Positions 1 to 48,006 of a stretch of 48,006 nucleotides of DNA are shown here, piece after piece (positions within the stretch are counted from its first letter, which is position 1; the number at the start of each line of letters is the position of its first letter). The translations under genes and the position numbers were made by a program. Origin of the DNA: a virus (taxonomy: Duplodnaviria > Heunggongvirae > Uroviricota > Caudoviricetes); IMG/VR virus record IMGVR_UViG_2913147268_000002; one strand, 5' to 3'. Below the pieces are notes generated by a model. It was not told where the DNA came from, searched no databases, and saw nothing but the letters and a program-made list of their open reading frames with translations.

Positions 1-522
1 CTAAAATCGTCGCTGGATACCCTGAAGGCTCACTTTCACCTTCACGCCGTCGGTGACGGACTGAACCTCCACGCTGACCGGATTGCCACTTCCGTCAACC
101 AGGCTTATCAGCGTGGTACCGGAGGATGGCAGCGTGATTTCACGGTCGAGCGTCAGCGTCCGGGTCTGGCTGTTCACCGCCAGCACACGACCACCGGTGC
201 TGATACCGGCATAGTCATCATCGCAGATTTCAATGACATCCCCCGGTACATGGCGAAGCCCTTCAGCACCCACGCTGAAGTCCACGGTCTGCGTTTCCAG
301 CAGCTCCGTTTTAATCAGCCACAGCCCGGCGCGGTGTGCCTGCCCCCGGCTGGTACAGCCAAAGGCATCCATCTTCGTGACGTTACGGCCGTAACGGGCA
401 ATGGCCTGCGTATCCTCCACGAGCTCTGTCGCCGTCTCCCAGCCGTTATCCGGGTCAATCCAGTTCACCTCAACGGCATTATGGCGGTCCTTCAGGGCGC
501 TGAAGCGCCGATTTTCCGGCGG
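1..522 (-). pseudogene. Internal fragment of lambda-type tail tip / host specificity protein J (about 170 aa)
   Basis: C-terminal 170 aa of the 1..1092 ORF (FSALKDRHNAVEVNWIDP...[16 protein letters not shown]) match the central region of lambda gpJ as I recall it. Homology stops at nt 28 and is followed by 8 unrelated codons and a stop. The upstream 190 aa of that ORF is an Arg-rich out-of-frame artefact. Confidence 0.7.
28..69. repeat. 42-bp direct repeat, copy 1 (encodes J residues [14 protein letters not shown])
   Basis: gctcactttcaccttcacgccgtcggtgacggactgaacctc is identical at 28-69 and 4077-4118. Confidence 0.9.
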
Positions 523-1486
523 CGGTGGCACTGGCTGAGGCCTGCCCGGCACTTGTTGACGCTGCACTGGCAGACGACGCAGCCGCTGTTTTTGAGCCTG
601 CCGCAGCCGAGGCGCTCTGTCCCGCTGCCGTTTCAGAAGACCTGGCGTTCGTCTCTGACGTTTTTGCCGCCTTCGCGGAATTTCCTGCCGCTGTTGCCGA
701 GGAAGCTGCGCTACTGGCGCTCGAGGATGCGTTCGTTTCTGATGATTTTGCCGCCTCTTTTGAAGCCGCCGCATCCCGGGCTGAAGTGGCAGCTTCTGAC
801 GCTTTCGTGGTCGCGGTGGATGCAGAAGTGGCTGCTGATTGTTGTGACGCTGCAGCATTCGTTTCTGACGTTTTCGCGGCACTGGCACTGGTAGCTGCCG
901 CGCTTTTTGAGGACTCTGCAGCGGCAGCACTTTTTGATGCTTCAGTGGCCTTTGTTGATGCCGTTCCTGCGCTGGAAGTCGCTGACTGAGCCGACGACGC
1001 GGCCTGTCCGGCTGACGTGCTGGCTGCGCGTGCTGAGCCTGCAGCATCAGTCGCATGGGTTGCCGCCTCACGGGCTGATGTGCTGGCATCACTGGCTGAC
1101 TTCTTCGCGGCTGCCGTGTTCTGTGCCACCACGGACGCGTTACGCGCCACCTCTTCCACCATCAGCTCAAAACGGCGCAGTGCCTCCGGACGGGCATCAT
1201 CCTCCGTCATGGCACCGAGAAAATCATTCAGCGTACCGGGTCGGGAATCTTCATACACTGTGATGGTCCCGGCATGTGACGGCGGGAATCCTTCCACCAA
1301 CAGAATAACGCTGTACTGACCGTACTCAACGTCCATACTGTAACGCCCGGCTTCATCCGGATTTTCAGATGCCAGCGTGTTCACCACCACCGTGGTACTG
1401 TTACGTTTTGCTTTCAGCTGGATTGTGCAGTTCTGTACCGGTTTTCCTGTGCCGTCTTTCAGTACACCTGAAATTTTTACTGCCAT
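479..1486 (-). pseudogene. Side tail fibre (Stf-like) N-terminal fragment, 3'-truncated
   Basis: MAVKISGVLKDGTGKPVQNCTIQLKAKRNSTTVVVNT... followed by Ala/Ser/Thr-rich repeats typical of lambdoid Stf. Homology ends near nt 506 (..AAGKSA) where it abuts the J fragment in another frame. Confidence 0.7.
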
Positions 1487-1494
1487 ATTCACCC

Positions 1495-1524
1495 CACAAA
1501 AAAGCCCGCCTGAACCGGCGGGCT
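1495..1524 (-). terminator. Intrinsic terminator downstream of lom
   Basis: Minus-strand hairpin AGCCCGCC-GGTTCA-GGCGGGCT followed by TTTTTTGTGGGG. Confidence 0.6.
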
Positions 1525-1550
1525 GTCATAACACTGTGTTACCTGGCTAA

Positions 1551-2150
1551 TCAGAATTTATAACCAACACCCACGATGAACCCGTCAGTGCGCCAGTCAC
1601 CGCTGCCGGAGCCTTCATAAGCGACATCAACGGCCACGGATTCGGTCGGGTTAAACTGCACGCCAGCCCCCCACGCCAGAGACGTGTTGCTGTGGCGACC
1701 GTCATCACTTCCGGTCAGCACATCGTGCGTTTTCCCCGTATTGTCGGTCACCTGCAGATAATCCCCGGAGAAAGTCGACACACGGCTGTAAGCCACACCC
1801 GCCATCGCATACGCGCTGAACCATTCATTCACGCGCACAGACGGCCCCGCCATTACGCTGAACCAGCGGTTACGAACGGAATCTTCATGCCAGCGGGTAT
1901 CGCTGTAACGGGTCAGCTGGCGATTCTTGTCTCCTGCATAGCTGAATGACGTCACCAGCCCCAGTGTGTCCGTAAACTCATAACGGTATTTCACGTTAAT
2001 CCCGTTCAGATCATCACTGCCGGGGACGTTCATCGAGGCATGAAGATACCCCGCGCTCAGCGTGGACTGATGTTCAGACGCCCATGCAGGCGCACCGGAT
2101 ACGGCCAGACAAATGGCTGCGGACAAAATGGCTGCACAAACTTTACGCAT
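1551..2150 (-). CDS. lom: Outer membrane protein Lom (Ail/Lom family)
   Basis: 199 aa with signal peptide (MRKVCAAILSAAICLAVSGAPAWA) and beta-barrel ending ...GVGYKF; sits immediately downstream of J as in lambda. Confidence 0.85.
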   Translation of the reverse strand: MRKVCAAILSAAICLAVSGAPAWASEHQSTLSAGYLHASMNVPGSDDLNGINVKYRYEFTDTLGLVTSFSYAGDKNRQLTRYSDTRWHEDSVRNRWFSVMAGPSVRVNEWFSAYAMAGVAYSRVSTFSGDYLQVTDNTGKTHDVLTGSDDGRHSNTSLAWGAGVQFNPTESVAVDVAYEGSGSGDWRTDGFIVGVGYKF

Positions 2151-2171
2151 AATTACCTCTCGCTTTTCTGC

Positions 2172-2200
2172 AATAAAAAAGGCGTCATTCCTGACGCCCT
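2172..2200 (-). terminator. Intrinsic terminator downstream of the J fragment
   Basis: Minus-strand hairpin GGCGTCA-GGAA-TGACGCC followed by TTTTTTATT. Confidence 0.6.
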
Positions 2201-2220
2201 TTATTGGGGTTATAAATATT

Positions 2221-4118
2221 TCAACGAATACTGATGCCGGAAGCGGCTTTTTTGGTCACAATCACCGTACAGTCGGTGATATTGCCTGCCCCCTGATTGC
2301 CTTTCTGGAAAATCTTAAACTCCAGAGTGACGCTTCCCCTGCCACTCGGCATATCAATAACCGCACTGTAACTACCGGGAATGGCCCCTTTAGTTTCTCT
2401 GGATGCGATTAATACGCCGTTTTTGCGAACTTCAAAACCATAACCCGTGTATCGCGTGCCTCCTGGGTTATTTCCGCTCCCCGGATCGTCATACGCTATA
2501 CCGTTAAAAATAATGGGCGGAATAATAATCTGGCGGTCAAAGTTATGATCATCGCTGATGGTGACTGTAACCGTACCGTTTGGTGTTTCCGTGTTACCCC
2601 ACGTACCGACTTTTTTCGGGAAGGCTTTTGATACAGCTTTAACGAAATCTCCTCTGACCTGGGTCGCCTCCAGCATGCCCTTAATCGTACAGTTCTGGTT
2701 AATCGTGACATTGTTGAGCGTTCCTGAGTTCGCATTCACACTGCCACTGATATCCGCATTTTTCGCCGTCAGTCTCCCGTCTGATGTCAGGGAAAATGCC
2801 GGAGGATTACCGCCGCTGGTAATGGTGGGGGCCGTCAGGCGTTTCAGGAACACTTCATTCATGAATATCTGATCGCCCTGACCAACAAACATCGGCTTTG
2901 TGTTGCCATTCGCAGGATTAATCATCGCAATCCTGTCTGCTGCCAGCAGCACCTGACTCTGCATGCCGTCAGGGGTGTTCTCAATACCGGCACCGATACC
3001 CGCAATATAAAGGCGTCCGTCCTGCATCTGCTGCAGCTTCACTGCCCACATGCTGTTCAGGTTATTATTTGTATCAACCTGAACCTTCTGTATCTGCTGG
3101 ATCGCTGCACTCTGGTCTTCCAGTTTCTTATTGACGGTCTGTGTTATTTCATTGCTGACATCCGTTATGGACGTCCTGATTTCAGTCAGGTCAGGCGCAA
3201 GCTGACCGTTATCAATCTGCGTCCACAGCTCCTGAGCCAGATGGGTTTTCCCTATCTCGCCTTTGAAAAAATCCAGATAGCCTGATGCATCATCACTCGG
3301 CTGACCGACAGCCTCCACGAATGCCGATTTGCCAACGGTGTTCACACTGCGAACGTAAAAATAATAATCATGGCCCGGTTTGATATTGATACTGGCGGCT
3401 ATCCAGTACAGTGCCGTACCAAGATAACGCGCGCTGGTTTCAACCTGCCTGATATCCGCAATCCGTTTTTCCGAGAACCAGAACTCAAACTGTACCGTCG
3501 GGTCATAAACCGCAAGATGCGGCGTGGCGGTTATCTGAAAATAGCCCGGCGTCAGCTCAATCCGCGACGGCGCTGCCGGTGCGGCAATCCGGAACGATAC
3601 CGACGCCGGATCGCCCTGCTGCCCCCACGCATTTACTGCCCGGACTGTCAGCCTGTAGTTCCCCAGCGCCAGTTGTGTGAAGCGGTATGTGGTTTCCGTC
3701 GTCCGGGCCGTGCTGACCAGCCGCTCACGGCCGTCATCCGCTGCCACGGTCAGGCGAAGCAGGAAGCTCACGCCCTTCACCACCTTCGGCGTGTCCCAGC
3801 GGGCCAGCACCTGGTATTCCCCGCTGTCTGCGGTGACTTCTGCGGTCAGGTGCTGCACCGCTGGCGGCGTGACACCATTTACCGTGCAGCTCTGGTCGCC
3901 GTCAAAGTGCGCCCCGTTATCCACGATGGCCTCTTTTTCCGGTACATGCTGCACGGCGGTGATGGCATACGTGCCGTCGTCGTTCTCACGGATACTCACG
4001 CAGCGGAACAGGCGCTGGCGCAACGTCGGCAGCTTCAGCCCCCATACGCTGTATTCAGCAACGCCGTCAGGAACACGGCTCACTTTCACCTTCACGCCGT
4101 CGGTGACGGACTGAACCT
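2221..4118 (-). pseudogene. Tail tip / host specificity protein J, C-terminal about 630 aa (5'-truncated)
   Basis: [66 protein letters not shown]... is collinear with lambda gpJ through its C-terminus. Homology continues without a start codon to the 42-bp repeat at 4077-4118, where it abuts Stf-like sequence. Confidence 0.8.
4077..4118. repeat. 42-bp direct repeat, copy 2
   Basis: Identical to 28-69. Confidence 0.9.
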
Positions 4119-5548
4119 CAAGCCGTGCTTGCGATTTGGGTATTATTCGTTCCCTGTCGCGCAGTTGGTGTTGTTGGCGTTCCGGTCAGTGCAGGACTAT
4201 TTAAGGGCGCTTTCTTGTTCGTTTCACCCATTACCGCCTTAACCGCTTTTGGCGTTGCCGCCAGTGACTCGGAAGTGCTGTTGGTCGCACTGCTGAGCTG
4301 TACTATCCCCTTTTTCGTCGTGCTCGCATCCTCAAGCGCCACGGCGGATGCAATATCCTCTGCCCGTTTTGCCGCTGTCTCGGCGCGCGTTGCCGCGGAT
4401 TCCGCCGTACTTTTGCTCTGAGCTGCCGCCGTCGCACTGCCAGCTGCCTCTGTCGCCTTCGTGGATGCCGTCGTGGCGCTGCCCTTTGCTGCTGACGCCT
4501 GTCTGGTCGCCTCATCTTTTGAAGCAGACGCAGATGATGCCGATTCAATGACAGCTCCGGCGAGATGAATATTACCGCAGCCAGTATCAGTAATGATTTT
4601 ATTATTGCCATAAGACCAGGAACCCTTGCACATCCAGTATGGATGGTTAAATGCTCCCTGAGAATCCAGCCACTCGATAAACTGTGCAGTCGTCCAGTTT
4701 CCTGTTGTTGTGCTTACTGACCCACCGAAGGCACGGCAGGCACCAATATTTTTCGTAAAGGTGTCTTTGCCAGGGATATCCGCACCGTTCTGATCTTTCT
4801 GCAGACGTTTCTCAGCATTGTCATTGGCTGCTTTTACTGCCTTTGGCGTTGCCGCCAGCGTTTCAGACGTGCTGTTGGTCGCGCTGCTTAGCTGGATTAT
4901 CCCTTTCTGTGCTGTCGTTGCATCCTGTGCGGTGTATTTCCCGGTGTCGCCGCCGGGCGAGGGTTTGATTTCCGGTGCCTTACCACTAATGAAGGCTAAG
5001 GTGCGACCGGCTACGTTCAGAATAGCAGTTGCCATACGATCGGGAATAATGCCACGACGCGCCCATGAGCTGAAATGCGTCGGGCGATTTGATGATACCC
5101 AGTTTTTGTTCGTTCGGGATGCCGAACCGTAATAACCAGACCCGGCAATATCAGGATCTTCTGACGGGTTGTTTGTCGGTGTATTAACTCCGCTACCATC
5201 GGTCATAAAGGGAACAAAATAAATCTGCTGGGATTCTTTACCTTTATATGCACCATATACCACTTCATATTGCGTACCGTGTTCTTGTTTCCACGCGTAT
5301 GTCGTGTCGCCACAAATCCAGGGGACTGATGCCGGACTTCCACCGTGACACTGCGCCGCCAGCCCGGCAAGGTCAGCACGGAACTGCTGTACCATTGCAA
5401 GAAATGCTGCTGGCTGCTGGGCGTAACTGGCATTCGTCATATCGAATTCCCCCTGCATCCAGCATATCGCCAGCAAAACGTTTTTCGGGTTTTTCTGCAA
5501 TGCTGCCTTCGTGCGGAAAAGCAGATCCTGATATAACGGCTTACCCAC
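4118..5548 (-). pseudogene. Chimeric ORF: SASA-type esterase fragment + tail-fibre tip segment + Stf central segment
   Basis: N-terminal part has ICWMQGEFDM, resembling the WYQGES motif of sialate O-acetylesterase (SASA) domains, but lacks the N-terminal half of such a domain. Middle has KGIIQLSSATNSTSETLAATPKAVKA and a Cys-containing tip (GNIHLAGAVIE). C-terminal part (SASSASASKDEATRQ...[10 protein letters not shown]) matches the lambda Stf central region and ends at a stop formed at the J-repeat junction. Confidence 0.5.
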
Positions 5549-6171
5549 TCCCCAGCGAGCCGAATCCTGACTGGCCCCCGTGGACTCGCTGAATGTCCCC
5601 TCCGTGCCCTGGGTGAATGCCGAACCACCACGACAGCATGGTACCAGCAGGATCCCCGCGTTATTAGGGATATACGGAAGCAGTTTTTTGGCAATATGTA
5701 AGCCCTGTCCGACACAGCCGTACTGCCCTTATACCCGGCATCTTTCGGACGATACGGCCCCTGATAATGTTCCGCGAACAGAATGCGCTCTGTGGCGGGG
5801 AAATACGCCCGCAGGCTTTCCTTGTTGCATCCGTTCCAGCGTCCGGACGGCTTCGCCCAGATAATATGGTTCAGCACACTGAAGCGTTCACGCATCATGA
5901 TTTCGATATCAGATGCCAGGCGATGACCACAGAACAGGTAAAGACTTCCGGCAGGTTTCAGCACCCGCCAGAACTGCGCCAGACACTGGTCCAGCCACTT
6001 CAGGTAATCATCGTCGCCCTTCCACTGGTTATCCCAGCCCTCAGGCTTCACTTTAAAGTACGGCGGGTCCGTGACTATCAGGTCAACAGAATTTTCGGGT
6101 AACGACCGGATAAATTCCAGGCAGTCGGCGTTGATTAACTCACAACTGGATATTTTTACAGTATTAGCCAT
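5437..6171 (-). pseudogene. N6-adenine DNA methyltransferase, 3'-truncated (homology about 5720-6171)
   Basis: N-terminal 150 aa carry the motif IV signature LIVTDPPYF and IIWAKP typical of beta-class N6-adenine methylases. No FxGxG AdoMet motif follows; the rest of the ORF is low-complexity read-through. Confidence 0.6.
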
Positions 6172-6300
6172 AGATCAATAAGCACTTCTCTGATAGGCTC
6201 ATACCGCTTTTGCGCAAAGCAGATGGGCCTGAGGTTTGCTTGTGACCCCAACGCATGAGCAGATGGCTGGAATAAAATCAAAGCAATAAGCAGTGTCGTG

Positions 6301-6327
6301 AAACCACCTTCGGGTGGTTTTTTTGTA
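6301..6327 (+). terminator. Hairpin plus T-tract between the methylase remnant and int
   Basis: AAACCACC-TTCG-GGTGGTTT followed by TTTTTTTG on the plus strand; weaker in the minus orientation. Confidence 0.5.
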
Positions 6328-6387
6328 TCTTCTTTCTCATTTCCGAAGATGCGTCCGAAGATGATTTTTCTCTGGACGCATCATCAT

Positions 6388-7434
6388 TCATTTTCTCTGG
6401 CCACCAACTACGGGCACTACTTTAACTTTCCGGTCATATGCTGCTGTCTGTCGCGGGTTCTTATGCCCGGAAATTGCTTGCTTCTCTTCCAGGCTGCCTT
6501 CCAGATCAGAGATACCTTTTGCTTTCAGATCATGAAATGTGAAGTCTATTTGCAGATGAGGATATTTTTCCTGTGCTGCCGCTTTGACATCACGCCAACG
6601 AGAGTTAAAACCATCACGGGTATACTTGCCACCGGTAGTTTGATGAATCACAAACAGGCTACTGATTCCCGTTTTTAATGGCAGAGAACGAGCCAGAGCT
6701 ATCGCTTTCTGCAGACGAGGCGACCAGGCTTTGATTTGCTTAACGCCGGTTTTTCCCTGACGAATGTAGATCCCGGAATCGAACAGCTGGTCTTTCTGCA
6801 ATGAAAGTACATCACTCTGTCTGGCCACGCATAAGTAGGCAATCTCCATTGCTACGCGAACAACATCAGGAGACACTTCATAAACGGCCTGATATTCTTC
6901 ATCCGTAATATAACGTTCGCGAGCTTTCTCTTTAAACTGTTTAACTCCCTGACAAGGATTCCTCTGAACATAACCTCGTTCATAACCCCAACGGAATACC
7001 CGGGACATAAAGCTTTTTTCCCTGTTTGCCTGAGTTCGGCTTGATAAACCGCGTTGATCCATATAGCGCCGAATATGTTCAGGTTTGATTTTATCCGGGT
7101 CGATCTTCCCGAAGACAGGCAGAACTTTTCCGGAATATTTTGTGTAGTCTTTCCGGGTTTCGACTGCCAAATCCATAAAATCAGGGGAGGTCATGAATTG
7201 TTCCGTGAGCGCCTGAAAAGTATTTCTTTCTTTTTCGTCACCGACCGCTTTTTCATATGCCAGCCATACGGCTGATCGTGGTGCATCCAATGCGCACAGG
7301 CGTATCGCTTTGTTATCTTTATTCCTGAATTCGTAGGCCGCTTTGCCCTGGTAAACACGAGGCGGCATCCAGTTATCTGCTGGGTTCTTTCTCTTTCCGG
7401 CCATTAAATATTGCTCCAAAATCAGGTTCATCAT
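6388..7434 (-). CDS. int: Tyrosine recombinase, phage integrase
   Basis: 348 aa with lambda-Int-like layout; C-terminal catalytic region includes HDLKAKGISD and ...ISGHKNPRQTAAYDR; start may be the internal MAGKRK. Confidence 0.9.
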   Translation of the reverse strand: MMNLILEQYLMAGKRKNPADNWMPPRVYQGKAAYEFRNKDNKAIRLCALDAPRSAVWLAYEKAVGDEKERNTFQALTEQFMTSPDFMDLAVETRKDYTKYSGKVLPVFGKIDPDKIKPEHIRRYMDQRGLSSRTQANREKSFMSRVFRWGYERGYVQRNPCQGVKQFKEKARERYITDEEYQAVYEVSPDVVRVAMEIAYLCVARQSDVLSLQKDQLFDSGIYIRQGKTGVKQIKAWSPRLQKAIALARSLPLKTGISSLFVIHQTTGGKYTRDGFNSRWRDVKAAAQEKYPHLQIDFTFHDLKAKGISDLEGSLEEKQAISGHKNPRQTAAYDRKVKVVPVVGGQRK

Positions 7435-7636
7435 CTTTTCGCGTCGTCACCTCCTGTAAATTGCGAAATTTTATTGGGTTCATGAAATGGCCCCAGGTTG
7501 TTTTTGGGTGTCCGTCAGCCCTTTCCATGAAGAAAATTCCAGCCCGGCGAAGAGCCTCACATTGCTTTGATTTAAGTGGGCTTCCCGTCAGCTCGACCAT
7601 TTCTTCTCTGGTGATTATGTCGTGATCGCTTTTCAT
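7373..7636 (-). CDS. Putative excisionase / small DNA-binding protein
   Basis: 87 aa immediately upstream of and overlapping the int start; call rests on position and size, not on a recognised motif. Confidence 0.45.
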   Translation of the reverse strand: MKSDHDIITREEMVELTGSPLKSKQCEALRRAGIFFMERADGHPKTTWGHFMNPIKFRNLQEVTTRKDDEPDFGAIFNGRKEKEPSR

Positions 7637-7845
7637 GGTCTTTCCTCATTATGTAGCTTATTGCGTCATCTGCCTTCTGGCAGGCACGGGCAATATCAGA
7701 CTCGGTCAAAGTCTGTTTCCTGACGCTGGCCGACAGTCGACCAATTTTGATATCAAATGCGGAGAGCAGAGTTGCTCCCGGTTGCCATCGCAGCATTGTG
7801 ATCCTCCGGTGTCTGGTGAATCGCAATGCTAGCGATGGTGAGTTT

Positions 7846-8028
7846 TTATTTCTGATTAGGCGTAATCAGTTCTTGTGGGGTGAATGCCGATTTCTCCCGA
7901 GTGACCTTAATGTTTTCTGGCAGGTGTAGCCCAAGTTCGCAGCGGCTCCGTGCTTCAATAATGCCATTGGTACCATCGGCAAGTACCAGGTGAACCGCGT
8001 CACCACGCTTTAATGTGAGTTTAAGCAT
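7846..8028 (-). CDS. Hypothetical protein (60 aa)
   Basis: Start overlaps the stop of the upstream gene (TAATG), suggesting translational coupling. Confidence 0.4.
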   Translation of the reverse strand: MLKLTLKRGDAVHLVLADGTNGIIEARSRCELGLHLPENIKVTREKSAFTPQELITPNQK

Positions 8029-8597
8029 TAGCGTATCCTCAGTGACCGTTCGCCGCGTTCCAGATGTGCGCCTGGTACCGGGTTTAATAACTCGGCTGGT
8101 GGTGTTTCTCCACGCGCCAGTATTTCGGCGGCAACCGCCTCCGCAGATTCAATCACTTCTTTAATGGCTCGCTTGTTTGGTGTAATAACCGTTTCTACAT
8201 CAACAAGTGACACGCCCTCATACTCATCCGGGATCTTATCTTTGCTATCGATAATTACCCGGATAGTCCCCTGTGCATCAGTAAATGTGTTTTTTGCGGT
8301 TTTCAGTTTATCCAGGCCAGCAGCTTGCAGGCAGGTGAGCATATGCTTTCGAATTGCTTTTTCCTTGCCTTCAAAGGACGTCTTACGGGTTGCCAGGCGA
8401 GACATTTCTTCAGCGCAGGTATTGGCATTGCCCTGTAAATTACGGCAGATGACCATCATGGCGTCCAGTTTGTCTCCCAGTTCTCCTTCCATGCCTTCAA
8501 GCGTGTCGGCGATCATCTCTGGCGTCAGTTCATCGGCGGTTTCTAACAGGTCAATCAGACTGGCATATTCTTTTGCAATAGCGATAGCAGTGCTCAT
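8028..8597 (-). CDS. Hypothetical phage protein (189 aa), recombination-module position
   Basis: ATGA overlap with the upstream 738-aa gene; acidic, helix-rich; function inferred only from position between the annealing protein and xis/int. Confidence 0.5.
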   Translation of the reverse strand: MSTAIAIAKEYASLIDLLETADELTPEMIADTLEGMEGELGDKLDAMMVICRNLQGNANTCAEEMSRLATRKTSFEGKEKAIRKHMLTCLQAAGLDKLKTAKNTFTDAQGTIRVIIDSKDKIPDEYEGVSLVDVETVITPNKRAIKEVIESAEAVAAEILARGETPPAELLNPVPGAHLERGERSLRIR

Positions 8598-10810
8598 GCT
8601 GTTTGCTCCTGTGCAGCGGTAAGGGCGGCGAGGCGTTCAGTTTTAATGTCGGTGATACGGCGCAGACGTGATCCCAGATACGATGAATATTCTTTATCGC
8701 CTTTGGTTTCCGCTGCTTTCCTGTGTACATCCACTTCGCGGGCGATGAGGCCAAATACCTTGTTTACTTCGTTGGCGGTTACCGCGGCGGCCAGCGTATT
8801 GGCAACGTTGATAAGCTTCTCATCCAGTTCCTTACGCAGACGGGTAGCATCTTCCGCATTCTCGCTGGCATTCTTGATATCAAACTCAGCTTTATTCCTC
8901 TGGCGGTATTCCGGATTGTCGTACAGGCCCATGAAAATATCGGCGCTGAATCCGAGAGGGGATAGCGCTTTCTTAACAGCATCCGTCCAGGATTTCTTCG
9001 GTGCTTCGCCGTCGCTTGTTGGTCCGTATTTAGTGTCGTAGATATAAGGTGTGCATCCGTAAGCCTCGGACTCACCGCGTACCCCATTCAATATGTACCA
9101 GACTCTCACTTTCATGGTGTGGTGCATTTCACATAGGTACCCGCCAACACCGTCTTGAATCAGATCCCATTCTATTTTTTCACCAACCTGTTTTTTGCGA
9201 ACTATTGGTGCGCCTTTATCAAAGCGCTCCTCCAGCACCTCTACCCCCCAGCCAATACCAAATGGCCCAAATTCGCGAGTCGCTTTCATCGCTATATAAG
9301 TGCCGTTGATGGATGTGCCGCCGCCATTCTGAGAGAAAGCACTGGTGAAGCGCTCATCGGTTTTGAATACGTTCTTCCACAATGCCAGGTTATCCGTGTC
9401 ATCTGAGTCCTTTAACTCCGTTTCGATAGCTGAGATTGCATTCTGCCGCTTGTGCTCTTCGGCATGGATCCGCTCAACCAGCGCGTCAACGTTCTGCACC
9501 AGATCCTTTACCTGCTCGCTAAGTTGTTCTTGTGGAGGAGTCTCTTCTGCCAGGGTAATAGCTGCAGGTTCCCTCTGTGATACGGCGTTATTTTCAGGTA
9601 CGTCATACACATGGCGAGGCGTGACAAACTGCTCACGCAACTGCTGCAAACTACGTTCTCCAGCATTTGCAGCTTCGCTTTTTTCGCCCTGATTTGAGGG
9701 TGTTTCTGACATCATCCCATCAATTGAGAATCGTCCGCCGCCGTGGTTGGTGACTTTTACATCATCCTTGGGTGCTGCTTCCTTTGGCTTCTCTTCAACA
9801 GCATTTGCATCACGCTGCCCGTTAGCTTGCAGCCAGTTGTCGATGTGACTGCGCAGGGATTGTGGGAAGTGGTACGTGTCTTTTGCGGGGGCGCTCTGAA
9901 TAACACCGAATACTGATGCGCGGTCATAGGCAAGGATCTGATCCGTTGTGCGCAAGGCCATTGACCAGCGTTTAAAATCTTCCCTGTCCTGACTGATTAT
10001 TTCGTCTGCCGCTTTCAGGATGCTGGGGGTGATTTTTTCCGGGGCAACAGGTAACAGGGCGCAGGCAATTTCACGATCCAGAGTGGCGTGAGTCTGTTTG
10101 TAAGGACGTGCGGATGCTGTTTCTGGTTTTACCTCCGGCAGCATTTCATCTCGTTTACCGGGATTCTCTACCCATTTTTTTATAAATTTGGAGATAGTCC
10201 AACTGGTCGGGTTTTGTTCCTGGGTATCGCAACTTGCCAAAATTGCATGTACCAGATTATTCAATCCAGCAATATGCATGTACTCGATGGGCTTACACGC
10301 CACCATGGCATCAAGAACGATGCGGTTAAACGCGTCAACCTCATCCTCACTGTCAGTATCACTGTTATCGAGCATCTCCAGGTATTCACGCGTCTGCACA
10401 AGCAATTCACTGTCGACTTCGTTGGCGTCGTGGCTGAACAGCAGAACGGCGGCGAATCGTTCACGAGCCGGCAGTTTCATCAGGTCGCTAACCTGTGAGA
10501 TATCTGCTGAACTGCAATCTGAATCAACAGGAGTGTTAACTACCCATTTTTCGCCATCAAAACTGTGTTCTGTGGCAAACGTCTCATCAAACTCACCGAC
10601 GCCTGGGCGCGGTTGGCCCGGGGCATCTTCCCAGATTTTAGGTTTGAAATAGTTGTCGCCGTGGTCAGGGTAGGCTTCCCACAATTTGCCGATGATGATG
10701 TTCTCGGCAACTTTTTTGTTAGGGGCGGCGATGGCGATGGCCAGCGCCGGGATCGCGCCGTTTTTGAGCGCGCCTTTTTTCGCTTCTAACAAGCCGTTAA
10801 AAATGGTCAT
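8594..10810 (-). CDS. Large recombination protein with C-terminal Rad52/Sak-like single-strand annealing domain
   Basis: C-terminal 160 aa (TYIAMKATREFGPFGIGWGVEV ... KKSWTDAVKKALSPLGFSADIFMGLYD) resemble the Rad52/Sak signature. N-terminal 500 aa unrecognised, with an acidic low-complexity stretch. RBS GAGGAAAGACC precedes the ATG. Confidence 0.6.
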   Translation of the reverse strand: MTIFNGLLEAKKGALKNGAIPALAIAIAAPNKKVAENIIIGKLWEAYPDHGDNYFKPKIWEDAPGQPRPGVGEFDETFATEHSFDGEKWVVNTPVDSDCSSADISQVSDLMKLPARERFAAVLLFSHDANEVDSELLVQTREYLEMLDNSDTDSEDEVDAFNRIVLDAMVACKPIEYMHIAGLNNLVHAILASCDTQEQNPTSWTISKFIKKWVENPGKRDEMLPEVKPETASARPYKQTHATLDREIACALLPVAPEKITPSILKAADEIISQDREDFKRWSMALRTTDQILAYDRASVFGVIQSAPAKDTYHFPQSLRSHIDNWLQANGQRDANAVEEKPKEAAPKDDVKVTNHGGGRFSIDGMMSETPSNQGEKSEAANAGERSLQQLREQFVTPRHVYDVPENNAVSQREPAAITLAEETPPQEQLSEQVKDLVQNVDALVERIHAEEHKRQNAISAIETELKDSDDTDNLALWKNVFKTDERFTSAFSQNGGGTSINGTYIAMKATREFGPFGIGWGVEVLEERFDKGAPIVRKKQVGEKIEWDLIQDGVGGYLCEMHHTMKVRVWYILNGVRGESEAYGCTPYIYDTKYGPTSDGEAPKKSWTDAVKKALSPLGFSADIFMGLYDNPEYRQRNKAEFDIKNASENAEDATRLRKELDEKLINVANTLAAAVTANEVNKVFGLIAREVDVHRKAAETKGDKEYSSYLGSRLRRITDIKTERLAALTAAQEQTA

Positions 10811-10840
10811 TGGTCTTTCCTCATTACAGGTCAGTGGTTT

Positions 10841-11161
10841 TTAGTAGGGGAGCTCATCGGTATCTGGCGTGTATTCGATGCAAAGTAACTGCTGGATTTT
10901 GTCATCGATAGCAGCAATACGCTGTTGGGCGTCGGCGACTGTTTTCTGTTTTTGTTCACGCAGTTGCTCGACCTGTAAACCGATGATGTCGATTGGCTCG
11001 GGCTGGTTAACGGTAATTTCAATTTCGCGGCTTTCCAGAAGGATGTACCTGTCTGGAAAATTTTTTGACATATCAACAGTCGCAACAAGCAGCTTTTCGT
11101 GGCTGAAAGTTGAAGTTGCATAATGAATAAAGAGTGTTACTGGGATGGTGCGCGCTTCCAT
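10841..11161 (-). CDS. Hypothetical protein (106 aa), first gene of the leftward operon
   Basis: Strong RBS AAGGAG 7 nt before the ATG. Confidence 0.5.
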   Translation of the reverse strand: MEARTIPVTLFIHYATSTFSHEKLLVATVDMSKNFPDRYILLESREIEITVNQPEPIDIIGLQVEQLREQKQKTVADAQQRIAAIDDKIQQLLCIEYTPDTDELPY

Positions 11162-11600
11162 AGCGACTCCTTGGTAATGTATACTCAGAGCCGATCAGCG
11201 AATATTGATCAGCTTCCATAGCGTCAGTGTCGTTGGTCTTTCCTCATCACAAGTTTGGTCACTTGTGATAAATCCGAATGGTTTGGTCGCCGTTCGGGGT
11301 AACTGGCCCGCCTTGTGCGGGTCTTTTGCTATCTAAAGGGTGCCGGTTACGTTTCCGGCGTCGTTATGTTTCCATTACGACCGTACAGGGCTGGTCAGGC
11401 CCGGGCTGGTCTTTCCTGTTTTGAGCTGGTCAGGCTCATGGTCAACGCTGGTCAGGCGTGGTACTTCCTCCGGTCTTTCCCTGGTGTCACGCTGCGGGTT
11501 TGGCCTCTCCTGTTGGGGACTCAGGCACAGCGATAAAACCTGGCTGTGTGAAAAAATGGCCCATCGTGCGGACTGGGCAAAGACTAAACACAGCAAATTG

Positions 11601-11690
11601 ATGATGGGCGCCCGGAATCGAACCGGGTAACGGGCAGGGAGTTCCCGTTAAACACCTGTTCACCACAACCGGGAGCGCACTCCGCCATTT
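11601..11690 (-). other. tRNA-like fragment (T-arm CCCGG-TTCGATT-CCGGG) inside a structured non-coding leader
   Basis: Minus strand reads ...CCCGGTTCGATTCCGGGCGCCCATCA. A canonical 7-nt T-loop with a perfect 5-bp stem, but no acceptor stem can be paired with the 5' side. Confidence 0.3.
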
Positions 11691-12029
11691 CAAAATTTAA
11701 CGACAAAGCTCAAAGTTGAGTCGATGAAGTGCGCTCTCGTGTTGTAGCCAGGACTCTTCCCTGGTGGTCACACCGTATCGCCTTGATGGTGAATCAATCG
11801 CTCATACCTGGCTGTGGCTTGCACATTCCGGCTACCTGCTATGGAGACAACGCGTTAAGGCTCCGCTTCCATCCAGACCGCTTCGACACATGTGCCATAT
11901 GCCGGTGAAGTCTTTCCCTCTGTCACCGTGTTGGCGCCGACGCGCAAAATTTGGTGCCGTCTTTCCGGCTGTCAGAACGTGTTTCTGAACAACTGCCGCT
12001 GGGTAAGCGTTGTTGATGAAAGTGACTTT

Positions 12030-12080
12030 ACAATTTGTATTTGTAATGGTCAATGTGTTTTTAAAAAATAATTTGTAGTG
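12030..12080 (-). promoter_or_regulatory. Candidate OL/PL operator-promoter region
   Basis: ATTTGTA-type half-sites (atttgtatttgtaatgg, aatttgtagtg) just beyond the repressor 3' end, matching those in the cI-cro intergenic region. Confidence 0.35.
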
Positions 12081-12171
12081 AGGGGCAAAAAAATATTCAC
12101 TGTGTAAAGGTGTTTTTGTGTTAGGGGAAAGTTGCATGCCAGCAGCGGCTGGCCTGGAAATTTGAACTGAA

Positions 12172-12585
12172 CTATTTTGTCTGGTTTTTGGCTTCAAGTA
12201 GTTCTTTTAGCAGTAGATCGAAGTGCTCTCTTTTTTCTTTTAGCTCATTGATTAATTTATTTTTTTCGCTCTCAGGCAGTCCTCTGAATAGTTGCAGTAG
12301 AGCCTGTTCTTGCGGGGTTAGTTCTTGATTGTAATTACCCGGGTGTAGTGTGGATTCATCCAAATATTCCCCTTCATTCATGAAGAAAAAATGAACAGGG
12401 TATCCGGTCACTTTTGCTAGCTTGTCTAATTTATCTTTTCTTGGAGTTACCCCATTACACCATGCCTGAACTGATTGAGCCGTAACCCCAATATGGCGAG
12501 CTAACTCAGATTGAGACCAGCCTAAGTCTTTTAGAATCCGTTGTAGTCGGCTAGCAAAAGCCATGTTTTTCGTTTTTGTGTTCAT
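12172..12585 (-). CDS. Phage repressor, HTH XRE family (RacR/cI-like), no S24 peptidase domain
   Basis: HTH at LGWSQSELARHIGVTAQSVQAW; short helical C-terminus without a Ser-Lys autocleavage domain; divergent from a Cro-like gene. Confidence 0.8.
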   Translation of the reverse strand: MNTKTKNMAFASRLQRILKDLGWSQSELARHIGVTAQSVQAWCNGVTPRKDKLDKLAKVTGYPVHFFFMNEGEYLDESTLHPGNYNQELTPQEQALLQLFRGLPESEKNKLINELKEKREHFDLLLKELLEAKNQTK

Positions 12586-12619
12586 ACCGTAAGGATACAA
12601 GGTTTAATTGTAGGGAGCA

Positions 12620-12662
12620 TTGCAAATATAATTTGTAATTACAGTTATTGTTTGTAATGATG
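12620..12662. promoter_or_regulatory. Candidate OR operators / divergent promoters
   Basis: Perfect 10-bp palindrome TGTAATTACA at 12634-12643 plus further TTTGTAAT repeats between the divergent repressor and cro-like genes. Confidence 0.45.
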
Positions 12663-12683
12663 ACGCGGACACAAGGAGTCCAT

Positions 12684-12914
12684 ATGGATAAACAACTGCA
12701 AGACAAAATTCTTTCCGTAATGAGTCAATCCGAGTTAGGGCGGCGATTAGGGAAAAAACCACAAACGGTAAGCCTCTGGTTCAAAGGACGGGTTCCCGGT
12801 GAAGAGGTTTTGCGCACATCTGAAGCTCTTGAATGGCGCGTGACCCCTCATGATCTTAGACCGGATCTTTACCCAAACCCAGATGACAGCTTGCCTAAAA
12901 CGGAAGCAGCTTAA
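12684..12914 (+). CDS. Cro-like HTH regulator (YdaS-like)
   Basis: Start at ATG 12684 preceded by AAGGAG; HTH-like LGRRLGKKPQTVSLWFKG; position divergent from the repressor. Confidence 0.7.
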   Translation: MDKQLQDKILSVMSQSELGRRLGKKPQTVSLWFKGRVPGEEVLRTSEALEWRVTPHDLRPDLYPNPDDSLPKTEAA

Positions 12915-12972
12915 CTGTTGGTGAGCCCCAAATCTGATTAAGCGTAATCAATTTTTAGCGACAGGAGACGCT

Positions 12973-13449
12973 ATGGAAAACCAAGAGGAATTACAAAAAG
13001 AGATTTTGACCTGGGCGGCAAGGGCAGGGCAGGAACTCGTCACGATTGAAATCTGCCGGGCCTGGTTCAGTCAGGGACGCAATGATGAGTTGAGACTACA
13101 TGAATTTGAGGACGCGGACGGCAACGTGGACTGGAGAGCCATCAACAACAATCGGCAGAAAATCTTTCGCTGGTTACGTGGCGAGACAACGGCGGCGCGC
13201 CGAAAAACTCAGGTGCTGGCCAGTGTGATGAAAGCCGTGCTACCCGCAGAACGGCGGGCACGTCTGGAGTCGCCGGGCGATCCCGTTTTGCTGGCAACGC
13301 TGGCGGCAAAAGAAGGGGTGGAAGCGATTAACGCTGTACATCTCCACTTCGCGCCAGAGTTAACTATTCAGGAAATTGACGAAGCAATAGCGGCGCTGGT
13401 AGCGACGCGAGGAGCAGTGATACGCACTGCGCAAGACCACCATGCATGA
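12973..13449 (+). CDS. YdaT-like / CII-like regulatory protein (putative)
   Basis: 158 aa directly after the cro-like gene, as in Rac-type immunity regions; assignment by position and size. Confidence 0.5.
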   Translation: MENQEELQKEILTWAARAGQELVTIEICRAWFSQGRNDELRLHEFEDADGNVDWRAINNNRQKIFRWLRGETTAARRKTQVLASVMKAVLPAERRARLESPGDPVLLATLAAKEGVEAINAVHLHFAPELTIQEIDEAIAALVATRGAVIRTAQDHHA

Positions 13450-13488
13450 GCGCCTGACCAGCGTTTAACTTATACCGAGGAAAGACCG

Positions 13489-13713
13489 ATGTTAAGACAT
13501 ATTGACCGCATTACCTGGCGTAACGGCTGGCACCTGAATGGACGCCCGGCACATGTTGCAGAGATCCGCCCCATATTCGATGGCCGCGTCGCAGCTGCAC
13601 GTTCTGTATGGGAAAAGTACGAAGAAGAAAAAGCGAAACTGCGTGAGCAAAATCTCTCTGGCGCTGCCTATGAGGCTGGCTGTCGCGTTCTCTCAGAGGC
13701 TTTGGGCATATGA
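13489..13713 (+). CDS. Hypothetical protein (74 aa)
   Basis: Preceded by the conserved element cgcctgaccagcg...ccgaggaaagaccgATG. Confidence 0.4.
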   Translation: MLRHIDRITWRNGWHLNGRPAHVAEIRPIFDGRVAAARSVWEKYEEEKAKLREQNLSGAAYEAGCRVLSEALGI

Positions 13714-14465
13714 ACATCCTCCCGTTACTTGATAGACCCATAGCCTTCCAGAGAAGTTTTATCCGTCTTGAAATGGGCGTGACTGCCGCATTGTTTCTGT
13801 CGCAGTTGACGTACTGGACAAACAGAACAACTGACGACGGCTGGGTATATAAAACCCAGGATGAGTGGGAAGAGGAAACAGGGCTTTCACGATACGAGCA
13901 GGAGGGCGCGCGCAAAAAACTACGTGGTCTCGGCGTCTTGCTGGAACGTAAACAGGGCTTGCCTGCCAGGCTGTACTACAAAATCGATAATGATGTGTTG
14001 TGCCAGCTACTTACGTCCGCATACAAGGATGCGGAAAAACCACATACAGGTGAGGGGAAAACCACCAGGCCTGTACGTGGAAAACCAACAAACATTCTTA
14101 CAGAGAATACTACAGAGATTATTACTGATGGTGAATCGGCTGACGCCGACACCCAACAACCTGCCGACCAGAGAATAAATTATCAGGTGATACTCGATAC
14201 CTATCACGAGATTTTGCCAGAGATGCCACCAGTGAAAATCCTCACTGACGGCAGAAAAAAACACCTTCGCACTTTCTGGAAAAAATTCAATTTCAATGAG
14301 TCCCGTTGGCGGGCCTATCTGGAATTTATCGGTGGCAATTGTCGCTGGATGCTGGAGGACAGGCCAAATGGCAGGGGAGGATTCTGGCGGCGTAAAAATC
14401 TTGATTATCTGATTACCGAACGCTGCTATGTTTCGGTCAAGGAAGAACGCGCAAATGATAAATAA
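13710..14465 (+). CDS. Replication initiation protein / replisome organiser (O-like)
   Basis: 251 aa immediately upstream of and overlapping (ATGA) the DnaB-like helicase; N-terminal region resembles phage replisome-organiser domains. Confidence 0.6.
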   Translation: MNILPLLDRPIAFQRSFIRLEMGVTAALFLSQLTYWTNRTTDDGWVYKTQDEWEEETGLSRYEQEGARKKLRGLGVLLERKQGLPARLYYKIDNDVLCQLLTSAYKDAEKPHTGEGKTTRPVRGKPTNILTENTTEIITDGESADADTQQPADQRINYQVILDTYHEILPEMPPVKILTDGRKKHLRTFWKKFNFNESRWRAYLEFIGGNCRWMLEDRPNGRGGFWRRKNLDYLITERCYVSVKEERANDK

Positions 14466-15870
14466 CGCGATTGCACTGTACAGCGTTGACGCAGAACAGG
14501 CTGTTCTGGGCTGTCTGATGCTGAATACCGACCACGACAGAACCAATGCGGTATTTGCGTTACTGAAACCGGAAACGTTTTATATCAATGCGCATCAGGT
14601 TATCTACCGGGAGATCAAAGGATTATTTCAAGCTGATAAACCAACTGACCTGATAACACTGACCGAACTGATGGAATCGAAGGGGCTGTATGAGCGCGTG
14701 GGGGGATTCGCATACCTGGCTGAAATGAGTAAGGCGGCGATTCCGGCCTCAATGGTCAACTACGCGAAAATTGTACGTGAAAAAGCCATTCTTCGTTATG
14801 CCGTGGAAAAGTTGAATTCTTGTCTGGAGATTATGATCCAGCCTGCAGATATGACTGCTACTGACAGGATCACCGCCGTTCAGCAAGTGATTGGGCAGGT
14901 GGCCGAACATTCCCGTACCGGGCATAAGGGCGGTTTGCGTCCGGCAAGTGAAGTCGTCGATGACTGGATAGATGACCTTGAGCGCCGTTTCAATGATCCA
15001 GCACATGCAGCCGGACTAACGCTCGGAATCGAAAGCCTTGATCGCTTAATGGCACCAAAGCAGGCGTTAAGAGGTTCATTGGTCGTTATTGGTGCCCGGC
15101 CAAAAATGGGCAAGACAGCCGCGTTTAATAAAATTGCGGTGCATTTTGCTCTGAATCATCGTTTGCCGACGCTGGTATTTAGCCTGGAAATGACTGACAG
15201 AAGTCTCATTGAACGCATGGTTGCGCAGGAAGCAAAGGTCAATTCGGAGATTTTTTATCTTGGCCCTAACGATGAATCTGAATTGAGTCTCGCAATAGCA
15301 AAGGCGGGGGAGATTGCCGAATCCAACATGATGATTGACAGCACGGCAGGTGTAACCCTTGCGCATATTGTCGCTGAATGTCGAAAAGTTAAACGGATGC
15401 GTGGCTCGGTTGGCCTGGTGGCAATTGACTATTTGACGCTGATGAAGACCGAATCGGCAGAGCGTAGGGATATTGCGTATGGCGATATCACAACCGGTTT
15501 GAAGAACCTGGCAAAAGAGCTGGATTGTGTTGTGGTCCTGCTGACGCAACTCAACCGAAAGCTTGAAGAACGTGCCGATAAGCGGCCTAACCCGAGCGAC
15601 AGTAAAGATACCGGGCAGATCGAACAAGATTGCGATGTCTGGATTGGCCTCTATCGTGATGCTGTTTATAACGAAAATGCCGACCCAAATCTCATGGAAA
15701 TGTTGCTACGTCTGAACCGCGAAGGACCATCGGGAACAGCCTATGCCCTGATGAAAAATGGCTCAGTTATTGATATCAGCGATGAGGAGGTTTATCGCCT
15801 TACCAACGACCGCTCAGAAAAAAATAAACGTTATTCCCGTAGCGATAATTCTCGCACAAATGAATTTTAA
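14455..15870 (+). CDS. Replicative DNA helicase, DnaB family
   Basis: Walker A GARPKMGKTA; DnaB-like N-terminal domain (AEQAVLGCLML) and C-terminal RecA-like fold. Confidence 0.9.
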   Translation: MINNAIALYSVDAEQAVLGCLMLNTDHDRTNAVFALLKPETFYINAHQVIYREIKGLFQADKPTDLITLTELMESKGLYERVGGFAYLAEMSKAAIPASMVNYAKIVREKAILRYAVEKLNSCLEIMIQPADMTATDRITAVQQVIGQVAEHSRTGHKGGLRPASEVVDDWIDDLERRFNDPAHAAGLTLGIESLDRLMAPKQALRGSLVVIGARPKMGKTAAFNKIAVHFALNHRLPTLVFSLEMTDRSLIERMVAQEAKVNSEIFYLGPNDESELSLAIAKAGEIAESNMMIDSTAGVTLAHIVAECRKVKRMRGSVGLVAIDYLTLMKTESAERRDIAYGDITTGLKNLAKELDCVVVLLTQLNRKLEERADKRPNPSDSKDTGQIEQDCDVWIGLYRDAVYNENADPNLMEMLLRLNREGPSGTAYALMKNGSVIDISDEEVYRLTNDRSEKNKRYSRSDNSRTNEF

Positions 15871-15908
15871 CCACGCCTGACCAGCGTGAAATAACCGAGG
15901 AAAGACCA

Positions 15909-16319
15909 ATGACCACCACTCCAGGCAAATTAGAGTACCCGTCGGACAAAGGACACATAGACGACGGTAAAAACTATCTCGACGTCATTTTGTGGAATAT
16001 GAACGTCGGGCCACGTGCGCGCACTCGCGCGGTTTTTGTGCCAAGACCTAAAGCAGGCAATTTTTCAACCCCTGCTAAGCCTGCCCGTCAGGCATCCGTA
16101 GCCGCAGCGCCAGCAGTGAAACGTAAGGGCAAAACGCACACCGGGATCGCGATTCGCAGAAATGGTGAGCGGCAAGTGAAACTCCACGAAACAGCGACAA
16201 CCTGGTGTGCCTCACCGCATGAAACTTACGACAAGATAACCGGGCAGCGCATTGGCGCGCCTGGTCGCTGCCGCCTGCTGCTGAGTTCCATCACTCCGAT
16301 AGCAAAGAAAGGGGCGTGA
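15909..16319 (+). CDS. Hypothetical protein (136 aa)
   Basis: Preceded by the same conserved element (cgcctgaccagcg...ccgaggaaagaccaATG); composition Arg/Pro-rich, so uncertain. Confidence 0.35.
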   Translation: MTTTPGKLEYPSDKGHIDDGKNYLDVILWNMNVGPRARTRAVFVPRPKAGNFSTPAKPARQASVAAAPAVKRKGKTHTGIAIRRNGERQVKLHETATTWCASPHETYDKITGQRIGAPGRCRLLLSSITPIAKKGA

Positions 16320-16320
16320 T

Positions 16321-16557
16321 ATGGCCGGGCAATCAGATTACCTGCCGCCCGGCTTACCACACAACCGCGCCAAATGGCCCCAGGAATACCAGCTTAAAGA
16401 GCACTACGACATGCGAGCGGCGGCGCTGATCCGCCAACTCTTTGAGAAACGTATTCCGAGGGGAAGCGTGATTGAGCAAATCGGAATGACGCCAGATACG
16501 TACCGGGAATTTTTCAGAGAGCGTCTGAACTACTGGAGAGGGGTGATGGAACAATGA
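16321..16557 (+). CDS. Hypothetical protein (78 aa), nin-like region
   Basis: Tightly packed with neighbours (overlapping stop/start). Confidence 0.4.
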   Translation: MAGQSDYLPPGLPHNRAKWPQEYQLKEHYDMRAAALIRQLFEKRIPRGSVIEQIGMTPDTYREFFRERLNYWRGVMEQ

Positions 16558-16865
16558 AATACAAACGGTGGGTGCGTGCGGAAGTCGTAATCATCAAACA
16601 ATGTGCGGGCAGCATGACAGTTGAACGTATAGGGCAGCTTATTGGCAGAACCGGTGCAGCGGTACGCACAAAAGCGCGCGAGCTGAAAATCTGTATGTAT
16701 CTGCGGGGTAATTATCACCAGTCAGTGAAATACCTCCAGGAAGATATCGAGCTGGCAAGGGAATTACATCAGTCGGGTATTAATCGCCAGGATATCGCAG
16801 AAAAACTCGAAATGCCGATCGGAGCGGTGAATCAGTTTGTTTATTTTGAGCGGAGAATTTCATGA
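16554..16865 (+). CDS. Hypothetical DNA-binding-like protein (103 aa)
   Basis: Two HTH-like stretches (ERIGQLIGRTGAAVRTKA; RQDIAEKLEMPIGAV). Confidence 0.4.
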   Translation: MKYKRWVRAEVVIIKQCAGSMTVERIGQLIGRTGAAVRTKARELKICMYLRGNYHQSVKYLQEDIELARELHQSGINRQDIAEKLEMPIGAVNQFVYFERRIS

Positions 16866-17086
16866 AAGAACTTTTTCTTGCATTTGTGCCCCGGTTTATT
16901 AATGACCAGATCGCACTGACTGATAATGGTGAACAATATGAAATTGCCTGCAGCATGGTGGATGTGAATCCTGGCGAACGGTATGACGCGATGTGTGACC
17001 TGAAAATATTTACCTGGCTGGGTTGGGCTATTCCGTGTGGAGAACCAACCAATATTCGTCCGTTTGAGAGCAGGGAGGCTGTATGA
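16862..17086 (+). CDS. Hypothetical protein (74 aa)
   Basis: ORF with ATGA overlap to the upstream gene. Confidence 0.4.
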   Translation: MKELFLAFVPRFINDQIALTDNGEQYEIACSMVDVNPGERYDAMCDLKIFTWLGWAIPCGEPTNIRPFESREAV

Positions 17087-17273
17087 GTGAATTGAAAATA
17101 CGTCGCAAGGCAATAGCACGCGTTAAAAATCTATTACCAGTGCCTGTCAAATATCGTTTTTGTGGTGGGAATGTACGGATTGGTACGGATGTATGGTGAT
17201 TGCGGAGTGACGTAAAACGAATCGTTGTGGGTGTAATATCGTCAATATCATTGGTTTCCCGGAGGGAAAGGAC

Positions 17274-17495
17274 ATGTTTGGCGATAAACTGGAGTTACCA
17301 CGGAACGGGCGGATAGTGCTCTATATTTCAGATTACAAAGTAACCCGGGCTGAGGTGTTGGAACCGGAAAAACATCTGGTCACGTTACCGGACATTATTG
17401 AGTTGTATAAGCGGGTCGGATATGTGGACTTGCATCGCGATGATGTTCCCGTTGAGTGTATGGAATGTGAACACCGGAGGTTTGAAGTTGATTGA
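17274..17495 (+). CDS. Hypothetical protein (73 aa)
   Basis: RBS GGAGGGAAAGG before the ATG. Confidence 0.4.
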   Translation: MFGDKLELPRNGRIVLYISDYKVTRAEVLEPEKHLVTLPDIIELYKRVGYVDLHRDDVPVECMECEHRRFEVD

Positions 17496-17719
17496 ATTGA
17501 CTTAGAAAAAGTCCGGGGCTATAGTTTCCGCGCAGCCGCAAAATCGGTTGCCGGGATTGGCGTCCCGGATATCTAAGTGACGCATAGCCGCGTTAGCGGT
17601 TTTTTTATGTGTTAGGCACGGCCACATTCGCATTATGGTGGGCTGTGTGGGGGCTTCTGTGGAAGCGCCGGGTTCACTTAGCCGGTTACGCCAACCCTGC
17701 ACAGCTCACCACCAGATGA

Positions 17720-18556
17720 TTGGCGTCGCTGGTGGTGATGAAAAAAACACTAAGTGAGGCCACTGCGATGACAGTCCAAATATCTGCGGAATCCCTTTCT
17801 CCGCTACATCATAACCAACTTCCCGTCATCACTACTGAATTGCTTGCCAGTTTGTATGGCACGGAAGTAAATGGTATCCAGCAAAACTTCAAGCGCAACA
17901 TCGCCAGATTTGTCGTAGGAAAGCATTTTTTTAAGCTGGAAGGTAATGAATTACGCGACTTCAAAAACAGACTGACAGATAGTCAGTCAGTTGCTAAACA
18001 TACCCGATCCCTCATTCTCTGGACAGAACGCGGCGCAGCTCGCCATGCCAAAATGCTGGAAACAGAACAGGCCTGGGAAGTTTTCGAAAAGCTGGAAGAT
18101 TGTTATTTTAGCCAGCGTCCAGAGAGGCGGAGTACAACTACCGATGACCGTACTCCCTTGCGTGATGCCGTTAATATACTGGTCGGCAAGAAAGGCATGA
18201 TGTATCCCGATGCCTACACCATGATTCATCAACGCTTCGCCGTCTCTCACATAGAACAACTGTCACAGACGCAAATGTTAGAGGCGATTGAATACATCCA
18301 CTGCCTGCTACTCGATGAAAATCACCCAACCATTCCAGATTTTTCTTTTATCACCACTATCAAAAATGGAAAAGTGACCGGGATGCGCCATGTTGCCAAA
18401 GGCGAACATCTGATGACCTTTGACGCTTTCAAAGAGATCGCTGAGCGGGCAGGGTATCTGGTGATCCACAGCGACAATCTGCGAAGTATGACACTGGATA
18501 AATTGATGGTAATGGGGAAAAAGTCGGCTATATCCGTTGCTAATTCAGCATTTTGA
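17720..18556 (+). CDS. ORF6N-domain protein, putative antirepressor
   Basis: N-terminal region LPVITTELLASLYGTEVNGIQQNFKRNIARF...LILWTERGAARHAKMLETEQAWEVFEKLED resembles the ORF6N/KilA-N-related domain of phage antirepressors; start uncertain (17720, 17738 or 17768). Confidence 0.6.
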   Translation: MASLVVMKKTLSEATAMTVQISAESLSPLHHNQLPVITTELLASLYGTEVNGIQQNFKRNIARFVVGKHFFKLEGNELRDFKNRLTDSQSVAKHTRSLILWTERGAARHAKMLETEQAWEVFEKLEDCYFSQRPERRSTTTDDRTPLRDAVNILVGKKGMMYPDAYTMIHQRFAVSHIEQLSQTQMLEAIEYIHCLLLDENHPTIPDFSFITTIKNGKVTGMRHVAKGEHLMTFDAFKEIAERAGYLVIHSDNLRSMTLDKLMVMGKKSAISVANSAF

Positions 18557-18584
18557 CAGGTTGTTTGGGGCGGAAATACTCTAT

Positions 18585-18662
18585 TTGCGCTTAAAAAGGT
18601 ATTTGACCACGACCAGCACGAGACCGAATACCTCTGTCAAAGTACCGCCCATATAAAACAGT
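18585..18662. repeat. Direct repeat copy 1 (about 78 bp, about 90% identical to 22006-22084)
   Basis: On the minus strand encodes MGGTLTEVFGLVLVVVKYLFKRK plus stop, a duplicate of the 3' end of the gene at 22003-22608. Confidence 0.85.
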
Positions 18663-18683
18663 TACATATGCACTTGATGACTA

Positions 18684-18715
18684 AGCTGGCACCAGGTTAA
18701 CACCTGGCGCCAGCT
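18684..18715 (-). terminator. Hairpin downstream of the lipoprotein gene
   Basis: 14-bp inverted repeat AGCTGGCACCAGGT / ACCTGGCGCCAGCT (one mismatch), loop TAAC; no clear U-tract. Confidence 0.4.
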
Positions 18716-18730
18716 TGAAGGAGACTTCAG

Positions 18731-19654
18731 TTATTGGTTTCTGAGGAAAGCGATTCTTGAAAGGGTCATTTGCGTCTGGCAGTCGACCATTTTCTTGACT
18801 TCAGCATCTGTTCCCTGCATTGAAACTTTACCGCACATAGCATCCTTAGTTTTGATCCACTGACGCTGAGAAGGCAGCAAATCTTTTTTCTTCGCCGGGG
18901 TTAACTTGCTCCAGACGGTACTCAAATCAGAGTCGGCATTCGCAAATGCCATTCGGGACTGATCAAGGTTGTCAGCTTTTTGCGGCTGAAGTTGTGCCTG
19001 TCTCTCTATTTGCTTCTCCGCCTCATACTTAGCCTGTTCTTGCGCCCTGAGTTGCACCTGTTGTTCCGCTTCAATTTGACTCTGTTGGGCATCCTTAGCC
19101 TGCTGGATTTTCTGCTGCTCAACGATCGGGGTGATAATGGAAAGCGATGTCAGTAAAGCGGCGCCCACTGATATCGGATTATCAGTAGAGGTTTTTACAA
19201 AAACGTTTTTCTGATCGTCGGTCGCCTGCACGGTGTAGGTGATACGTTTTGAAAAGGCGTTTGCGTTGTTCTCCAAAAACAGGCTTTCCATTTGCTTATC
19301 GAGATTACGATTAAAATTCTTTCTGTAAGCATCTGAAAGCTGGACGTACTCGTTCGCAGATAGAGTCATCGTCACGGTCCCTTCACAAGTTTTCATTGTG
19401 CTGCCCGTGTCACTTGATGTTGTGGAGATCTCAGAGATGGCTAGTTTGATCTTGTCCAGTGTGCTTCGTTTGGTCTGATTAGTGACATCAGGGTATTTAT
19501 CGACCTGTTCAGAGAGTCCTTCATAAGCAGATTTTTTTAATAAATCCATGAGAGCTGACTGGGTTATTTCCGAAGAACAACCGATCTCATCTTTTTTGTT
19601 ATCACAGCCTGTAAGGGCAATGGCGAGTAAGAGTACTGAGTATTTTAATCTCAT
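18731..19654 (-). CDS. Lipoprotein with C-terminal DUF1311 (LprI-like) domain
   Basis: Signal peptide plus lipobox (LLLAIALTGC); Gln/Glu-rich coiled region; C-terminus PSQRQWIKTKDAMCG...QMTLSRIAFL resembles DUF1311; RBS AAAGGGA. Confidence 0.7.
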   Translation of the reverse strand: MRLKYSVLLLAIALTGCDNKKDEIGCSSEITQSALMDLLKKSAYEGLSEQVDKYPDVTNQTKRSTLDKIKLAISEISTTSSDTGSTMKTCEGTVTMTLSANEYVQLSDAYRKNFNRNLDKQMESLFLENNANAFSKRITYTVQATDDQKNVFVKTSTDNPISVGAALLTSLSIITPIVEQQKIQQAKDAQQSQIEAEQQVQLRAQEQAKYEAEKQIERQAQLQPQKADNLDQSRMAFANADSDLSTVWSKLTPAKKKDLLPSQRQWIKTKDAMCGKVSMQGTDAEVKKMVDCQTQMTLSRIAFLRNQ

Positions 19655-20841
19655 GAATTCCCTTTAGAGTAAGGATTGGTTTTTAAGACGCGGTCTGTAA
19701 TCAGTCCCGAGAGCTACAGTAAACAACGCTGAGCACTGAACGCATCACAGGTAAGGTAAAAGGTGATATCGGCAAAGGCTGTGAAACCTTTAATTCAACA
19801 GATGGGAACGGTATGCGCAGGATCCTGTAACGACGCTCCCAAAACCGGAAACCTGTAAGGCATGTTTTCGCTGCTGAACTTAATATACGAACCTGCACTA
19901 TCATGAACATATTTTATATCGTTATACCCCGAGTGATTGTGCCCGGCAATGGATAGTGTCCTGGAGGAACTATTTCTACTGTAAAAGGTAGATATTTAAT
20001 TTCAGTTTTGAATTATTCCCTGCTGTTAATAACAATGGCTGTATATGGCACCGAGTAGGCATTTTTTCGCTTACTGAAGGGCAGCTGTGAGCGAGGAACA
20101 GACTTTCCCTACTTCGTTGAGAGTACACCTAGTACAATCAAGGCTAAATGATAAAAATATACAAAATATCATATTTATGATATATATAATGGCATTAATC
20201 TTATTCTTGGATTACGTTGAAAGGGTAATATTATATTTGTGTAACATAGTTTAGATAACAATGCCGTTATGGGGGGGGAAAGACATTTCAACATATTAGC
20301 TTTGTATCTAACGCTCATGTAGATCTCGATTTTGAACTTAAAGAACAATTATTTTTTAGAGAGCAAGGTATTTTTGGGGAACAAAAACATAAAGTAATGG
20401 AGAGAGGAGAATGTATCAAAAAATCATCGATTTAATTTAGATTGTCCGTATAGTTGGGGGTAAGTCGAATCGCTGGGCTACATGGAATATTGTGTCAAGT
20501 AAAAATATATTTCAATCTTGCAATAACCGATTGTTGAAAATAATGTCAAATCTTAATGGTGAATGGGGAGAATATAATAAACATGAGTCGATATTATGCA
20601 AATGGATTTAAATATTTTATACCCGAAGACATAGGGTTTCGAGAGTTCGATGAGACTACTTTGAATGCTTTCGAATTTGCTGGCTAAAACATATAGGTTA
20701 TATCTTACATCTGTTTGTAATGGAGCGTAGATGCGACAAGCTACACCATAATAATCATATTATGATATATTGTTAAGTTGTTATGGCATTAAATAAAATT
20801 ATGTCATTTTGTTAACCAAGCAAGAATCAAAGGACTTTTAG

Positions 20842-21540
20842 ATGGGTACGGCATTAATTTCAAGCTTTATTAGTGGTGCAATAGCTATAATCTCTATTGC
20901 TATATCTACTTATAATCAGAATAGAATAAACAAGCTCAATGAATCACTGGATGTAAGGAGAAAACATCAGTACTATATTGAACCGTTAATTCGCTCAGCT
21001 TCAGACTTACAAAGCCGTATTTATAATATATTAGAATTGGGGTTCATTGAAGAGTTTTATCATAATGGGAATAAGCGCCAACAAGATTATGTTATCAACA
21101 ATACTGTTTTTCTTTTTTCCCAGTTTTTTGCATGGACAGAAGCTGCCCGCATAGACATTCAATACCTTAGCCTAGAAAAAAATAAAAAAATGAGGGAGTT
21201 TATTAGATTACAGAACAATATTAACTCATTAATCCAAACAGACGTCTTTGGTCAGTATTTTATGTTTTTCATAGGAGAGCAGAGAGCTATTGCAGAAAAG
21301 ATGCTGATATCAACAGATACTGGATTTGATTGCATAGGTTACGGCAGTTTCACAAAGGAAAATTGCTTTATCAATGAGCCATTTTTTTTAGATTTAAACA
21401 ATGAAGTGATAAATATGACAAGAGATATCGGAATTTATAAAGAAAGGCTAATCAGAATACAGCACGCGTTAATCGATTTAATTAATTTTCTTGATCCTGG
21501 CATGATTCGATTTGACGGAAAAAAATATGGAAAAATATAA
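20842..21540 (+). CDS. Membrane-anchored hypothetical protein (232 aa) in AT-rich cargo island
   Basis: N-terminal TM helix (TALISSFISGAIAIISIAISTY) followed by a soluble domain with no family I recognise; RBS AAAGGA; own downstream 12-bp-stem hairpin. Confidence 0.65.
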   Translation: MGTALISSFISGAIAIISIAISTYNQNRINKLNESLDVRRKHQYYIEPLIRSASDLQSRIYNILELGFIEEFYHNGNKRQQDYVINNTVFLFSQFFAWTEAARIDIQYLSLEKNKKMREFIRLQNNINSLIQTDVFGQYFMFFIGEQRAIAEKMLISTDTGFDCIGYGSFTKENCFINEPFFLDLNNEVINMTRDIGIYKERLIRIQHALIDLINFLDPGMIRFDGKKYGKI

Positions 21541-21724
21541 CCCAGATGATTCGTATCAAGGTAAGTTGCTATATGTATCAATTTAATTATGGTTGGGTGA
21601 AATTTATGTTAATAGTAGCGGAGGGTTAGTTAAAATATGCTCTCAGTGATTTTTGGATAGTTCTTTTATTTATCATTGAAAGTAAATATGTATAGCTTCA
21701 AGATTTACAAGTGAATCTGTTTAT

Positions 21725-21758
21725 TGACAGTCCGCTTATGGCACAGAGCGGACTGTCA
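21725..21758 (+). terminator. Terminator-like hairpin after the 232-aa gene
   Basis: Perfect 12-bp stem TGACAGTCCGCT / AGCGGACTGTCA with a 10-nt loop, followed by T/A-rich sequence. Confidence 0.5.
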
Positions 21759-21956
21759 TATTAAATTTGGCTCCACGCCATAGATGTGTCAGCTCATATC
21801 TTATCTAATACACACAATAACTTTCTCATTCTTGGAGAATTATTTTTTTAAGGGTAGGTGTTGACGTTAGAGCAAAAGAATGGTGATTTTTTTGATGTGT
21901 ATTACGTTGGAACTGATGGGAATAACTATCTGTTTTCAACGCACTGCTAATTTATC

Positions 21957-21978
21957 AAGGCCCTTTGATCAGGGCCTT
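21957..21978 (-). terminator. Hairpin downstream of the gene at 22003-22608
   Basis: AAGGCCCT-TTGATC-AGGGCCTT; no U-tract. Confidence 0.35.
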
Positions 21979-22002
21979 CGAAAGACTGTTGGACCGAGAG
22001 AG

Positions 22003-22608
22003 TTACTTGCGTTTAAAAAGGTATTTTGTCACGACCAGCACGAGGCCGAATACCTCTGTCAAAGTACCGCCCATGTACAACTGTAGTGTTAAATCCTCAA
22101 ATTCCAGCTTACCTGCGCCGTCGGCAATAAATACACCATTCATTATCAGAAGTTGGAAAGCAAGGATAATCAGGAACCATTTCCCGTATCGTTTTTTTAG
22201 AGCGATTTCTGCTTCAAAATCTTTGTTGTTGAGTTGTTTGCGCTCATGCTCGGTATCAAGTGAATTCACCTGTTTCACAGATGTGAACTCGGTCAAGATT
22301 TTACTCTCAGTACGGGTGACTTGTTGAGAGGGTGTAGCAGTTGGAATTCTTTTGCTAGACGCAGCTACAGCCATTTTGCGAGCTTCGGCAGCTCTTTTTC
22401 TGGCTATTCCGCGAATACGGACAGCCGTTTTTTTGGGGGCGTGCGAAACCTTTGGCTGAGGTGAAGCTTCGTCAGGAGACTGAACCGGAGTTTCATCGTC
22501 CTCCGGCTCAACCTCTTCTGCTAACTGACGGTGTAGGTTGAGGGAATCCTTCAGTCTGCGTGCTACTTCCTGTTTGAAACGGCTGTTAAAATCGTCATCC
22601 GATGGCAT
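22003..22608 (-). CDS. Membrane protein (201 aa), charged N-terminal region and two C-terminal hydrophobic helices
   Basis: WFLIILAFQLLIMNGVFIA and GGTLTEVFGLVLVVTKYLF; starts 10 nt after the ImmA-like stop, so probably co-transcribed. Confidence 0.6.
   Translation of the reverse strand: MPSDDDFNSRFKQEVARRLKDSLNLHRQLAEEVEPEDDETPVQSPDEASPQPKVSHAPKKTAVRIRGIARKRAAEARKMAVAASSKRIPTATPSQQVTRTESKILTEFTSVKQVNSLDTEHERKQLNNKDFEAEIALKKRYGKWFLIILAFQLLIMNGVFIADGAGKLEFEDLTLQLYMGGTLTEVFGLVLVVTKYLFKRK
22006..22084. repeat. Direct repeat copy 2
   Basis: Matches 18585-18662; here it is the genuine 3' end of the 201-aa gene. Confidence 0.85.
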
Positions 22609-22617
22609 TTTAAAGCG

Positions 22618-23106
22618 TTACCCCAACCTCAAGTTCTTTAAACGATAAGTCATCGCATCGTCAGATACGCCAAAATAATGCGCCATTATATAACTTGGTT
22701 GACCGTCAGCGTGCAGTTTTCTGACCTCATCTACCGGCATCAGAAGTTCTGCTGCGAACTTGTTTGCAAAAATTTCATCAGGATGCGTTCCGGCGCTTGC
22801 GGTTTCGCCACGTAAATCAACGTACTCATATTCATCGCTATGCGATGCTTGCCGGGCGATGTAATGCCCCAACTCATGCCCACATGAAAAACGTTGACGA
22901 ACTTTGTTGTCATCACTGTTTAGAAAGATCGCTGGATCTTGATCTTTTTGTTTAATCAGTGCGCCAGAAACTTTCCCAGGAAGATCGGTAATAAAAACAT
23001 CTAATCCCATGTCGTGAGCAATTTTCGCTGGATCAACAGGGAAACCACGCCCGCACCAGAACGTGTCCAGCACTCGCCGGGCGTGCTCTCTTGGGTTGGT
23101 AGCCAT
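22618..23106 (-). CDS. ImmA/IrrE-family zinc metallopeptidase (COG2856-like)
   Basis: HEXXH in FSCGHELGHYI and downstream EIFANKFAAELLMP motif; strong RBS GGAGGA. Confidence 0.8.
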   Translation of the reverse strand: MATNPREHARRVLDTFWCGRGFPVDPAKIAHDMGLDVFITDLPGKVSGALIKQKDQDPAIFLNSDDNKVRQRFSCGHELGHYIARQASHSDEYEYVDLRGETASAGTHPDEIFANKFAAELLMPVDEVRKLHADGQPSYIMAHYFGVSDDAMTYRLKNLRLG

Positions 23107-23504
23107 AGCTCCTCCAGTTACTGCATTACGATTATTGGTTGAAATATAGACAGCATGTTCCGTACCACATTCCTGTAAAAGTGCAAATTCTGCACTTCTG
23201 GTACGATATTAACTGTTAGTAGTAAAGTCTTCCAGATAAATCACTTTAAAATCTTGTGAATTGCTTGCTTTTTACGCTGTATTGTGGATGGTTCAATGTT
23301 TCCAGTAAAAACATACATGATAATCATGAGTTTAGTGTTTTTTTAGGCGTCTATATGTTTCTGGAAAATACAGGTCTAACCTGATCTTATCGTTGAGATT
23401 TTTTGTACTCAGTATGCGTGAACGATTCGACCAGGTGACTGTGTACGTGAAGAAGACCGCCCTTAATATTTTAAATGTGCAACCCCTCAGAAGAGGGGCT
23501 ACTC

Positions 23505-23738
23505 TCACTTCTGCAGTATCTCGCCAATACCTGCCAGATTCTCGTCCATCTTGTCACCGTTTTCGATAAGGATGGAGTTGAGCCGATTCAGTTGCATAGC
23601 AATTTCAAGTTTGATTAAGGTATCCACCGATACACCAGTTTCTTTTGCTAACTTAGTAAGAGCCGCAGCTCGATTGGCTAAATTAAAATCATCGAACTCA
23701 TAACGACTTCTGCACGGCTGGTTGCCTAACGTACCCAT
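23505..23738 (-). CDS. Hypothetical protein (77 aa)
   Basis: ORF with a downstream hairpin (CCCCTC-AGAA-GAGGGG); possible HTH-like segment, unverified. Confidence 0.4.
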   Translation of the reverse strand: MGTLGNQPCRSRYEFDDFNLANRAAALTKLAKETGVSVDTLIKLEIAMQLNRLNSILIENGDKMDENLAGIGEILQK

Positions 23739-23981
23739 AGTGATTCCTCATGATATAAAGACCCAACAATATAAATTACCAGGCACATCATAAGATAGGG
23801 TTCCAGCCCATATTTTCAAATATTTGCAAGTATCACCGTTCAGTCTAAAAAGTTGGATGATGATTTAACGAGCCATAACAAAACCCTGCCTCGGAGGTTT
23901 TTTCTTTTTTATAGAACTCAGCGGCGTGAAAACGAATAATAAATTGTGCAAATAGTGCAGTTTTTATTATTCGAGGTAATT

Positions 23982-24623
23982 ATGAAAACCTTCTATGAGG
24001 ACTGGCCTGAAACTTTCGTTAGCCGGTTAGATATGTTACGGGCGTTGGATGATCGCGGTTCGACCCGGAGGCTCTATCTTGAACGGACCGGGGCAATATT
24101 TGACGCTCTGGCAGAAGAGATACGTACAGTCGTTGCCGGGCATCCTGAAATCGACGTGAGTGAACTTGATATCGGGCCGCTGTATCGCTATTACAAACGT
24201 GGAGAAAAGGGGAATCCGCTGGCTGACTTACTTATTGAGTTGGCTCCACCAACTTGTGAACGGGTTCGTATATCTCCTGAAGTGTACATAATCCCGTATC
24301 TGTTTTTTGCACTGTTGATAGCGCAAGGCGCTGACAACGATGCCCGCGATTTTTTCAATATGATGATGCGACCGTTAATCATCGCCTACCGTTTCAAACA
24401 ACTGGCGCGATACCTGGGAACAAAGGGCGGAGGACGACCACAGCACAGATTAAAAAGCGAAGCCATTGAACTGGCTGATCGTTTTTTTACTGAAAACCCG
24501 ACAGCGCCATTATCGCGTGGCGTGCAATACATATCCGGTATTTTTGTGGCGAAATACTCTGACCCACCTGCAGCGTCGACGATTAGAAAATGGTTAATTC
24601 CAATTTACAGGAGTGATAAATAA
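23982..24623 (+). CDS. Hypothetical protein (about 213 aa)
   Basis: ATG at 23982 preceded by GAGGT; no recognisable domain. Confidence 0.5.
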   Translation: MKTFYEDWPETFVSRLDMLRALDDRGSTRRLYLERTGAIFDALAEEIRTVVAGHPEIDVSELDIGPLYRYYKRGEKGNPLADLLIELAPPTCERVRISPEVYIIPYLFFALLIAQGADNDARDFFNMMMRPLIIAYRFKQLARYLGTKGGGRPQHRLKSEAIELADRFFTENPTAPLSRGVQYISGIFVAKYSDPPAASTIRKWLIPIYRSDK

Positions 24624-24774
24624 TGACCATAAACGGTTTAATCCCCTATAAAACCGTTTAATAAAATTCACGACGTGAATATAATTGTTCATTATTCCCT
24701 CATTGTATTTGGCGTTATGACAAATGCCATAAAATACTGTATAAATATACAGGTTGTGGCATTGGGGGGAAGAC

Positions 24775-24954
24775 ATGAATATTCAAGAATCTATAGGCGA
24801 ACTACCGGAAACATGCCGGGCTGTTATCAAGCGTAAGGACGGACACATCGTTGGTGTGCGTGTTCTGACCGATGATGAGCGGATTGCCAGCCTGATGGCG
24901 TTTCTCGAGTTGGCAGAAATAGCTGGATATACTATTACACCCCCTGACGCGTAA
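24775..24954 (+). CDS. Hypothetical protein (about 59 aa)
   Basis: ATG at 24775 preceded by a G-rich RBS. Confidence 0.35.
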   Translation: MNIQESIGELPETCRAVIKRKDGHIVGVRVLTDDERIASLMAFLELAEIAGYTITPPDA

Positions 24955-25031
24955 AACACGGTATAATATCGGTGCTGGATTGAACACCCGGCATCATTTT
25001 CTGAACACTGCCGCGCCACCTGGAGTTAACC

Positions 25032-25628
25032 ATGGCGCAGCATTCATTTATCAGGGTATCCGGCGGTTCGCTAATACCCGCGACACCAGACACGCAACGC
25101 TGGTTGACTGAACGAGTCAAACCAGGTGCTGTTGTGTATGCAGATTTCAAACAGGCGCGTAATCCCGCGTTTCATCGTAAATTTTTCTCACTTCTCAACC
25201 TGGGCTTTGATTACTGGCATCCGTCCGGAGGGGCTATTTCTCCTGCGGAGCGCGAACTGGTTCACGGCTACGTTAAGTTACTGGCGTATTACGGTGGACA
25301 CGGTGATGTCATGGCAGAGCTGGCTGATCAGTATCTTCTCGATGAGTCGGAAAAGCGCGCGGGGAGTATCAGTGCGGTGAAGTCGTTCGAGGCGTTTCGC
25401 GCATGGGCGATTATGGAAGCTGGGTTTTATGACGTTCATCAGATGCCAGACGGCAGTTTGATGCGCGTACCTCGTTCAATCTCGTTTGCAGCGATGGACG
25501 ATCTTGAGTTCGGTCAACTGTATTCAGCCGTTTTAGATGTGCTGTGGAATTATATTTTGTTCCGCACATTTGCCTCTCAGGAGGCCGCTGAAAATGCCGC
25601 CGCGCAGCTGCTGGATTACACATCATGA
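25032..25628 (+). CDS. Conserved lambdoid nin-region protein (DUF1367-like)
   Basis: 198 aa; resembles proteins found upstream of Q in lambdoid prophages; recalled, not searched. Confidence 0.55.
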   Translation: MAQHSFIRVSGGSLIPATPDTQRWLTERVKPGAVVYADFKQARNPAFHRKFFSLLNLGFDYWHPSGGAISPAERELVHGYVKLLAYYGGHGDVMAELADQYLLDESEKRAGSISAVKSFEAFRAWAIMEAGFYDVHQMPDGSLMRVPRSISFAAMDDLEFGQLYSAVLDVLWNYILFRTFASQEAAENAAAQLLDYTS

Positions 25629-25918
25629 AAAAAATCGACCTGAGAAAAGCTGCACGCAGTCGCGCTTGTACTGTGCGTATCCCCGGTGTGTGCAATCACA
25701 ATCCTGAAACCAGCGTACTGGCTCATTATCGTCTCGCCGGAACGTGCGGCACAGCCATCAAACCTCACGATATGCAGGGCGCTATCGCCTGCAGTGCGTG
25801 TCACGATGCCATCGACGGACGTACAAAAACGGATTACGAGCACGACTCATTGTTGTTGATGCACGCTGAGGGAGTTTTCAGAACACTGGCTATCTGGCGC
25901 GATGAGGAGTTTATCTGA
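25625..25918 (+). CDS. Cys-rich small protein (DUF1364-like)
   Basis: 97 aa with Cys/His cluster (CTVRIPGVCNHNPE...CSACHDAIDG); ATGA overlap with neighbours. Confidence 0.5.
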   Translation: MKKIDLRKAARSRACTVRIPGVCNHNPETSVLAHYRLAGTCGTAIKPHDMQGAIACSACHDAIDGRTKTDYEHDSLLLMHAEGVFRTLAIWRDEEFI

Positions 25919-26589
25919 TGAGTAACGAGTATTTATTGGAATATACCCGCATAAAACTGCGCGCTGCATTGCGGGATTTGTCTGGTGGTTCTAAGGGGCA
26001 ACTGGAAGCATTGTGTGAGCACCCACCGGCAGACAAAAACGCATACCCACGCAAACATATTCACCGTGTGCAGCTGGAGGACCGGACCGTTGATGCTCTG
26101 GTTACGCCAGTTTACGCTCTGGAAAGTTTCAGCAGACGTCGCCCCGCGCCGCCGATGAGTGATTTTGAATTTGCTGATTCATCCTGGCGGCGTTCTGTGA
26201 ACTCGCTGGATGCAAGTCAGCAAGCGTGGTTGCGTTATTGCTACGGTGGTAACCTGGCATTCAAACACCAAACAGCTATTTGTGAGGCTGTCTGGAGTCG
26301 CTATAAAGGAAACATCCCCGCGTCAACTCAGAGAAAAGTAGTTAAGCGCCTGCTTTCGTTGGTGTGGTTGTCCGTGCAGGCGGTCGCAGCAGCAAATAAA
26401 CGCGAGGATTTTAAGGAGATGGCCGGATCTACCCTAGCAGGAATGCTGTCGGTTTCTCGTTCCACCTGGTGCGAAACATACTCCCTGCACTGGGTAGGAA
26501 TGAAAGAGGCGGTGAGAGCACTTGATGAAGTGGCACTTCTTGCAACTTTGCATCATTATCAGAACCATTTAGACGACGTTTGCGTATAA
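25918..26589 (+). CDS. Putative late-gene regulator (antiterminator Q-like)
   Basis: 223 aa immediately upstream of the lysis cassette; assignment by position. Confidence 0.45.
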   Translation: MSNEYLLEYTRIKLRAALRDLSGGSKGQLEALCEHPPADKNAYPRKHIHRVQLEDRTVDALVTPVYALESFSRRRPAPPMSDFEFADSSWRRSVNSLDASQQAWLRYCYGGNLAFKHQTAICEAVWSRYKGNIPASTQRKVVKRLLSLVWLSVQAVAAANKREDFKEMAGSTLAGMLSVSRSTWCETYSLHWVGMKEAVRALDEVALLATLHHYQNHLDDVCV

Positions 26590-26701
26590 TGCTTGCAAAA
26601 ACGAACAAAATAGGCCATATTTGACGCTAATTTGGTATGTTGCCAAATTTCTAAGAACCTCGCCACGGCGGGGTTTTGTCGTTTCTGAATCAGGAAAAAT
26701 C

Positions 26702-27085
26702 ATGTCTGAACCTCTAACCGCTGGCGTTGCTGCTGGCTCGGCGGGGGTGACGTTTGCTGCGTTATTTCCTGAGGCAACACCTGCAGTGATGATCTGTGCG
26801 CTGGCAGGCGCAGCTCTCTATGTGTTGTCGTCCGGGCAGCATCGATTCTGGAAGCAGGTTATTTTCGCACTCATTTCGTTTGTTGGCGGTGTGTATTGCG
26901 CTGAGACAGCGTCAGCCATCATTACCGGTATTCTGAACGCGGTGCTGAGTCACCTGAACCCTCCCGTAACAGTAAAAGTCTCTCCCGCCATTGGTGCACT
27001 GGTTGCATCAGTAATCAGCGTTACATCACTGTTGCGGATCATGTCACAAGCTCGTTTATGGAAATCAGATAAGGGGATGAAATAA
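26702..27085 (+). CDS. Putative holin (multi-TM membrane protein)
   Basis: Several hydrophobic helices, start at ATG 26702 with RBS AGGA; first gene of the lysis cassette. Confidence 0.55.
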   Translation: MSEPLTAGVAAGSAGVTFAALFPEATPAVMICALAGAALYVLSSGQHRFWKQVIFALISFVGGVYCAETASAIITGILNAVLSHLNPPVTVKVSPAIGALVASVISVTSLLRIMSQARLWKSDKGMK

Positions 27086-27357
27086 TGACCCTGCACTCTG
27101 TCCTCATCAATGCCAATGCAATTATTTGTCTGATGTTGGCACTACGGTTGATGTTTTTTCAAAAAACAGGCCGCTATCGTTTTTTCATCTCACTAACTGC
27201 TTACCTCGCGATTCTGTCTGCTGCGTGGATAGCCCTACGAATTTTTTACGGGAAATATACGCAGGTTGATCCCGCAGAGTTCTTTCTCAACCTCACCATC
27301 TGTATTGCTGTCTGGCGGGCACGAGGGAATATTTCAAAAATAACAGGAGACAGGTAA
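27085..27357 (+). CDS. Second small membrane protein of lysis cassette (holin or antiholin-like)
   Basis: 90 aa with 2-3 TM helices; ATGA overlap with the holin. Confidence 0.5.
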   Translation: MTLHSVLINANAIICLMLALRLMFFQKTGRYRFFISLTAYLAILSAAWIALRIFYGKYTQVDPAEFFLNLTICIAVWRARGNISKITGDR

Positions 27358-27836
27358 TGACGGATCCTAAATGGCTAATCGAGGCTCGAAAAAACCTCGG
27401 CATTCGGGAAATGAAAGGGAAGCAACATGCTGCAGAAATTGTGCAGTACTGGAAAGATATCAAACGCGGCGGCATTAAGGATGACGAAACACCGTGGTGC
27501 GCTGCTTTCACCGGGGCAATGCTGGAACGTGCGGGTATTCGCTCAACGCGTTTTGAGTCTGCGAATTCTTATCTCGATTGGGGTAATGAACTGAAGGAAC
27601 CCGCCTATGGATGCATTGCTATTCTGTCTCGGTCTGGCGGTGGTCACGTCGGCTTTGTTGTCGGGAAAAATGCCGCCGGGGATTTAATGATTTTGGGGGG
27701 CAACCAGGCAGATGAAGTAAATATCAAAGCTTTTCCTCGTTCCCGCGTAACAGGCTACCGCTGGCCAGCAGGTCAAACGGATGTTCCACAATCACTTCCA
27801 TTGGTGAATGCTGAGAAATCTATCTCAGAAGCGTAG
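27357..27836 (+). CDS. Putative endolysin (Cys/His peptidase, CHAP or NlpC/P60-like)
   Basis: Conserved Cys (ETPWCAAF) and His (GGGHVGFVVG) in the spacing seen in phage-associated cysteine peptidase lysins; sits between the holins and a lipoprotein. Confidence 0.5.
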   Translation: MTDPKWLIEARKNLGIREMKGKQHAAEIVQYWKDIKRGGIKDDETPWCAAFTGAMLERAGIRSTRFESANSYLDWGNELKEPAYGCIAILSRSGGGHVGFVVGKNAAGDLMILGGNQADEVNIKAFPRSRVTGYRWPAGQTDVPQSLPLVNAEKSISEA

Positions 27837-27843
27837 GTAAAAC

Positions 27844-28038
27844 GTGAAAAAACTTCTCTTAGCTGTCGCGTTCTTCACGCTGGCAGGCTGCACACATTCG
27901 ACATACACCGAAGCGACTCGCGCTGACGGCAGCAGTATTAAACACGTGATGATCGCGCCGGGTACGAAGATTACTACTGCGAACGGTGGTTGTATTGATT
28001 CAACCGGGGCAGAGGCTTCATGCCTTGGTGGAAAATAG
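27844..28038 (+). CDS. Small lipoprotein (possible o-spanin or other lysis accessory)
   Basis: Signal peptide plus lipobox (FFTLAGC), 64 aa, GTG start. Confidence 0.45.
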   Translation: MKKLLLAVAFFTLAGCTHSTYTEATRADGSSIKHVMIAPGTKITTANGGCIDSTGAEASCLGGK

Positions 28039-28059
28039 GGTAATTTACTTTAACGAGAG

Positions 28060-28083
28060 GCCGCCTTTTTGTTTTAAGGCGGC
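28060..28083. terminator. Bidirectional terminator
   Basis: GCCGCCTT-TTTGTTTT-AAGGCGGC between convergent genes. Confidence 0.6.
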
Positions 28084-28097
28084 ACACATTCAACAGA

Positions 28098-28358
28098 TTA
28101 AGGTAACTGATTTGACCATTTTGTTGCGCGCCAGTTGTTCTGAACCATAATCTTCTGAAGTATCTCATCTGAAGGCTCTGCTTCGCCGCTTAGCCATTCT
28201 CTTAAAGTTGAACAATTTAGATAAGAGGAGTTCGCACGATAAAAAGATACGATGGCGTCCTCTGATAACTTCTCAGGAAACTTTTTTGGGTCAGCTTCTT
28301 TTAATATTACGCTCATTAAGGCTTCAATTTTTTCTCTGTTCATTTTTTGCGTTCTCAT
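28098..28358 (-). CDS. Hypothetical protein (86 aa), opposite orientation to the late operon
   Basis: ORF convergent with the lysis cassette; possible moron. Confidence 0.35.
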   Translation of the reverse strand: MRTQKMNREKIEALMSVILKEADPKKFPEKLSEDAIVSFYRANSSYLNCSTLREWLSGEAEPSDEILQKIMVQNNWRATKWSNQLP

Positions 28359-28627
28359 GGTTGTTGTTTTTCTGTAATGATATCAATAAGTTCAAGATAT
28401 ATACATATATGGAAAACTTGTTCGGTAGTCTATCGATACAGCACAAAAGGATGGCTCGCTGCCAAAGTGAAAGCTTACGCTGATAATCAGATACACAAAG
28501 CTGATGTATGCAAACAAGTACGCCGCGAGGCTACAGTTGAGTTTGATGAACCTGATGCGAGCCCCTAATTCCTGTCCTGAAAGGGAGATAGCCCCCTGGT
28601 CGCGGGTCCTTTCCGAAATCCAAAACA

Positions 28628-28700
28628 CCGAGGGTCGGTAGACGCGCAAAAACTCGCTCGTTTTTAGTATTTTTTCATTTTGGGTATTTCCGGTTCCGGT
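28628..28700 (+). promoter_or_regulatory. cos-like packaging site (candidate cosN/cosB)
   Basis: GGGTCGGTAGACGCGCAAAAACTCGCTCGTTTTTAGTATTTTTTCATTTTGGGTATTTCCGGTT resembles the lambda cos region immediately upstream of the small terminase gene. Confidence 0.35.
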
Positions 28701-28711
28701 GAGGATTTTTA

Positions 28712-29278
28712 ATGGCAAGTCAGGCTGAGGTTGCAGCACATTTACTGCTATCTGATCGTCGTCTGCGCGATCTCGCAAAACTTCCGGGAGCACCAGTCCC
28801 ACAAGGACGTGGTGATTGGGAGCTAGACGCATGGCGCCATTTTTATATTCGTTATCTCCGGAGCAATAGACGCGACACAACTAGTAATGACGAACCGGAA
28901 GCGGGGGACAATTCTCCCGAAAAAAATCGCGAGCAGTGGCTGAAAAATGAGGAACGACAGGAGCGAATCCTGATGGCACGAGTAAAACGCCGCATTCTCG
29001 CTAAACGCTACGCGCCAATTGAATTAATTAGCGTCGCTGTATCTCGCGTCGCCGTTGAATTACGTACCCGCGTCGAGTCGTGGCCACCACGCCTGAAAAA
29101 GGTCTGGCCGGAGATGCCGCAAGAGGCGAGCAGTGTATTACGAGAGGAGCTGGCGATAGCCTTAAATGAGTTGTCAGACATACGAATCGACTTCAGCGAT
29201 TACGATGTCAGCGATATCGAACGCGATCTCGACAGGGTTGAATCCCTTGCGCGTGACGATACCGATGACGGGTGTTGA
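28712..29278 (+). CDS. Terminase small subunit (putative)
   Basis: 188 aa immediately upstream of and overlapping the large terminase; acidic C-terminus. Confidence 0.55.
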   Translation: MASQAEVAAHLLLSDRRLRDLAKLPGAPVPQGRGDWELDAWRHFYIRYLRSNRRDTTSNDEPEAGDNSPEKNREQWLKNEERQERILMARVKRRILAKRYAPIELISVAVSRVAVELRTRVESWPPRLKKVWPEMPQEASSVLREELAIALNELSDIRIDFSDYDVSDIERDLDRVESLARDDTDDGC

Positions 29279-31127
29279 GTGGGCTGATAAATATTTTTAT
29301 CTCCCTGAGGGCTCCAGCCACATCGCTGGGCACTGGACGACTCAGCCGGTCCAGGTAGTGATGCTCAATATGATGACGAACGACGCGATAAAAATCGTGT
29401 CTGTTCGCAAATCAGCTCGTCTCGGTTATACAAAAATACTCGTCGCGGCGCTGCTCTATTTCGCTGAGCACAAAAAACGTAGTGCCGTGGTCTATCAGCC
29501 TATCGATGACGAATCGGATGGATTTGTCGCCGACGAGGTTGACCCCGCTATCGCCGAAATGCCAGTGATTCAGAAAATTTTCCCCGACTGGGATAAAAGC
29601 AACGAGCGTAACAATCTCCAGCGTAAAGAAATGAGCGGCGCGATTCTTGATTTTCGCGGCGCGAGTGCACCAGGAAATTTCCGGCGACTAACGAAACAGG
29701 TTGTCGAGGGTGACGAAGTTGACGGCTGGCCGCTGGAAGTTGCCAAAAAAGGCAAAGGCGAGGGCTCGCCCATCGAACTGGCGCTCGTTCGAATTAAAGG
29801 GGCAGCGTACCCGAAGGCGATTTTTGGTTCGACGCCGACCGTTACCGGCAAAAGTCATATCGAAATGCTCGAAGACGCTGCCGATCTGACGTTTCGTTTT
29901 TACCTGACATGTCCGCATTGTGGCGAGGAGCAGGTCCTGGTATTTGGTTTCGACGGTATCGAATACGGCCTCAAATGGGATAACAGCCTGCAGACCAATG
30001 AGGCGAAATCGTCGTCCGCGTATTACCAGTGCTGCCACTGCCCGGAACATTTTTACTATCGCGATCTCGAAAAAATGGAGTTCGGGGGGCGCTGGATAGC
30101 CGAGGACTGCACCTGGACCCGAGACGGCATTCATTTTTTTGATCATGACGGTGGCGTCGTTCGCGCGCCGAAACACGCTGCGATCGTGATAAACGCCCTG
30201 TATTCACTAAACCTCGATGGATGGGGCGAGATTGTCAGCGAGTGGCTGAAAGCGAAAGGCGACCCGCTCAAGGAAAAGACGTTTCATAACACGACGCTCG
30301 GCGAACTCTGGAGCGACGTGGCCAGCGAGCAGCTGGAGCACGATATTCTGGTTAATCGCCGGGAAAAATACGCCAGCCAGGTTCCTGACGGTGTTGTTTA
30401 TATAACCGGCGGCATCGACTCTCAGACGTCCGGGCGCTACGAGTGTTATGTGTGGGGCTGGGGAGCCGAGGAGGAGTGCTGGCTGATTGATAAAACAATC
30501 GTCCTCGGTCGCTACGACGAGGAGGACACGCTGCAGCGCGTCGACGGAGTGATTCGCAAACAATACCGGCGCAGCGACGGGACCACAATCGGCGTCAGTC
30601 GCTGGGCGTGGGATACCGGTGGTATAGATGCGCAGGTCGTTTATAACCGCTCGCTGAAACTCGGTCCGCTGTGGGTCATTCCAATCAAGGGCGCGAGCTC
30701 ATACGGCCAGCCGGTCGTAAATATGCCTCGTACCCGTAACGCGAATAAAGTGTATTTGTCGTTGATTGGGACAGATACAGCGAAAGACCTGCTCGCAATG
30801 CGCCTGCAGCTGGAACCCGACTCCAAATCGGCGACACCAGGTGCGATTCATTTTCCCAACGACGACGAAATATTCAGCACGACAGAGGCAAAACAGCTCG
30901 TCTCCGAGGTTCTGATCCCGAAACTCATTAACGGTCGCGTCGTTTATCGTTGGGACAACCAGGGCCGGCGAAATGAGGCGCTCGACTGCTGGGTGTACGG
31001 ACTGGCAGCGCTGCGTATCAGTAAAATTCGTTTCCAGCTCAATCTCGAGACGCTCGCTGAGCAACGGAAAAAATCACAAAACAAACTGTCTCTCGAGGAG
31101 ATGGCCAGAATGCTCGGAGGGAGCTAA
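29166..31127 (+). CDS. Terminase large subunit (lambda gpA-like)
   Basis: VEWADKYFYLPEGSSH, CPHCGEEQ, GIDSQ and KGASSYGQPV align with lambda gpA landmarks; start ambiguous (29166, 29205 or 29262). Confidence 0.9.
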   Translation: MSCQTYESTSAITMSAISNAISTGLNPLRVTIPMTGVEWADKYFYLPEGSSHIAGHWTTQPVQVVMLNMMTNDAIKIVSVRKSARLGYTKILVAALLYFAEHKKRSAVVYQPIDDESDGFVADEVDPAIAEMPVIQKIFPDWDKSNERNNLQRKEMSGAILDFRGASAPGNFRRLTKQVVEGDEVDGWPLEVAKKGKGEGSPIELALVRIKGAAYPKAIFGSTPTVTGKSHIEMLEDAADLTFRFYLTCPHCGEEQVLVFGFDGIEYGLKWDNSLQTNEAKSSSAYYQCCHCPEHFYYRDLEKMEFGGRWIAEDCTWTRDGIHFFDHDGGVVRAPKHAAIVINALYSLNLDGWGEIVSEWLKAKGDPLKEKTFHNTTLGELWSDVASEQLEHDILVNRREKYASQVPDGVVYITGGIDSQTSGRYECYVWGWGAEEECWLIDKTIVLGRYDEEDTLQRVDGVIRKQYRRSDGTTIGVSRWAWDTGGIDAQVVYNRSLKLGPLWVIPIKGASSYGQPVVNMPRTRNANKVYLSLIGTDTAKDLLAMRLQLEPDSKSATPGAIHFPNDDEIFSTTEAKQLVSEVLIPKLINGRVVYRWDNQGRRNEALDCWVYGLAALRISKIRFQLNLETLAEQRKKSQNKLSLEEMARMLGGS

Positions 31128-31360
31128 TGACGTCGCGCGAGGTTTTAACAGAACGACTGCTGGAAGCGGAAATCGCTCTGCACAAATTATTAACGGGTAA
31201 ATCGACCGTGTCGCTGTCTCACGGCGATTCAGCAGGAAATAACCGGAGCTATCAATACTCGCAGGCGAGTATTGAGCAGCTCCGAACGTACATTATCGAG
31301 CTGAAATCACAGCTCGGTCTGAGTACGGGACGCCGTCGGCCCGTGGGAGTTCGATTATGA
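31127..31360 (+). CDS. Head-tail joining protein gpW-like
   Basis: 77 aa; pattern resembles lambda gpW; RBS GGAGGGAG. Confidence 0.7.
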   Translation: MTSREVLTERLLEAEIALHKLLTGKSTVSLSHGDSAGNNRSYQYSQASIEQLRTYIIELKSQLGLSTGRRRPVGVRL

Positions 31361-32931
31361 CTGCTCCGCAGCAGCTGCTCGGGCCTGACGGTAAAACGCC
31401 ACTACGCCGTTACGCGGGGTATAACGGCGGCGGTCCCGGTTTCGGTGGCCAGCTGATTGACTGGAACGCACCACAGCAGAGCGCCGACGCAGCACTGTTG
31501 CCGAATTTTTATCGCGGTAACGCGCGAGCAGACGATCTCGTTCGCAATAACGGCGTCGCGTCGAACGCCGTGCAGCTGCACCAGGATCATATCGTCGGCA
31601 ATCTGTTTAAGTTGAGTTATCGCCCTAACTGGCGTTACCTCGGCATATCTCGCGAGGACGCCAGGGCGCTGGCGCGTGACGTCGAGGTAGCGTGGACTGA
31701 ATACGCCGAGGACCCTCACTGCACGATTGATATCGAGCGGAAACGGACGTTCACAATGATGATCCGCGAGGGCGTGGCTACTCACGCTTTCAACGGTGAA
31801 ACCTGCGTACAACCAGTCTGGGAGAGTAGTGCCGGCAGCGTTTTTCGGACGCGATTCAAAATGGTCTCACCGAAACGGATTCGAAATCCGGGTTACGCAG
31901 CTGACACTCAATTTCGCCGCGCCGGTGTTGATATCGATAAAAACGGGGCCGCGGTCGGGTACTGGATAGCCGAGGATACTTACCCTCTCGGCGGAGTCGG
32001 TAAATGCCGGCGTATCCCAGCACAGCTCAGCAGCGGCAGACACGCATTCATCCACATATTCGAGCCGCTCGAGGACGGACAGACCCGCGGGGACAATATT
32101 TTTTACAGCGTCATGGAGCGCCTGAAAATGCTCGACACACTGCAGCAAACACAACTGCAGAGCGCCATTGTGAAGGCGATGTATGCCGCGACAATCGAAT
32201 CAGAGCTCGACAGCCAGCAGGCGTTTGAATATATCGCCGGCGCGGGTACTGATATCGACTCGAACCCGCTGAATTCGTTTATTCAGAGTTACGTGACGTA
32301 CTACAACGGCGCAAATATCAAGCTCGGTGGTGTGAAAGTTCCCCACCTGCATCCCGGCGACAAACTCAGTTTACAGACCGCTCAGAATGCTGATGCTGGT
32401 TTTAGTTCACTGGAAAAATCACTCCTGCGTTACGTTGCAGCTGGCGTTGGCGCGTCATACGAAGAACTTAGCCGGGACTACAGCCAGGTCAGTTACTCCA
32501 GCGCCCGGGCCAGTGCTAACGTCAGCTGGCGATTTTTCATGGGGCGTCGACGTTTTATCGCCGCGCGACAGGCGTCGCTGATGTTCTGCTGCTGGTTTGA
32601 AGAGGCGCTGGCACGCGGAATTATCACCCTGCCACGCTCAGCTGTCCGGTCGTTTTATGAGGCGCGGAACTCCTGGACGAACGCGCTCTGGATCGGCGCT
32701 GGTCGCATGGCGATTGATGGGCTGAAAGAGGTTCAGGAGAGCGCCATGCGCATCACAACTGGCCTCAGCACGTATCAGAACGAACTGGCGCTGCAGGGAC
32801 AGGATTACGAGGAGGTTATGGAGCAGCAGGAATACGAAATTCAGCGCCGGCGTGAAATGGGGCTGAGCGAACCGTCATGGTCTGTATCTCACCCCTCAAA
32901 TACCAACGATAACGGCTGGGGAGGTAACTGA
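31357..32931 (+). CDS. Portal protein (lambda gpB-like)
   Basis: 524 aa directly after W, lambda gene order; ATGA overlap upstream. Confidence 0.9.
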   Translation: MTAPQQLLGPDGKTPLRRYAGYNGGGPGFGGQLIDWNAPQQSADAALLPNFYRGNARADDLVRNNGVASNAVQLHQDHIVGNLFKLSYRPNWRYLGISREDARALARDVEVAWTEYAEDPHCTIDIERKRTFTMMIREGVATHAFNGETCVQPVWESSAGSVFRTRFKMVSPKRIRNPGYAADTQFRRAGVDIDKNGAAVGYWIAEDTYPLGGVGKCRRIPAQLSSGRHAFIHIFEPLEDGQTRGDNIFYSVMERLKMLDTLQQTQLQSAIVKAMYAATIESELDSQQAFEYIAGAGTDIDSNPLNSFIQSYVTYYNGANIKLGGVKVPHLHPGDKLSLQTAQNADAGFSSLEKSLLRYVAAGVGASYEELSRDYSQVSYSSARASANVSWRFFMGRRRFIAARQASLMFCCWFEEALARGIITLPRSAVRSFYEARNSWTNALWIGAGRMAIDGLKEVQESAMRITTGLSTYQNELALQGQDYEEVMEQQEYEIQRRREMGLSEPSWSVSHPSNTNDNGWGGN

Positions 32932-34238
32932 TGCCGTGGAACAATTTTCCGCACCTCGCCGCCAGGGCGTTCAATCAACCGCTTTTGCTGGAGCCCACCT
33001 ACGCGCGGGTATTTTTTTCGGCGCTGAGCGACCGGTTCGGTACCGGGCGACTGATTGATACAGCGTCTGGAGAGGTAATGAACAGCGACGAAATGAACGC
33101 GCTCGCGATGGGGTGGGACAGCAGCGAGCGAACACGCCAGAAATCGTATCGCGTGGAGCGTGGTATAGCCGTTCTGCCGGTTACCGGGACGCTGGTTCAT
33201 AAATTGGGTTATATCAACCCAGTTAGCGGGATGAGCGGTTACAACGGAATCGCAAAACGCCTGCAGCAGGCGATTTCTGATCCCGATGTAAGAGGGGTCC
33301 TGCTTGATATTGACTCCCCTGGCGGTGAAGTCGCCGGCGCGTTTGATACTGCTGATTTAATCGCCCGGGCGCGAGAGCAAAAACCTGTGTGGGCGCTGGC
33401 CAGCGATACGGCCTGCAGCGCTGCCTATTTGCTGGCGTCAGCGTGTTCGCGCCGGCTGATAACGCAGACAGGCACAGTTGGTTCAATCGGTGTCCTGATG
33501 GCTCACCGCTGCGTCGAAAAAGCGCTGGAGATTGCTGGCGTCGACGTGACGCTGATTTACGCCGGCGCGCACAAAGTTGACGGGAACCCGTATTCCCAGC
33601 TGCCAGGCGACGTTCGCGACGAATTCCAGCTGAGTATTAACAGCACGCGCGAGCAGTTCGCGCAAAAAGTCTCGGATTATACCGGGCTGAAAAAATCCAG
33701 GGTGCTGGCCACGGAAGCTGCAGTATTTATCGGCGCGGACGCGATTAAATCTGGTCTCGCTGATCAACTCGTTAATTACGCGGACGCTATCGCAGTGATG
33801 GCCGACGCACTGAAACCAAAAATGGAGCGCTTTATGTCTGGTACAGAAACCACGGCGGAGACCACGACCACAGAACAAACCGCGACCACGACTACTGTCG
33901 CGCAGGTTGAGTTTAACACGGAGCAGATTCGCGCGGACGCCGCATCAAGCGAACTGGCGCGTGTGATGGCCATCATCAATTGTCCCGAAGCTGTTGGGCG
34001 CGAGGCGCAGGCAAAAGCGCTCGCTGGCGTCCCCGGGATGACGGTCGGGCAGGCGCAGGTAGTCCTCGCTGCAGCACCTAAAACGGCGCAGGCGCGGACA
34101 GAAACGGCGCTCGATACACTAATGAGCACTGAATCACCAGCGACTATTCAGGATGCTGGCAGTACTACGGCAACAGGAACAACCGCAAACGTCTCGATGC
34201 TGGTTGCTGCAGGGCGTTCAATTTTAGGGGATGAATAA
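32931..34238 (+). CDS. Head maturation protease / scaffold (lambda gpC-like, S49 family)
   Basis: IAVLPVTGTL, YNGIAKRLQQA, PVWALASDTACSAAYLLASACSRRL and IYAGAHKVDGNPYSQLP match lambda gpC closely. Confidence 0.9.
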   Translation: MPWNNFPHLAARAFNQPLLLEPTYARVFFSALSDRFGTGRLIDTASGEVMNSDEMNALAMGWDSSERTRQKSYRVERGIAVLPVTGTLVHKLGYINPVSGMSGYNGIAKRLQQAISDPDVRGVLLDIDSPGGEVAGAFDTADLIARAREQKPVWALASDTACSAAYLLASACSRRLITQTGTVGSIGVLMAHRCVEKALEIAGVDVTLIYAGAHKVDGNPYSQLPGDVRDEFQLSINSTREQFAQKVSDYTGLKKSRVLATEAAVFIGADAIKSGLADQLVNYADAIAVMADALKPKMERFMSGTETTAETTTTEQTATTTTVAQVEFNTEQIRADAASSELARVMAIINCPEAVGREAQAKALAGVPGMTVGQAQVVLAAAPKTAQARTETALDTLMSTESPATIQDAGSTTATGTTANVSMLVAAGRSILGDE

Positions 34239-34567
34239 TGACTACAGAAACGTATAGCCCGGACGATTTTATTCTTGGGCCTGACCTTGTTGTCACGACC
34301 GTCGGTCATTTTCAGGGCGGGATCAACGTACCCCGGCTGACACCGATTATGCTCGACGCTACTGTCGGGACGTTTAAGGTTTGGGACGGCTCAGTCGGTA
34401 AAGCTATTGGCCTCACTGCCACCGCAGTTAATACTGGCTCCAGTTCTGCAGACTGCTCGTACTATAAATCAGGCTCGTTCCGTTACACGGCGATTAACTG
34501 GGGTACGGTTACCGACGTAGCTAAACGCAAATCAGCATTTGCGGGTACGCCGATCAGCGTCGGCTGA
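34238..34567 (+). CDS. Head decoration protein (lambda gpD-like)
   Basis: 109 aa; PIMLDATVGTFKVWDG and YYKSGSFRYTAINW...KRKSAFAGTPISVG parallel lambda gpD. Confidence 0.8.
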   Translation: MTTETYSPDDFILGPDLVVTTVGHFQGGINVPRLTPIMLDATVGTFKVWDGSVGKAIGLTATAVNTGSSSADCSYYKSGSFRYTAINWGTVTDVAKRKSAFAGTPISVG

Positions 34568-34587
34568 TAGCAAAAAACTCAAAACAA

Positions 34588-34610
34588 GCCGCCTCCGGGC
34601 GGTTTTTTTA
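34588..34610 (+). terminator. Hairpin plus T-tract between decoration and major capsid genes
   Basis: CCGCC-TCCG-GGCGG followed by TTTTTTT. Confidence 0.55.
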
Positions 34611-34625
34611 TAACAGGATATATAA

Positions 34626-35660
34626 ATGAGCGATTCGTTTACTACGTCAGAACTGATTACCGCGACACAGCAGGTATTTAAGTTCAATCCGTTGTTTTTA
34701 AAGCTGTTTTTCCGTGAGACCTACACGTTTACGAGCGAAGAGGTTTTTCTGGATAAAATCCCGGGAAAAGTGAACATGGCCGTGTACTGCGCGCCGATGA
34801 TCACCGGCAAAGTTGACCGCACTCGCGGCTATTCAACGAACCATTTCAAACCGGGTTACACGAAACCCAAGCACACGATCAATCCGAATATGAGCATCAA
34901 GCGCGCAGCCGGTGAGCAGATTGGCCAGCCGGAAACGCCGGTCGAACGTCGTGCAAAAATCATCATGCAGAACCTGCTTGATGAGGAACTGAGCATCAGC
35001 CAGCTCGAAGAGTTCCAGGCGGTACAGGCTGTTCTGTACGGTAAATACACTGTTTCCGGCAGCAATATCGAGACCTATGAGATCGACATGAGCCGCAGCG
35101 CGACGAATAACGTCACTCAGTCCGGTTCGACAGCCTGGTCGACTCAGGACGCGGAAACGTATGACCCGAGCGACGATATTGAATCCTACGCGGACCTCGC
35201 CTCCGGTGCGGTTAACGTGATCATCATGGATGGTAAAGCCTGGAAGCAGTTGAAGCGTTTTAAAAAATTCTGGACGGCACTGGATACGCGCCGTGGCTCA
35301 AACAGCCAGCTCGAGGTCGCGCTGAAAAACCTGGGCGACGTTGTCAGCTTTAAAGGCTACTACGGCGACACTGCGCTGTTTGTCTACAAAGGGCAATACC
35401 TCGACCCGGTAACAGACACTGAAACGCGTTATATGCCGGATAACACGATGATCCTTGGCAACACAAAAAACCGCGGGCTCCGCACTTATGGCGCAATTCA
35501 GGACGAAGACGCGCTGAAAGAGGGTATTTCCGAAGCGACGCGCTATCCAAAAGTCTGGACCACTACCGGTGATCCGGCAGTGACGCAAACAATGACGCAA
35601 TCCGCGCCAGCAATGGTCCTCACGGACGCCGACGCGTTCGTTGTCGTAAAAATCGCGTAA
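34626..35660 (+). CDS. Major capsid protein (lambda gpE-like)
   Basis: 344 aa; KFNPLFLKLFFRE, GYTKPKH, IIMQNLLDEEL, LDTRRGSNS, PDNTMILGNTKNRGLRTYG and YPKVWTTTGDPA are collinear with lambda gpE. Confidence 0.92.
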   Translation: MSDSFTTSELITATQQVFKFNPLFLKLFFRETYTFTSEEVFLDKIPGKVNMAVYCAPMITGKVDRTRGYSTNHFKPGYTKPKHTINPNMSIKRAAGEQIGQPETPVERRAKIIMQNLLDEELSISQLEEFQAVQAVLYGKYTVSGSNIETYEIDMSRSATNNVTQSGSTAWSTQDAETYDPSDDIESYADLASGAVNVIIMDGKAWKQLKRFKKFWTALDTRRGSNSQLEVALKNLGDVVSFKGYYGDTALFVYKGQYLDPVTDTETRYMPDNTMILGNTKNRGLRTYGAIQDEDALKEGISEATRYPKVWTTTGDPAVTQTMTQSAPAMVLTDADAFVVVKIA

Positions 35661-35694
35661 GAGTCGAAAGGCTCTTTTTTGTTAAGGAATCAAC

Positions 35695-36114
35695 ATGAGC
35701 ACAAAAACAGAATTGCTGGCGCGTATTGACGATCTGAGCGCTCAGCTCGGTCGCGAATTACCGCGCAGCGGGACTATTGCGGAACTGGAATCAATCGTTG
35801 CCGGCGCTGAGTCAGAGCTCGATATTCTGAACGAGCAATCCGGTGACGCGGGAGGCATCGAGATTACAGTGAATACTGCGTCCGGGACCGATAATGAACT
35901 CGCTCAATCAATCGCGAGCGCTATCGTTTCACAGTCACAAGAGCAGGAGCTCGCACCGGCTACGCGCCGCGTCAAGTTGCGTAACACGCTGGACGTTTAT
36001 CACTACGTGAACGGGCGTCGCGTTCGCGAGATTGTTGCCGCAGGCCGTGAAATTGTTGTTGATTCACCGGAGGTCGCAGACCTTATCGCAGCTGATCACG
36101 TTTACGCTCTATGA
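35695..36114 (+). CDS. DNA packaging protein gpFI-like
   Basis: 139 aa in the gpFI position with a weakly similar N-terminus. Confidence 0.5.
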   Translation: MSTKTELLARIDDLSAQLGRELPRSGTIAELESIVAGAESELDILNEQSGDAGGIEITVNTASGTDNELAQSIASAIVSQSQEQELAPATRRVKLRNTLDVYHYVNGRRVREIVAAGREIVVDSPEVADLIAADHVYAL

Positions 36115-36491
36115 GCTACTACGATGACCTCCGGGCCGGCGACGAGGAGATGATCCGTGAGTGGGGACGGCCCGTTAAATTACGCGGTAAAACCGACCCC
36201 ATTATCGCTATTTTCAACGAGCCTTACGCGCGCGTTGACGTTCCTCACGCTGGTTTTATTACCGGTACAGTAACGAGCCTGACGGCGCTCTCGGACGACG
36301 TCGCTGGCGTTGTTGCGCGTGACGTCGTCCAGGTTCCAAAGCAGCGCAGCATCGAACCTGACGGCTCTGTTACCTGGTCTGGCTGGACCGATTACGTGGT
36401 TAAAGAGCCTCAACCTGATGGCACAGGGCTCACGAATATTTTTTTAGAGCCTCACACGTCCAGCGAAAACAGCGAGTATTCAAAATACTAA
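36111..36491 (+). CDS. Head-tail connector, gpFII-like (putative)
   Basis: 126 aa in the gpFII position; followed by perfect hairpin AAGTGGGAC-CTCG-GTCCCACTT. Confidence 0.45.
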   Translation: MSYYDDLRAGDEEMIREWGRPVKLRGKTDPIIAIFNEPYARVDVPHAGFITGTVTSLTALSDDVAGVVARDVVQVPKQRSIEPDGSVTWSGWTDYVVKEPQPDGTGLTNIFLEPHTSSENSEYSKY

Positions 36492-36522
36492 GTGGGACCT
36501 CGGTCCCACTTAAGGGGGAACC

Positions 36523-37203
36523 GTGGCCGATTTACGTAGTAACGCGCAGATGTTCGATATCGATGTTTCGGCGCTGGAGCAGCTCAGAGTCGAAATCAGC
36601 GCGACGCAACATCAAATGTTAATGGTATACAACAGGGCGCTGAACCGAACTGCAAAACATATGCACCGAATTTCAGCAGGAATGATTTTGACTGCACTGG
36701 CAGCTAAAAATCATAAGGCCGTAGATAAACGAATCAAGCCGTTCATTAAGCGCCGTAATTTTACAAAAGAAGGGGCAGGAGACCTGAGCAGCGCCAAGCT
36801 CTGGTACGGTCTGAATGATTTCCGGGTATCTGAGCTAAAGGGGCGATTACAAAATCCACGGAGGCAAAAACAGCCTCGCGATCTTGAGACCGGCCTGTTT
36901 TTGAAAACCAAAAAAGGCGCTAGAGGGGCAACTTTTACACCCAAAAGTGCAGGGCTGGCGATGATGAGTTGGCCCGATTCATTCGTAGCGAAACGCTACG
37001 GTGCGAAAAGTGTCTGGATTCGACTGGATCGCGGAGGAATCGAAGAGGCTCGCGTACCTGTGCACGACGCGCTGGAGGATGCTATCGATGATTATATTTT
37101 TGAAAACATTGGCCCTGTTTTTATGGGCTTTTTTGAGAAAGATTTGCGCGGTCGCGTGAAAGGTAATGTCCACGTAGACCCAAAAACAGGTAAACGATTA
37201 TGA
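36523..37203 (+). CDS. Tail completion / virion morphogenesis protein (P2 R-position, putative)
   Basis: 226 aa, first gene of the contractile-tail block; assigned by position. Confidence 0.4.
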   Translation: MADLRSNAQMFDIDVSALEQLRVEISATQHQMLMVYNRALNRTAKHMHRISAGMILTALAAKNHKAVDKRIKPFIKRRNFTKEGAGDLSSAKLWYGLNDFRVSELKGRLQNPRRQKQPRDLETGLFLKTKKGARGATFTPKSAGLAMMSWPDSFVAKRYGAKSVWIRLDRGGIEEARVPVHDALEDAIDDYIFENIGPVFMGFFEKDLRGRVKGNVHVDPKTGKRL

Positions 37204-37736
37204 GCGGACTGGATGCATTTGACGAATATCTTGATCGCGTTAAAGGCGCGGTTTTACAAATACCGTTCATCAAAACATTCGGAATTTATCCGGAAATTCC
37301 GGCTGGATTTGAAACGCCAGCTCTGTTCCTGGAAATCAGCAACTGGTCACAGAGTGACGAATCGGTTCCAGGCTCAATTCAGTCAGTCGAGCTGTCGTGT
37401 AATTTGTATTTGCTGCGTGAATTTGCAGCTGATCAGTACGGACTGAAATCGCAGAATGCAGCGCTCTATATGACGAGCTGGATCAATGGGCGAATGTTCG
37501 GTCCCGGAACTAAACCGGCAAAATTCAGCGACGCGGAACCGTGCGACTGGATTAAAAACGGGCAGTCAGTCGGTTCGCATTCAGTTCAGTGCGTGTCGTT
37601 CACGCAGGTTGTAGGCGTTGGTCCAGATATTTTCGATTATCCCTCACAGGGGACCCTGAAAAATATATACGTCGGAATAGCACCAGATATCGGCGCAGAA
37701 CATGAGGGCGACTATTATGGCCCAATCGGACGATGA
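37200..37736 (+). CDS. Tail completion protein (P2 S-position, putative)
   Basis: 178 aa; ATGA overlap upstream; precedes baseplate V. Confidence 0.4.
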   Translation: MSGLDAFDEYLDRVKGAVLQIPFIKTFGIYPEIPAGFETPALFLEISNWSQSDESVPGSIQSVELSCNLYLLREFAADQYGLKSQNAALYMTSWINGRMFGPGTKPAKFSDAEPCDWIKNGQSVGSHSVQCVSFTQVVGVGPDIFDYPSQGTLKNIYVGIAPDIGAEHEGDYYGPIGR

Positions 37737-38619
37737 ATATGCTGCAGCGGAGAACGCGCGCAGGCTGCGTGACGCAGTTAAACGCGGCACGATAGCTGCA
37801 GTTAAAATGAATCCTCCACGCTGCCGAGTCTCATTTGGTGGCGAACACCAGTCAGGCTGGCTGCAGTGGTTTACTCACGCCACCTCAGAACGCGTCGACT
37901 GGAGCGCACCATCAGTGGGCGATCCCGTTACTGTTGTTTCTGAGGGTGGGGATACGCGGAACGGTGTAGTTATGCTCGGGCTGCACATTGACGACAAAGC
38001 TCCGCCAAGCAATGACCCCCATGATCATGTCACTGCATACTGTGACGGGGCTACGATGACGTATAACACAAAAAATCACACTCTGACATGGCAGGGCGTA
38101 CCGGACGGCGTGGTAAAAATACTCGGTGAGTCTGAAATAGAAATATTTGGACGCGCAGATGTTACTATTAATAGCGAAAATGTAGTTAATATCCATGGTG
38201 GGAAATTAATTAACGCAGACGCTGATATTATTAATGTCACAGCGACAGATACAATTAACGCACATGCTGATTTAGTGAACGTTATAGCAACGAGTTCTGT
38301 TAGTGTTACTGCTGCGAACAGAATATCGCTGACAGCTCAAACAATCAGCGCGTGGGCTCCGGGTGGTATAACACTAGCTGGTCCAACGCATATTACCGAG
38401 ACATTAGTAGTAGATAAATTAGCGACATTCCGTAACGATATTTCTGTCACTGGAGATAACGGTGGAACAGGTAATATCACAACTCGCGGTAGTGTGTTAG
38501 CAGGGCAAGAGGTGCAGGACCGACAAGGCACAATAACTGAAGTCCGCACAACGTATAACGGACACACTCATATATGTCCGGACGGGGAAACTCAACAACC
38601 GAACCAACCAATGGCGTAA
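37702..38619 (+). CDS. Baseplate assembly protein V (spike/hub)
   Basis: SGWLQWFTHATSERVDWSAPSVGDPVTVVSEGGDTRNGVV parallels P2 gpV; C-terminal beta-helix repeats and HTHICPDGE. Confidence 0.8.
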   Translation: MRATIMAQSDDEYAAAENARRLRDAVKRGTIAAVKMNPPRCRVSFGGEHQSGWLQWFTHATSERVDWSAPSVGDPVTVVSEGGDTRNGVVMLGLHIDDKAPPSNDPHDHVTAYCDGATMTYNTKNHTLTWQGVPDGVVKILGESEIEIFGRADVTINSENVVNIHGGKLINADADIINVTATDTINAHADLVNVIATSSVSVTAANRISLTAQTISAWAPGGITLAGPTHITETLVVDKLATFRNDISVTGDNGGTGNITTRGSVLAGQEVQDRQGTITEVRTTYNGHTHICPDGETQQPNQPMA

Positions 38620-38963
38620 AGATGCTTGGAATGGACCGTAACACCGGTAAACTTTTATCGGGGACTGATCACATTCGTCAGTCTATCGTTGATATTTTAA
38701 CGACCCCGCTGGGGACGCGTGTAATGCTGCCGGAATATGGCAGCAAATTATTTGATCTTGTTGATAATCCCACAGATCCGTCGCTTGCTATGCGAATAAT
38801 CATGGAAAGCGCTGGCGCAATAGCACGATGGGAACCACGCGTCAGAATTGACAGAATAAATGTGTTAGCAGTGGATATCGGGAAAATAACAATATTAATT
38901 ATCGCAACAGATATCGAAACACAACAGCGATTAGAGTTTAATAATATGGAGCTGATATTTTGA
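38574..38963 (+). CDS. Baseplate protein W (GPW/gp25 family)
   Basis: MLGMDRNTGKLLSGTDHIRQSIVDILTTPLGTRVMLPEYGS...WEPRVRI parallels P2 gpW; true start probably ATG at about 38621. Confidence 0.8.
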   Translation: MSGRGNSTTEPTNGVKMLGMDRNTGKLLSGTDHIRQSIVDILTTPLGTRVMLPEYGSKLFDLVDNPTDPSLAMRIIMESAGAIARWEPRVRIDRINVLAVDIGKITILIIATDIETQQRLEFNNMELIF

Positions 38964-39880
38964 TAACATCAACAGTTCAGAATTCGATAGTGAAAACTAT
39001 TGATATGAGTCTGCTGCCGCCGCCAGCATTCGTTAAAACCCCGTTATTTTCAGATGTTAAATCTAATCTACTGTCAGAGCTGCAGATATTATATCCACAA
39101 TTTAACGCACTCCTGGAGTCAGACCCGGCCGTTAAACTGCTGGAAATAGTTGCATACAGAGAAATCATTATTACAGCTCGGGTAAATCAGGGGATGCTCG
39201 CTGTATTGCTCGCGTTTGCAAAGGGGAGTGACCTCGACCAGATTGGCGCTAATTTTGACTGCCTGCGGCTGTTGATAACGCCAGCTAATCCCGATGTAAT
39301 TCCCCCGACTGAGGCTGTTTACGAGAGTGACGACGAGTATCGACACCGAATACAGCTATCATGGTATGCGCGGAATACTGCCGGCAGTACGAACGCCTAT
39401 AACTATTTCGCGCTGTCGAGTGATCCCGACGTTCTGTCAGCTCAGGCGTACGGCCCGCCGGTGACCCAGCCTGGATACGTCGATATGTATGTCTTGTCGC
39501 GAACCGGCGACGGCACTCCGCCTCAATCACTACTGAATACAGTGAATGCGGCCCTGTCTCCTGACGATACTCGACCGCTGACTGATTTCGTGACTGTAAA
39601 ACCTGCGTCGAACCTGAATTACCGGGTTGAGGCCGTTATCGTAGCCGGGCTCGGACCCGACCAGAACGTTTTGCTTAACGGTGCTCAGAGCGATTTGGCG
39701 ATATATGTGGATACGCAACATAAAATCGGAGCGACGGCAGCTCTGTCAGGAATTTACGACGCGATACATCGTGACGGCACTGAACGTGTGATTCTGATAT
39801 CGCCAACAGAGGATGTGATCGCTGGCGTCGGGCAGGCTCCGTACTGCACAGAAATCAAACTCAGCGTGCAAATGGGGTAG
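38960..39880 (+). CDS. Baseplate assembly protein J
   Basis: 306 aa in P2 J position and size; overlapping start/stop. Confidence 0.75.
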   Translation: MITSTVQNSIVKTIDMSLLPPPAFVKTPLFSDVKSNLLSELQILYPQFNALLESDPAVKLLEIVAYREIIITARVNQGMLAVLLAFAKGSDLDQIGANFDCLRLLITPANPDVIPPTEAVYESDDEYRHRIQLSWYARNTAGSTNAYNYFALSSDPDVLSAQAYGPPVTQPGYVDMYVLSRTGDGTPPQSLLNTVNAALSPDDTRPLTDFVTVKPASNLNYRVEAVIVAGLGPDQNVLLNGAQSDLAIYVDTQHKIGATAALSGIYDAIHRDGTERVILISPTEDVIAGVGQAPYCTEIKLSVQMG

Positions 39881-39882
39881 CC

Positions 39883-40509
39883 ATGACAAGTCAAAGCGTA
39901 CTGCCTCCGAACGCAATAACCCCTGAGAGGGCGCTTGAGGTTGTTTTATCTCACGTCGGCGATCTGCCTGGCGATATTCGAATTATTAAAAATCCCGATT
40001 TGTGCCCTGCAAATCTGTTGCCGTGGCTGGCGTGGGAGTACGCGGTCACCTACTGGAACCCCGACTGGAGTGAGCAGCAAAAACGCGAAATTATTAAAGC
40101 AGCTGCGTGGCAGAATAAGCACCGCGGAACGCGTGGAGCTGTTGAACGAGCGTTATTAACTGTTGGCTTTGAGAGCAAAATGAGAGAGTGGTTTGAAGCC
40201 ACGCCCAGGGACGACCCGTATACATTCGCAATTAAAATATATCTGCTAAAAAGCATGGGGTTAGATTTAGAACTATTGAATACATTTATTGCACAAATAT
40301 TTGATGCAAAAAATTGTCGTTCCTTATTAAAAGAAATAAATTTCGAAACGGGTGTCGATGGTGAGTTTTTTATAGCCGGTACACCTTACGCGAAAATAGG
40401 CGTAAACGTCCCAGCAGACGGCGACGGCGGTGTAAAAATTAACGGCGGGCTATATATATCGGGCTCACCAATTGTTAGTTTAAATGTGGAGATAGGGCCA
40501 AATGGCTGA
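39883..40509 (+). CDS. Tail protein I (baseplate)
   Basis: 208 aa in P2 I position. Confidence 0.65.
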   Translation: MTSQSVLPPNAITPERALEVVLSHVGDLPGDIRIIKNPDLCPANLLPWLAWEYAVTYWNPDWSEQQKREIIKAAAWQNKHRGTRGAVERALLTVGFESKMREWFEATPRDDPYTFAIKIYLLKSMGLDLELLNTFIAQIFDAKNCRSLLKEINFETGVDGEFFIAGTPYAKIGVNVPADGDGGVKINGGLYISGSPIVSLNVEIGPNG

Positions 40510-41686
40510 AAATAAAATTTACGCAGTACTGACAGACCGTGGCGCACAACTTGAAGCCGCTGCGCTGGCATCGGGTGTACCCGTGGTGCTGAATAAATTC
40601 GTTATTGGCGACGCAAACGGAAACGACGACGTAACACCGGACCCGGCACGAACTGCATTAATTCACGAGACGTATCGTGGGGATATTAAATCCGCAGAAA
40701 ATAGCGGTAACCAGGTTATCTTTACACTTTACGTACCGCCAGACACTGGGGGCTATACTATCCGTGAGGTGGGGATATTAACAGATAAAGGCGAGCTGTA
40801 CTCTGTGGCGCGCTCGCCGGACATTTTAAAACCTACGGACAGCAACGGTGCGCTGATTTCAATCACGTATAAATACACACTCGCGGTGTCCAGCACATCT
40901 ACGGTTAATGTTGTAGTATATGACAACTACGTAACTCCCGAGGAAGCTGACAAAAAATATTTGCAGATAAGTAAAAACTTATCTGAAATTCCCGCAAATG
41001 GTGAAACTGCTCAGCAGGCTGCGCGGAAAAATATTGGTATAGATGGGGACGTTGCATATAGAGATAAGGGTAATGCATTTACTCATCCAAATACTTTTAA
41101 AGATGATGTGATTTTTGAAGACGTTTTATCCTCTAAAAAACAAATAAATATAAACAAACCGGGCACTGATTTGACGTTGTTTTCATTTGCTGGTTTATCA
41201 GATGTGTCGGGCGATTATTTAGATTTTTCGACCCGTGGAGAAAACAATCAGAAGGTTTTTTATAGATTACGCGGAGTTCACTATGATGGCCTGGTGTTAC
41301 TGTGCGGCGGGCAGACGTATAAATACTGGAATGAGGCTAATCTTAAACCGGTTAAAACGATTAACGGGGAGTCGCCGGATGAAAATGGCAACATAGATAT
41401 AAGTCTTTCACCGGACCCATCACCGGAAATAGGTGTTGTTGGCGCGGTTGGTACTTATGCGCTTGTCGCTATTAATCATGCACCACAAATACTCCCGGGC
41501 TCCATATGGGCTGGAGGGGATTTATATTACGCTAGTATAAATAATACCGGTTCATATAACACGGATATTGCCACAAAACCATTTTATGACACACCACTTA
41601 TTGGCTCATGGCGAGCCATGGCGTATTCACCCGGTGGAGTCGGTGATATTGGGACTGCCTGTTTTTTAGCTATTAGGATTGCGTAA
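40502..41686 (+). CDS. Tail fibre protein (P2 H-like N-terminal domain), short
   Basis: N-terminus KIYAVLTDRGAQLEAAALASG...LIHETYRGDI...REVGILTDKGELYSVA parallels the conserved P2 gpH N-terminal baseplate-attachment region; only 394 aa. Confidence 0.7.
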   Translation: MAENKIYAVLTDRGAQLEAAALASGVPVVLNKFVIGDANGNDDVTPDPARTALIHETYRGDIKSAENSGNQVIFTLYVPPDTGGYTIREVGILTDKGELYSVARSPDILKPTDSNGALISITYKYTLAVSSTSTVNVVVYDNYVTPEEADKKYLQISKNLSEIPANGETAQQAARKNIGIDGDVAYRDKGNAFTHPNTFKDDVIFEDVLSSKKQININKPGTDLTLFSFAGLSDVSGDYLDFSTRGENNQKVFYRLRGVHYDGLVLLCGGQTYKYWNEANLKPVKTINGESPDENGNIDISLSPDPSPEIGVVGAVGTYALVAINHAPQILPGSIWAGGDLYYASINNTGSYNTDIATKPFYDTPLIGSWRAMAYSPGGVGDIGTACFLAIRIA

Positions 41687-42075
41687 TGATAAGCGTTGAT
41701 TCATTTAGAAAAATAACAAACCCTGTTTTTAATGACGAGCATGGGTTATCTATAAATATTATTTGCGATATTGACGGGATTGGAAACGACATTCCATTCA
41801 CCGCAATGAAAAATGATTGCGAGGAACACGGTAGGGTTTTATATGAAAGAGCGCTGAGCGGGGATTATGGGAGCATTTCTAAATTTGTAAAAAAAGAGCA
41901 GACGCAAAAACTCCAGACTACATTACGGACTGTTGGCGATCTGTCAATTGAGGCATTCTCAATTCAGTGTGCAGTAGATGCCGGAACCGCATCTGACGCG
42001 CAAATCGAAAATTTGGCCGAGCTTAAAGAAGCAATAGCGACGCGAATTGGTGAAAATAGAGAAGGAATAAAATGA
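41686..42075 (+). CDS. Hypothetical protein in tail-fibre-assembly position (129 aa)
   Basis: Position between fibre and sheath genes (P2 G slot) but no recognisable Tfa-like sequence. Confidence 0.35.
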   Translation: MISVDSFRKITNPVFNDEHGLSINIICDIDGIGNDIPFTAMKNDCEEHGRVLYERALSGDYGSISKFVKKEQTQKLQTTLRTVGDLSIEAFSIQCAVDAGTASDAQIENLAELKEAIATRIGENREGIK

Positions 42076-43574
42076 GCGTAACTAATTTTTTACACGGTAT
42101 TCGCACGCTCGAATACGACGACGGCACAAAAGAGATCAACACAGTAGATATTTCCGTGATTGGGATTGTTGGTACTGCTCCCGATTCCAGCTACCCAACT
42201 TGTGCATCACTATTATGGGGATCAGAGCTCGCAGACAATCTTGTTGAGTTTTCGACTGTCATGCCAGGGGCCGACGGAAACAACTGGATTGTTGAAATTG
42301 TTGATTTGGGAATTAACGGGAATGTAGCAACTCCAGGATACAGCACACTGCCCGACGGTTCGAGAAAATTAACAATGATCACGGACGGTGCCATGACCCC
42401 GTCAAAAATGTACGATCAGAACCAGCAGTATAAAGAAGGACTCCAGATTGGAGAATATATTAACGTCACATTCGGTGGTGATCACGCAGGAACGGGGACT
42501 GTATTCGCGCTCCCCCCAACAAATTTATCCGGTGGTAAAGACGAATCGTTCAAATATAATGTTCCGACGTTAATTGCAGGCAGTCAAAAAAAAGCTGGAT
42601 TGCTCGGTGGGTCTGGAACCCTTCCTCCCGCTGTATCTGAAATACTAAATCAGGAGGATGCCATTATTGTTGTTGTCCGCGTCGAAGAGGACAGCGACGA
42701 AACAAAAATGCGGCAGAACGTCGTTAACGGGATTAACGCATTGTTGACGTCTGCGCAAATAAATCAAGTAACGCCGAGAATTTTAATCGCTCCAGATTAT
42801 AGTGCTAACGATTATATTGCAGAACAACTTGAAGTGGTGACAAATAAATTACGAGGCGTTGGATATATCGATTCACCGCGAGGCGCTACGCCTGCTGACG
42901 TTGTAAATCGTCGTCAGAGGTACGGCGGCAGAATGGAAATTCTGCGCCCTCGTGTTTATTCTACGAGTGATGTTAGTGGTTTATCTCGTCCGTATTCAGC
43001 TATCGCTGCTGGTTTACGAGCCAGAATTGATAACGAAAAAGGGTTTTGGTGGAGCAAATCGAATCAAAATATCTACGGAATTACAGGACTCGAACAAGTC
43101 GATGATTTTATAATCGGTGAAACGAACTGCACAGCAAATCTGCTGAACGCCAGCCAGGTCAGCACAATTATTCGCTATGATGGATTCAGACACTGGGGTA
43201 ACTATCTGTGTAGCCTCAGTCCCCAATGGTCCTTTGAATGCGTTCGTCGGACAGCTGACGTAATTGAGGATTCAATAGCCCGGGCAATGATGACCGATTT
43301 TATTGATCGCCCGATAGACCTGCACCTCGGAACAGACGTTGTAGAGTCGATAAACGCGTATCTGCATAAATTAGAGGAGCAGGGCGCGATTAACGGAGGA
43401 CGGGCGTGGTTAGATGAAGAGTTAAATACAAAAGAAAGTCTGGCCGCTGGTAATCTTTATATTAATGTTGACTTTGGACCGAAATCCCCGGCACAAACAA
43501 TTACGTTAATGTACCGCATTAATAATGATTACACAGTTGAAGCTCTGGCCTCTCTTTTTAAAGAAACAGTCTAA
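42072..43574 (+). CDS. Tail sheath protein (P2 FI-like)
   Basis: N-terminus FLHGIRTLEYDDGTKEINTVDISVIGIVGTA and C-terminal IRYDGFRHWGN parallel P2 FI. Confidence 0.85.
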   Translation: MSVTNFLHGIRTLEYDDGTKEINTVDISVIGIVGTAPDSSYPTCASLLWGSELADNLVEFSTVMPGADGNNWIVEIVDLGINGNVATPGYSTLPDGSRKLTMITDGAMTPSKMYDQNQQYKEGLQIGEYINVTFGGDHAGTGTVFALPPTNLSGGKDESFKYNVPTLIAGSQKKAGLLGGSGTLPPAVSEILNQEDAIIVVVRVEEDSDETKMRQNVVNGINALLTSAQINQVTPRILIAPDYSANDYIAEQLEVVTNKLRGVGYIDSPRGATPADVVNRRQRYGGRMEILRPRVYSTSDVSGLSRPYSAIAAGLRARIDNEKGFWWSKSNQNIYGITGLEQVDDFIIGETNCTANLLNASQVSTIIRYDGFRHWGNYLCSLSPQWSFECVRRTADVIEDSIARAMMTDFIDRPIDLHLGTDVVESINAYLHKLEEQGAINGGRAWLDEELNTKESLAAGNLYINVDFGPKSPAQTITLMYRINNDYTVEALASLFKETV

Positions 43575-43591
43575 TAATCTGGAGAATTGAT

Positions 43592-44104
43592 ATGGCAGAT
43601 AGTAACACCTATCGTGCATTTGCGTTGTTCGTCCAGGGAGAACGAGTTTTAAATTGCACTGAATACACTCCCGTCGATATGAAAATAATCGAAGATGATT
43701 TTAAGACGGGCGCTATGGATACAGCTATCACTCTGGACGGGGGAATGGAGAAAATGTCAGCCAGTTTTAAAGTCTCTGGCTCCGATTCTGGTGTGATGGG
43801 GTATTTGGGATTAATACCAGGTGCTAAAACAAGGTTCGAAATTCGAAGTGCATATACTGACAATTACGGTGTCAATTTTGAACGTATTGATACATATGAG
43901 GGGCTTATTACGGCGATTACTGATGACGCGCAGGGGACTGATTCAAAATCAGCAGTTGGGCAATCAGTAACGATTGCGCCGAGCTATTATAAACGAGTTC
44001 AAAATGGAAAAATTATTTACGAGATTCATCCTGCAAAAATGAAACGAGTAATTAATGGTGTTGACGTTCTTGCGGGCGTTGCTCGTATTCTCCATGTATA
44101 TTAA
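43592..44104 (+). CDS. Tail tube protein (P2 FII-like)
   Basis: 170 aa directly after the sheath gene; ends ...VINGVDVLAGV, similar to the P2 FII C-terminus. Confidence 0.7.
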   Translation: MADSNTYRAFALFVQGERVLNCTEYTPVDMKIIEDDFKTGAMDTAITLDGGMEKMSASFKVSGSDSGVMGYLGLIPGAKTRFEIRSAYTDNYGVNFERIDTYEGLITAITDDAQGTDSKSAVGQSVTIAPSYYKRVQNGKIIYEIHPAKMKRVINGVDVLAGVARILHVY

Positions 44105-44116
44105 AAGGCAAATAAA

Positions 44117-44398
44117 ATGGAATCATTATTAGACAGTATGACTATTACGCTCTCTCGCCCGTTTATTATTAAGGGGGAGAGCCGCGATACAATTACTATT
44201 CGCGAACCAAAATTACGCGACCGCATTATGTTCAGTAACGATAAAAGTGGTCTTGAAGAGCGGACAGCGACAATGCTGGCGCGCCTGGCAAATCTGGAGC
44301 GTGAGGATTTATATGCACTGCCTGCGTGCGATTACGATCAAATGGAGGCCGCATTTAACGAACTGGTAAAGCCTCCGAAAGACCGACATCAGATATAG
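44117..44398 (+). CDS. Tail assembly chaperone (P2 gpE-like)
   Basis: 93 aa immediately upstream of the tape measure gene; a -1-frame extension ORF (44359-44526) runs into the tape measure start. Confidence 0.6.
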   Translation: MESLLDSMTITLSRPFIIKGESRDTITIREPKLRDRIMFSNDKSGLEERTATMLARLANLEREDLYALPACDYDQMEAAFNELVKPPKDRHQI

Positions 44399-44506
44399 TT
44401 ATTCTGATTCCGTTTATTGCGAAAAAACTTGCCATCCCGCCCGATACGCAAATGGACCTGCCGTACCGGGTTTTTAATTTCTATGTAAACGAGGTCATGA
44501 AAATCG

Positions 44507-46147
44507 ATGGCTATTTCTCAAAACTTTAAAACGCAGGTTGTATTCGGTGGGCGAATAGACCCGTCGTTTCGTCGCGGTACAACAGAACTCAATGATGCGA
44601 TTCGGCAGACGTCGTCTACTGTCGGGAAATTAACGAAAAGTCAGGATAAATTAAAAGACAAAATCGCAGCAATGAAACTGGCAGGTAAAGACGTTTCTGA
44701 TTTATCTGCTCAGTATCAAAAGCTGGACCGTCGAATAAAAGCGACAACGCAGGACCAGGAGGCGCTGAATACTCAACTTGCTAAAAAACAGCGGCTGGAG
44801 AAGTGGACGGGTCGCGCAAAAGGAGCTGCAAAATGGGGCGGACGAGCCGCCGCAGGTGCGGTGAGGGCTACGGGGCGGGGTATCAAATGGGGGACACTTG
44901 GCGCGGCAGGGCTCATTGGCGGTGCTGCAGCTGGTGCGCTGGCAATGAATGCAGAGACGTCAGAAAAACTCGGTCTGGCGAAGTCCTACGGCGTTGGCGT
45001 CGAAAAATACGCTGCGTGGGAAAATATTGGTAAAGCCGCGGGCCTGAACGGCGAAAATATCGGGGATTTGTCTGAAGAACTTACAAATAAAATCGGCGAA
45101 ATCGGAAACGAAAAAAGCCTGAATCCCATGTTATTTCAAATTGGCCTGACGAAAAAACGAATGGCTGGCTGGGATCGGGAAAAACAGTTTAATGAGGTTA
45201 TGCGTCGCATCTCTGAAATGAAAGATGAGAAGCAAGCGGCGAGCCTCGCTGACCAGCTCATGGGGGGCGAGGCTAATAAGATCATGACGTATATGAAGGC
45301 GACGGGTAAAAGCTGGGAACAGACAATGTCTGACGCGCAAAAGTCGAATTTGTTAACAAAAGAGGGTGCGGAAGGGGCGGCGCGTGCGCATGTATCAGTG
45401 ACAAATCTGTGGGGCTCTATTACGTCGGGACTTGCAGATACACTCGGTAAAATCGGGGGGGAACTCGCGCCGACGTTTGACTCAGTACGTGAAACATTTA
45501 CATCCTGGTTTAAGGATAATCAGGGTGGTTTTGTCAGCACAATTACTGAGTGGGTAAAACCAGAAAATATGAAAAAAATGTGGGATGGCATCGTCAATTT
45601 TGGAGAAGGTTGCGTCAAATTCGGGAAGATTATATGGGCTGTCGTAAAGAAACTGGAGTGGCTTATTCCGGATGAAAAATCAGATGAAGAACAGAAAACT
45701 TATAATGACGAATATAATCGGGCATATCAAGAGTTTATGGATTCGGGAGGTAAATATTCACCGAACGCTGGATTGACTGCTGATAATATTGCGAAGGCAA
45801 AAGCCGAAGAGGCTGTCGAAAATATGCGGCATCCAGAACGGCAAGAACAGGCAAAATCTCAGGCAGAATCAATGCTCGCGTTTGTTAATCCATTATCCGG
45901 GATGGTAAATAAAAATACCGCGCCTGCAGCACTGGATTCGTCGACGTTAAATATTGATACGTTGAAGCAGGCAGTCTCGACACCTGCGCCGGAGCAAAAC
46001 AATAAAATCGAAATCAATATTGTCGGTGCGACAGATCCGCAGTCAATACAACAATCTGCAGCGTCGGGGGTGCTCGATGGACTGAGACAGGCTGCGAGTT
46101 CGTACAATCGTGGCGCGATGTTTGATAAACCAGCTGCGGCGGGGTGA
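44507..46147 (+). CDS. Tail tape measure protein
   Basis: 546 aa, Gly/Ala-rich segment and coiled regions, position after E/E'. Confidence 0.8.
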   Translation: MAISQNFKTQVVFGGRIDPSFRRGTTELNDAIRQTSSTVGKLTKSQDKLKDKIAAMKLAGKDVSDLSAQYQKLDRRIKATTQDQEALNTQLAKKQRLEKWTGRAKGAAKWGGRAAAGAVRATGRGIKWGTLGAAGLIGGAAAGALAMNAETSEKLGLAKSYGVGVEKYAAWENIGKAAGLNGENIGDLSEELTNKIGEIGNEKSLNPMLFQIGLTKKRMAGWDREKQFNEVMRRISEMKDEKQAASLADQLMGGEANKIMTYMKATGKSWEQTMSDAQKSNLLTKEGAEGAARAHVSVTNLWGSITSGLADTLGKIGGELAPTFDSVRETFTSWFKDNQGGFVSTITEWVKPENMKKMWDGIVNFGEGCVKFGKIIWAVVKKLEWLIPDEKSDEEQKTYNDEYNRAYQEFMDSGGKYSPNAGLTADNIAKAKAEEAVENMRHPERQEQAKSQAESMLAFVNPLSGMVNKNTAPAALDSSTLNIDTLKQAVSTPAPEQNNKIEINIVGATDPQSIQQSAASGVLDGLRQAASSYNRGAMFDKPAAAG

Positions 46148-46572
46148 CAATGAGTGATGCAATAAACGGTGCTGAGGATATCATGCTCGGCCTGGGTGAT
46201 TTCATTTTTGCTATATCAACAGTAGCGTACAACAAACTGCAACGTAGTGACGCCTGGCGCTGGGCTCAGCAAACACGATTCGGGAAAAACGACGCGTTGC
46301 AGATAACCGGACGACCGAACCCCACAATTACTATCGATGGAAAGATAAACGCTTTATTTCTTGACGGGTGCGGCGTCGGCCTGTTGACAGATTTGCGAGC
46401 GCTCGGGAACACGGGAGAACCCCAGCAGCTAGTGCTGGGGACCGGGGAGGTGAAAGGGTACTGGGTGCTGCGAGAACTAACTGAAACGCAAAACAGCTTT
46501 TTGATGGGCGGAACACCTAAATCGCAGGACTTTTCACTCACGCTCGAATATTATGGAGCTTCGCTAGATTAA
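46144..46572 (+). CDS. Tail protein U (P2 gpU-like)
   Basis: 142 aa; TLEYYGASLD C-terminus pattern similar to P2 gpU. Confidence 0.7.
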   Translation: MTMSDAINGAEDIMLGLGDFIFAISTVAYNKLQRSDAWRWAQQTRFGKNDALQITGRPNPTITIDGKINALFLDGCGVGLLTDLRALGNTGEPQQLVLGTGEVKGYWVLRELTETQNSFLMGGTPKSQDFSLTLEYYGASLD

Positions 46573-46745
46573 TACAAAATCAAGCGCTACCAGAGCACTT
46601 AACAAGTATAAAAATAATAAAAAAAACTACGAACATAAATGTAAAACAACCTGATGGTATTTTTTTTGACGCCGAAATACTAATACCTCTCCGACTACTA
46701 AAATTAATTCTCATTATGAAATCCTTTTAATTAATGGGGCCCCAA

Positions 46746-46958
46746 ATGATTACATACACTACACGGGACGGTGACCGTCTCGATCAGATCTGCCTTGCGG
46801 TCTACGGGAGAGCGTCAAAAACGACAGAGACTGTTTTATATCAGGTTTCGAATTACGGCGTAACGGATATGTGTGCCGTGTTTCGTGCTGGAGAAAAAAT
46901 TGTTTTACCAGATATCGAACCAGAGCCGGTTAAAAAAGAAACGCAATTATGGGATTGA
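46746..46958 (+). CDS. Tail protein X (P2 gpX-like, LysM-like)
   Basis: MITYTTRDGDRLDQICLAVYGR...VLPDIEP parallels P2 gpX. Confidence 0.65.
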   Translation: MITYTTRDGDRLDQICLAVYGRASKTTETVLYQVSNYGVTDMCAVFRAGEKIVLPDIEPEPVKKETQLWD

Positions 46959-46961
46959 TGA

Positions 46962-48006: not shown

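Follow-up and report, generated by a model that had tools for sequence, protein, structure and literature searches.

The window, that is, the whole stretch of 48,006 nucleotides analysed here, carries a prophage of the lambdoid type in which positions 19655-20841 separate an LprI-family lipoprotein gene from a gene encoding a 232-residue protein. The interval is bordered on one side by the lipoprotein gene, beyond which come an ORF6N antirepressor gene and a C4/isrK immunity RNA module; on the other side the 232-aa gene is followed by a 201-aa gene and a gene for an ImmA/IrrE peptidase. EC958, JJ1886 and many other E. coli ST131-type chromosomes carry the interval at 100% identity, and it is found in 446 of 5,426 complete genomes; neither in EC958 nor in any other listed genome does RefSeq place an annotated feature within it. 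The features that we recognise at the locus are the following.

18731-19654, minus strand: LprI-family lipoprotein gene, one flank of the interval
19655 to about 20066, no strand assigned: prophage backbone upstream of the divergently oriented LprI lipoprotein gene, 98% identical in the E24377A and HY220605 prophages
About 20067-21790, plus strand: mobile cargo cassette (pseudogene, 232-aa gene and terminator), common to the P2-like Z-region (P2-EC58, GDAR2-2)
20170-20268, plus strand: native 5' flank of the former ~150-aa gene, aligning to the upstream DNA of intact members in loci L012 and L015
20269-20687, plus strand: pseudogene of a ~150-aa PD-(D/E)xK nuclease-like family, located by tblastn to intact members
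20271-20278, plus strand: G8 homopolymer right after the pseudogene ATG (20269-20271), codons 2-4 of the old gene
20583-20687, plus strand: 34-codon ORF, C-terminal remnant of the pseudogene, aligning to residues ~124-151 of intact proteins
20688-20841, plus strand: spacer between the pseudogene and the 232-aa gene, 83.6% identical to P2-EC58
20842-21540, plus strand: 232-aa gene, the other flank of the interval
21725-21758, plus strand: cassette terminator, a hairpin with a 13-bp stem and a T-rich tail

A preliminary description of this locus had presented the interval as extremely AT-rich and devoid of ORFs of at least 60 residues. The first label suits the right two-thirds (32% GC at 20067-20841, the same value as in the 232-aa gene) but not the left part (42% GC at 19655-20066), and it overstates the composition of the interval as a whole (35.6% GC). 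As to the second, the stretch is gene-free in RefSeq, but the minus strand has a 69-codon ORF at 19701-19910, which lacks annotation and does not look like a gene. Farther upstream, positions 17519-17716 (plus strand) match the Rfam families for c4-a1b1 targets, isrK and C4 antisense RNA, with bit scores of 53-80 that all exceed the gathering scores, directly upstream of the ORF6N/KilAC antirepressor gene (17720-18556). The C4/isrK RNAs and the antirepressor constitute a P1/P7-type antisense-RNA immunity module within the lambdoid prophage.

The interval is built of two parts. Homology to the E24377A and HY220605 prophages ends at about 20056-20066, to the right of which the cargo differs, and resumes at about 21997, just ahead of the 201-aa gene. 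The left part, 19655-20066, has no match in P2-EC58 or in the phage collection, and a distant blastn search with 19655-20090 against phage records returned no match. The similarity to AJ512683 runs from about 20074-20084 to about 21790. The cassette thus bounded (~20067-21790) totals about 1.7 kb at 32% GC and consists of roughly 750 nt of ORF-free DNA, the 232-aa gene and the hairpin terminator, the last being kept in both P2-EC58 and GDAR2-2; in GDAR2-2 the cassette is placed between the tail sheath and tail fibre assembly genes. No flanking inverted repeats of the kind annotated in P2-EC58 were found around the window's cassette. The backbone part and the cassette part of the interval, the latter being the 5' half of the cassette, are unrelated to each other. 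The literature on P2-EC58 and on the RefSeq protein accession yielded only mentions of the Abi-P2 reverse transcriptase, which is unrelated and sits elsewhere, or nothing at all.

The presence of different genes at this position in E24377A and HY220605 marks it as a cargo hotspot. The E24377A cargo (L026 4453-7267) encodes a 186-aa protein, an HNH endonuclease and a LEM-3-like GIY-YIG protein, and that of HY220605 (L027 4627-6419) a 65-aa protein, a GIY-YIG nuclease and a 134-aa protein. At 18582-18662 and 22004-22084 the window contains two directly repeated copies of an 81-nt sequence, with 89% identity. The second of them forms the 3' end of the 201-aa gene (22003-22608, minus strand); the first, just past the antirepressor gene, is a stray duplicate. 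As the two copies bracket the LprI gene and the cassette, they suggest a recombination scar delimiting the hotspot. At the right edge of the hotspot stands the conserved pair formed by the ImmA/IrrE metallopeptidase (22618-23106, minus strand), which matches the PADLOC capP model (E=2.4e-25) as well as RmrA models, and its downstream partner, the 201-aa protein, which belongs to no family and has a hydrophobic C-terminus.

The ORF-free portion of the cassette retains clear homology to a protein family. With the intact member P0121 as query, tblastn against the window gave E=3e-22, and five further members gave values of 1e-10 to 1e-20. The intact members align to 20277-20669, sharing one frame over the N-terminal third and the C-terminal fifth, between which the sequence is scrambled. 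A codon-level alignment to the intact L012 gene reveals seven deletions, of 10, 2, 11, 26, 1, 2 and 1 nt, together with in-frame stops, and the catalytic residues are lost (D60N and E71G, FDLG having become FNLD and VECK having become VGGK). The longest ORF left in the pseudogene is 43 codons, and this copy cannot encode a PD-(D/E)xK fold. Six of the seven deletions are common to the window, P2-EC58 and GDAR2-2; the death of the gene therefore predates the transfer of the cassette between P2-like and lambdoid prophages. The identity between the window and P2-EC58 is 74-85% per pseudogene segment, corresponding to a Jukes-Cantor distance of 0.25, against a dS of 0.16 for the neighbouring 232-aa gene in the same pair. 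On this comparison the pseudogene drifts at or slightly above the neutral rate and has lost purifying selection. The interval lacks a long ORF because the first gene of the cassette is dead, as its lesions, its stops and its neutral drift indicate.

A third copy of the cassette, found in public sequencing-run assemblies (L003-L005), encodes a 232-aa protein that is 85% identical to that of the window. L003 is the least-decayed copy: its upstream region holds ORFs of 63 and about 90 codons, preceded by AAGGAG and split by one frameshift in an A-run, and joining the two yields a 150-aa protein. The frameshift, at 4560-4580, is a -1 change in the A-run (CAAAAAATA vs CAAAAAATTA). The same 63-codon upstream ORF is present in L003, L004 and L005, which are independent assemblies, so that the frameshift is probably real and recent. 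The reconstructed protein has 1,551 homologues of about 150 aa, with up to 87% identity, and no match in Pfam, NCBIfam or PADLOC.

The intact ~150-aa members are modelled by AlphaFold with a pLDDT of 88. They share the alpha-beta-beta-beta-alpha-beta core and an E...D...ExK motif that is invariant, and the closest solved folds are XisH-like 2okf, AF1548 1y88, the CdiA-CT toxins 4g6v/4g6u and NgoMIV 1fiu. From this modelled fold and the catalytic D...(D/E)xK motif, we assign the intact relatives to the PD-(D/E)xK superfamily as predicted nuclease-like proteins. They differ from the superfamily at large in having no named function, and the window copy in having lost the catalytic D and E. The family is large (more than 1,500 proteins in Proteobacteria, Chloroflexota, Planctomycetota, Deinococcus and Firmicutes, and one from a record titled as an archaeon) and unusually conserved, with 50-63% identity across phyla, and carries neither a name nor a Pfam, NCBIfam or PADLOC model. 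The intact relatives considered here comprise proteins P0121-P0240 and loci L012-L020 and L028-L107. In E. coli TA054, the ~150-aa gene adjoins a Cap4-nuclease gene and a UvrD-like helicase gene.

The same homology accounts for the 34-codon ORF (MSRYYANGF...EFAG); the preliminary description had allowed for a small regulatory protein in the region. The ORF does lie at 20583-20687, but a longer ORF of 43 codons, opening with the ATG at 20556, encloses it. Its translation MSRYYANGFKYFIPEDIGFREFDETTLNA aligns to the family C-terminus CQYYINRFKHLIPAGVELWEYDEVVMSA, with the tblastn pattern YY.N.FK..IP......E.DE, and it is the final stretch of the old frame that is still without a stop. A genuine small-protein gene of 34 (or 43) codons could draw on the open frame, its ATG and the purine-rich stretch upstream; however, in P2-EC58 and GDAR2-2 the ATG is replaced by TTG and a TAA stop occurs at codon 20, and the ORF segment, 75% identical to P2-EC58, is among the two least conserved segments of the cassette. 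The G-rich sequence resembling a ribosome-binding site exists as GGGGAG, but it ends 12 nt ahead of the ATG, beyond the usual Shine-Dalgarno spacing, and the 34-aa peptide has no match in Pfam, NCBIfam or PADLOC. We consider a small-protein gene extremely unlikely, and the segment is the C-terminal remnant of the pseudogene.

The 5' end of the pseudogene carries the G homopolymer. There is a single G8 run, the longest G/C homopolymer of the window, and it occupies 20271-20278 rather than 20272-20279 as first given. Whether it is unusual depends on the scale: across 48 kb, dinucleotide shuffles contain on average 0.98 G8/C8 runs (at least one in 57 of 100 shuffles), which the single run of the window matches, but such a run is rare in the 775-nt AT-rich segment (29 of 20,000 shuffles). 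At this place the sequence is GTTATGGAGTTTATTCTGATGGGAAAG in intact genes, GTTATGGGGGGGGAAAG in the window and GTTATGGGGAGATGAAAA in P2-EC58, which puts the G-run at the 10-nt deletion, at the very beginning of the old frame, and in the lambdoid copy only. The corresponding site is not a G-run in P2-EC58 and GDAR2-2 (GGGGAGATG) nor in L003, which has GGG. The run probably arose at the wrecked 5' end, directly behind the old ATG.

Tract lengths were compared across isolates with 81-82-nt probes centred on the tract and queried against E. coli genomes (n=413). Variation at the tract, which had been proposed as a check, was indeed found: exact matches to G8 occur in 185/413 genomes and to G9 in 196/413, and the remaining 32/413 comprise 28 near-identical and 4 more divergent copies, with G7 or G10 in those sampled. 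Strains whose names point to one series also differ, 4/0, 4/1-1 and 2/0 having G8 and 4/4 having G9, and likewise Esc21 and Esc25 having G8 and Esc9 having G7. As a control we used a G7 run within a 546-aa ORF of the same prophage, which is unchanged in 419/429 genomes (98%). This near-invariance indicates that assembly error is far too rare to produce the 45/47% split, with the reservation that the control, one base shorter and in a coding gene, is an imperfect one and leaves some room for errors at G8-G10. Lineage structure, as opposed to repeated slippage, may account for part of the near-even division between G8 and G9.

Poly-G tracts that change length are the basis of phase variation at contingency loci, as in surface and restriction-modification genes of Neisseria, Haemophilus and Campylobacter. 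The tract of the window resembles these in standing straight after a start codon and in differing between close isolates. Unlike them, it restores no full-length protein, and relatives keep the neighbouring gene without the tract. The ORF from the ATG at 20269 is 17 codons long at G8, 55 at G9, 9 at G7 and 10 at G10; the frame shared by G6 and G9 gives 54-55 codons, and 55 is the longest ORF at any tract length. The suggestion of a functional slipped-strand switch is not supported: no tract length comes near 150 aa, the catalytic region is deleted or mutated whatever the length, and in-frame stops and six other deletions disrupt the gene as well. Judged by the features that define contingency loci, the tract shows two (a 5' coding position and length variation) and lacks the two that bear on function (an ON state and conservation of the tract with the gene). 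Most likely, it is a neutral, slippage-prone homopolymer inside a pseudogene. With no selection acting on it, the run would slip freely and so yield G7-G10 among near-identical ST131-type genomes; we infer that this slippage has no phenotypic consequence.

A subtler switch can be imagined, in which translation of the leader (17 vs 55 codons) alters Rho-dependent polarity or mRNA stability and hence the expression of the 232-aa gene some 570 nt downstream. Several observations are in line with it. The length polymorphism occurs among near-identical genomes, including strains whose names point to one sampling series, and no strong promoter stands immediately upstream of the 232-aa gene, where the only candidate (20770-20799) scores 9/12, no better than chance. 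The native upstream flank of the dead gene has also been retained. The 20084-20269 segment is 88% identical to P2-EC58, somewhat more than the pseudogene body (74-85%), which is compatible with weak constraint on a promoter. Since the old gene's 5' flank can still be recognised, transcripts may arise from the region, and the promoter of the dead gene could still fire, giving the 232-aa gene a long leader. That about 100 nt ahead of the old ATG align to the flank of intact genes is the sole basis on which we accord a small weight to G-tract-modulated expression through translation-dependent polarity. Yet P2-EC58, GDAR2-2 and L003 keep the 232-aa gene under purifying selection without such a tract, the leader drifts neutrally, 232-aa homologues elsewhere have short and unrelated upstream regions, and the neutral hypermutability of a G8-G10 run already accounts for the polymorphism. 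A true phase-variation switch of this kind is accordingly highly improbable, and slightly more improbable still is its extended form, a co-opted phase-variable rheostat in which ribosome reach (17 vs 55 codons) tunes Rho-dependent polarity and thereby the expression of the membrane-anchored 232-aa protein. If the rheostat were true, ST131 populations would contain a mixture of states for a putative function in superinfection exclusion or defence.

The ORF-free DNA had also been considered as a possible source of a small RNA. That about 750 nt of non-coding DNA accompany the 232-aa gene in two phage backgrounds would suit a structured small RNA or a cis-regulatory leader controlling that gene. 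An Rfam scan of 17000-24000 at E<=1, however, returned nothing within 19655-20841 and, besides the C4/isrK RNAs, only chance-level hits elsewhere, and minimum free energy z-scores of 150-nt windows in the cassette part, computed for both strands against dinucleotide shuffles, range from -1.6 to +1.8. The region diverges at least as fast as the synonymous sites of the adjacent gene, and protein homology to the intact family fully explains its sequence. The small RNA proposal therefore finds no backing, and we give it, or a cis-acting leader structure, only a minute chance of being correct beside a decayed protein-coding gene. The only low folding z-score, -2.45 at 19730-19879 (minus strand; 1 of 28 windows), falls in the conserved backbone upstream of LprI and on the strand of that gene, and this segment could be part of the 5' leader of the LprI gene, or a chance value. 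A scan for promoters and terminators found 12 promoter-like sites, against 12.1 expected by chance, and only the terminator hairpin stands out. The promoter predicted in P2-EC58 by its depositors (TTAAAA-18-TAGAAT) maps inside the 34-codon ORF; it was discarded as not conserved, the -10 element being TAGGGT in the window.

The 232-aa gene, a member of a 'lysogenic protein' family, is intact. Its product is modelled (pLDDT 87) as a helical bundle behind a hydrophobic N-terminal helix; it has 290 homologues, belongs to no Pfam or NCBIfam family and matches weakly (E=1.8e-5) the PADLOC model RTasTM, a reverse-transcriptase-associated membrane protein. Between the window and P2-EC58 the identity is 94%, with a dS of 0.16 and a dN/dS of 0.25, and the dN/dS of more distant pairs is 0.12-0.14; on these ratios the gene is under purifying selection. 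Its AAAGGA ribosome-binding site (20829-20834) is kept in all four copies. The gene recurs in phage cargo sites, namely the P2 Z-region, positions beside integrases and a Providencia P2-like prophage. We regard it as a candidate superinfection-exclusion or defence gene.

The cassette originally comprised two genes, the first for the ~150-aa nuclease-like protein, now dead, and the second for the membrane-anchored 232-aa 'lysogenic protein'. One may ask whether the pseudogene and its neighbour are relics of an obligate two-gene defence system, a nuclease with a membrane protein, of which ST131 keeps a crippled half. In the window, in the P2-like prophages and in L003, three lineages in all, the two genes stand side by side in the same orientation, and in L003 the first is broken only by the single frameshift in its A-run. 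However, no 232-aa homologue occurs within 3 kb of the intact 150-aa gene at any of 80 loci, and no 150-aa homologue is next to the 232-aa homologues in Providencia (P2-like prophage), Erwinia, Lonsdalea or L006, where the neighbours are unrelated. Moreover, the purifying selection on the 232-aa gene persists long after the death of the nuclease gene. The two families are not a functional pair, and an obligate two-gene system, very unlikely, was rejected for this lack of co-occurrence elsewhere. We infer that the dead DNA persists only because of its place, with the cassette boundary on one side and a selected gene on the other; the promoter or 5' leader of the 232-aa gene may still lie within it.

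Based on the homology, the lesions and their sharing between phage types, the divergence rates and the length polymorphism observed here, we consider that the stretch consists of prophage backbone plus the remains of a decayed nuclease-like gene next to an intact 232-aa gene, and that the G-run is neutral, with a probability of roughly 0.88. The ORF-free stretch first noticed is real but largely ordinary: unannotated backbone and a pseudogene with a slipping poly-G tract.

Such remnants have a published context. A 2026 survey found that nearly all P2/P4 elements carry pseudogenes, of which ~90% are small intergenic remnants, roughly half are in defence-associated loci and most resemble genes of unknown function; its authors read these remnants as the debris of intense recombination (PMC13586616). 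The window offers a comparable case, a short, unannotated and ORF-free relic of an uncharacterised gene in a variable cargo locus, beside an intact accessory gene, and its cassette also occupies the P2 Z-region. Unlike the surveyed remnants, this copy was carried dead between phage types, from P2-like to lambdoid or the reverse, and gained a hypermutable G-run. The pseudogene is a clear example of recombination debris of the P2/P4 style.

For annotation, a 1.2-kb stretch that over 400 complete E. coli genomes leave unannotated, those of the ST131 reference strains EC958 and JJ1886 among them, can now be resolved into backbone and a pseudogene of a defined family. The cargo cassette moved between P2-like and lambdoid prophages with a dead gene aboard, which fits the published picture of hotspot recombination leaving intergenic remnants. 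The G8/G9 polymorphism will appear in ST131 studies as a recurrent variable site or an apparently phase-variable locus, and is most likely inconsequential. Possibly more important are two by-products of this analysis, the uncharacterised ~150-aa PD-(D/E)xK family and the conserved family of the 232-aa cargo gene.

Follow-up and report, generated by a model that had tools for sequence, protein, structure and literature searches.

What does a single protein with one membrane anchor, encoded by itself in AT-rich prophage DNA, do for the lysogen that carries it? We addressed this question for a 232-aa protein encoded in a 48,006-nt stretch of viral DNA, hereafter called the window. Databases already list the gene and its PHROG, both uncharacterized. 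Literature searches with the accession and with the name 'lysogenic protein' found no functional data.

A conserved gene in a mobile cassette

The window is identical to a prophage beside the tRNA Gly-Cys-Leu cluster in strains of E. coli ST131, among them EC958 and JJ1886. In that prophage the ORF lies in a mixed-orientation cargo patch that separates the replication module from the Q/lysis module, and its neighbors are a lipoprotein gene and, on the other strand, an M78 peptidase and TM protein pair. We found the ORF in 413 of 5,426 complete E. coli genomes, always on the chromosome and in one copy each, and those carriers whose lineage was identified belong to ST131. It is intact at an identity of at least 99% in 408 of the 413 carriers. 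IS1 insertions split or adjoin it in a few genomes.

The ORF was present exactly as the original prediction had described it, with an ATG start and 232 codons read directly from the sequence, and the setting claimed for it was borne out as well. GC content at 20–22 kb is 0.33; the kilobases on either side have 0.44–0.47, and other parts of the window reach 0.60. The gene has a ribosome-binding site of its own (Table 1), and one is annotated in phage P2-EC58 at the equivalent place. The best upstream site for a promoter on the same strand is listed as a candidate, and a sigma-70 scan of the AT-rich region returned 10 sites when 11.1 were expected by chance from shuffled sequences. The RefSeq entry for the protein (WP_000536231.1) carries the names 'hypothetical' or 'lysogenic protein'; the latter label was inherited in the databases from the P2-EC58 record.

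Table 1. Positions of the gene, its signals, and the encoded protein regions in the window.
Feature	Position	Strand	Evidence
AT-rich mobile cassette	20084..21812	+	blastn and megablast against the P2-EC58 Z region
Candidate promoter, TTGTTA-18-TAAAAT, 9/12	20770..20799	+	Best upstream plus-strand site in sigma-70 scan
Shine-Dalgarno-like AAGGA	20830..20834	+	7 nt before the ATG of the 232-aa ORF, sequence reading
CDS, 232 aa	20842..21540	+	ORF list, EC958 annotation, PHROG 5606, dN/dS, hhalign
TM helix codons (aa ~3–24)	20848..20913	+	Kyte-Doolittle, AF2 helix, alignment
Predicted cytoplasmic stalk helix and helical-bundle domain with small β-hairpin	20914..21537	+	Alignment, AF2, positive-inside rule
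Hairpin, 13-bp stem	21725..21758	+	Folding energy, shuffles, P2-EC58 conservation

The strong hairpin that had been noted downstream is also real. Seven of the pairs in its stem are G-C, its folding energy is −23.8 kcal/mol (z = −5.6), and none of 200 shuffled sequences folded as well. It lies 184 nt downstream of the stop codon, and the T-tract after it is weak (TATTAAATTT). The palindrome is kept in P2-EC58 (positions 1869–1902 of locus L001), where it falls within an annotated 'left inverted repeat', and it is likely to be either an intrinsic terminator or an element marking the end of the cassette. The long inverted-repeat pair annotated around the P2-EC58 insert is missing from the window, where only the hairpin palindrome was found.

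The ORF belongs to a cassette of 1.7 kb that is 86% identical to a segment of P2-EC58 annotated as 'Z-region, ORF1, putative lysogenic protein'. Conservation within the cassette is uneven: the ORF portion aligns without gaps at 94% nucleotide identity, and the flanks align at 72–88% with indels. The 232-aa ORF is the sole conserved coding unit. A small upstream ORF (20556–20687) was considered as a functional unit and set aside, as its segment is the most poorly conserved of all (72% identity and indels). A noncoding RNA in the long 5′ region was likewise set aside, given that the segment is poorly conserved with indels and has no Rfam family match. The dN/dS ratio between the window and P2-EC58 alleles is 0.25, so the protein is the unit under selection. 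Because the ORF is the best-conserved part of the cassette, has this low ratio, and has homologs in 825 clusters, it is a real gene and more than a chance reading frame.

The cassette recurs in P2-like phages. In E. coli GDAR2-2, a 94%-identity allele lies in an intact P2-like prophage between the tail-fiber assembly gene G and the sheath gene FI, on the strand opposite to the flanking late genes. By position, both this allele and the P2-EC58 Z region are cargo of the P2 Z/fun slot. The window copy occupies a different prophage and lies between the replication and Q modules, not in the P2 Z/fun slot. The occupant of the slot in reference P2 is fun(Z), a gene of lysogenic conversion; it blocks T5 and also alters host physiology, conferring FUdR sensitivity. 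Fun(Z) shares with the P2-like phage copies of our ORF the G–FI position and the orientation opposite to the late genes; it differs in length (528 aa) and is unrelated in sequence to the 232-aa protein. An hhalign comparison with our family alignment gave a probability of 0.2%, and homology to Fun(Z) was rejected. Our protein is absent from the hotspot tables of Rousset et al. because that work analyzed the gpA–gpQ slot, not Z/fun.

Relatives of the protein also travel as single-gene cargo in other settings. We found them in a Providencia P2 remnant next to AAA_15 and DUF2971 genes, in an island with AlpA and DUF4238, in an integrative conjugative element (ICE), and in a small islet between smp and serB. 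The gene had been read as an independently organized prophage accessory gene, and this reading agrees both with the antisense placement of the cassette in the Z/fun slot and with these single-gene rides on an ICE and genomic islands.

A functional pairing with the lipoprotein encoded nearby had also been suggested, and this part of the original prediction found no support. The lipoprotein gene (18731–19654) falls outside the shared cassette, no lipoprotein gene was found near the P2 copies of the ORF, and it occurs in 439 E. coli genomes compared with 413 for the ORF (at least 26 more). The pairing is unsupported on all three counts.

Protein topology and homology to RTasTM

Hydropathy analysis agreed with the predicted single N-terminal TM helix: 19-residue Kyte-Doolittle windows exceeded 1.6 at starts 1–6 only, which corresponds to one segment and no other. 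Small residues (S/G/A) abound in the helix, and one of them, A15, is kept in at least 90% of family members. Three residues precede it, none of them K or R, and the 22 residues that follow it include five K/R. By the positive-inside rule, this distribution implies an N-out/C-in topology in which the C-terminal ~200 residues are predicted to be cytoplasmic.

AlphaFold2 (AF2) modeled the 232-aa protein with a pLDDT of 87.3 and a pTM of 0.80. In the model, the TM helix runs into a long stalk (residues 3–65), followed by a helical bundle and a small β-hairpin (155–164). Conserved motifs are spread along the predicted cytoplasmic domain: DLQSR-x2-N (55–62), Y83, Q94-x3-W98-x-E100-x2-R103, G145-EQRA-IGE152, C164-x-GY167, Q207, and LDP219. 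In a 62-sequence alignment the invariant residues were D55, Q57, S58, R59, N62, Y83, Q94, W98, E100, R103, E146, Q147, R148, Q207, and D218-P219, an unusually polar set. One string, R202-LIRIQ-H208, resembles the Rx4-6H signature of HEPN RNases. We rejected that assignment, since H208 is neither invariant nor 90% conserved, and no HEPN family or structure was matched in Pfam or structure searches. Comparison of the AF2 fold with solved and viral structures yielded no significant relative, so the structure by itself supports no mechanism. The pore-forming toxins ClyA and Cry6Aa were considered and dismissed at a TM-score of about 0.2 and an identity below 10%, which is in the range of generic helical bundles.

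The original prediction held that the protein could not be placed in any family, and proposed profile-HMM and structure-based searches as a check. For the standard libraries this stands. No family was assigned by a Pfam and NCBIfam scan of the single window protein, by a Pfam scan of all 62 aligned members, or by PDB sequence searches with the protein and the 62-member alignment, and solved structures returned nothing. A profile search of a 5.8-billion-protein set returned only close, unnamed members. The statement gives way in two places: PHROG 5606 (function unknown) matches the protein over its full length, and a PADLOC model for RTasTM gave a weak match that proved to reflect remote homology. 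Three other leads were discarded. CsgF hits in 12 members had E values of 0.016 or worse and were taken as noise, as was a CNNM match on the TM helix. Two PDB chains labeled 'serine protease' (E = 0.46 and 0.91) were traced to a chance 'DLQSxLYN' string in the PDZ domains of HtrA, which have a beta-rich fold.

RTasTM (PADLOC PDLC03013/PDLC03799) is the protein with one TM helix (1TM) that is encoded beside UG5/UG1 RT-nitrilase genes, as in the RT-nitrilase + 1TM system (UG5-large); it corresponds to TM clusters 85/1858 (Mestre 2022) and is present on E101 plasmid pFR76 (Rousset 2022). The RT-nitrilase + 1TM system of E. coli E101 is experimentally anti-phage, and we took the E101 1TM sequence from the supplement of the same paper (Rousset 2022, PMC9122126). 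In hmmscan, the window protein matched the RTasTM model with an E value of 1.8e-5 (22 bits) over aa 71–204 only. Seven to eight other family members from distant taxa all matched PADLOC RTasTM models as well, with E values of 1e-5 to 1e-10. The E101 1TM protein (229 aa), which belongs to the model's own family, scored 5e-164, and bona fide RTasTM members gave 1e-122 to 1e-164 over positions 1–229; the window protein does not give a full-length, high-scoring match of this kind.

Profile–profile comparison strengthened the link. When our 62-sequence alignment was compared by hhalign with the single E101 1TM protein, the probability was 96.0%; against a 20-sequence RTasTM alignment it was 96.3% (E = 1.5e-9, 144 columns). 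Eight residues are invariant in both families and coincide in this alignment: R59, Y83, Q94, W98, R103, E146, Q147, and G151 of the window family correspond to R83, Y98, Q109, W113, R118, E160, Q161, and G165 of RTasTM. In addition, C164, Y167, and F170, each conserved in at least 90% of the window family, align with RTasTM C174, Y177, and F180. An independent AF2 model of RTasTM (pLDDT 86) has the same order of structural elements as the window protein over the full length, including a β-hairpin and two C-terminal helices that lie beyond the reach of hhalign. Pairwise identity between the window protein and E101 1TM is 25% over 97 aa. Together, the profile scores, the coinciding invariant residues, and the order of elements in the AF2 models establish the window protein as a remote RTasTM homolog at roughly 20% identity.

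The two proteins are alike in size (229 and 232 aa), in architecture (N-terminal TM helix, long stalk helix, helical bundle, and β-hairpin), and in being found on phage-related elements of Enterobacterales. They differ in sequence (about 19–25% identity), and the motifs D55-LQS, N62, E100, Q207, and LDP219 are found only in the window family, not in RTasTM. Their breadth also differs. RTasTM comprises 29 clusters, all from Enterobacterales, whereas the window family comprises 825 clusters from many phyla.

A solitary family in varied neighborhoods

A word-indexed search for the family gave 290 clusters, and an exhaustive search gave 825 representatives at the 50% level, nearly all of 230–270 aa. 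Among 185,579 GTDB genomes we obtained 268 species hits with a patchy distribution across Proteobacteria, Acidobacteriota, Cyanobacteria, Bacteroidota, Actinomycetota, Firmicutes, and Nitrospirota. Among 50,697 phage records a single one carried a homolog, and among 72,556 plasmid records two did.

Adjacency to an RT-nitrilase gene is the hallmark of RTasTM, and in the three RTasTM loci that we examined (L098–L100) the gene overlaps the 3′ end of a 957–968-aa RVT_1 gene. The window family does not have this arrangement. A tblastn search with RT-nitrilase found none in the window or in any solitary-family locus fetched; its hits were confined to the three RTasTM loci. The neighborhoods of the solitary family also lack a constant partner. 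The largest neighbor cluster was present in 7 of 70 loci, and 130 immediate neighbors corresponded to 130 Pfam families, none of which occurred in more than four loci. RVT_1 and CN_hydrolase were absent among the 25 most frequent neighbor families listed. The window family is best described as a solitary, roughly thirty-fold larger sister group of RTasTM. Since the solitary family is both larger and broader, we infer a direction for the exchange: RT systems probably recruited their membrane subunit from it. In the literature searched, we found no report of the RTasTM link, the solitary state, or the occupancy of the Z/fun slot.

In two representatives the module is fused at its C-terminal end to an S1 serine protease, which has an H/D/GDSGS triad and matches PDB 1hpg (E = 3e-6). 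The module thus occurs in three forms: alone, beside an RT-nitrilase, and fused to a protease. The protease fusions indicate that it combines with enzymatic effectors, as is seen in conflict systems.

Neighborhoods of the relatives fall on both sides of the functional question. Some relatives adjoin defense genes (SIR2-HerA, HsdR, helicase-REase, CHAT-NACHT-TPR, PLD, and DUF4238). Distant relatives are found among housekeeping genes such as uvrC, metH, pullulanase, hemB, and ychF. In one subclade the family gene is embedded, with 4-nt overlaps and translational coupling, in an acyl-CoA carboxylase operon, in the order carboxyltransferase, amidohydrolase, family gene, and biotin-carboxylase. 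These operon and housekeeping contexts are atypical for defense genes.

Readings of the protein's function

Our leading interpretation, to which we assign a probability of about 45%, is that the window protein is a candidate phage-exclusion or abortive-infection factor that is self-contained and acts at the membrane. This draws indirect support from its homology to a subunit of a validated defense system and from its location in a hotspot, and it is favored by those relatives that adjoin defense genes. It is weakened by the many distant relatives among housekeeping genes, by the near absence of the family from sequenced phages and plasmids, and by the dispensability of the RT-associated TM partner in DRT1 and DRT11. 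PADLOC models other than RTasTM, including the PDC candidate families, gave no match below an E value of 0.01.

A mechanism consistent with this interpretation would be as follows. Its sequence gives the protein the topology of a bitopic inner-membrane protein with a short N-terminus outside, a TM helix, and a stalk leading to a cytoplasmic helical domain of ~190 aa. It travels as single-gene cargo, in the ST131 prophage and at the P2 Z/fun slot as well as on an ICE and on genomic islands. In a lysogen, a polar site formed by R59, Y83, Q94, W98, R103, E146, and Q147 may sense a cue of infection. The small-residue-rich TM helix, together with the stalk, might then self-associate and act at the membrane, where a block could halt the infection in the manner of abortive infection. 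Unlike RTasTM, the protein would work without an RT partner.

If the protein is protective, a compact single-gene system joins the defense catalog, and the role of the membrane partners of RT-nitrilases (DRT1/UG5) becomes accessible through a module that has no RT beside it. Pandemic ST131 would moreover carry a phage-resistance determinant, which is relevant to phage therapy. A broader version would extend this to the whole solitary family, as a widespread, self-sufficient one-protein immune module that combines a cytoplasmic sensor with a membrane effector, was borrowed as the 1TM subunit of RT-nitrilase systems in Enterobacterales, and was fused to S1 proteases in a few lineages. We regard that version as possible but doubtful. 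Were it true, about 8% of complete E. coli genomes would carry a member of a new single-gene defense family, and the P2 Z/fun slot would be a second defense hotspot.

Two known systems offer partial parallels for a membrane protein with such a role. Drt1b, the optional TM partner of DRT type 1 (UG1 RT-nitrilase), is likewise a small membrane protein; its model is shorter (144 positions), and Drt1b is RT-linked, whereas the window protein is not. The Drt1b profile did not hit the window protein and matched a single family member (P0116), weakly (E = 0.005), and no RT gene is adjacent to ours. HalA of the Hailong system is a DNA-gated membrane channel effector, and a likeness between it and Drt1b has been proposed in the literature. 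For our protein HalA is a functional analogy only, that of an effector in the membrane that binds its ligand through a cytoplasmic domain. It was not found as a structural match among the PDB matches listed, and HalA is toxic without its partner, whereas the window gene is carried stably alone.

In a different explanation, the protein has a membrane role outside defense. It could be a general tethered regulatory or scaffolding module, for example one that binds a metabolite or a partner enzyme, and the copy in the prophage would then act in lysogenic conversion, affecting host physiology and not phage infection. A broad, mostly chromosomal family spanning many phyla, nearly absent from sequenced phages and plasmids and syntenic in places with housekeeping genes or set inside a carboxylase operon with 4-nt overlaps, fits such a module, and the FUdR sensitivity conferred by fun(Z) is a precedent for an effect on host physiology from the Z/fun slot. 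Such a role fits less well with the patchy spread (268 species hits in 185,579 genomes), with the repeated appearance of the gene as AT-rich cargo on prophages, ICE, and islands, and with the fact that its only detectable relatives belong to a defense system. We consider it less likely than our leading interpretation, though a serious rival. If the protein is not protective, the embedding of the family in metabolic operons suggests that defense systems co-opted a new regulatory domain tethered to the membrane.

Classical superinfection exclusion, in which genome entry is blocked harmlessly as by P22 SieA, T4 Imm, or HK97 gp15, was among the functions first suggested for the gene. The protein has the general character of this class, as a prophage-encoded, predicted bitopic inner-membrane protein with autonomous signals, and in P2-like phages it sits in a slot for lysogenic conversion, the one that in reference P2 houses the T5-blocking gene. 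The distribution of conserved residues argues otherwise: conservation lies in the ~190-aa cytoplasmic domain, and only ~3 residues would face the periplasm. The family also reaches genomes and contexts without phage genes, and no known Sie homolog was found in PHROGs or Pfam. Compared with an abortive-infection-like block, harmless exclusion at entry seems to us distinctly improbable.

Homology to an RT-coupled subunit raises the further idea that the protein is a detached subunit that needs an RT supplied in trans, as RTasTM works with its RT-nitrilase. The other hotspot of P2-EC58 is reported to hold an Abi-P2-type RT, and two RT genes lie at the old/tin slot of the P2-like prophage in GDAR2-2. 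Against this, neither the window nor the fetched solitary-family loci contain an RT-nitrilase, and true RTasTM genes overlap their RT gene. The one RT that we tested, from GDAR2-2, is present in 64 genomes, compared with 413 for the ORF, and occurs at many chromosomal and plasmid sites, which suggests a mobile intron-type RT. We consider a dependence on RT in trans very improbable.

Least credible of all is that the gene is silent or decaying cargo without function in ST131; silencing is common for DNA as AT-rich as this, and the IS1 insertions show that the ORF is occasionally split or adjoined, but the dN/dS of 0.25, the better conservation of the ORF than of its flanks, and its intact state in nearly all carriers argue for a maintained protein.

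Neighbouring cargo genes in the prophage

The cargo patch that holds the gene for the 232-aa TM protein also carries an M78 metallopeptidase gene and, next to it, a gene for a 201-aa protein that, judging from the ORF listing, may have a hydrophobic C-terminus. This pair (22003-23106) is similar to item 21 of the P2 hotspot table in Rousset 2022 (PMC9122126), "Peptidase_M78 + 2TM protein", a pair for which the table gives 148 occurrences. Together the two genes may make up another defence-like module of this patch, distinct from the TM gene.

Other features of the window
Feature	Position	Strand	Family match or context
ORF6N-domain anti-repressor-like protein	17720-18556	+	PHROG 4792; also PADLOC candidate family PDC-S05, E 1e-9
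LprI-family lipoprotein gene	18731-19654	-	
201-aa protein	22003-22608	-	PHROG 5346; next after M78 metallopeptidase gene
ImmA/IrrE M78 metallopeptidase	22618-23106	-	Pfam E 8e-18; PADLOC capP-like E 2e-25

The lipoprotein gene has matches in 576 genomes, only 439 of which cover at least 80% of its length. Some matches are just 33-37 nt long and fall at query positions 419-451 and 889-924; in other E. coli genomes (e.g., NZ_CP027134, NZ_CP150989 and NZ_CM137008) they lie within features that carry the annotation "CRISPR". Judging from these short alignments, spacers against the prophage lipoprotein gene appear to be present in E. coli CRISPR arrays.

In a few ST131-like genomes (H2-H4 and H22 among those matching the window), IS1 lies within or beside the TM gene, in the equivalent of window positions ~19700-22000. 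The TM-gene ORF of NZ_LR890693 is cut into two pieces by IS1.

Reverse transcriptase genes in related loci

Two RT genes are found at the old/tin hotspot, the slot between gpA and the portal gene, of the E. coli GDAR2-2 P2-like prophage (10446-14435 of the fetched locus L102), and this is the same prophage that carries an allele of the TM gene at Z/fun. The first encodes a 514-aa RNA-directed DNA polymerase present in 64 genomes; because it occupies many chromosomal and plasmid sites across them, we suggest that it is a mobile intron-type RT. The second is the retron Ec48 RT, accompanied by its membrane effector. In one Morganella genome (L099, 3099-6001), the gene for RTasTM, the 1TM partner of the RT-nitrilase, is intact, but the RT-nitrilase gene lying upstream of it is broken into two pieces.

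Unusual settings and fusions of family members

Pox_D5 primase-like domains are a typical feature of P4-like satellites or of integrative elements. Since such a domain is encoded immediately upstream of the family member at two Pantoea loci (L009, 7192-7623; L011, 6544-7692), these loci hint at further mobile-element context for the family.

In a subclade from Acidobacteriota-type MAGs (L045, L047, L054 and L067; also L050, L061 and L072), the family member sits inside an acyl-CoA carboxylase operon with 4-nt overlaps, in the order carboxyltransferase, amidohydrolase, family member, biotin carboxylase/BCCP. No defence model explains this setting.

In two rare fusions, P0123 (557 aa) and P0138 (622 aa), the TM and family domain are followed at the C-terminus by a serine protease of the S1 (streptogrisin-like) type; both proteins have a NAL1_N-like tail. 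The protease motifs of P0138 are SNH..., DAAVARP and GDSGS, the last of which is replaced by GDVGS in P0123.

Follow-up and report, generated by a model that had tools for sequence, protein, structure and literature searches.

The window analyzed here (a stretch of DNA of 48,006 nucleotides) is a lambdoid prophage of E. coli. Two genes for a putative protease and its membrane partner lie next to each other on the minus strand. The region around them is a mosaic of cargo, flanked by the replication genes on one side and the DUF1367/DUF1364/Q genes on the other. The pair has a GC content of ∼46%, that of the adjoining block is 32%. The elements making up the pair are the following:

22618–23106, minus strand: gene for an M78 protease of 162 aa, a putative RmrA-like antitoxin (ORF list, Pfam, PADLOC, AF2)
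22003–22608, minus strand: gene for the membrane partner of 201 aa, a putative RmrT-D5-like toxin (alignment, AF2, charge profile, HMM)
22609–22617, minus strand: intergenic spacer of 9 nt (direct reading of the sequence)
23111–23115, minus strand: Shine-Dalgarno sequence GGAGG, 4 nt 5′ of the protease ATG

The partner gene lies downstream of the protease gene, as the earlier note on this DNA had described, but the gap is 9 nt, not the 10 bp given there. Because both ORFs share one frame, with TAA and three codons between them, the arrangement suggests a bicistronic operon, which is probably translationally coupled. The pair was present in 453 of 5,426 complete E. coli genomes (∼8%), always on the chromosome and as part of one widespread prophage, and the two genes were annotated there only as “ImmA/IrrE family metallo-endopeptidase” and “hypothetical protein.” In four genomes, IS1 had inserted downstream of both genes, disrupting neither.

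The HEXXH peptidase signature previously noticed in the 162-aa ORF was substantiated by a match of its product to Pfam Peptidase_M78 (PF06114, IrrE N-terminal-like; E = 7.7e-18, residues 32–157). The motif reads H77-E-L-G-H81 and is complemented by the segment E111-IFANKFAAELLMP. In an alignment of 21 homologues with identities down to 44%, H77, E78, H81, and E111 were invariant, as was C75, which is specific to this clade; by analogy to IrrE, E111 is probably the third zinc ligand. That the catalytic residues are invariant across the clade speaks for a role of catalysis itself rather than of binding alone. The AF2 model of the protease (pLDDT 90.5, pTM 0.87) and its sequence pointed to the same closest solved structures, CapP (7t5t) and IrrE/PprI (IrrE 3dte). 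The capP profile of PADLOC matched the protease with 2.4e-25, but at profile positions 3–151 of 242 only, and the RmrA models of PADLOC gave partial matches (down to 5.8e-12) confined to profile positions ∼145–290. Neither an HTH nor a GAF domain was found in the protease, the chain of which ends after the peptidase core, and its close relatives (∼160–190 aa) are all single-domain proteins as well.

The 201-aa partner had no match in Pfam, only a chance-level match (JetC) in PADLOC, and belongs to phrog_5346, a PHROG of no assigned function. Its AF2 model (pLDDT 62) consists of a helix (residues 4–32), a disordered region (33–119), a second helix (120–164) representing a juxtamembrane segment that runs into TM1, a short loop, and the TM2 helix (174–199). 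Together with the charge profile, this agrees with the charged N-terminal region and the two C-terminal TM helices originally read from the letters. In the alignment, the N-terminal helix and the juxtamembrane/TM1 segment were conserved and TM2 was near-invariant, the linker (33–119) being hypervariable. Basic residues are located before TM1 and after TM2, the latter forming a basic C-terminal tail; both ends of the protein are therefore predicted to be cytoplasmic, resulting in an N-in/C-in helical hairpin, and approximately the first 143 residues should be within reach of a cytoplasmic protease.

Across the partner family, the linker varies between ∼20 and ∼130 aa in length and is not conserved in sequence. 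The N-terminal helix is kept only in Enterobacterales, many members of the family having a very short N-terminal region. What the family shares is a core of polar Q and N residues inside TM1, an E inside TM2, and a Y/x-L-F tail. A profile search with the family yielded 644 cluster representatives, all of them small proteins which matched via the C-terminal hairpin. One position within the gene appears prone to frameshifts:

22192–22198, minus strand: run of seven A on the coding strand, within the L-K-K codons immediately preceding TM1

Frameshifted alleles lacking the TM helices recur at this run (P0002, P0004, and the Salmonella locus L142), which may be due to sequencing error; they are at most a weak hint at toxicity of the encoded protein.

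The DNA surrounding the pair was inspected for additional genes and for regulatory elements:

23479–23502, minus strand: strong hairpin closing the upstream 77-aa gene (fold z = −4.6)
23161–23205, minus strand: nested hairpin/palindrome CGTACC...AAGTGCA-N5-TGCACTT...GGTACG in the 5′ region of the operon (RNA fold z = −4.2)
21955–21981, minus strand: GC-rich, terminator-like 8-bp hairpin with a weak U tract, ∼20 nt (22 nt) past the stop codon of the partner gene

No HTH gene was found in the flanks of the pair when all ORFs of at least 30 aa were listed and the upstream ones were compared with Pfam. The two ORFs between 23107 and 23738 (58 and 77 aa) belong to no Pfam family, and the 77-aa protein had no meaningful match among PDB sequences either. 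An overlooked HTH partner was, thus, rejected, the ORF listing, Pfam, and the PDB sequence search all being blank. Judged from the strong hairpin that ends it, the 77-aa gene is a unit separate from the protease operon. The palindrome at 23161–23205 was considered as an operator of the module at large and discarded, since in the alignment of upstream regions it was conserved only inside this phage lineage. Between lineages, the upstream DNA showed no conservation beyond the ribosome-binding site, the GGAGG Shine-Dalgarno sequence being the only element kept, and neither a LexA box nor a conserved operator was found before the protease gene. The hairpin at 21955–21981 is only suggestive of a terminator; the region as a whole did not fold better than shuffled sequences (z = −0.4).

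Whether the two genes form a conserved unit was assessed from both sides. Homologues of the partner were collected first from Enterobacterales and, using an alignment as the query, also from genomes, viral contigs, and metagenomes. In all 33 testable loci, i.e., those in which the TM domain is intact and sufficient upstream DNA is available, a protease homologue (39–100% identical) was encoded directly upstream on the same strand; the three failures were truncations at contig ends. The hosts include Escherichia, Leclercia, Buttiauxella, Thalassotalea, Gallibacterium, Microbulbifer, a Desulfuromonas MAG, and a MAG labeled Rhodococcus. A Salmonella locus with a truncated protease was left out; it carries several frameshifts in both genes, probably reflecting assembly quality. 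In the reverse direction, starting from proteases of ∼55% identity, a gene of the partner family was found downstream in both cases looked up (Pectobacterium and Silvimonas). Retrieval with the protease alignment yielded 80 viral contigs, corresponding to 75 distinct loci with enough downstream DNA, and 69 of these had a downstream ORF on the same strand coding for a hydrophobic TM segment, compared with 74 of 394 (19%) similar-sized ORFs from the same loci. The pairing is far beyond chance, only ∼6 of the 75 loci being true exceptions without a TM partner, and the co-occurrence of the pair in other genomes, proposed earlier as a check, was thereby established.

The downstream proteins follow a common plan: the N-terminus is charged or disordered, and the C-terminal part holds one or two TM helices. 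By sequence, 46 loci belong to the window's family, the others forming at least four further groups, and the protease tree follows these partner groups. Within the window's family, divergence of the protease and of the partner was strongly correlated (Mantel r = 0.84, reached by none of 2,000 permutations); this correlation, to which shared descent contributes, shows that protease and partner are inherited together. Among 55 plausible upstream neighbors of protease-clade loci, not a single XRE-type HTH protein was found. The missing HTH partner, rightly pointed out for the window, is thus a property of the whole clade and no oddity of this one locus.

The genetic contexts of the pair are diverse. 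It was found in the lambdoid nin region, in Mu-like phages, in P4-like satellites or integrative islands, in the gpA-gpQ hotspot of a P2-like phage, 220–330 nt downstream of tRNA genes, and after sucCD, in some cases adjoining other toxin–antitoxin genes and a large methylase-like ORF (a by-eye call from its N-terminal sequence). A Mu-like phage of Desulfuromonas carries the pair with Mor on one side and an amidase-like gene on the other, the latter again called by eye.

The best match of the protease outside E. coli in the phage collection was gp32 of Gordonia phage Kita (44% identity over residues 9–159; E = 5e-31), together with its identical copies in close Gordonia phages. Kita gp33 follows gp32, which is the gene order of the window, with the two Kita genes overlapping by 4 nt. 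According to the supplement of Ernits et al (2023; PMC10440598), these proteins (YP_009301393/4) are RmrA-D25 and RmrT-D5, RmrA-D25 belonging to an ImmA-protease antitoxin hub (node D25, “Rosmer”) which is paired with many toxins. RmrT-D5 of Kita contains no recognizable domain, has a membrane-localized C-terminus, and is reported to be pore-forming; it causes immediate growth arrest, depolarizes and permeabilizes the membrane, and shuts down macromolecular synthesis (PMC10440598). When expressed alone in E. coli it is toxic and depolarizing, RmrA-D25 neutralizes it only partly, and the Kita operon protects E. coli against the phages Bas54 and Bas59; the toxin–antitoxin complex could not be modeled by AlphaFold (PMC10440598).

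The similarity of the two partner proteins was accessible only via profiles. Searching 50,697 phage records with the window's partner by tblastn gave no match, but an iterated HMM, broadened only through hits from the window's own family, reached Kita gp33 with E = 7e-13 (Z = 1e6), and the same HMM did not match 31 downstream ORFs from outside the family (family A), most of them also coding for small TM proteins. In a comparison by hhalign, the partner and gp33 aligned with 95.4% probability (E = 1.7e-8) over 64 columns covering the juxtamembrane helix, TM1, and TM2; these columns are largely transmembrane, and composition can inflate such scores. The search for remote homologues of the 201-aa protein, advised when the pair was first described, thus identifies it, at the level of profiles, as a remote homologue of RmrT-D5 from Kita. 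The E. coli accessions of the pair were found neither in the literature nor in the NetFlax supplementary tables, one of which was covered in part. By homology, the pair is an unannotated relative of a RosmerTA kind already tested; we came across no paper in which these E. coli proteins are named.

From this kinship and from the setting of the pair we consider it probable that the two genes constitute a toxin–antitoxin or abortive-infection cassette of the RosmerTA type, carried as cargo (a moron) by the prophage. Contexts typical of defense genes recur among the relatives, namely the gpA-gpQ hotspot of P2, P4-like satellites, islands at the edge of tRNA genes, and the vicinity of other toxin–antitoxin genes and of the methylase-like ORF called by eye. 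The 201-aa protein would form an N-in/C-in helical hairpin in the inner membrane and, when unrestrained, would oligomerize into a pore and depolarize the cell. In the lysogen, the co-translated 162-aa ImmA-type zinc protease would keep the toxin harmless, probably by acting on its long cytoplasmic region, i.e., the disordered linker or the conserved juxtamembrane helix. Since the length of the linker is variable and its sequence is not conserved, the juxtamembrane helix appears to be the better candidate for recognition. After the protease has acted, the toxin might be handed on to ClpXP, at which Tn-seq of canonical, HTH-fused Rosmer systems hints: there, rmrA is an essential gene, and clpX is one in Rosmer-bearing strains only (PMC13566846). 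The balance would be upset when a competing phage infects the cell or the cassette is lost; the membrane potential would then collapse, the consequence being an aborted infection or a dead segregant.

Toxicity, depolarization, pore formation, partial neutralization, and defense against coliphages are all taken from the published work on the Kita homologue; that the E. coli pair acts likewise, that neutralization is proteolytic, and what triggers the system, we infer. A protease-gated membrane effector for exclusion or abortive infection had been proposed for this locus at the outset; in outline, an abortive-infection effector under the control of the protease agrees with the match to Kita, but the polarity of the gating is probably the reverse, the protease most likely restraining the membrane toxin rather than activating it.

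A more specific version of this reading, possible but in our estimation rather doubtful, is that the membrane toxin itself is the substrate and that the protease, which would continuously trim or degrade the cytoplasmic linker or the juxtamembrane helix, also senses infection, so that blocking it, through a phage product or because its synthesis stops, would leave the full-length protein to form the pore. If true, this would be the first protease of the ImmA/IrrE family with a target other than an HTH repressor. At least three to five unrelated families of small TM proteins have become partners of this one protease clade, and HTH proteins are never among its partners, which suggests that the protease recognizes a generic feature close to the membrane; in that case, the protease would be a promiscuous enzymatic antitoxin.

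The opposite polarity would resemble the release of gasdermin pores: the partner would be made as an inactive pro-form, the N-terminal inhibitory region of which is cut off by a protease switched on by a signal of infection or damage. The invariant catalytic residues of the clade are compatible with such an activation, as are the long disordered linker on the cytoplasmic side, which connects a conserved N-terminal helix with a pore-like hairpin, and the fact that the relatives CapP and IrrE are signal-activated proteases. It is unlikely nonetheless, given that, in E. coli, the Kita toxin is harmful by itself and becomes less so in the presence of the protease (PMC10440598), that the N-terminal helix is confined to Enterobacterales and many relatives have a very short N-terminus, and that the protease lacks the ssDNA-sensing GAF domain of CapP and IrrE. 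The toxin–antitoxin architecture, the location at the borders of integrative elements and next to further toxin–antitoxin genes, and the essentiality of rmrA-type antitoxins in Tn-seq (PMC13566846) would equally suit a pure addiction module, which stabilizes the prophage or its cargo via post-segregational killing without any role against other phages. We regard such an exclusive role as quite improbable, because the Kita homologue protects against phages (PMC10440598) and a related pair occupies the gpA-gpQ anti-phage hotspot of P2; addiction and defense are, however, not mutually exclusive and inseparable by sequence alone.

Two further readings assign the pair to the cycle of the phage itself. 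The protease might act as an antirepressor, cleaving the phage repressor in trans as ImmA does with ImmR, with the membrane protein as an accessory or regulator. The repressor (12172–12564, 130 aa) contains HTH_3 only and no S24 domain, so the initial observation that it lacks an autocleavage domain of its own was correct, and proteases of the ImmA family classically cleave XRE repressors. In E. coli, moreover, the pair (453 genomes) and the immunity region (437 genomes) occur nearly always together. This co-occurrence was dismissed as uninformative, as both are located on one prophage that has spread clonally; elsewhere, the pair is accompanied by unrelated immunity modules or by none, also outside phages, and no member of the protease clade adjoins an HTH gene (0 of 55 upstream neighbors). 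Furthermore, the window has two conventional devices for derepression. An isrK/C4 antisense RNA with a1b1 targets is located directly before an ORF6N gene, an arrangement which resembles the C4/Ant antirepressor control of P1. The other device involves a binding site for LexA:

24737–24752: perfect LexA box CTGTATAAATATACAG, the only perfect one in the 48 kb

This box overlaps the −10 element of a good promoter before a 59-aa ORF (24775–24954), a placement like that in the antirepressor loci of Gifsy-type prophages, where RacR/DicA-like repressors are countered by small antirepressors under LexA control (PMC3121763). The 59-aa ORF with its LexA box and the C4/isrK RNA already account for induction with a repressor of the RacR/Gifsy type. 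The action in trans on the phage repressor that the earlier note had offered as its other option is, thus, unsupported, and we consider it very improbable.

Similarly, the N-in/C-in two-helix hairpin with its basic C-terminal tail, and the position of the pair between Mor and the amidase-like gene (called by eye) in the Mu-like Desulfuromonas phage, could point to a holin- or pinholin-like or superinfection-exclusion protein with the protease as its timer. Against this stands the occurrence of the pair in satellites, in islands, and at chromosomal sites that lack lysis genes; in addition, holin and endolysin of the window phage are encoded by a cassette of its own at 26.6–27.8 kb on the other strand, and the late genes are transcribed in the direction opposite to that of the pair. 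We attach hardly any probability to this role.

The link to Kita has several implications. Two E. coli genes thereby acquire a testable function, in the very organism in which the Kita system was assayed, and the D25:D5 subtype, with 644 cluster representatives, is extended from actinophages to Proteobacteria and to the phages and satellites of these bacteria. In addition, an entire clade of stand-alone ImmA proteases is seen to be devoted to small membrane proteins instead of HTH repressors. With its long, variable cytoplasmic linker, the E. coli pair may serve as a convenient and abundant model for how a protease neutralizes a membrane toxin in Rosmer systems. The PADLOC models do not recognize the partner of this cassette, which is found in ∼8% of complete E. 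coli genomes.

Among other known systems, those sharing the fold and the catalytic motif of the window protease are ImmR/ImmA of ICEBs1, DdrO/IrrE of Deinococcus, and the CBASS regulators CapH/CapP. ImmA, IrrE, and CapP cleave an adjoining repressor of the XRE-family HTH type, whereas the window protease adjoins a membrane protein, and the XRE HTH gene expected of an ImmR/ImmA pair is missing beside it. In CapP and IrrE, a C-terminal GAF domain forms an ssDNA-sensing groove, which the window protease lacks; the CapP chain comprises 291 aa including GAF, compared with 162 aa here, and the HTH neighbor of a CapH/CapP pair is absent as well. PanA–PanT and RexAB of lambda are likewise prophage-borne and comprise a small membrane-depolarizing effector that a cytoplasmic partner restrains, with an outcome of the abortive-infection type, but their proteins are unrelated to the window pair and their cytoplasmic partner is no protease. 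Unlike a holin or pinholin, the pair lies outside the lysis cassette and often outside phages. The clpP-dependent toxin–antitoxin system of a prophage (E101_02645/02644; Rousset, 2021), also considered as a counterpart, is a different module in which the toxin gene comes first.

Canonical RosmerTA (Millman et al, 2022) resembles the window pair in that an M78 Zn-peptidase antitoxin is encoded beside a toxin of no assigned function; for the canonical systems, protection against phages has been shown. Canonical RmrA, however, comprises ∼360–400 aa with an N-terminal Xre HTH domain, the window protease corresponding to the peptidase segment only; the canonical RmrT families do not match the window's partner, and the canonical gene order is often toxin first. 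The pair consequently falls outside the Rosmer definition of PADLOC/DefenseFinder, with a protease of 162 aa that has no fused HTH and a partner without a PADLOC match. With RosmerTA in the wider sense of the NetFlax D25 hub, it shares an M78 domain with an intact metal-binding motif and a conserved, co-oriented partner, and with the D25:D5 subtype a partner homologous to the RmrT-D5 hairpin, by a match that is mostly transmembrane.

Kita RosmerTA differs from the window pair in the phylum of the host, the type of phage, and the low identity of the toxin, which has 119 aa in Kita and 201 aa in the window, where a conserved N-terminal helix and a linker of ∼85 aa are added. Both are, on the other hand, phage-borne two-gene operons with the protease first; both have a stand-alone ImmA-type protease of ∼160–180 aa without HTH; and in both, the partner is small, with an acidic or disordered N-terminus, a C-terminal TM hairpin, and the motif T/S-x-x-E-V-x-G...L-F in TM2. 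By homology, the E. coli pair belongs with the D25:D5 subtype of RosmerTA represented by Kita.

The 3′ end of the gene for the membrane partner, read as the toxin of the Rosmer-like pair, is found a second time in the window:

18584-18658, minus strand: in-frame 3′ remnant of a second partner-gene copy, 25 aa (FYMGGTLTEVFGLVLVVVKYLFKRK)

The remnant lies just 3′ of an LprI-like gene and is 92% (amino acids) and 89% (nucleotides) identical to the partner gene. Comparable remnants of 25-28 aa, devoid of a protease gene, are present at 17 other lambdoid loci (L025-L033, L046-L048 and L050-L054). These remnants suggest that recombination recurs at the toxin gene's conserved 3′ end, which would be a junction for the exchange of cargo. 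In three loci (L040, L041 and L005), the protease/TM pair begins 220-330 nt 3′ of a tRNA gene, which is tRNA-Ser in two of them and tRNA-Pro in the third; the pair thus comes first among the cargo at the edge of an element integrated at a tRNA. The P2-like phage NC_070905.1 (L139/L143; 31040-32216) encodes a protease of this clade, with 37% identity, in the gpA-gpQ hotspot, a site of anti-phage systems in P2-like phages; its partner there is gp42, a different small TM protein (annotated with 159 aa; 207 aa as extended ORF). More variants were seen in mycobacteriophage Che9c (gp33) and several Gordonia phages.

Within the window, the pair is accompanied by the following features:

19800-21900: block of 32% GC
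20842-21540, plus strand: gene inside this block; its 232-aa product (phrog_5606) has a TM segment at the N-terminus
22192-22198: A7 homopolymer (coding strand), encoding L-K-K just before TM1 of the partner
23161-23205, minus strand: nested hairpin, CGTACC...AAGTGCA-N5-TGCACTT...GGTACG (RNA fold z=-4.2)

In PADLOC, the DRT-associated model RTasTM matches the 232-aa protein weakly (E=1.8e-5). The protein may be a further defence-related moron beside the pair. The palindrome, 55-100 nt 5′ of the protease start codon, is kept in the same phage lineage only. At the homopolymer run, independent sequences (the partner homologues P0002 and P0004, and Salmonella locus L142) are frameshifted, which results in toxin alleles without TM; this could reflect either sequencing error or a mutational off-switch of the toxin.

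Further regions concern prophage immunity and its possible control:

12172-13449: immunity region of the RacR/YdaS/YdaT type, including the HTH_3 repressor (130 aa)
12684-12914: divergent YdaS-like Cro
12973-13449: YdaT-family protein
24737-24752, plus strand: LexA box CTGTATAAATATACAG, perfect match
24775-24954, plus strand: 59-aa ORF (phrog_340)
17519-17716, plus strand: isrK, C4 antisense RNA and c4 a1b1 target element (Rfam)
17720-18556, plus strand: ORF6N-domain gene

In the stretch 24717-24954 (plus strand), the LexA box, the sole perfect one in the whole window, overlaps the -10 element (TATAAA) of a promoter-like site (other element aTGACA, 17-nt spacer) directly 5′ of the 59-aa ORF, and an inverted repeat (AAACGGTTT...AAACCGTTT) lies upstream. 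The ORF matched no Pfam family. Since the prophage repressor is HTH-only, the ORF looks like an SOS-controlled small antirepressor of the Gifsy/186 type. The isrK (80 bits) and C4 (75 bits) elements and a1b1 are located immediately 5′ of the ORF6N-domain gene, a layout that, in a lambdoid prophage, resembles the P1-type C4/Ant antirepressor immunity module.

What the first reader, a model, noticed from the sequence alone, without database searches (positions are those of the whole stretch)
44359..44526. Tail chaperone -1-frame extension present but no canonical slippery heptamer
The -1 frame relative to the gpE-like gene is open from 44359 to a stop at about 44524-44526, overlapping the last 13 codons of E and extending 42 codons to the tape measure start (..PTSDIVILIPFIAKKLAIPPDTQMDLPYRVFNFYVNEVMKIDGYFSKL). 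This is the expected geometry for the conserved E/E' chaperone frameshift. Within the overlap (CGAACTGGTAAAGCCTCCGAAAGACCGACATCAGATA) I cannot find a classical X-XXY-YYZ site, so the shift site may be non-canonical.
Basis: seen in the sequence. Interest (0 to 1): 0.4.

Follow-up and report, generated by a model that had tools for sequence, protein, structure and literature searches.

The report
Tail chaperone frameshift at A_AAG
This E. coli prophage very probably makes the usual long form of its tail-assembly chaperone by a -1 ribosomal slip, using a short, already known lysine slip signal (GUA_AAG) instead of the classical seven-base signal, so the finding is real but ordinary.

Summary
The -1 frame relative to the 93-aa gpE-like gene (44117-44398, Pfam PF10109) is open from 44359 to the TAA at 44524-44526. 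The overlap contains no X_XXY_YYZ heptamer.

In 26 related loci (E identity 48-100%):
- The -1 extension is always open, has no gaps and is conserved as protein. Its variable sites follow -1-frame codon periodicity (22/31, 11/31, 31/31 at codon positions 1, 2, 3). The +1 frame is not conserved.
- A -1-frame stop lies 2-4 codons before an invariant A_AAG (44368-44371, within G_GUA_AAG at 44365-44371). This is the only shift-prone motif in the overlap.
- Of 26 invariant, degenerate amino-acid columns in E, only this Lys keeps one codon (AAG 26/26). Another invariant Lys is AAA 22, AAG 4.
- The preceding codon is GUA, GCA or CUA, always NNA, even where the amino acid changes.

This matches the known A_AAG / NNA_AAG single-tRNA slip class (IS1222, Bacillus cdd). 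P2 gpE belongs to the same Pfam family and shifts at the same codons 84-85, but on U_UUU_UUG.

I found no conserved stimulator. The product itself is inferred, not observed. RefSeq does not annotate it. Verdict: a new member of a known kind, of modest interest.

The parts
43592..44104 (+). Tail tube gene (FII-like), the upstream neighbour of the chaperone gene
   Evidence: 170-aa ORF. Pfam PF04985 Phage_tube, E=1.5e-21. RefSeq annotates it as 'phage major tail tube protein'.
44117..44398 (+). gpE-like tail assembly chaperone, short (0-frame) product of 93 aa, stop TAG at 44396-44398
   Evidence: Pfam PF10109 Phage_TAC_7, E=1.7e-15, residues 9-84. phrog_166 'tail protein', E=1.8e-25. RefSeq annotates it as 'phage tail assembly protein'.
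44356..44358 (+). TAA stop in the -1 frame, the 5' limit of where the shift can occur
   Evidence: Read directly from the sequence. In all 26 relatives a TAA or TGA in the -1 frame lies 2-4 codons before the AAA of the slip site.
44365..44371 (+). Proposed slip site G_GUA_AAG (0-frame codons Val84 GUA and Lys85 AAG). The essential core is A_AAG at 44368-44371.
   Evidence: It is the only shift-prone tetramer or heptamer in the overlap. A_AAG is invariant in 26/26 loci. The 5' codon is GTA in 24, GCA in 1 and CTA in 1, always NNA. The Lys85 codon is the only one of 26 invariant degenerate columns whose third base never varies.
44368..44526 (+). E' extension read in the -1 frame after the slip (Lys, then ASERPTSD...GYFSKL; 52 codons after the Lys; stop TAA 44524-44526). 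The predicted E+E' fusion is 137 aa.
   Evidence: The ORF is gapless and conserved in 26 loci. Variable sites between the E stop and the TMP start, by -1-frame codon position, are 22/31, 11/31 and 31/31. There are 13 invariant amino-acid columns with varying synonymous codons. No column has a conserved start codon.
44507..46147 (+). Putative tape measure gene (546 aa). Its first 20 nt overlap the end of E'.
   Evidence: ORF listed. It sits between E and the gpU-like gene (PF06995). It matches phrog_3654 and has no Pfam hit above threshold. The function is inferred from position only.
44380..44415 (+). Candidate stem-loop starting 8 nt 3' of the slip site (core AUCAGA/UCUGAU). It is not supported as a conserved stimulator.
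   Evidence: MFE fold (99 nt, z=-2.05). Hairpins occur at a similar place in several lineages. There is no covariation: 63.7% of cells paired against 63.2% in shuffles. Stability is ordinary compared with other windows of the same loci, median percentile about 0.4-0.5.
44344..44348 (+). Shine-Dalgarno-like GGAGG, 16 nt 5' of the heptamer. A doubtful stimulator.
   Evidence: Read from the sequence. GAGG is present in 22/26 relatives and absent in L051, L052, L054 and L058. It coincides with conserved Glu-x codons.
44440..44475 (+). Stable hairpin CCCGAUACG/CGUACCGGG followed by UUUUU, inside the E' coding region. A side observation, not part of the slip signal.
   Evidence: Present in 20/26 relatives with dG of -13 to -20.6 kcal/mol. 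Median stability percentile within each locus is 1.9%.

Best explanation
The gene pair is the E/E+E' tail assembly chaperone pair of a prophage with a P2-type tail. The prophage is found in 453 of 5,426 complete E. coli genomes and is probably the ST131 's2' prophage.

Most ribosomes translate the 93-aa E protein and stop at 44396. A minority slip back one base when Lys codon AAG (44369-44371) is being decoded. tRNA-Lys (anticodon mnm5s2UUU) re-pairs from AAG to the overlapping AAA (44368-44370), borrowing the third base of the preceding GUA codon. Translation then continues in the -1 frame for 52 more codons to 44526. The result is a 137-aa E+E' protein that shares the chaperone domain and carries a C-terminal extension.

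The signal is a tetranucleotide (A_AAG), or read with its 5' codon a hexanucleotide (NNA_AAG). This is a single-tRNA slip. The P-site tRNA cannot re-pair properly. The 5' codon is always one read by a cmo5U34 tRNA (Val GUA, Ala GCA, Leu CUA).

What is shown: the -1 frame is coding; the shift window is bounded; and A_AAG is held at nucleotide level.

What is inferred:
- that the fusion protein is actually made;
- that its level is low (from measurements of A_AAG in other contexts);
- that, as with lambda gpG/gpGT and P2 E/E+E', the shared domain coats the tape measure protein while the extension recruits the tube protein.
For: Family and position. E hits PF10109. P2 gpE hits the same family. 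P2's annotated shift site T_TTT_TTG lies at E codons 84-85, the same codon numbers as Val84-Lys85 here. Gene order is sheath, tube, E, TMP, U, X, D.

The -1 frame is coding.
- It is 55-56 codons, gapless and conserved in 26 loci with 48-100% E identity, while +1 ORF lengths scatter from 9 to 66 codons.
- Variable sites by -1-frame codon position are 22/31, 11/31 and 31/31.
- Arg/Lys at -1 codon 5 is kept through AGA/CGA changes that alter the 0-frame residue.

The shift window is bounded. A -1-frame stop lies 2-4 codons 5' of AAA in all loci, and the E stop lies 8-11 codons 3' of it.

The motif is selected at nucleotide level.
- A_AAG is present in 26/26 loci.
- It is the only one of 26 invariant degenerate columns with a fixed third base; another invariant Lys is AAA 22, AAG 4.
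- The 5' codon ends in A even where Val becomes Ala (GCA) or Leu (CTA).
- The first -1 codon after the slip always starts with G although its amino acid varies between A, D, G and V.

It is the only shift-prone motif in the overlap.

Literature.
- A_AAG is by far the best Z_ZZN tetramer in E. coli (PMC4066793).
- A_AAG-type -1 shifting is used at G_CGA_AAG by IS1222 and occurs at A_CGA_AAG in Bacillus cdd. In NNA_AAG motifs, 5' codons read by tRNAs with greater wobble propensity shift more (PMC5009743).

No conserved start codon exists in E'.
Against: There is no direct evidence that the fusion protein exists: no proteomics, ribosome profiling or reporter data were available.

No conserved stimulator was found. 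The proximal hairpin has no covariation and ordinary stability. The SD-like GAGG is missing in 4 of 26 relatives and sits 16 nt away. No Rfam family matches. In the IS3 reporter context, tetramer-containing constructs without a pseudoknot averaged about 0.15%, barely above their no-motif controls, while A_AAG with the IS3 pseudoknot reached about 5.6% (PMC4066793). The efficiency here could therefore be very low.

E' has no Pfam or PHROG hit. Its relation to P2 E' (PF06528) is only suggestive: hhalign E=7e-4, probability 26%.

The 26 loci are phylogenetically related, so the counts are not independent events.

Gene D of this same prophage is split by a frameshift. The tail module in this particular window may therefore be decaying.
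Confidence: 0.75

Rival explanations
1. A -1 frameshift does make E+E', but it occurs at another place or by another route within the 37-nt overlap. Examples would be P-site-only slippage further 3', or a lineage-specific site such as C_CCG or A_AAA.
For: Some relatives carry extra weak motifs after the Lys codon. CCC_CCG occurs in L005 and others, and GAA_AAA in L028 and L029. No experiment fixes the site.
Against: These motifs are absent from the window itself, which has CCT_CCG and CCG_AAA with no Z_ZZN apart from A_AAG. They are also not conserved. Only A_AAG shows nucleotide-level invariance. Conservation of the -1 frame begins right after the Lys: Pro at codon 3 and Arg/Lys at codon 5.
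Confidence: 0.1
2. The frameshift is real in the phage family, but in this window it is a relic. The prophage is defective, so E+E' no longer matters here.
For: Gene D is split into two frames: 46962-47735, and a C-terminal part in a frame open from 47682. Relatives have a single ORF of 346-351 aa. RefSeq marks D as a frameshifted pseudogene in ST131, according to PMC9205054.
Against: The E, slip-site and E' sequences are intact and at least 99% identical in 427 of the 453 matching complete genomes. Within the close clade, E' changes are few and conservative. PMC9205054 scores the prophage as intact and argues that the D call may be an annotation problem. This rival does not contradict the mechanism.
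Confidence: 0.15
3. E' is translated on its own, by internal initiation or by re-initiation after the E stop, and not as a fusion.
For: Gene callers occasionally output a 40-aa E' fragment (P0048-P0050). Hafnia phage yong2 has a 39-aa 'hypothetical protein' annotated there.
Against: No column of the -1 ORF holds ATG, GTG or TTG in all sequences. The best columns reach 13/26 and would leave only 10-14 residues. Conservation of the -1 frame starts upstream of the E stop. In P2 the homologous arrangement is annotated as a -1 frameshift fusion.
Confidence: 0.03
4. The open -1 frame is a chance ORF or a by-product of other constraints, and nothing is made from it.
For: The +1 frame is also open for 35 codons in the window itself. 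A single sequence alone therefore proves little.
Against: The +1 frame is broken at variable places in relatives, whereas the -1 frame keeps its length and its sequence. Variation follows -1-frame codon periodicity: all 31 third positions are variable against 11/31 second positions.
Confidence: 0.02
5. The fusion arises by transcriptional slippage, with RNA polymerase adding a base, rather than by ribosomal slippage.
For: Database variants with one-base indels that fuse E to E' exist (P0001, P0002).
Against: The longest homopolymer in the overlap is AAA. That is far shorter than the runs known to cause polymerase slippage (established knowledge). Indel variants in the opposite direction, giving +1 fusions (P0003, P0005), are equally present and look like sequencing or assembly errors.
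Confidence: 0.02

Closest known systems
Bacteriophage P2 gpE / gpE+E' (-1 programmed frameshift in the FETUD tail operon)
   Same: Both have a chaperone domain of the same Pfam family, PF10109, and the same place between the tube gene (FII) and the tape-measure gene (T). Both shift at codons 84-85, right at the end of the domain. In both, a -1 extension of about 52-57 residues ends just inside the T gene.
   Different: P2 uses the canonical heptamer U_UUU_UUG, and this window uses G_GUA_AAG. There is no BLASTP similarity between the two E proteins. P2 E' hits PF06528 at 2e-22, while this E' does not. Profile-profile similarity is only weak: E=7e-4, probability 26%.
Hexanucleotide/tetranucleotide A_AAG -1 frameshift sites (IS1222 G_CGA_AAG; Bacillus subtilis cdd A_CGA_AAG; NNA_AAG series of Licznar et al. 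2003, as summarised in PMC5009743)
   Same: The 0-frame register is NNA_AAG. tRNA-Lys re-pairs from AAG to AAA without cognate re-pairing of the 5' tRNA. The 5' codon is read by a tRNA with extended wobble: I34 for CGA, and cmo5U34 here.
   Different: Those are transposase or incidental cases. The reporter measurements of A_AAG were made with the strong IS3 pseudoknot as downstream stimulator. No conserved stimulator was found here. The GUA, GCA and CUA versions were not individually checked in a paper I could read.
Phage lambda gpG / gpGT (G_GGA_AAG)
   Same: The A-site event is the same (Lys AAG to AAA), and so is the logic: a low-level -1 shift sets the ratio of two tail chaperones that are absent from the virion (PMC5009743).
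   Different: In lambda the 5' half is canonical (GGA re-pairs to GGG). Here GUA cannot re-pair to GGU. No sequence relationship between the proteins was shown. Lambda has a non-contractile tail.
Sister clade: Hafnia phage yong2 and Citrobacter phage Chris1
   Same: E is 40-45% identical. The E' extension is recognisably homologous, with the DMPFSTF..F..E motif aligning to DLPYRVFNFYVNE. These phages also lack a canonical heptamer.
   Different: Their only shift-prone motif is U_UUU in GUU_UUU_AUG, two codons upstream of the equivalent position.
More distant PF10109 chaperones: Burkholderia phage Mica, Achromobacter phage Mano, Ralstonia phage phiRSP, Wolbachia phage WO
   Same: Gene order and the -1 extension are the same. 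Mica and Mano are annotated with a frameshift product.
   Different: All carry canonical heptamers near the E C-terminus: A_AAU_UUU, G_GGU_UUU, G_GGU_UUU and U_UUU_UUG.

Membership tests
Tail assembly chaperone frameshift pair (lambda G/GT, P2 E/E+E' type) | Two overlapping ORFs lie between the major tail (tube) gene and the tape measure gene, on the same strand | tested here: met
   Tube gene 43592-44104, E 44117-44398, -1 ORF 44359-44526, putative TMP 44507-46147.
Tail assembly chaperone frameshift pair (lambda G/GT, P2 E/E+E' type) | The upstream ORF is a recognised tail assembly chaperone | tested here: met
   PF10109 at E=1.7e-15, 57.2 bits against a cut-off of 25. P2 gpE hits the same family.
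Tail assembly chaperone frameshift pair (lambda G/GT, P2 E/E+E' type) | The extension frame is conserved as coding sequence in relatives and lacks its own start | tested here: met
   26 loci, gapless, with -1-frame codon periodicity of 22/31, 11/31 and 31/31. No conserved start codon.
Tail assembly chaperone frameshift pair (lambda G/GT, P2 E/E+E' type) | A canonical X_XXY_YYZ slippery heptamer lies in the overlap | tested here: not met
   None is present in the 0-frame register. The only motif is the tetramer A_AAG. A canonical heptamer is common in such pairs, but whether it is strictly required I know only from memory of the literature.
Tail assembly chaperone frameshift pair (lambda G/GT, P2 E/E+E' type) | A long fusion product is made at a low, fixed ratio and is needed for tail assembly | not testable with these tools
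   This needs reporter assays, proteomics and genetics.
A_AAG / NNA_AAG single-tRNA -1 frameshift motifs | AAG is a 0-frame codon preceded by a codon ending in A, so that tRNA-Lys can re-pair to AAA | tested here: met
   GTA_AAG at 44366-44371. NNA_AAG is invariant in 26/26 loci, and AAG is the only fixed synonymous site in E.
A_AAG / NNA_AAG single-tRNA -1 frameshift motifs | The 5' codon is read by a tRNA with extended wobble, the class that favours shifting | tested here: inconclusive
   GUA, GCA and CUA belong to the Val, Ala and Leu boxes whose U34 tRNAs carry cmo5U (PMC5909439). The rule is taken from the summary in PMC5009743. The primary paper (PMC212731) could not be read.
A_AAG / NNA_AAG single-tRNA -1 frameshift motifs | A flanking stimulator (3' hairpin or pseudoknot, or 5' SD-like sequence) raises the shift above background | tested here: inconclusive
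   A hairpin can be drawn 8 nt 3' of the site, but it has no covariation and ordinary stability. The SD-like GAGG is not universal. No Rfam match. Pseudoknots were not searched.
P2 GpE' extension domain (Pfam PF06528 Phage_P2_GpE) | The extension matches the PF06528 profile | tested here: not met
   No hit at E<=10 for the window E' or for any of 12 clade members, while P2 E' scores 2.1e-22. hhalign of the E' clade profile against P2, Mica and Mano E' gives E=7e-4 and probability 26%, collinear over 34 columns. Remote homology is possible but not shown.

The most novel reading that the evidence does not exclude
The slip is a stimulator-free hexanucleotide event, with its rate set by the wobble modifications of two host tRNAs: cmo5U34 on the 5' tRNA and mnm5s2U34 on tRNA-Lys. 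It is coupled to the strong terminator-like hairpin at 44440-44475, which lies in mRNA that only frameshifted ribosomes translate. Under this reading, ribosomes that shift would melt or prevent the hairpin. They would thereby tie transcription or translation of the low-copy genes T, U, X and D to the frameshift frequency, a form of frameshift-dependent attenuation.
Probability: 0.08. Interest if true: 0.65.

Novelty: new member of a known kind. Interest (0 to 1): 0.3.

Why it matters
RefSeq and the deposited phage records annotate only the 93-aa E protein in this prophage. The E' peptide is almost absent from a collection of 5.8 billion non-redundant proteins (clusters at 90% identity): only 4 hits. 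A probable essential tail-assembly product is therefore missing from the annotation of a prophage carried by about 8% of complete E. coli genomes. That prophage includes the ST131 element proposed to act as a tailocin (PMC9205054).

The case also gives frameshift-prediction tools a clean, comparatively validated natural example of an NNA_AAG site in a phage tail gene. Such tools mostly look for heptamers.

It does not change our understanding of frameshifting or of tail assembly.

Tried and rejected
- **Canonical heptamer.** None exists in the overlap.
- **+1 frame product.** The frame is open for 35 codons in the window but is not conserved in relatives.
- **Proximal 3' stem-loop as stimulator.** RNAalifold did not predict it. 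Covariation counts equal the shuffles. Stability is ordinary compared with other windows of the same loci.
- **5' SD-like stimulator.** GAGG is absent in 4 of 26 relatives, sits 16 nt from the site, and is explained by Glu codons.
- **Rfam frameshift elements.** No match at E<=10.
- **Direct homology to P2.** E against P2 gpE by BLASTP gave nothing. E' against PF06528 and PHROGs gave nothing.
- **Solved structures.** No relative by sequence.
- **Genome-contig scan.** It returned only one locus. A viral-contig scan with the E' profile returned the same 19 loci as the scan with E.
- **Fused database proteins P0001 and P0002.** They look like one-base indel variants or errors and are matched by +1 fusions (P0003, P0005), so I did not use them as evidence.
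- **Primary paper on NNA_AAG motifs (PMC212731).** It is not held.
- **Structure prediction of E+E'.** Not attempted. Only six E' sequences could have been submitted, and the result would not bear on the shift site.
Full report
**Observation**

The E-like ORF runs from 44117 to 44398 (93 aa, stop TAG at 44396-44398). Relative to it, the -1 frame is closed by TAA at 44356-44358. It is then open for 56 codons to TAA at 44524-44526 and reads RTGKASERPTSDIVILIPFIAKKLAIPPDTQMDLPYRVFNFYVNEVMKIDGYFSKL. The next long ORF starts at ATG 44507, so the extension overlaps it by 20 nt. A scan of the overlap in the 0-frame register finds no X_XXY_YYZ heptamer. It finds one shift-prone tetramer, A_AAG at 44368-44371, in GTA_AAG.

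**Identity and setting**

- The 93-aa protein hits Pfam PF10109 (Phage_TAC_7, 'E, or 41 or 14') at E=1.7e-15, and phrog_166.
- Upstream lie a sheath gene (PF04984/PF17482) and a tube gene (PF04985).
- Downstream lie a 546-aa ORF without a Pfam family (the putative tape measure protein, inferred from position), then a gpU-like gene (PF06995), with gpX-like and gpD-like genes inferred from relatives.
- The DNA is at least 99% identical to four Escherichia phage records. It is present in 453 of 5,426 complete E. coli genomes, always on the chromosome, including O25b:H4-ST131 strains.
- It is probably the conserved 's2-ST131' prophage with an R2-pyocin-like tail described in PMC9205054.
- Neither the phage records nor RefSeq annotate anything in the -1 frame.

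**Is the -1 frame coding?**

I collected 26 distinct loci with E identity of 48-100%. They come from IMG/VR and from E. coli, Escherichia fergusonii (per the source's protein name), Salmonella, Leclercia and Enterobacter assemblies.

- In all of them the -1 ORF is 55-56 codons, gapless, and conserved as protein. The consensus is ..DI.ILIPF.SK.LAIPPDTQLN.PYRVFNFYV.EL.K..GYFSKL.
- It ends 23 nt after the TMP start in 21 of the 25 loci where a TMP start was found. In L019, L020 and L022 it ends 47 nt after it, and L058 has no intact long TMP ORF.
- The +1 ORF varies from 9 to 66 codons and is not conserved.
- Between the last E stop and the TMP start, the variable columns fall at -1-frame codon positions 1, 2 and 3 as 22/31, 11/31 and 31/31.
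- Thirteen E' columns keep their amino acid while their codons vary.
- No column holds a start codon in all sequences.

**Where is the shift?**

In every locus a TAA or TGA in the -1 frame lies 2-4 codons before the AAA that overlaps Lys85. The E stop lies 8-11 codons after it. Within that window the only invariant nucleotides that form a shift-prone motif are A_AAG.

A codon alignment of E shows 26 columns with an invariant, degenerate amino acid. In 25 of them the third base varies. The exception is Lys85, which is AAG in 26/26. Another invariant Lys is AAA 22, AAG 4.

The preceding codon is GTA in 24 loci, GCA in L051 (Val to Ala) and CTA in L052 (Val to Leu). Its third base stays A even when the amino acid changes.

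The first -1 codon after the slip encodes A, D, G or V, but always starts with G. That is the G of AAG.

This is nucleotide-level selection for NNA_AAG. Chance presence of an in-frame NNA_AAG in 13 codons is about 0.04.

**Mechanism**

A_AAG is the most efficient Z_ZZN tetramer for -1 shifting in E. coli. With the IS3 pseudoknot the six tetramers clearly above background ranged from 0.26% to 5.6%, with A_AAG far ahead of the others. Without the pseudoknot, tetramer constructs averaged about 0.15%, barely above their no-motif controls (PMC4066793).

The review PMC5009743 makes three relevant points:
- The minimal -1 site is such a tetranucleotide.
- G_CGA_AAG is used productively by IS1222, and A_CGA_AAG shifts in Bacillus cdd.
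- In NNA_AAG motifs, 5' codons whose tRNAs have greater wobble propensity shift more, probably because they release the third-position A for tRNA-Lys.

Here GUA, GCA and CUA all belong to the boxes (Val, Ala, Leu) whose U34 tRNAs carry cmo5U (PMC5909439). Cognate re-pairing of the 5' tRNA is impossible: GUA would have to pair as GGU, GCA as GGC and CUA as GCU. The event is therefore best described as a single-tRNA slip.

What is shown and what is inferred:
- Shown: the sequence constraints and the fit to a described class of slip site.
- Inferred: that the 137-aa fusion is made, and that its level is low.
- Inferred: the roles of the two forms, by analogy with lambda gpG/gpGT, where the shared part binds the tape measure protein and the extension binds the tail tube protein (PMC5009743).

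**Stimulators**

- A stem-loop can be drawn from 8 nt after the site, at 44380-44415. Several lineages have a hairpin there, for example ACGGAA/UUCCGU.
- RNAalifold does not predict this stem-loop.
- Pair counts equal the shuffles: 63.7% against 63.2%.
- Its stability is ordinary within each locus, with a median percentile of about 0.4-0.5.
- An SD-like GGAGG lies 16 nt upstream. GAGG is missing in four relatives and coincides with Glu codons.
- Rfam gives nothing.

I conclude that no conserved stimulator is demonstrated. Pseudoknots were not searched.

**Comparison with known systems**

P2 gpE hits the same Pfam family. Its annotated shift, T_TTT_TTG, is at E codons 84-85, and its 57-residue E' ends inside gene T. 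The geometry matches this window closely.

The two E proteins share no BLASTP similarity. P2 E' is PF06528, whereas the E' here has no family hit. Profile-profile comparison gives only a weak, collinear match: E=7e-4, probability 26%.

Other PF10109 chaperones use canonical heptamers:

| Phage | Slip site |
|---|---|
| Burkholderia phage Mica | A_AAU_UUU |
| Achromobacter phage Mano | G_GGU_UUU |
| Ralstonia phage phiRSP | G_GGU_UUU |
| Wolbachia phage WO | U_UUU_UUG |

The nearest named phages, Hafnia yong2 and Citrobacter Chris1, have only U_UUU in GUU_UUU_AUG, two codons upstream, and a homologous E'. Within this family the slip motif turns over while the position and the product are kept.

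**Novelty and score**

The conserved chaperone frameshift and the A_AAG class of site are both established. What is new is their combination in this enterobacterial prophage lineage, its comparative support, and the fact that it is unannotated. E' is found only four times among the 5.8 billion non-redundant protein clusters searched. I rate it a new member of a known kind, with interest 0.3.

**Limits**

- There is no expression data.
- The loci are related, so the counts are not independent.
- The primary NNA_AAG paper could not be read.
- The fused proteins found in databases (P0001, P0002) look like indel variants and were not used as evidence.
- Gene D of this prophage is split by a frameshift, so the tail module in this window may be decaying.

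Noticed in passing
window 44440-44475: A 9-bp hairpin, CCCGAUACG / CGUACCGGG with a 13-nt loop, is followed by UUUUUAAUUU. It lies inside the E' coding region, about 69 nt 3' of the slip site and about 36 nt 5' of the TMP ATG. It is present in 20 of 26 relatives (dG -13 to -20.6 kcal/mol) and is among the most stable 36-nt windows of each locus (median percentile 1.9%). The Thr codon in its 5' arm is ACG in 20/20. It is absent in L052, L054 and L055. No compensatory changes were seen. It looks like an intrinsic terminator or attenuator, or a stability element, between the high-copy (sheath, tube) and low-copy (T, U, X, D) tail genes.
   Followed up: partly
window 46962-48006: The gpD-like gene is split. 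The N-terminal 257 aa (46962-47735) align to P2 gpD residues 15-210. The C-terminal part (P2 gpD 314-373) lies in another frame that is open from 47682 to the end of the window. Relatives have one ORF of 346-351 aa. The same split is seen in phage record ON470624, and PMC9205054 discusses it as a RefSeq 'pseudogene due to a frameshift' in ST131.
   Followed up: partly
L059 (Hafnia phage yong2) 830-840; L060 (Citrobacter phage Chris1) 775-785: The sister clade of chaperone genes also lacks a canonical heptamer. Its only shift-prone motif in the overlap is U_UUU in GUU_UUU_AUG. In yong2 the E' part is annotated as a separate 39-aa hypothetical protein.
   Followed up: partly
proteins P0001, P0002, P0003, P0005 (database variants of window 44117-44526): Public assemblies contain one-base indel variants that fuse E directly to the -1 frame (137 aa) or to the +1 frame (119 aa). 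They are probably sequencing or assembly errors near the slip region. Their DNA was not checked.
   Followed up: no
L025-L027 5413-5655 and L052 4857-5096 (minus strand, after the gpU-like gene): Several relatives carry a small reverse-strand gene with Pfam PF14373 (Imm_superinfect) inserted between gpU and gpX. The window has only a 44-aa reverse ORF at 46580-46714 in that gap.
   Followed up: no
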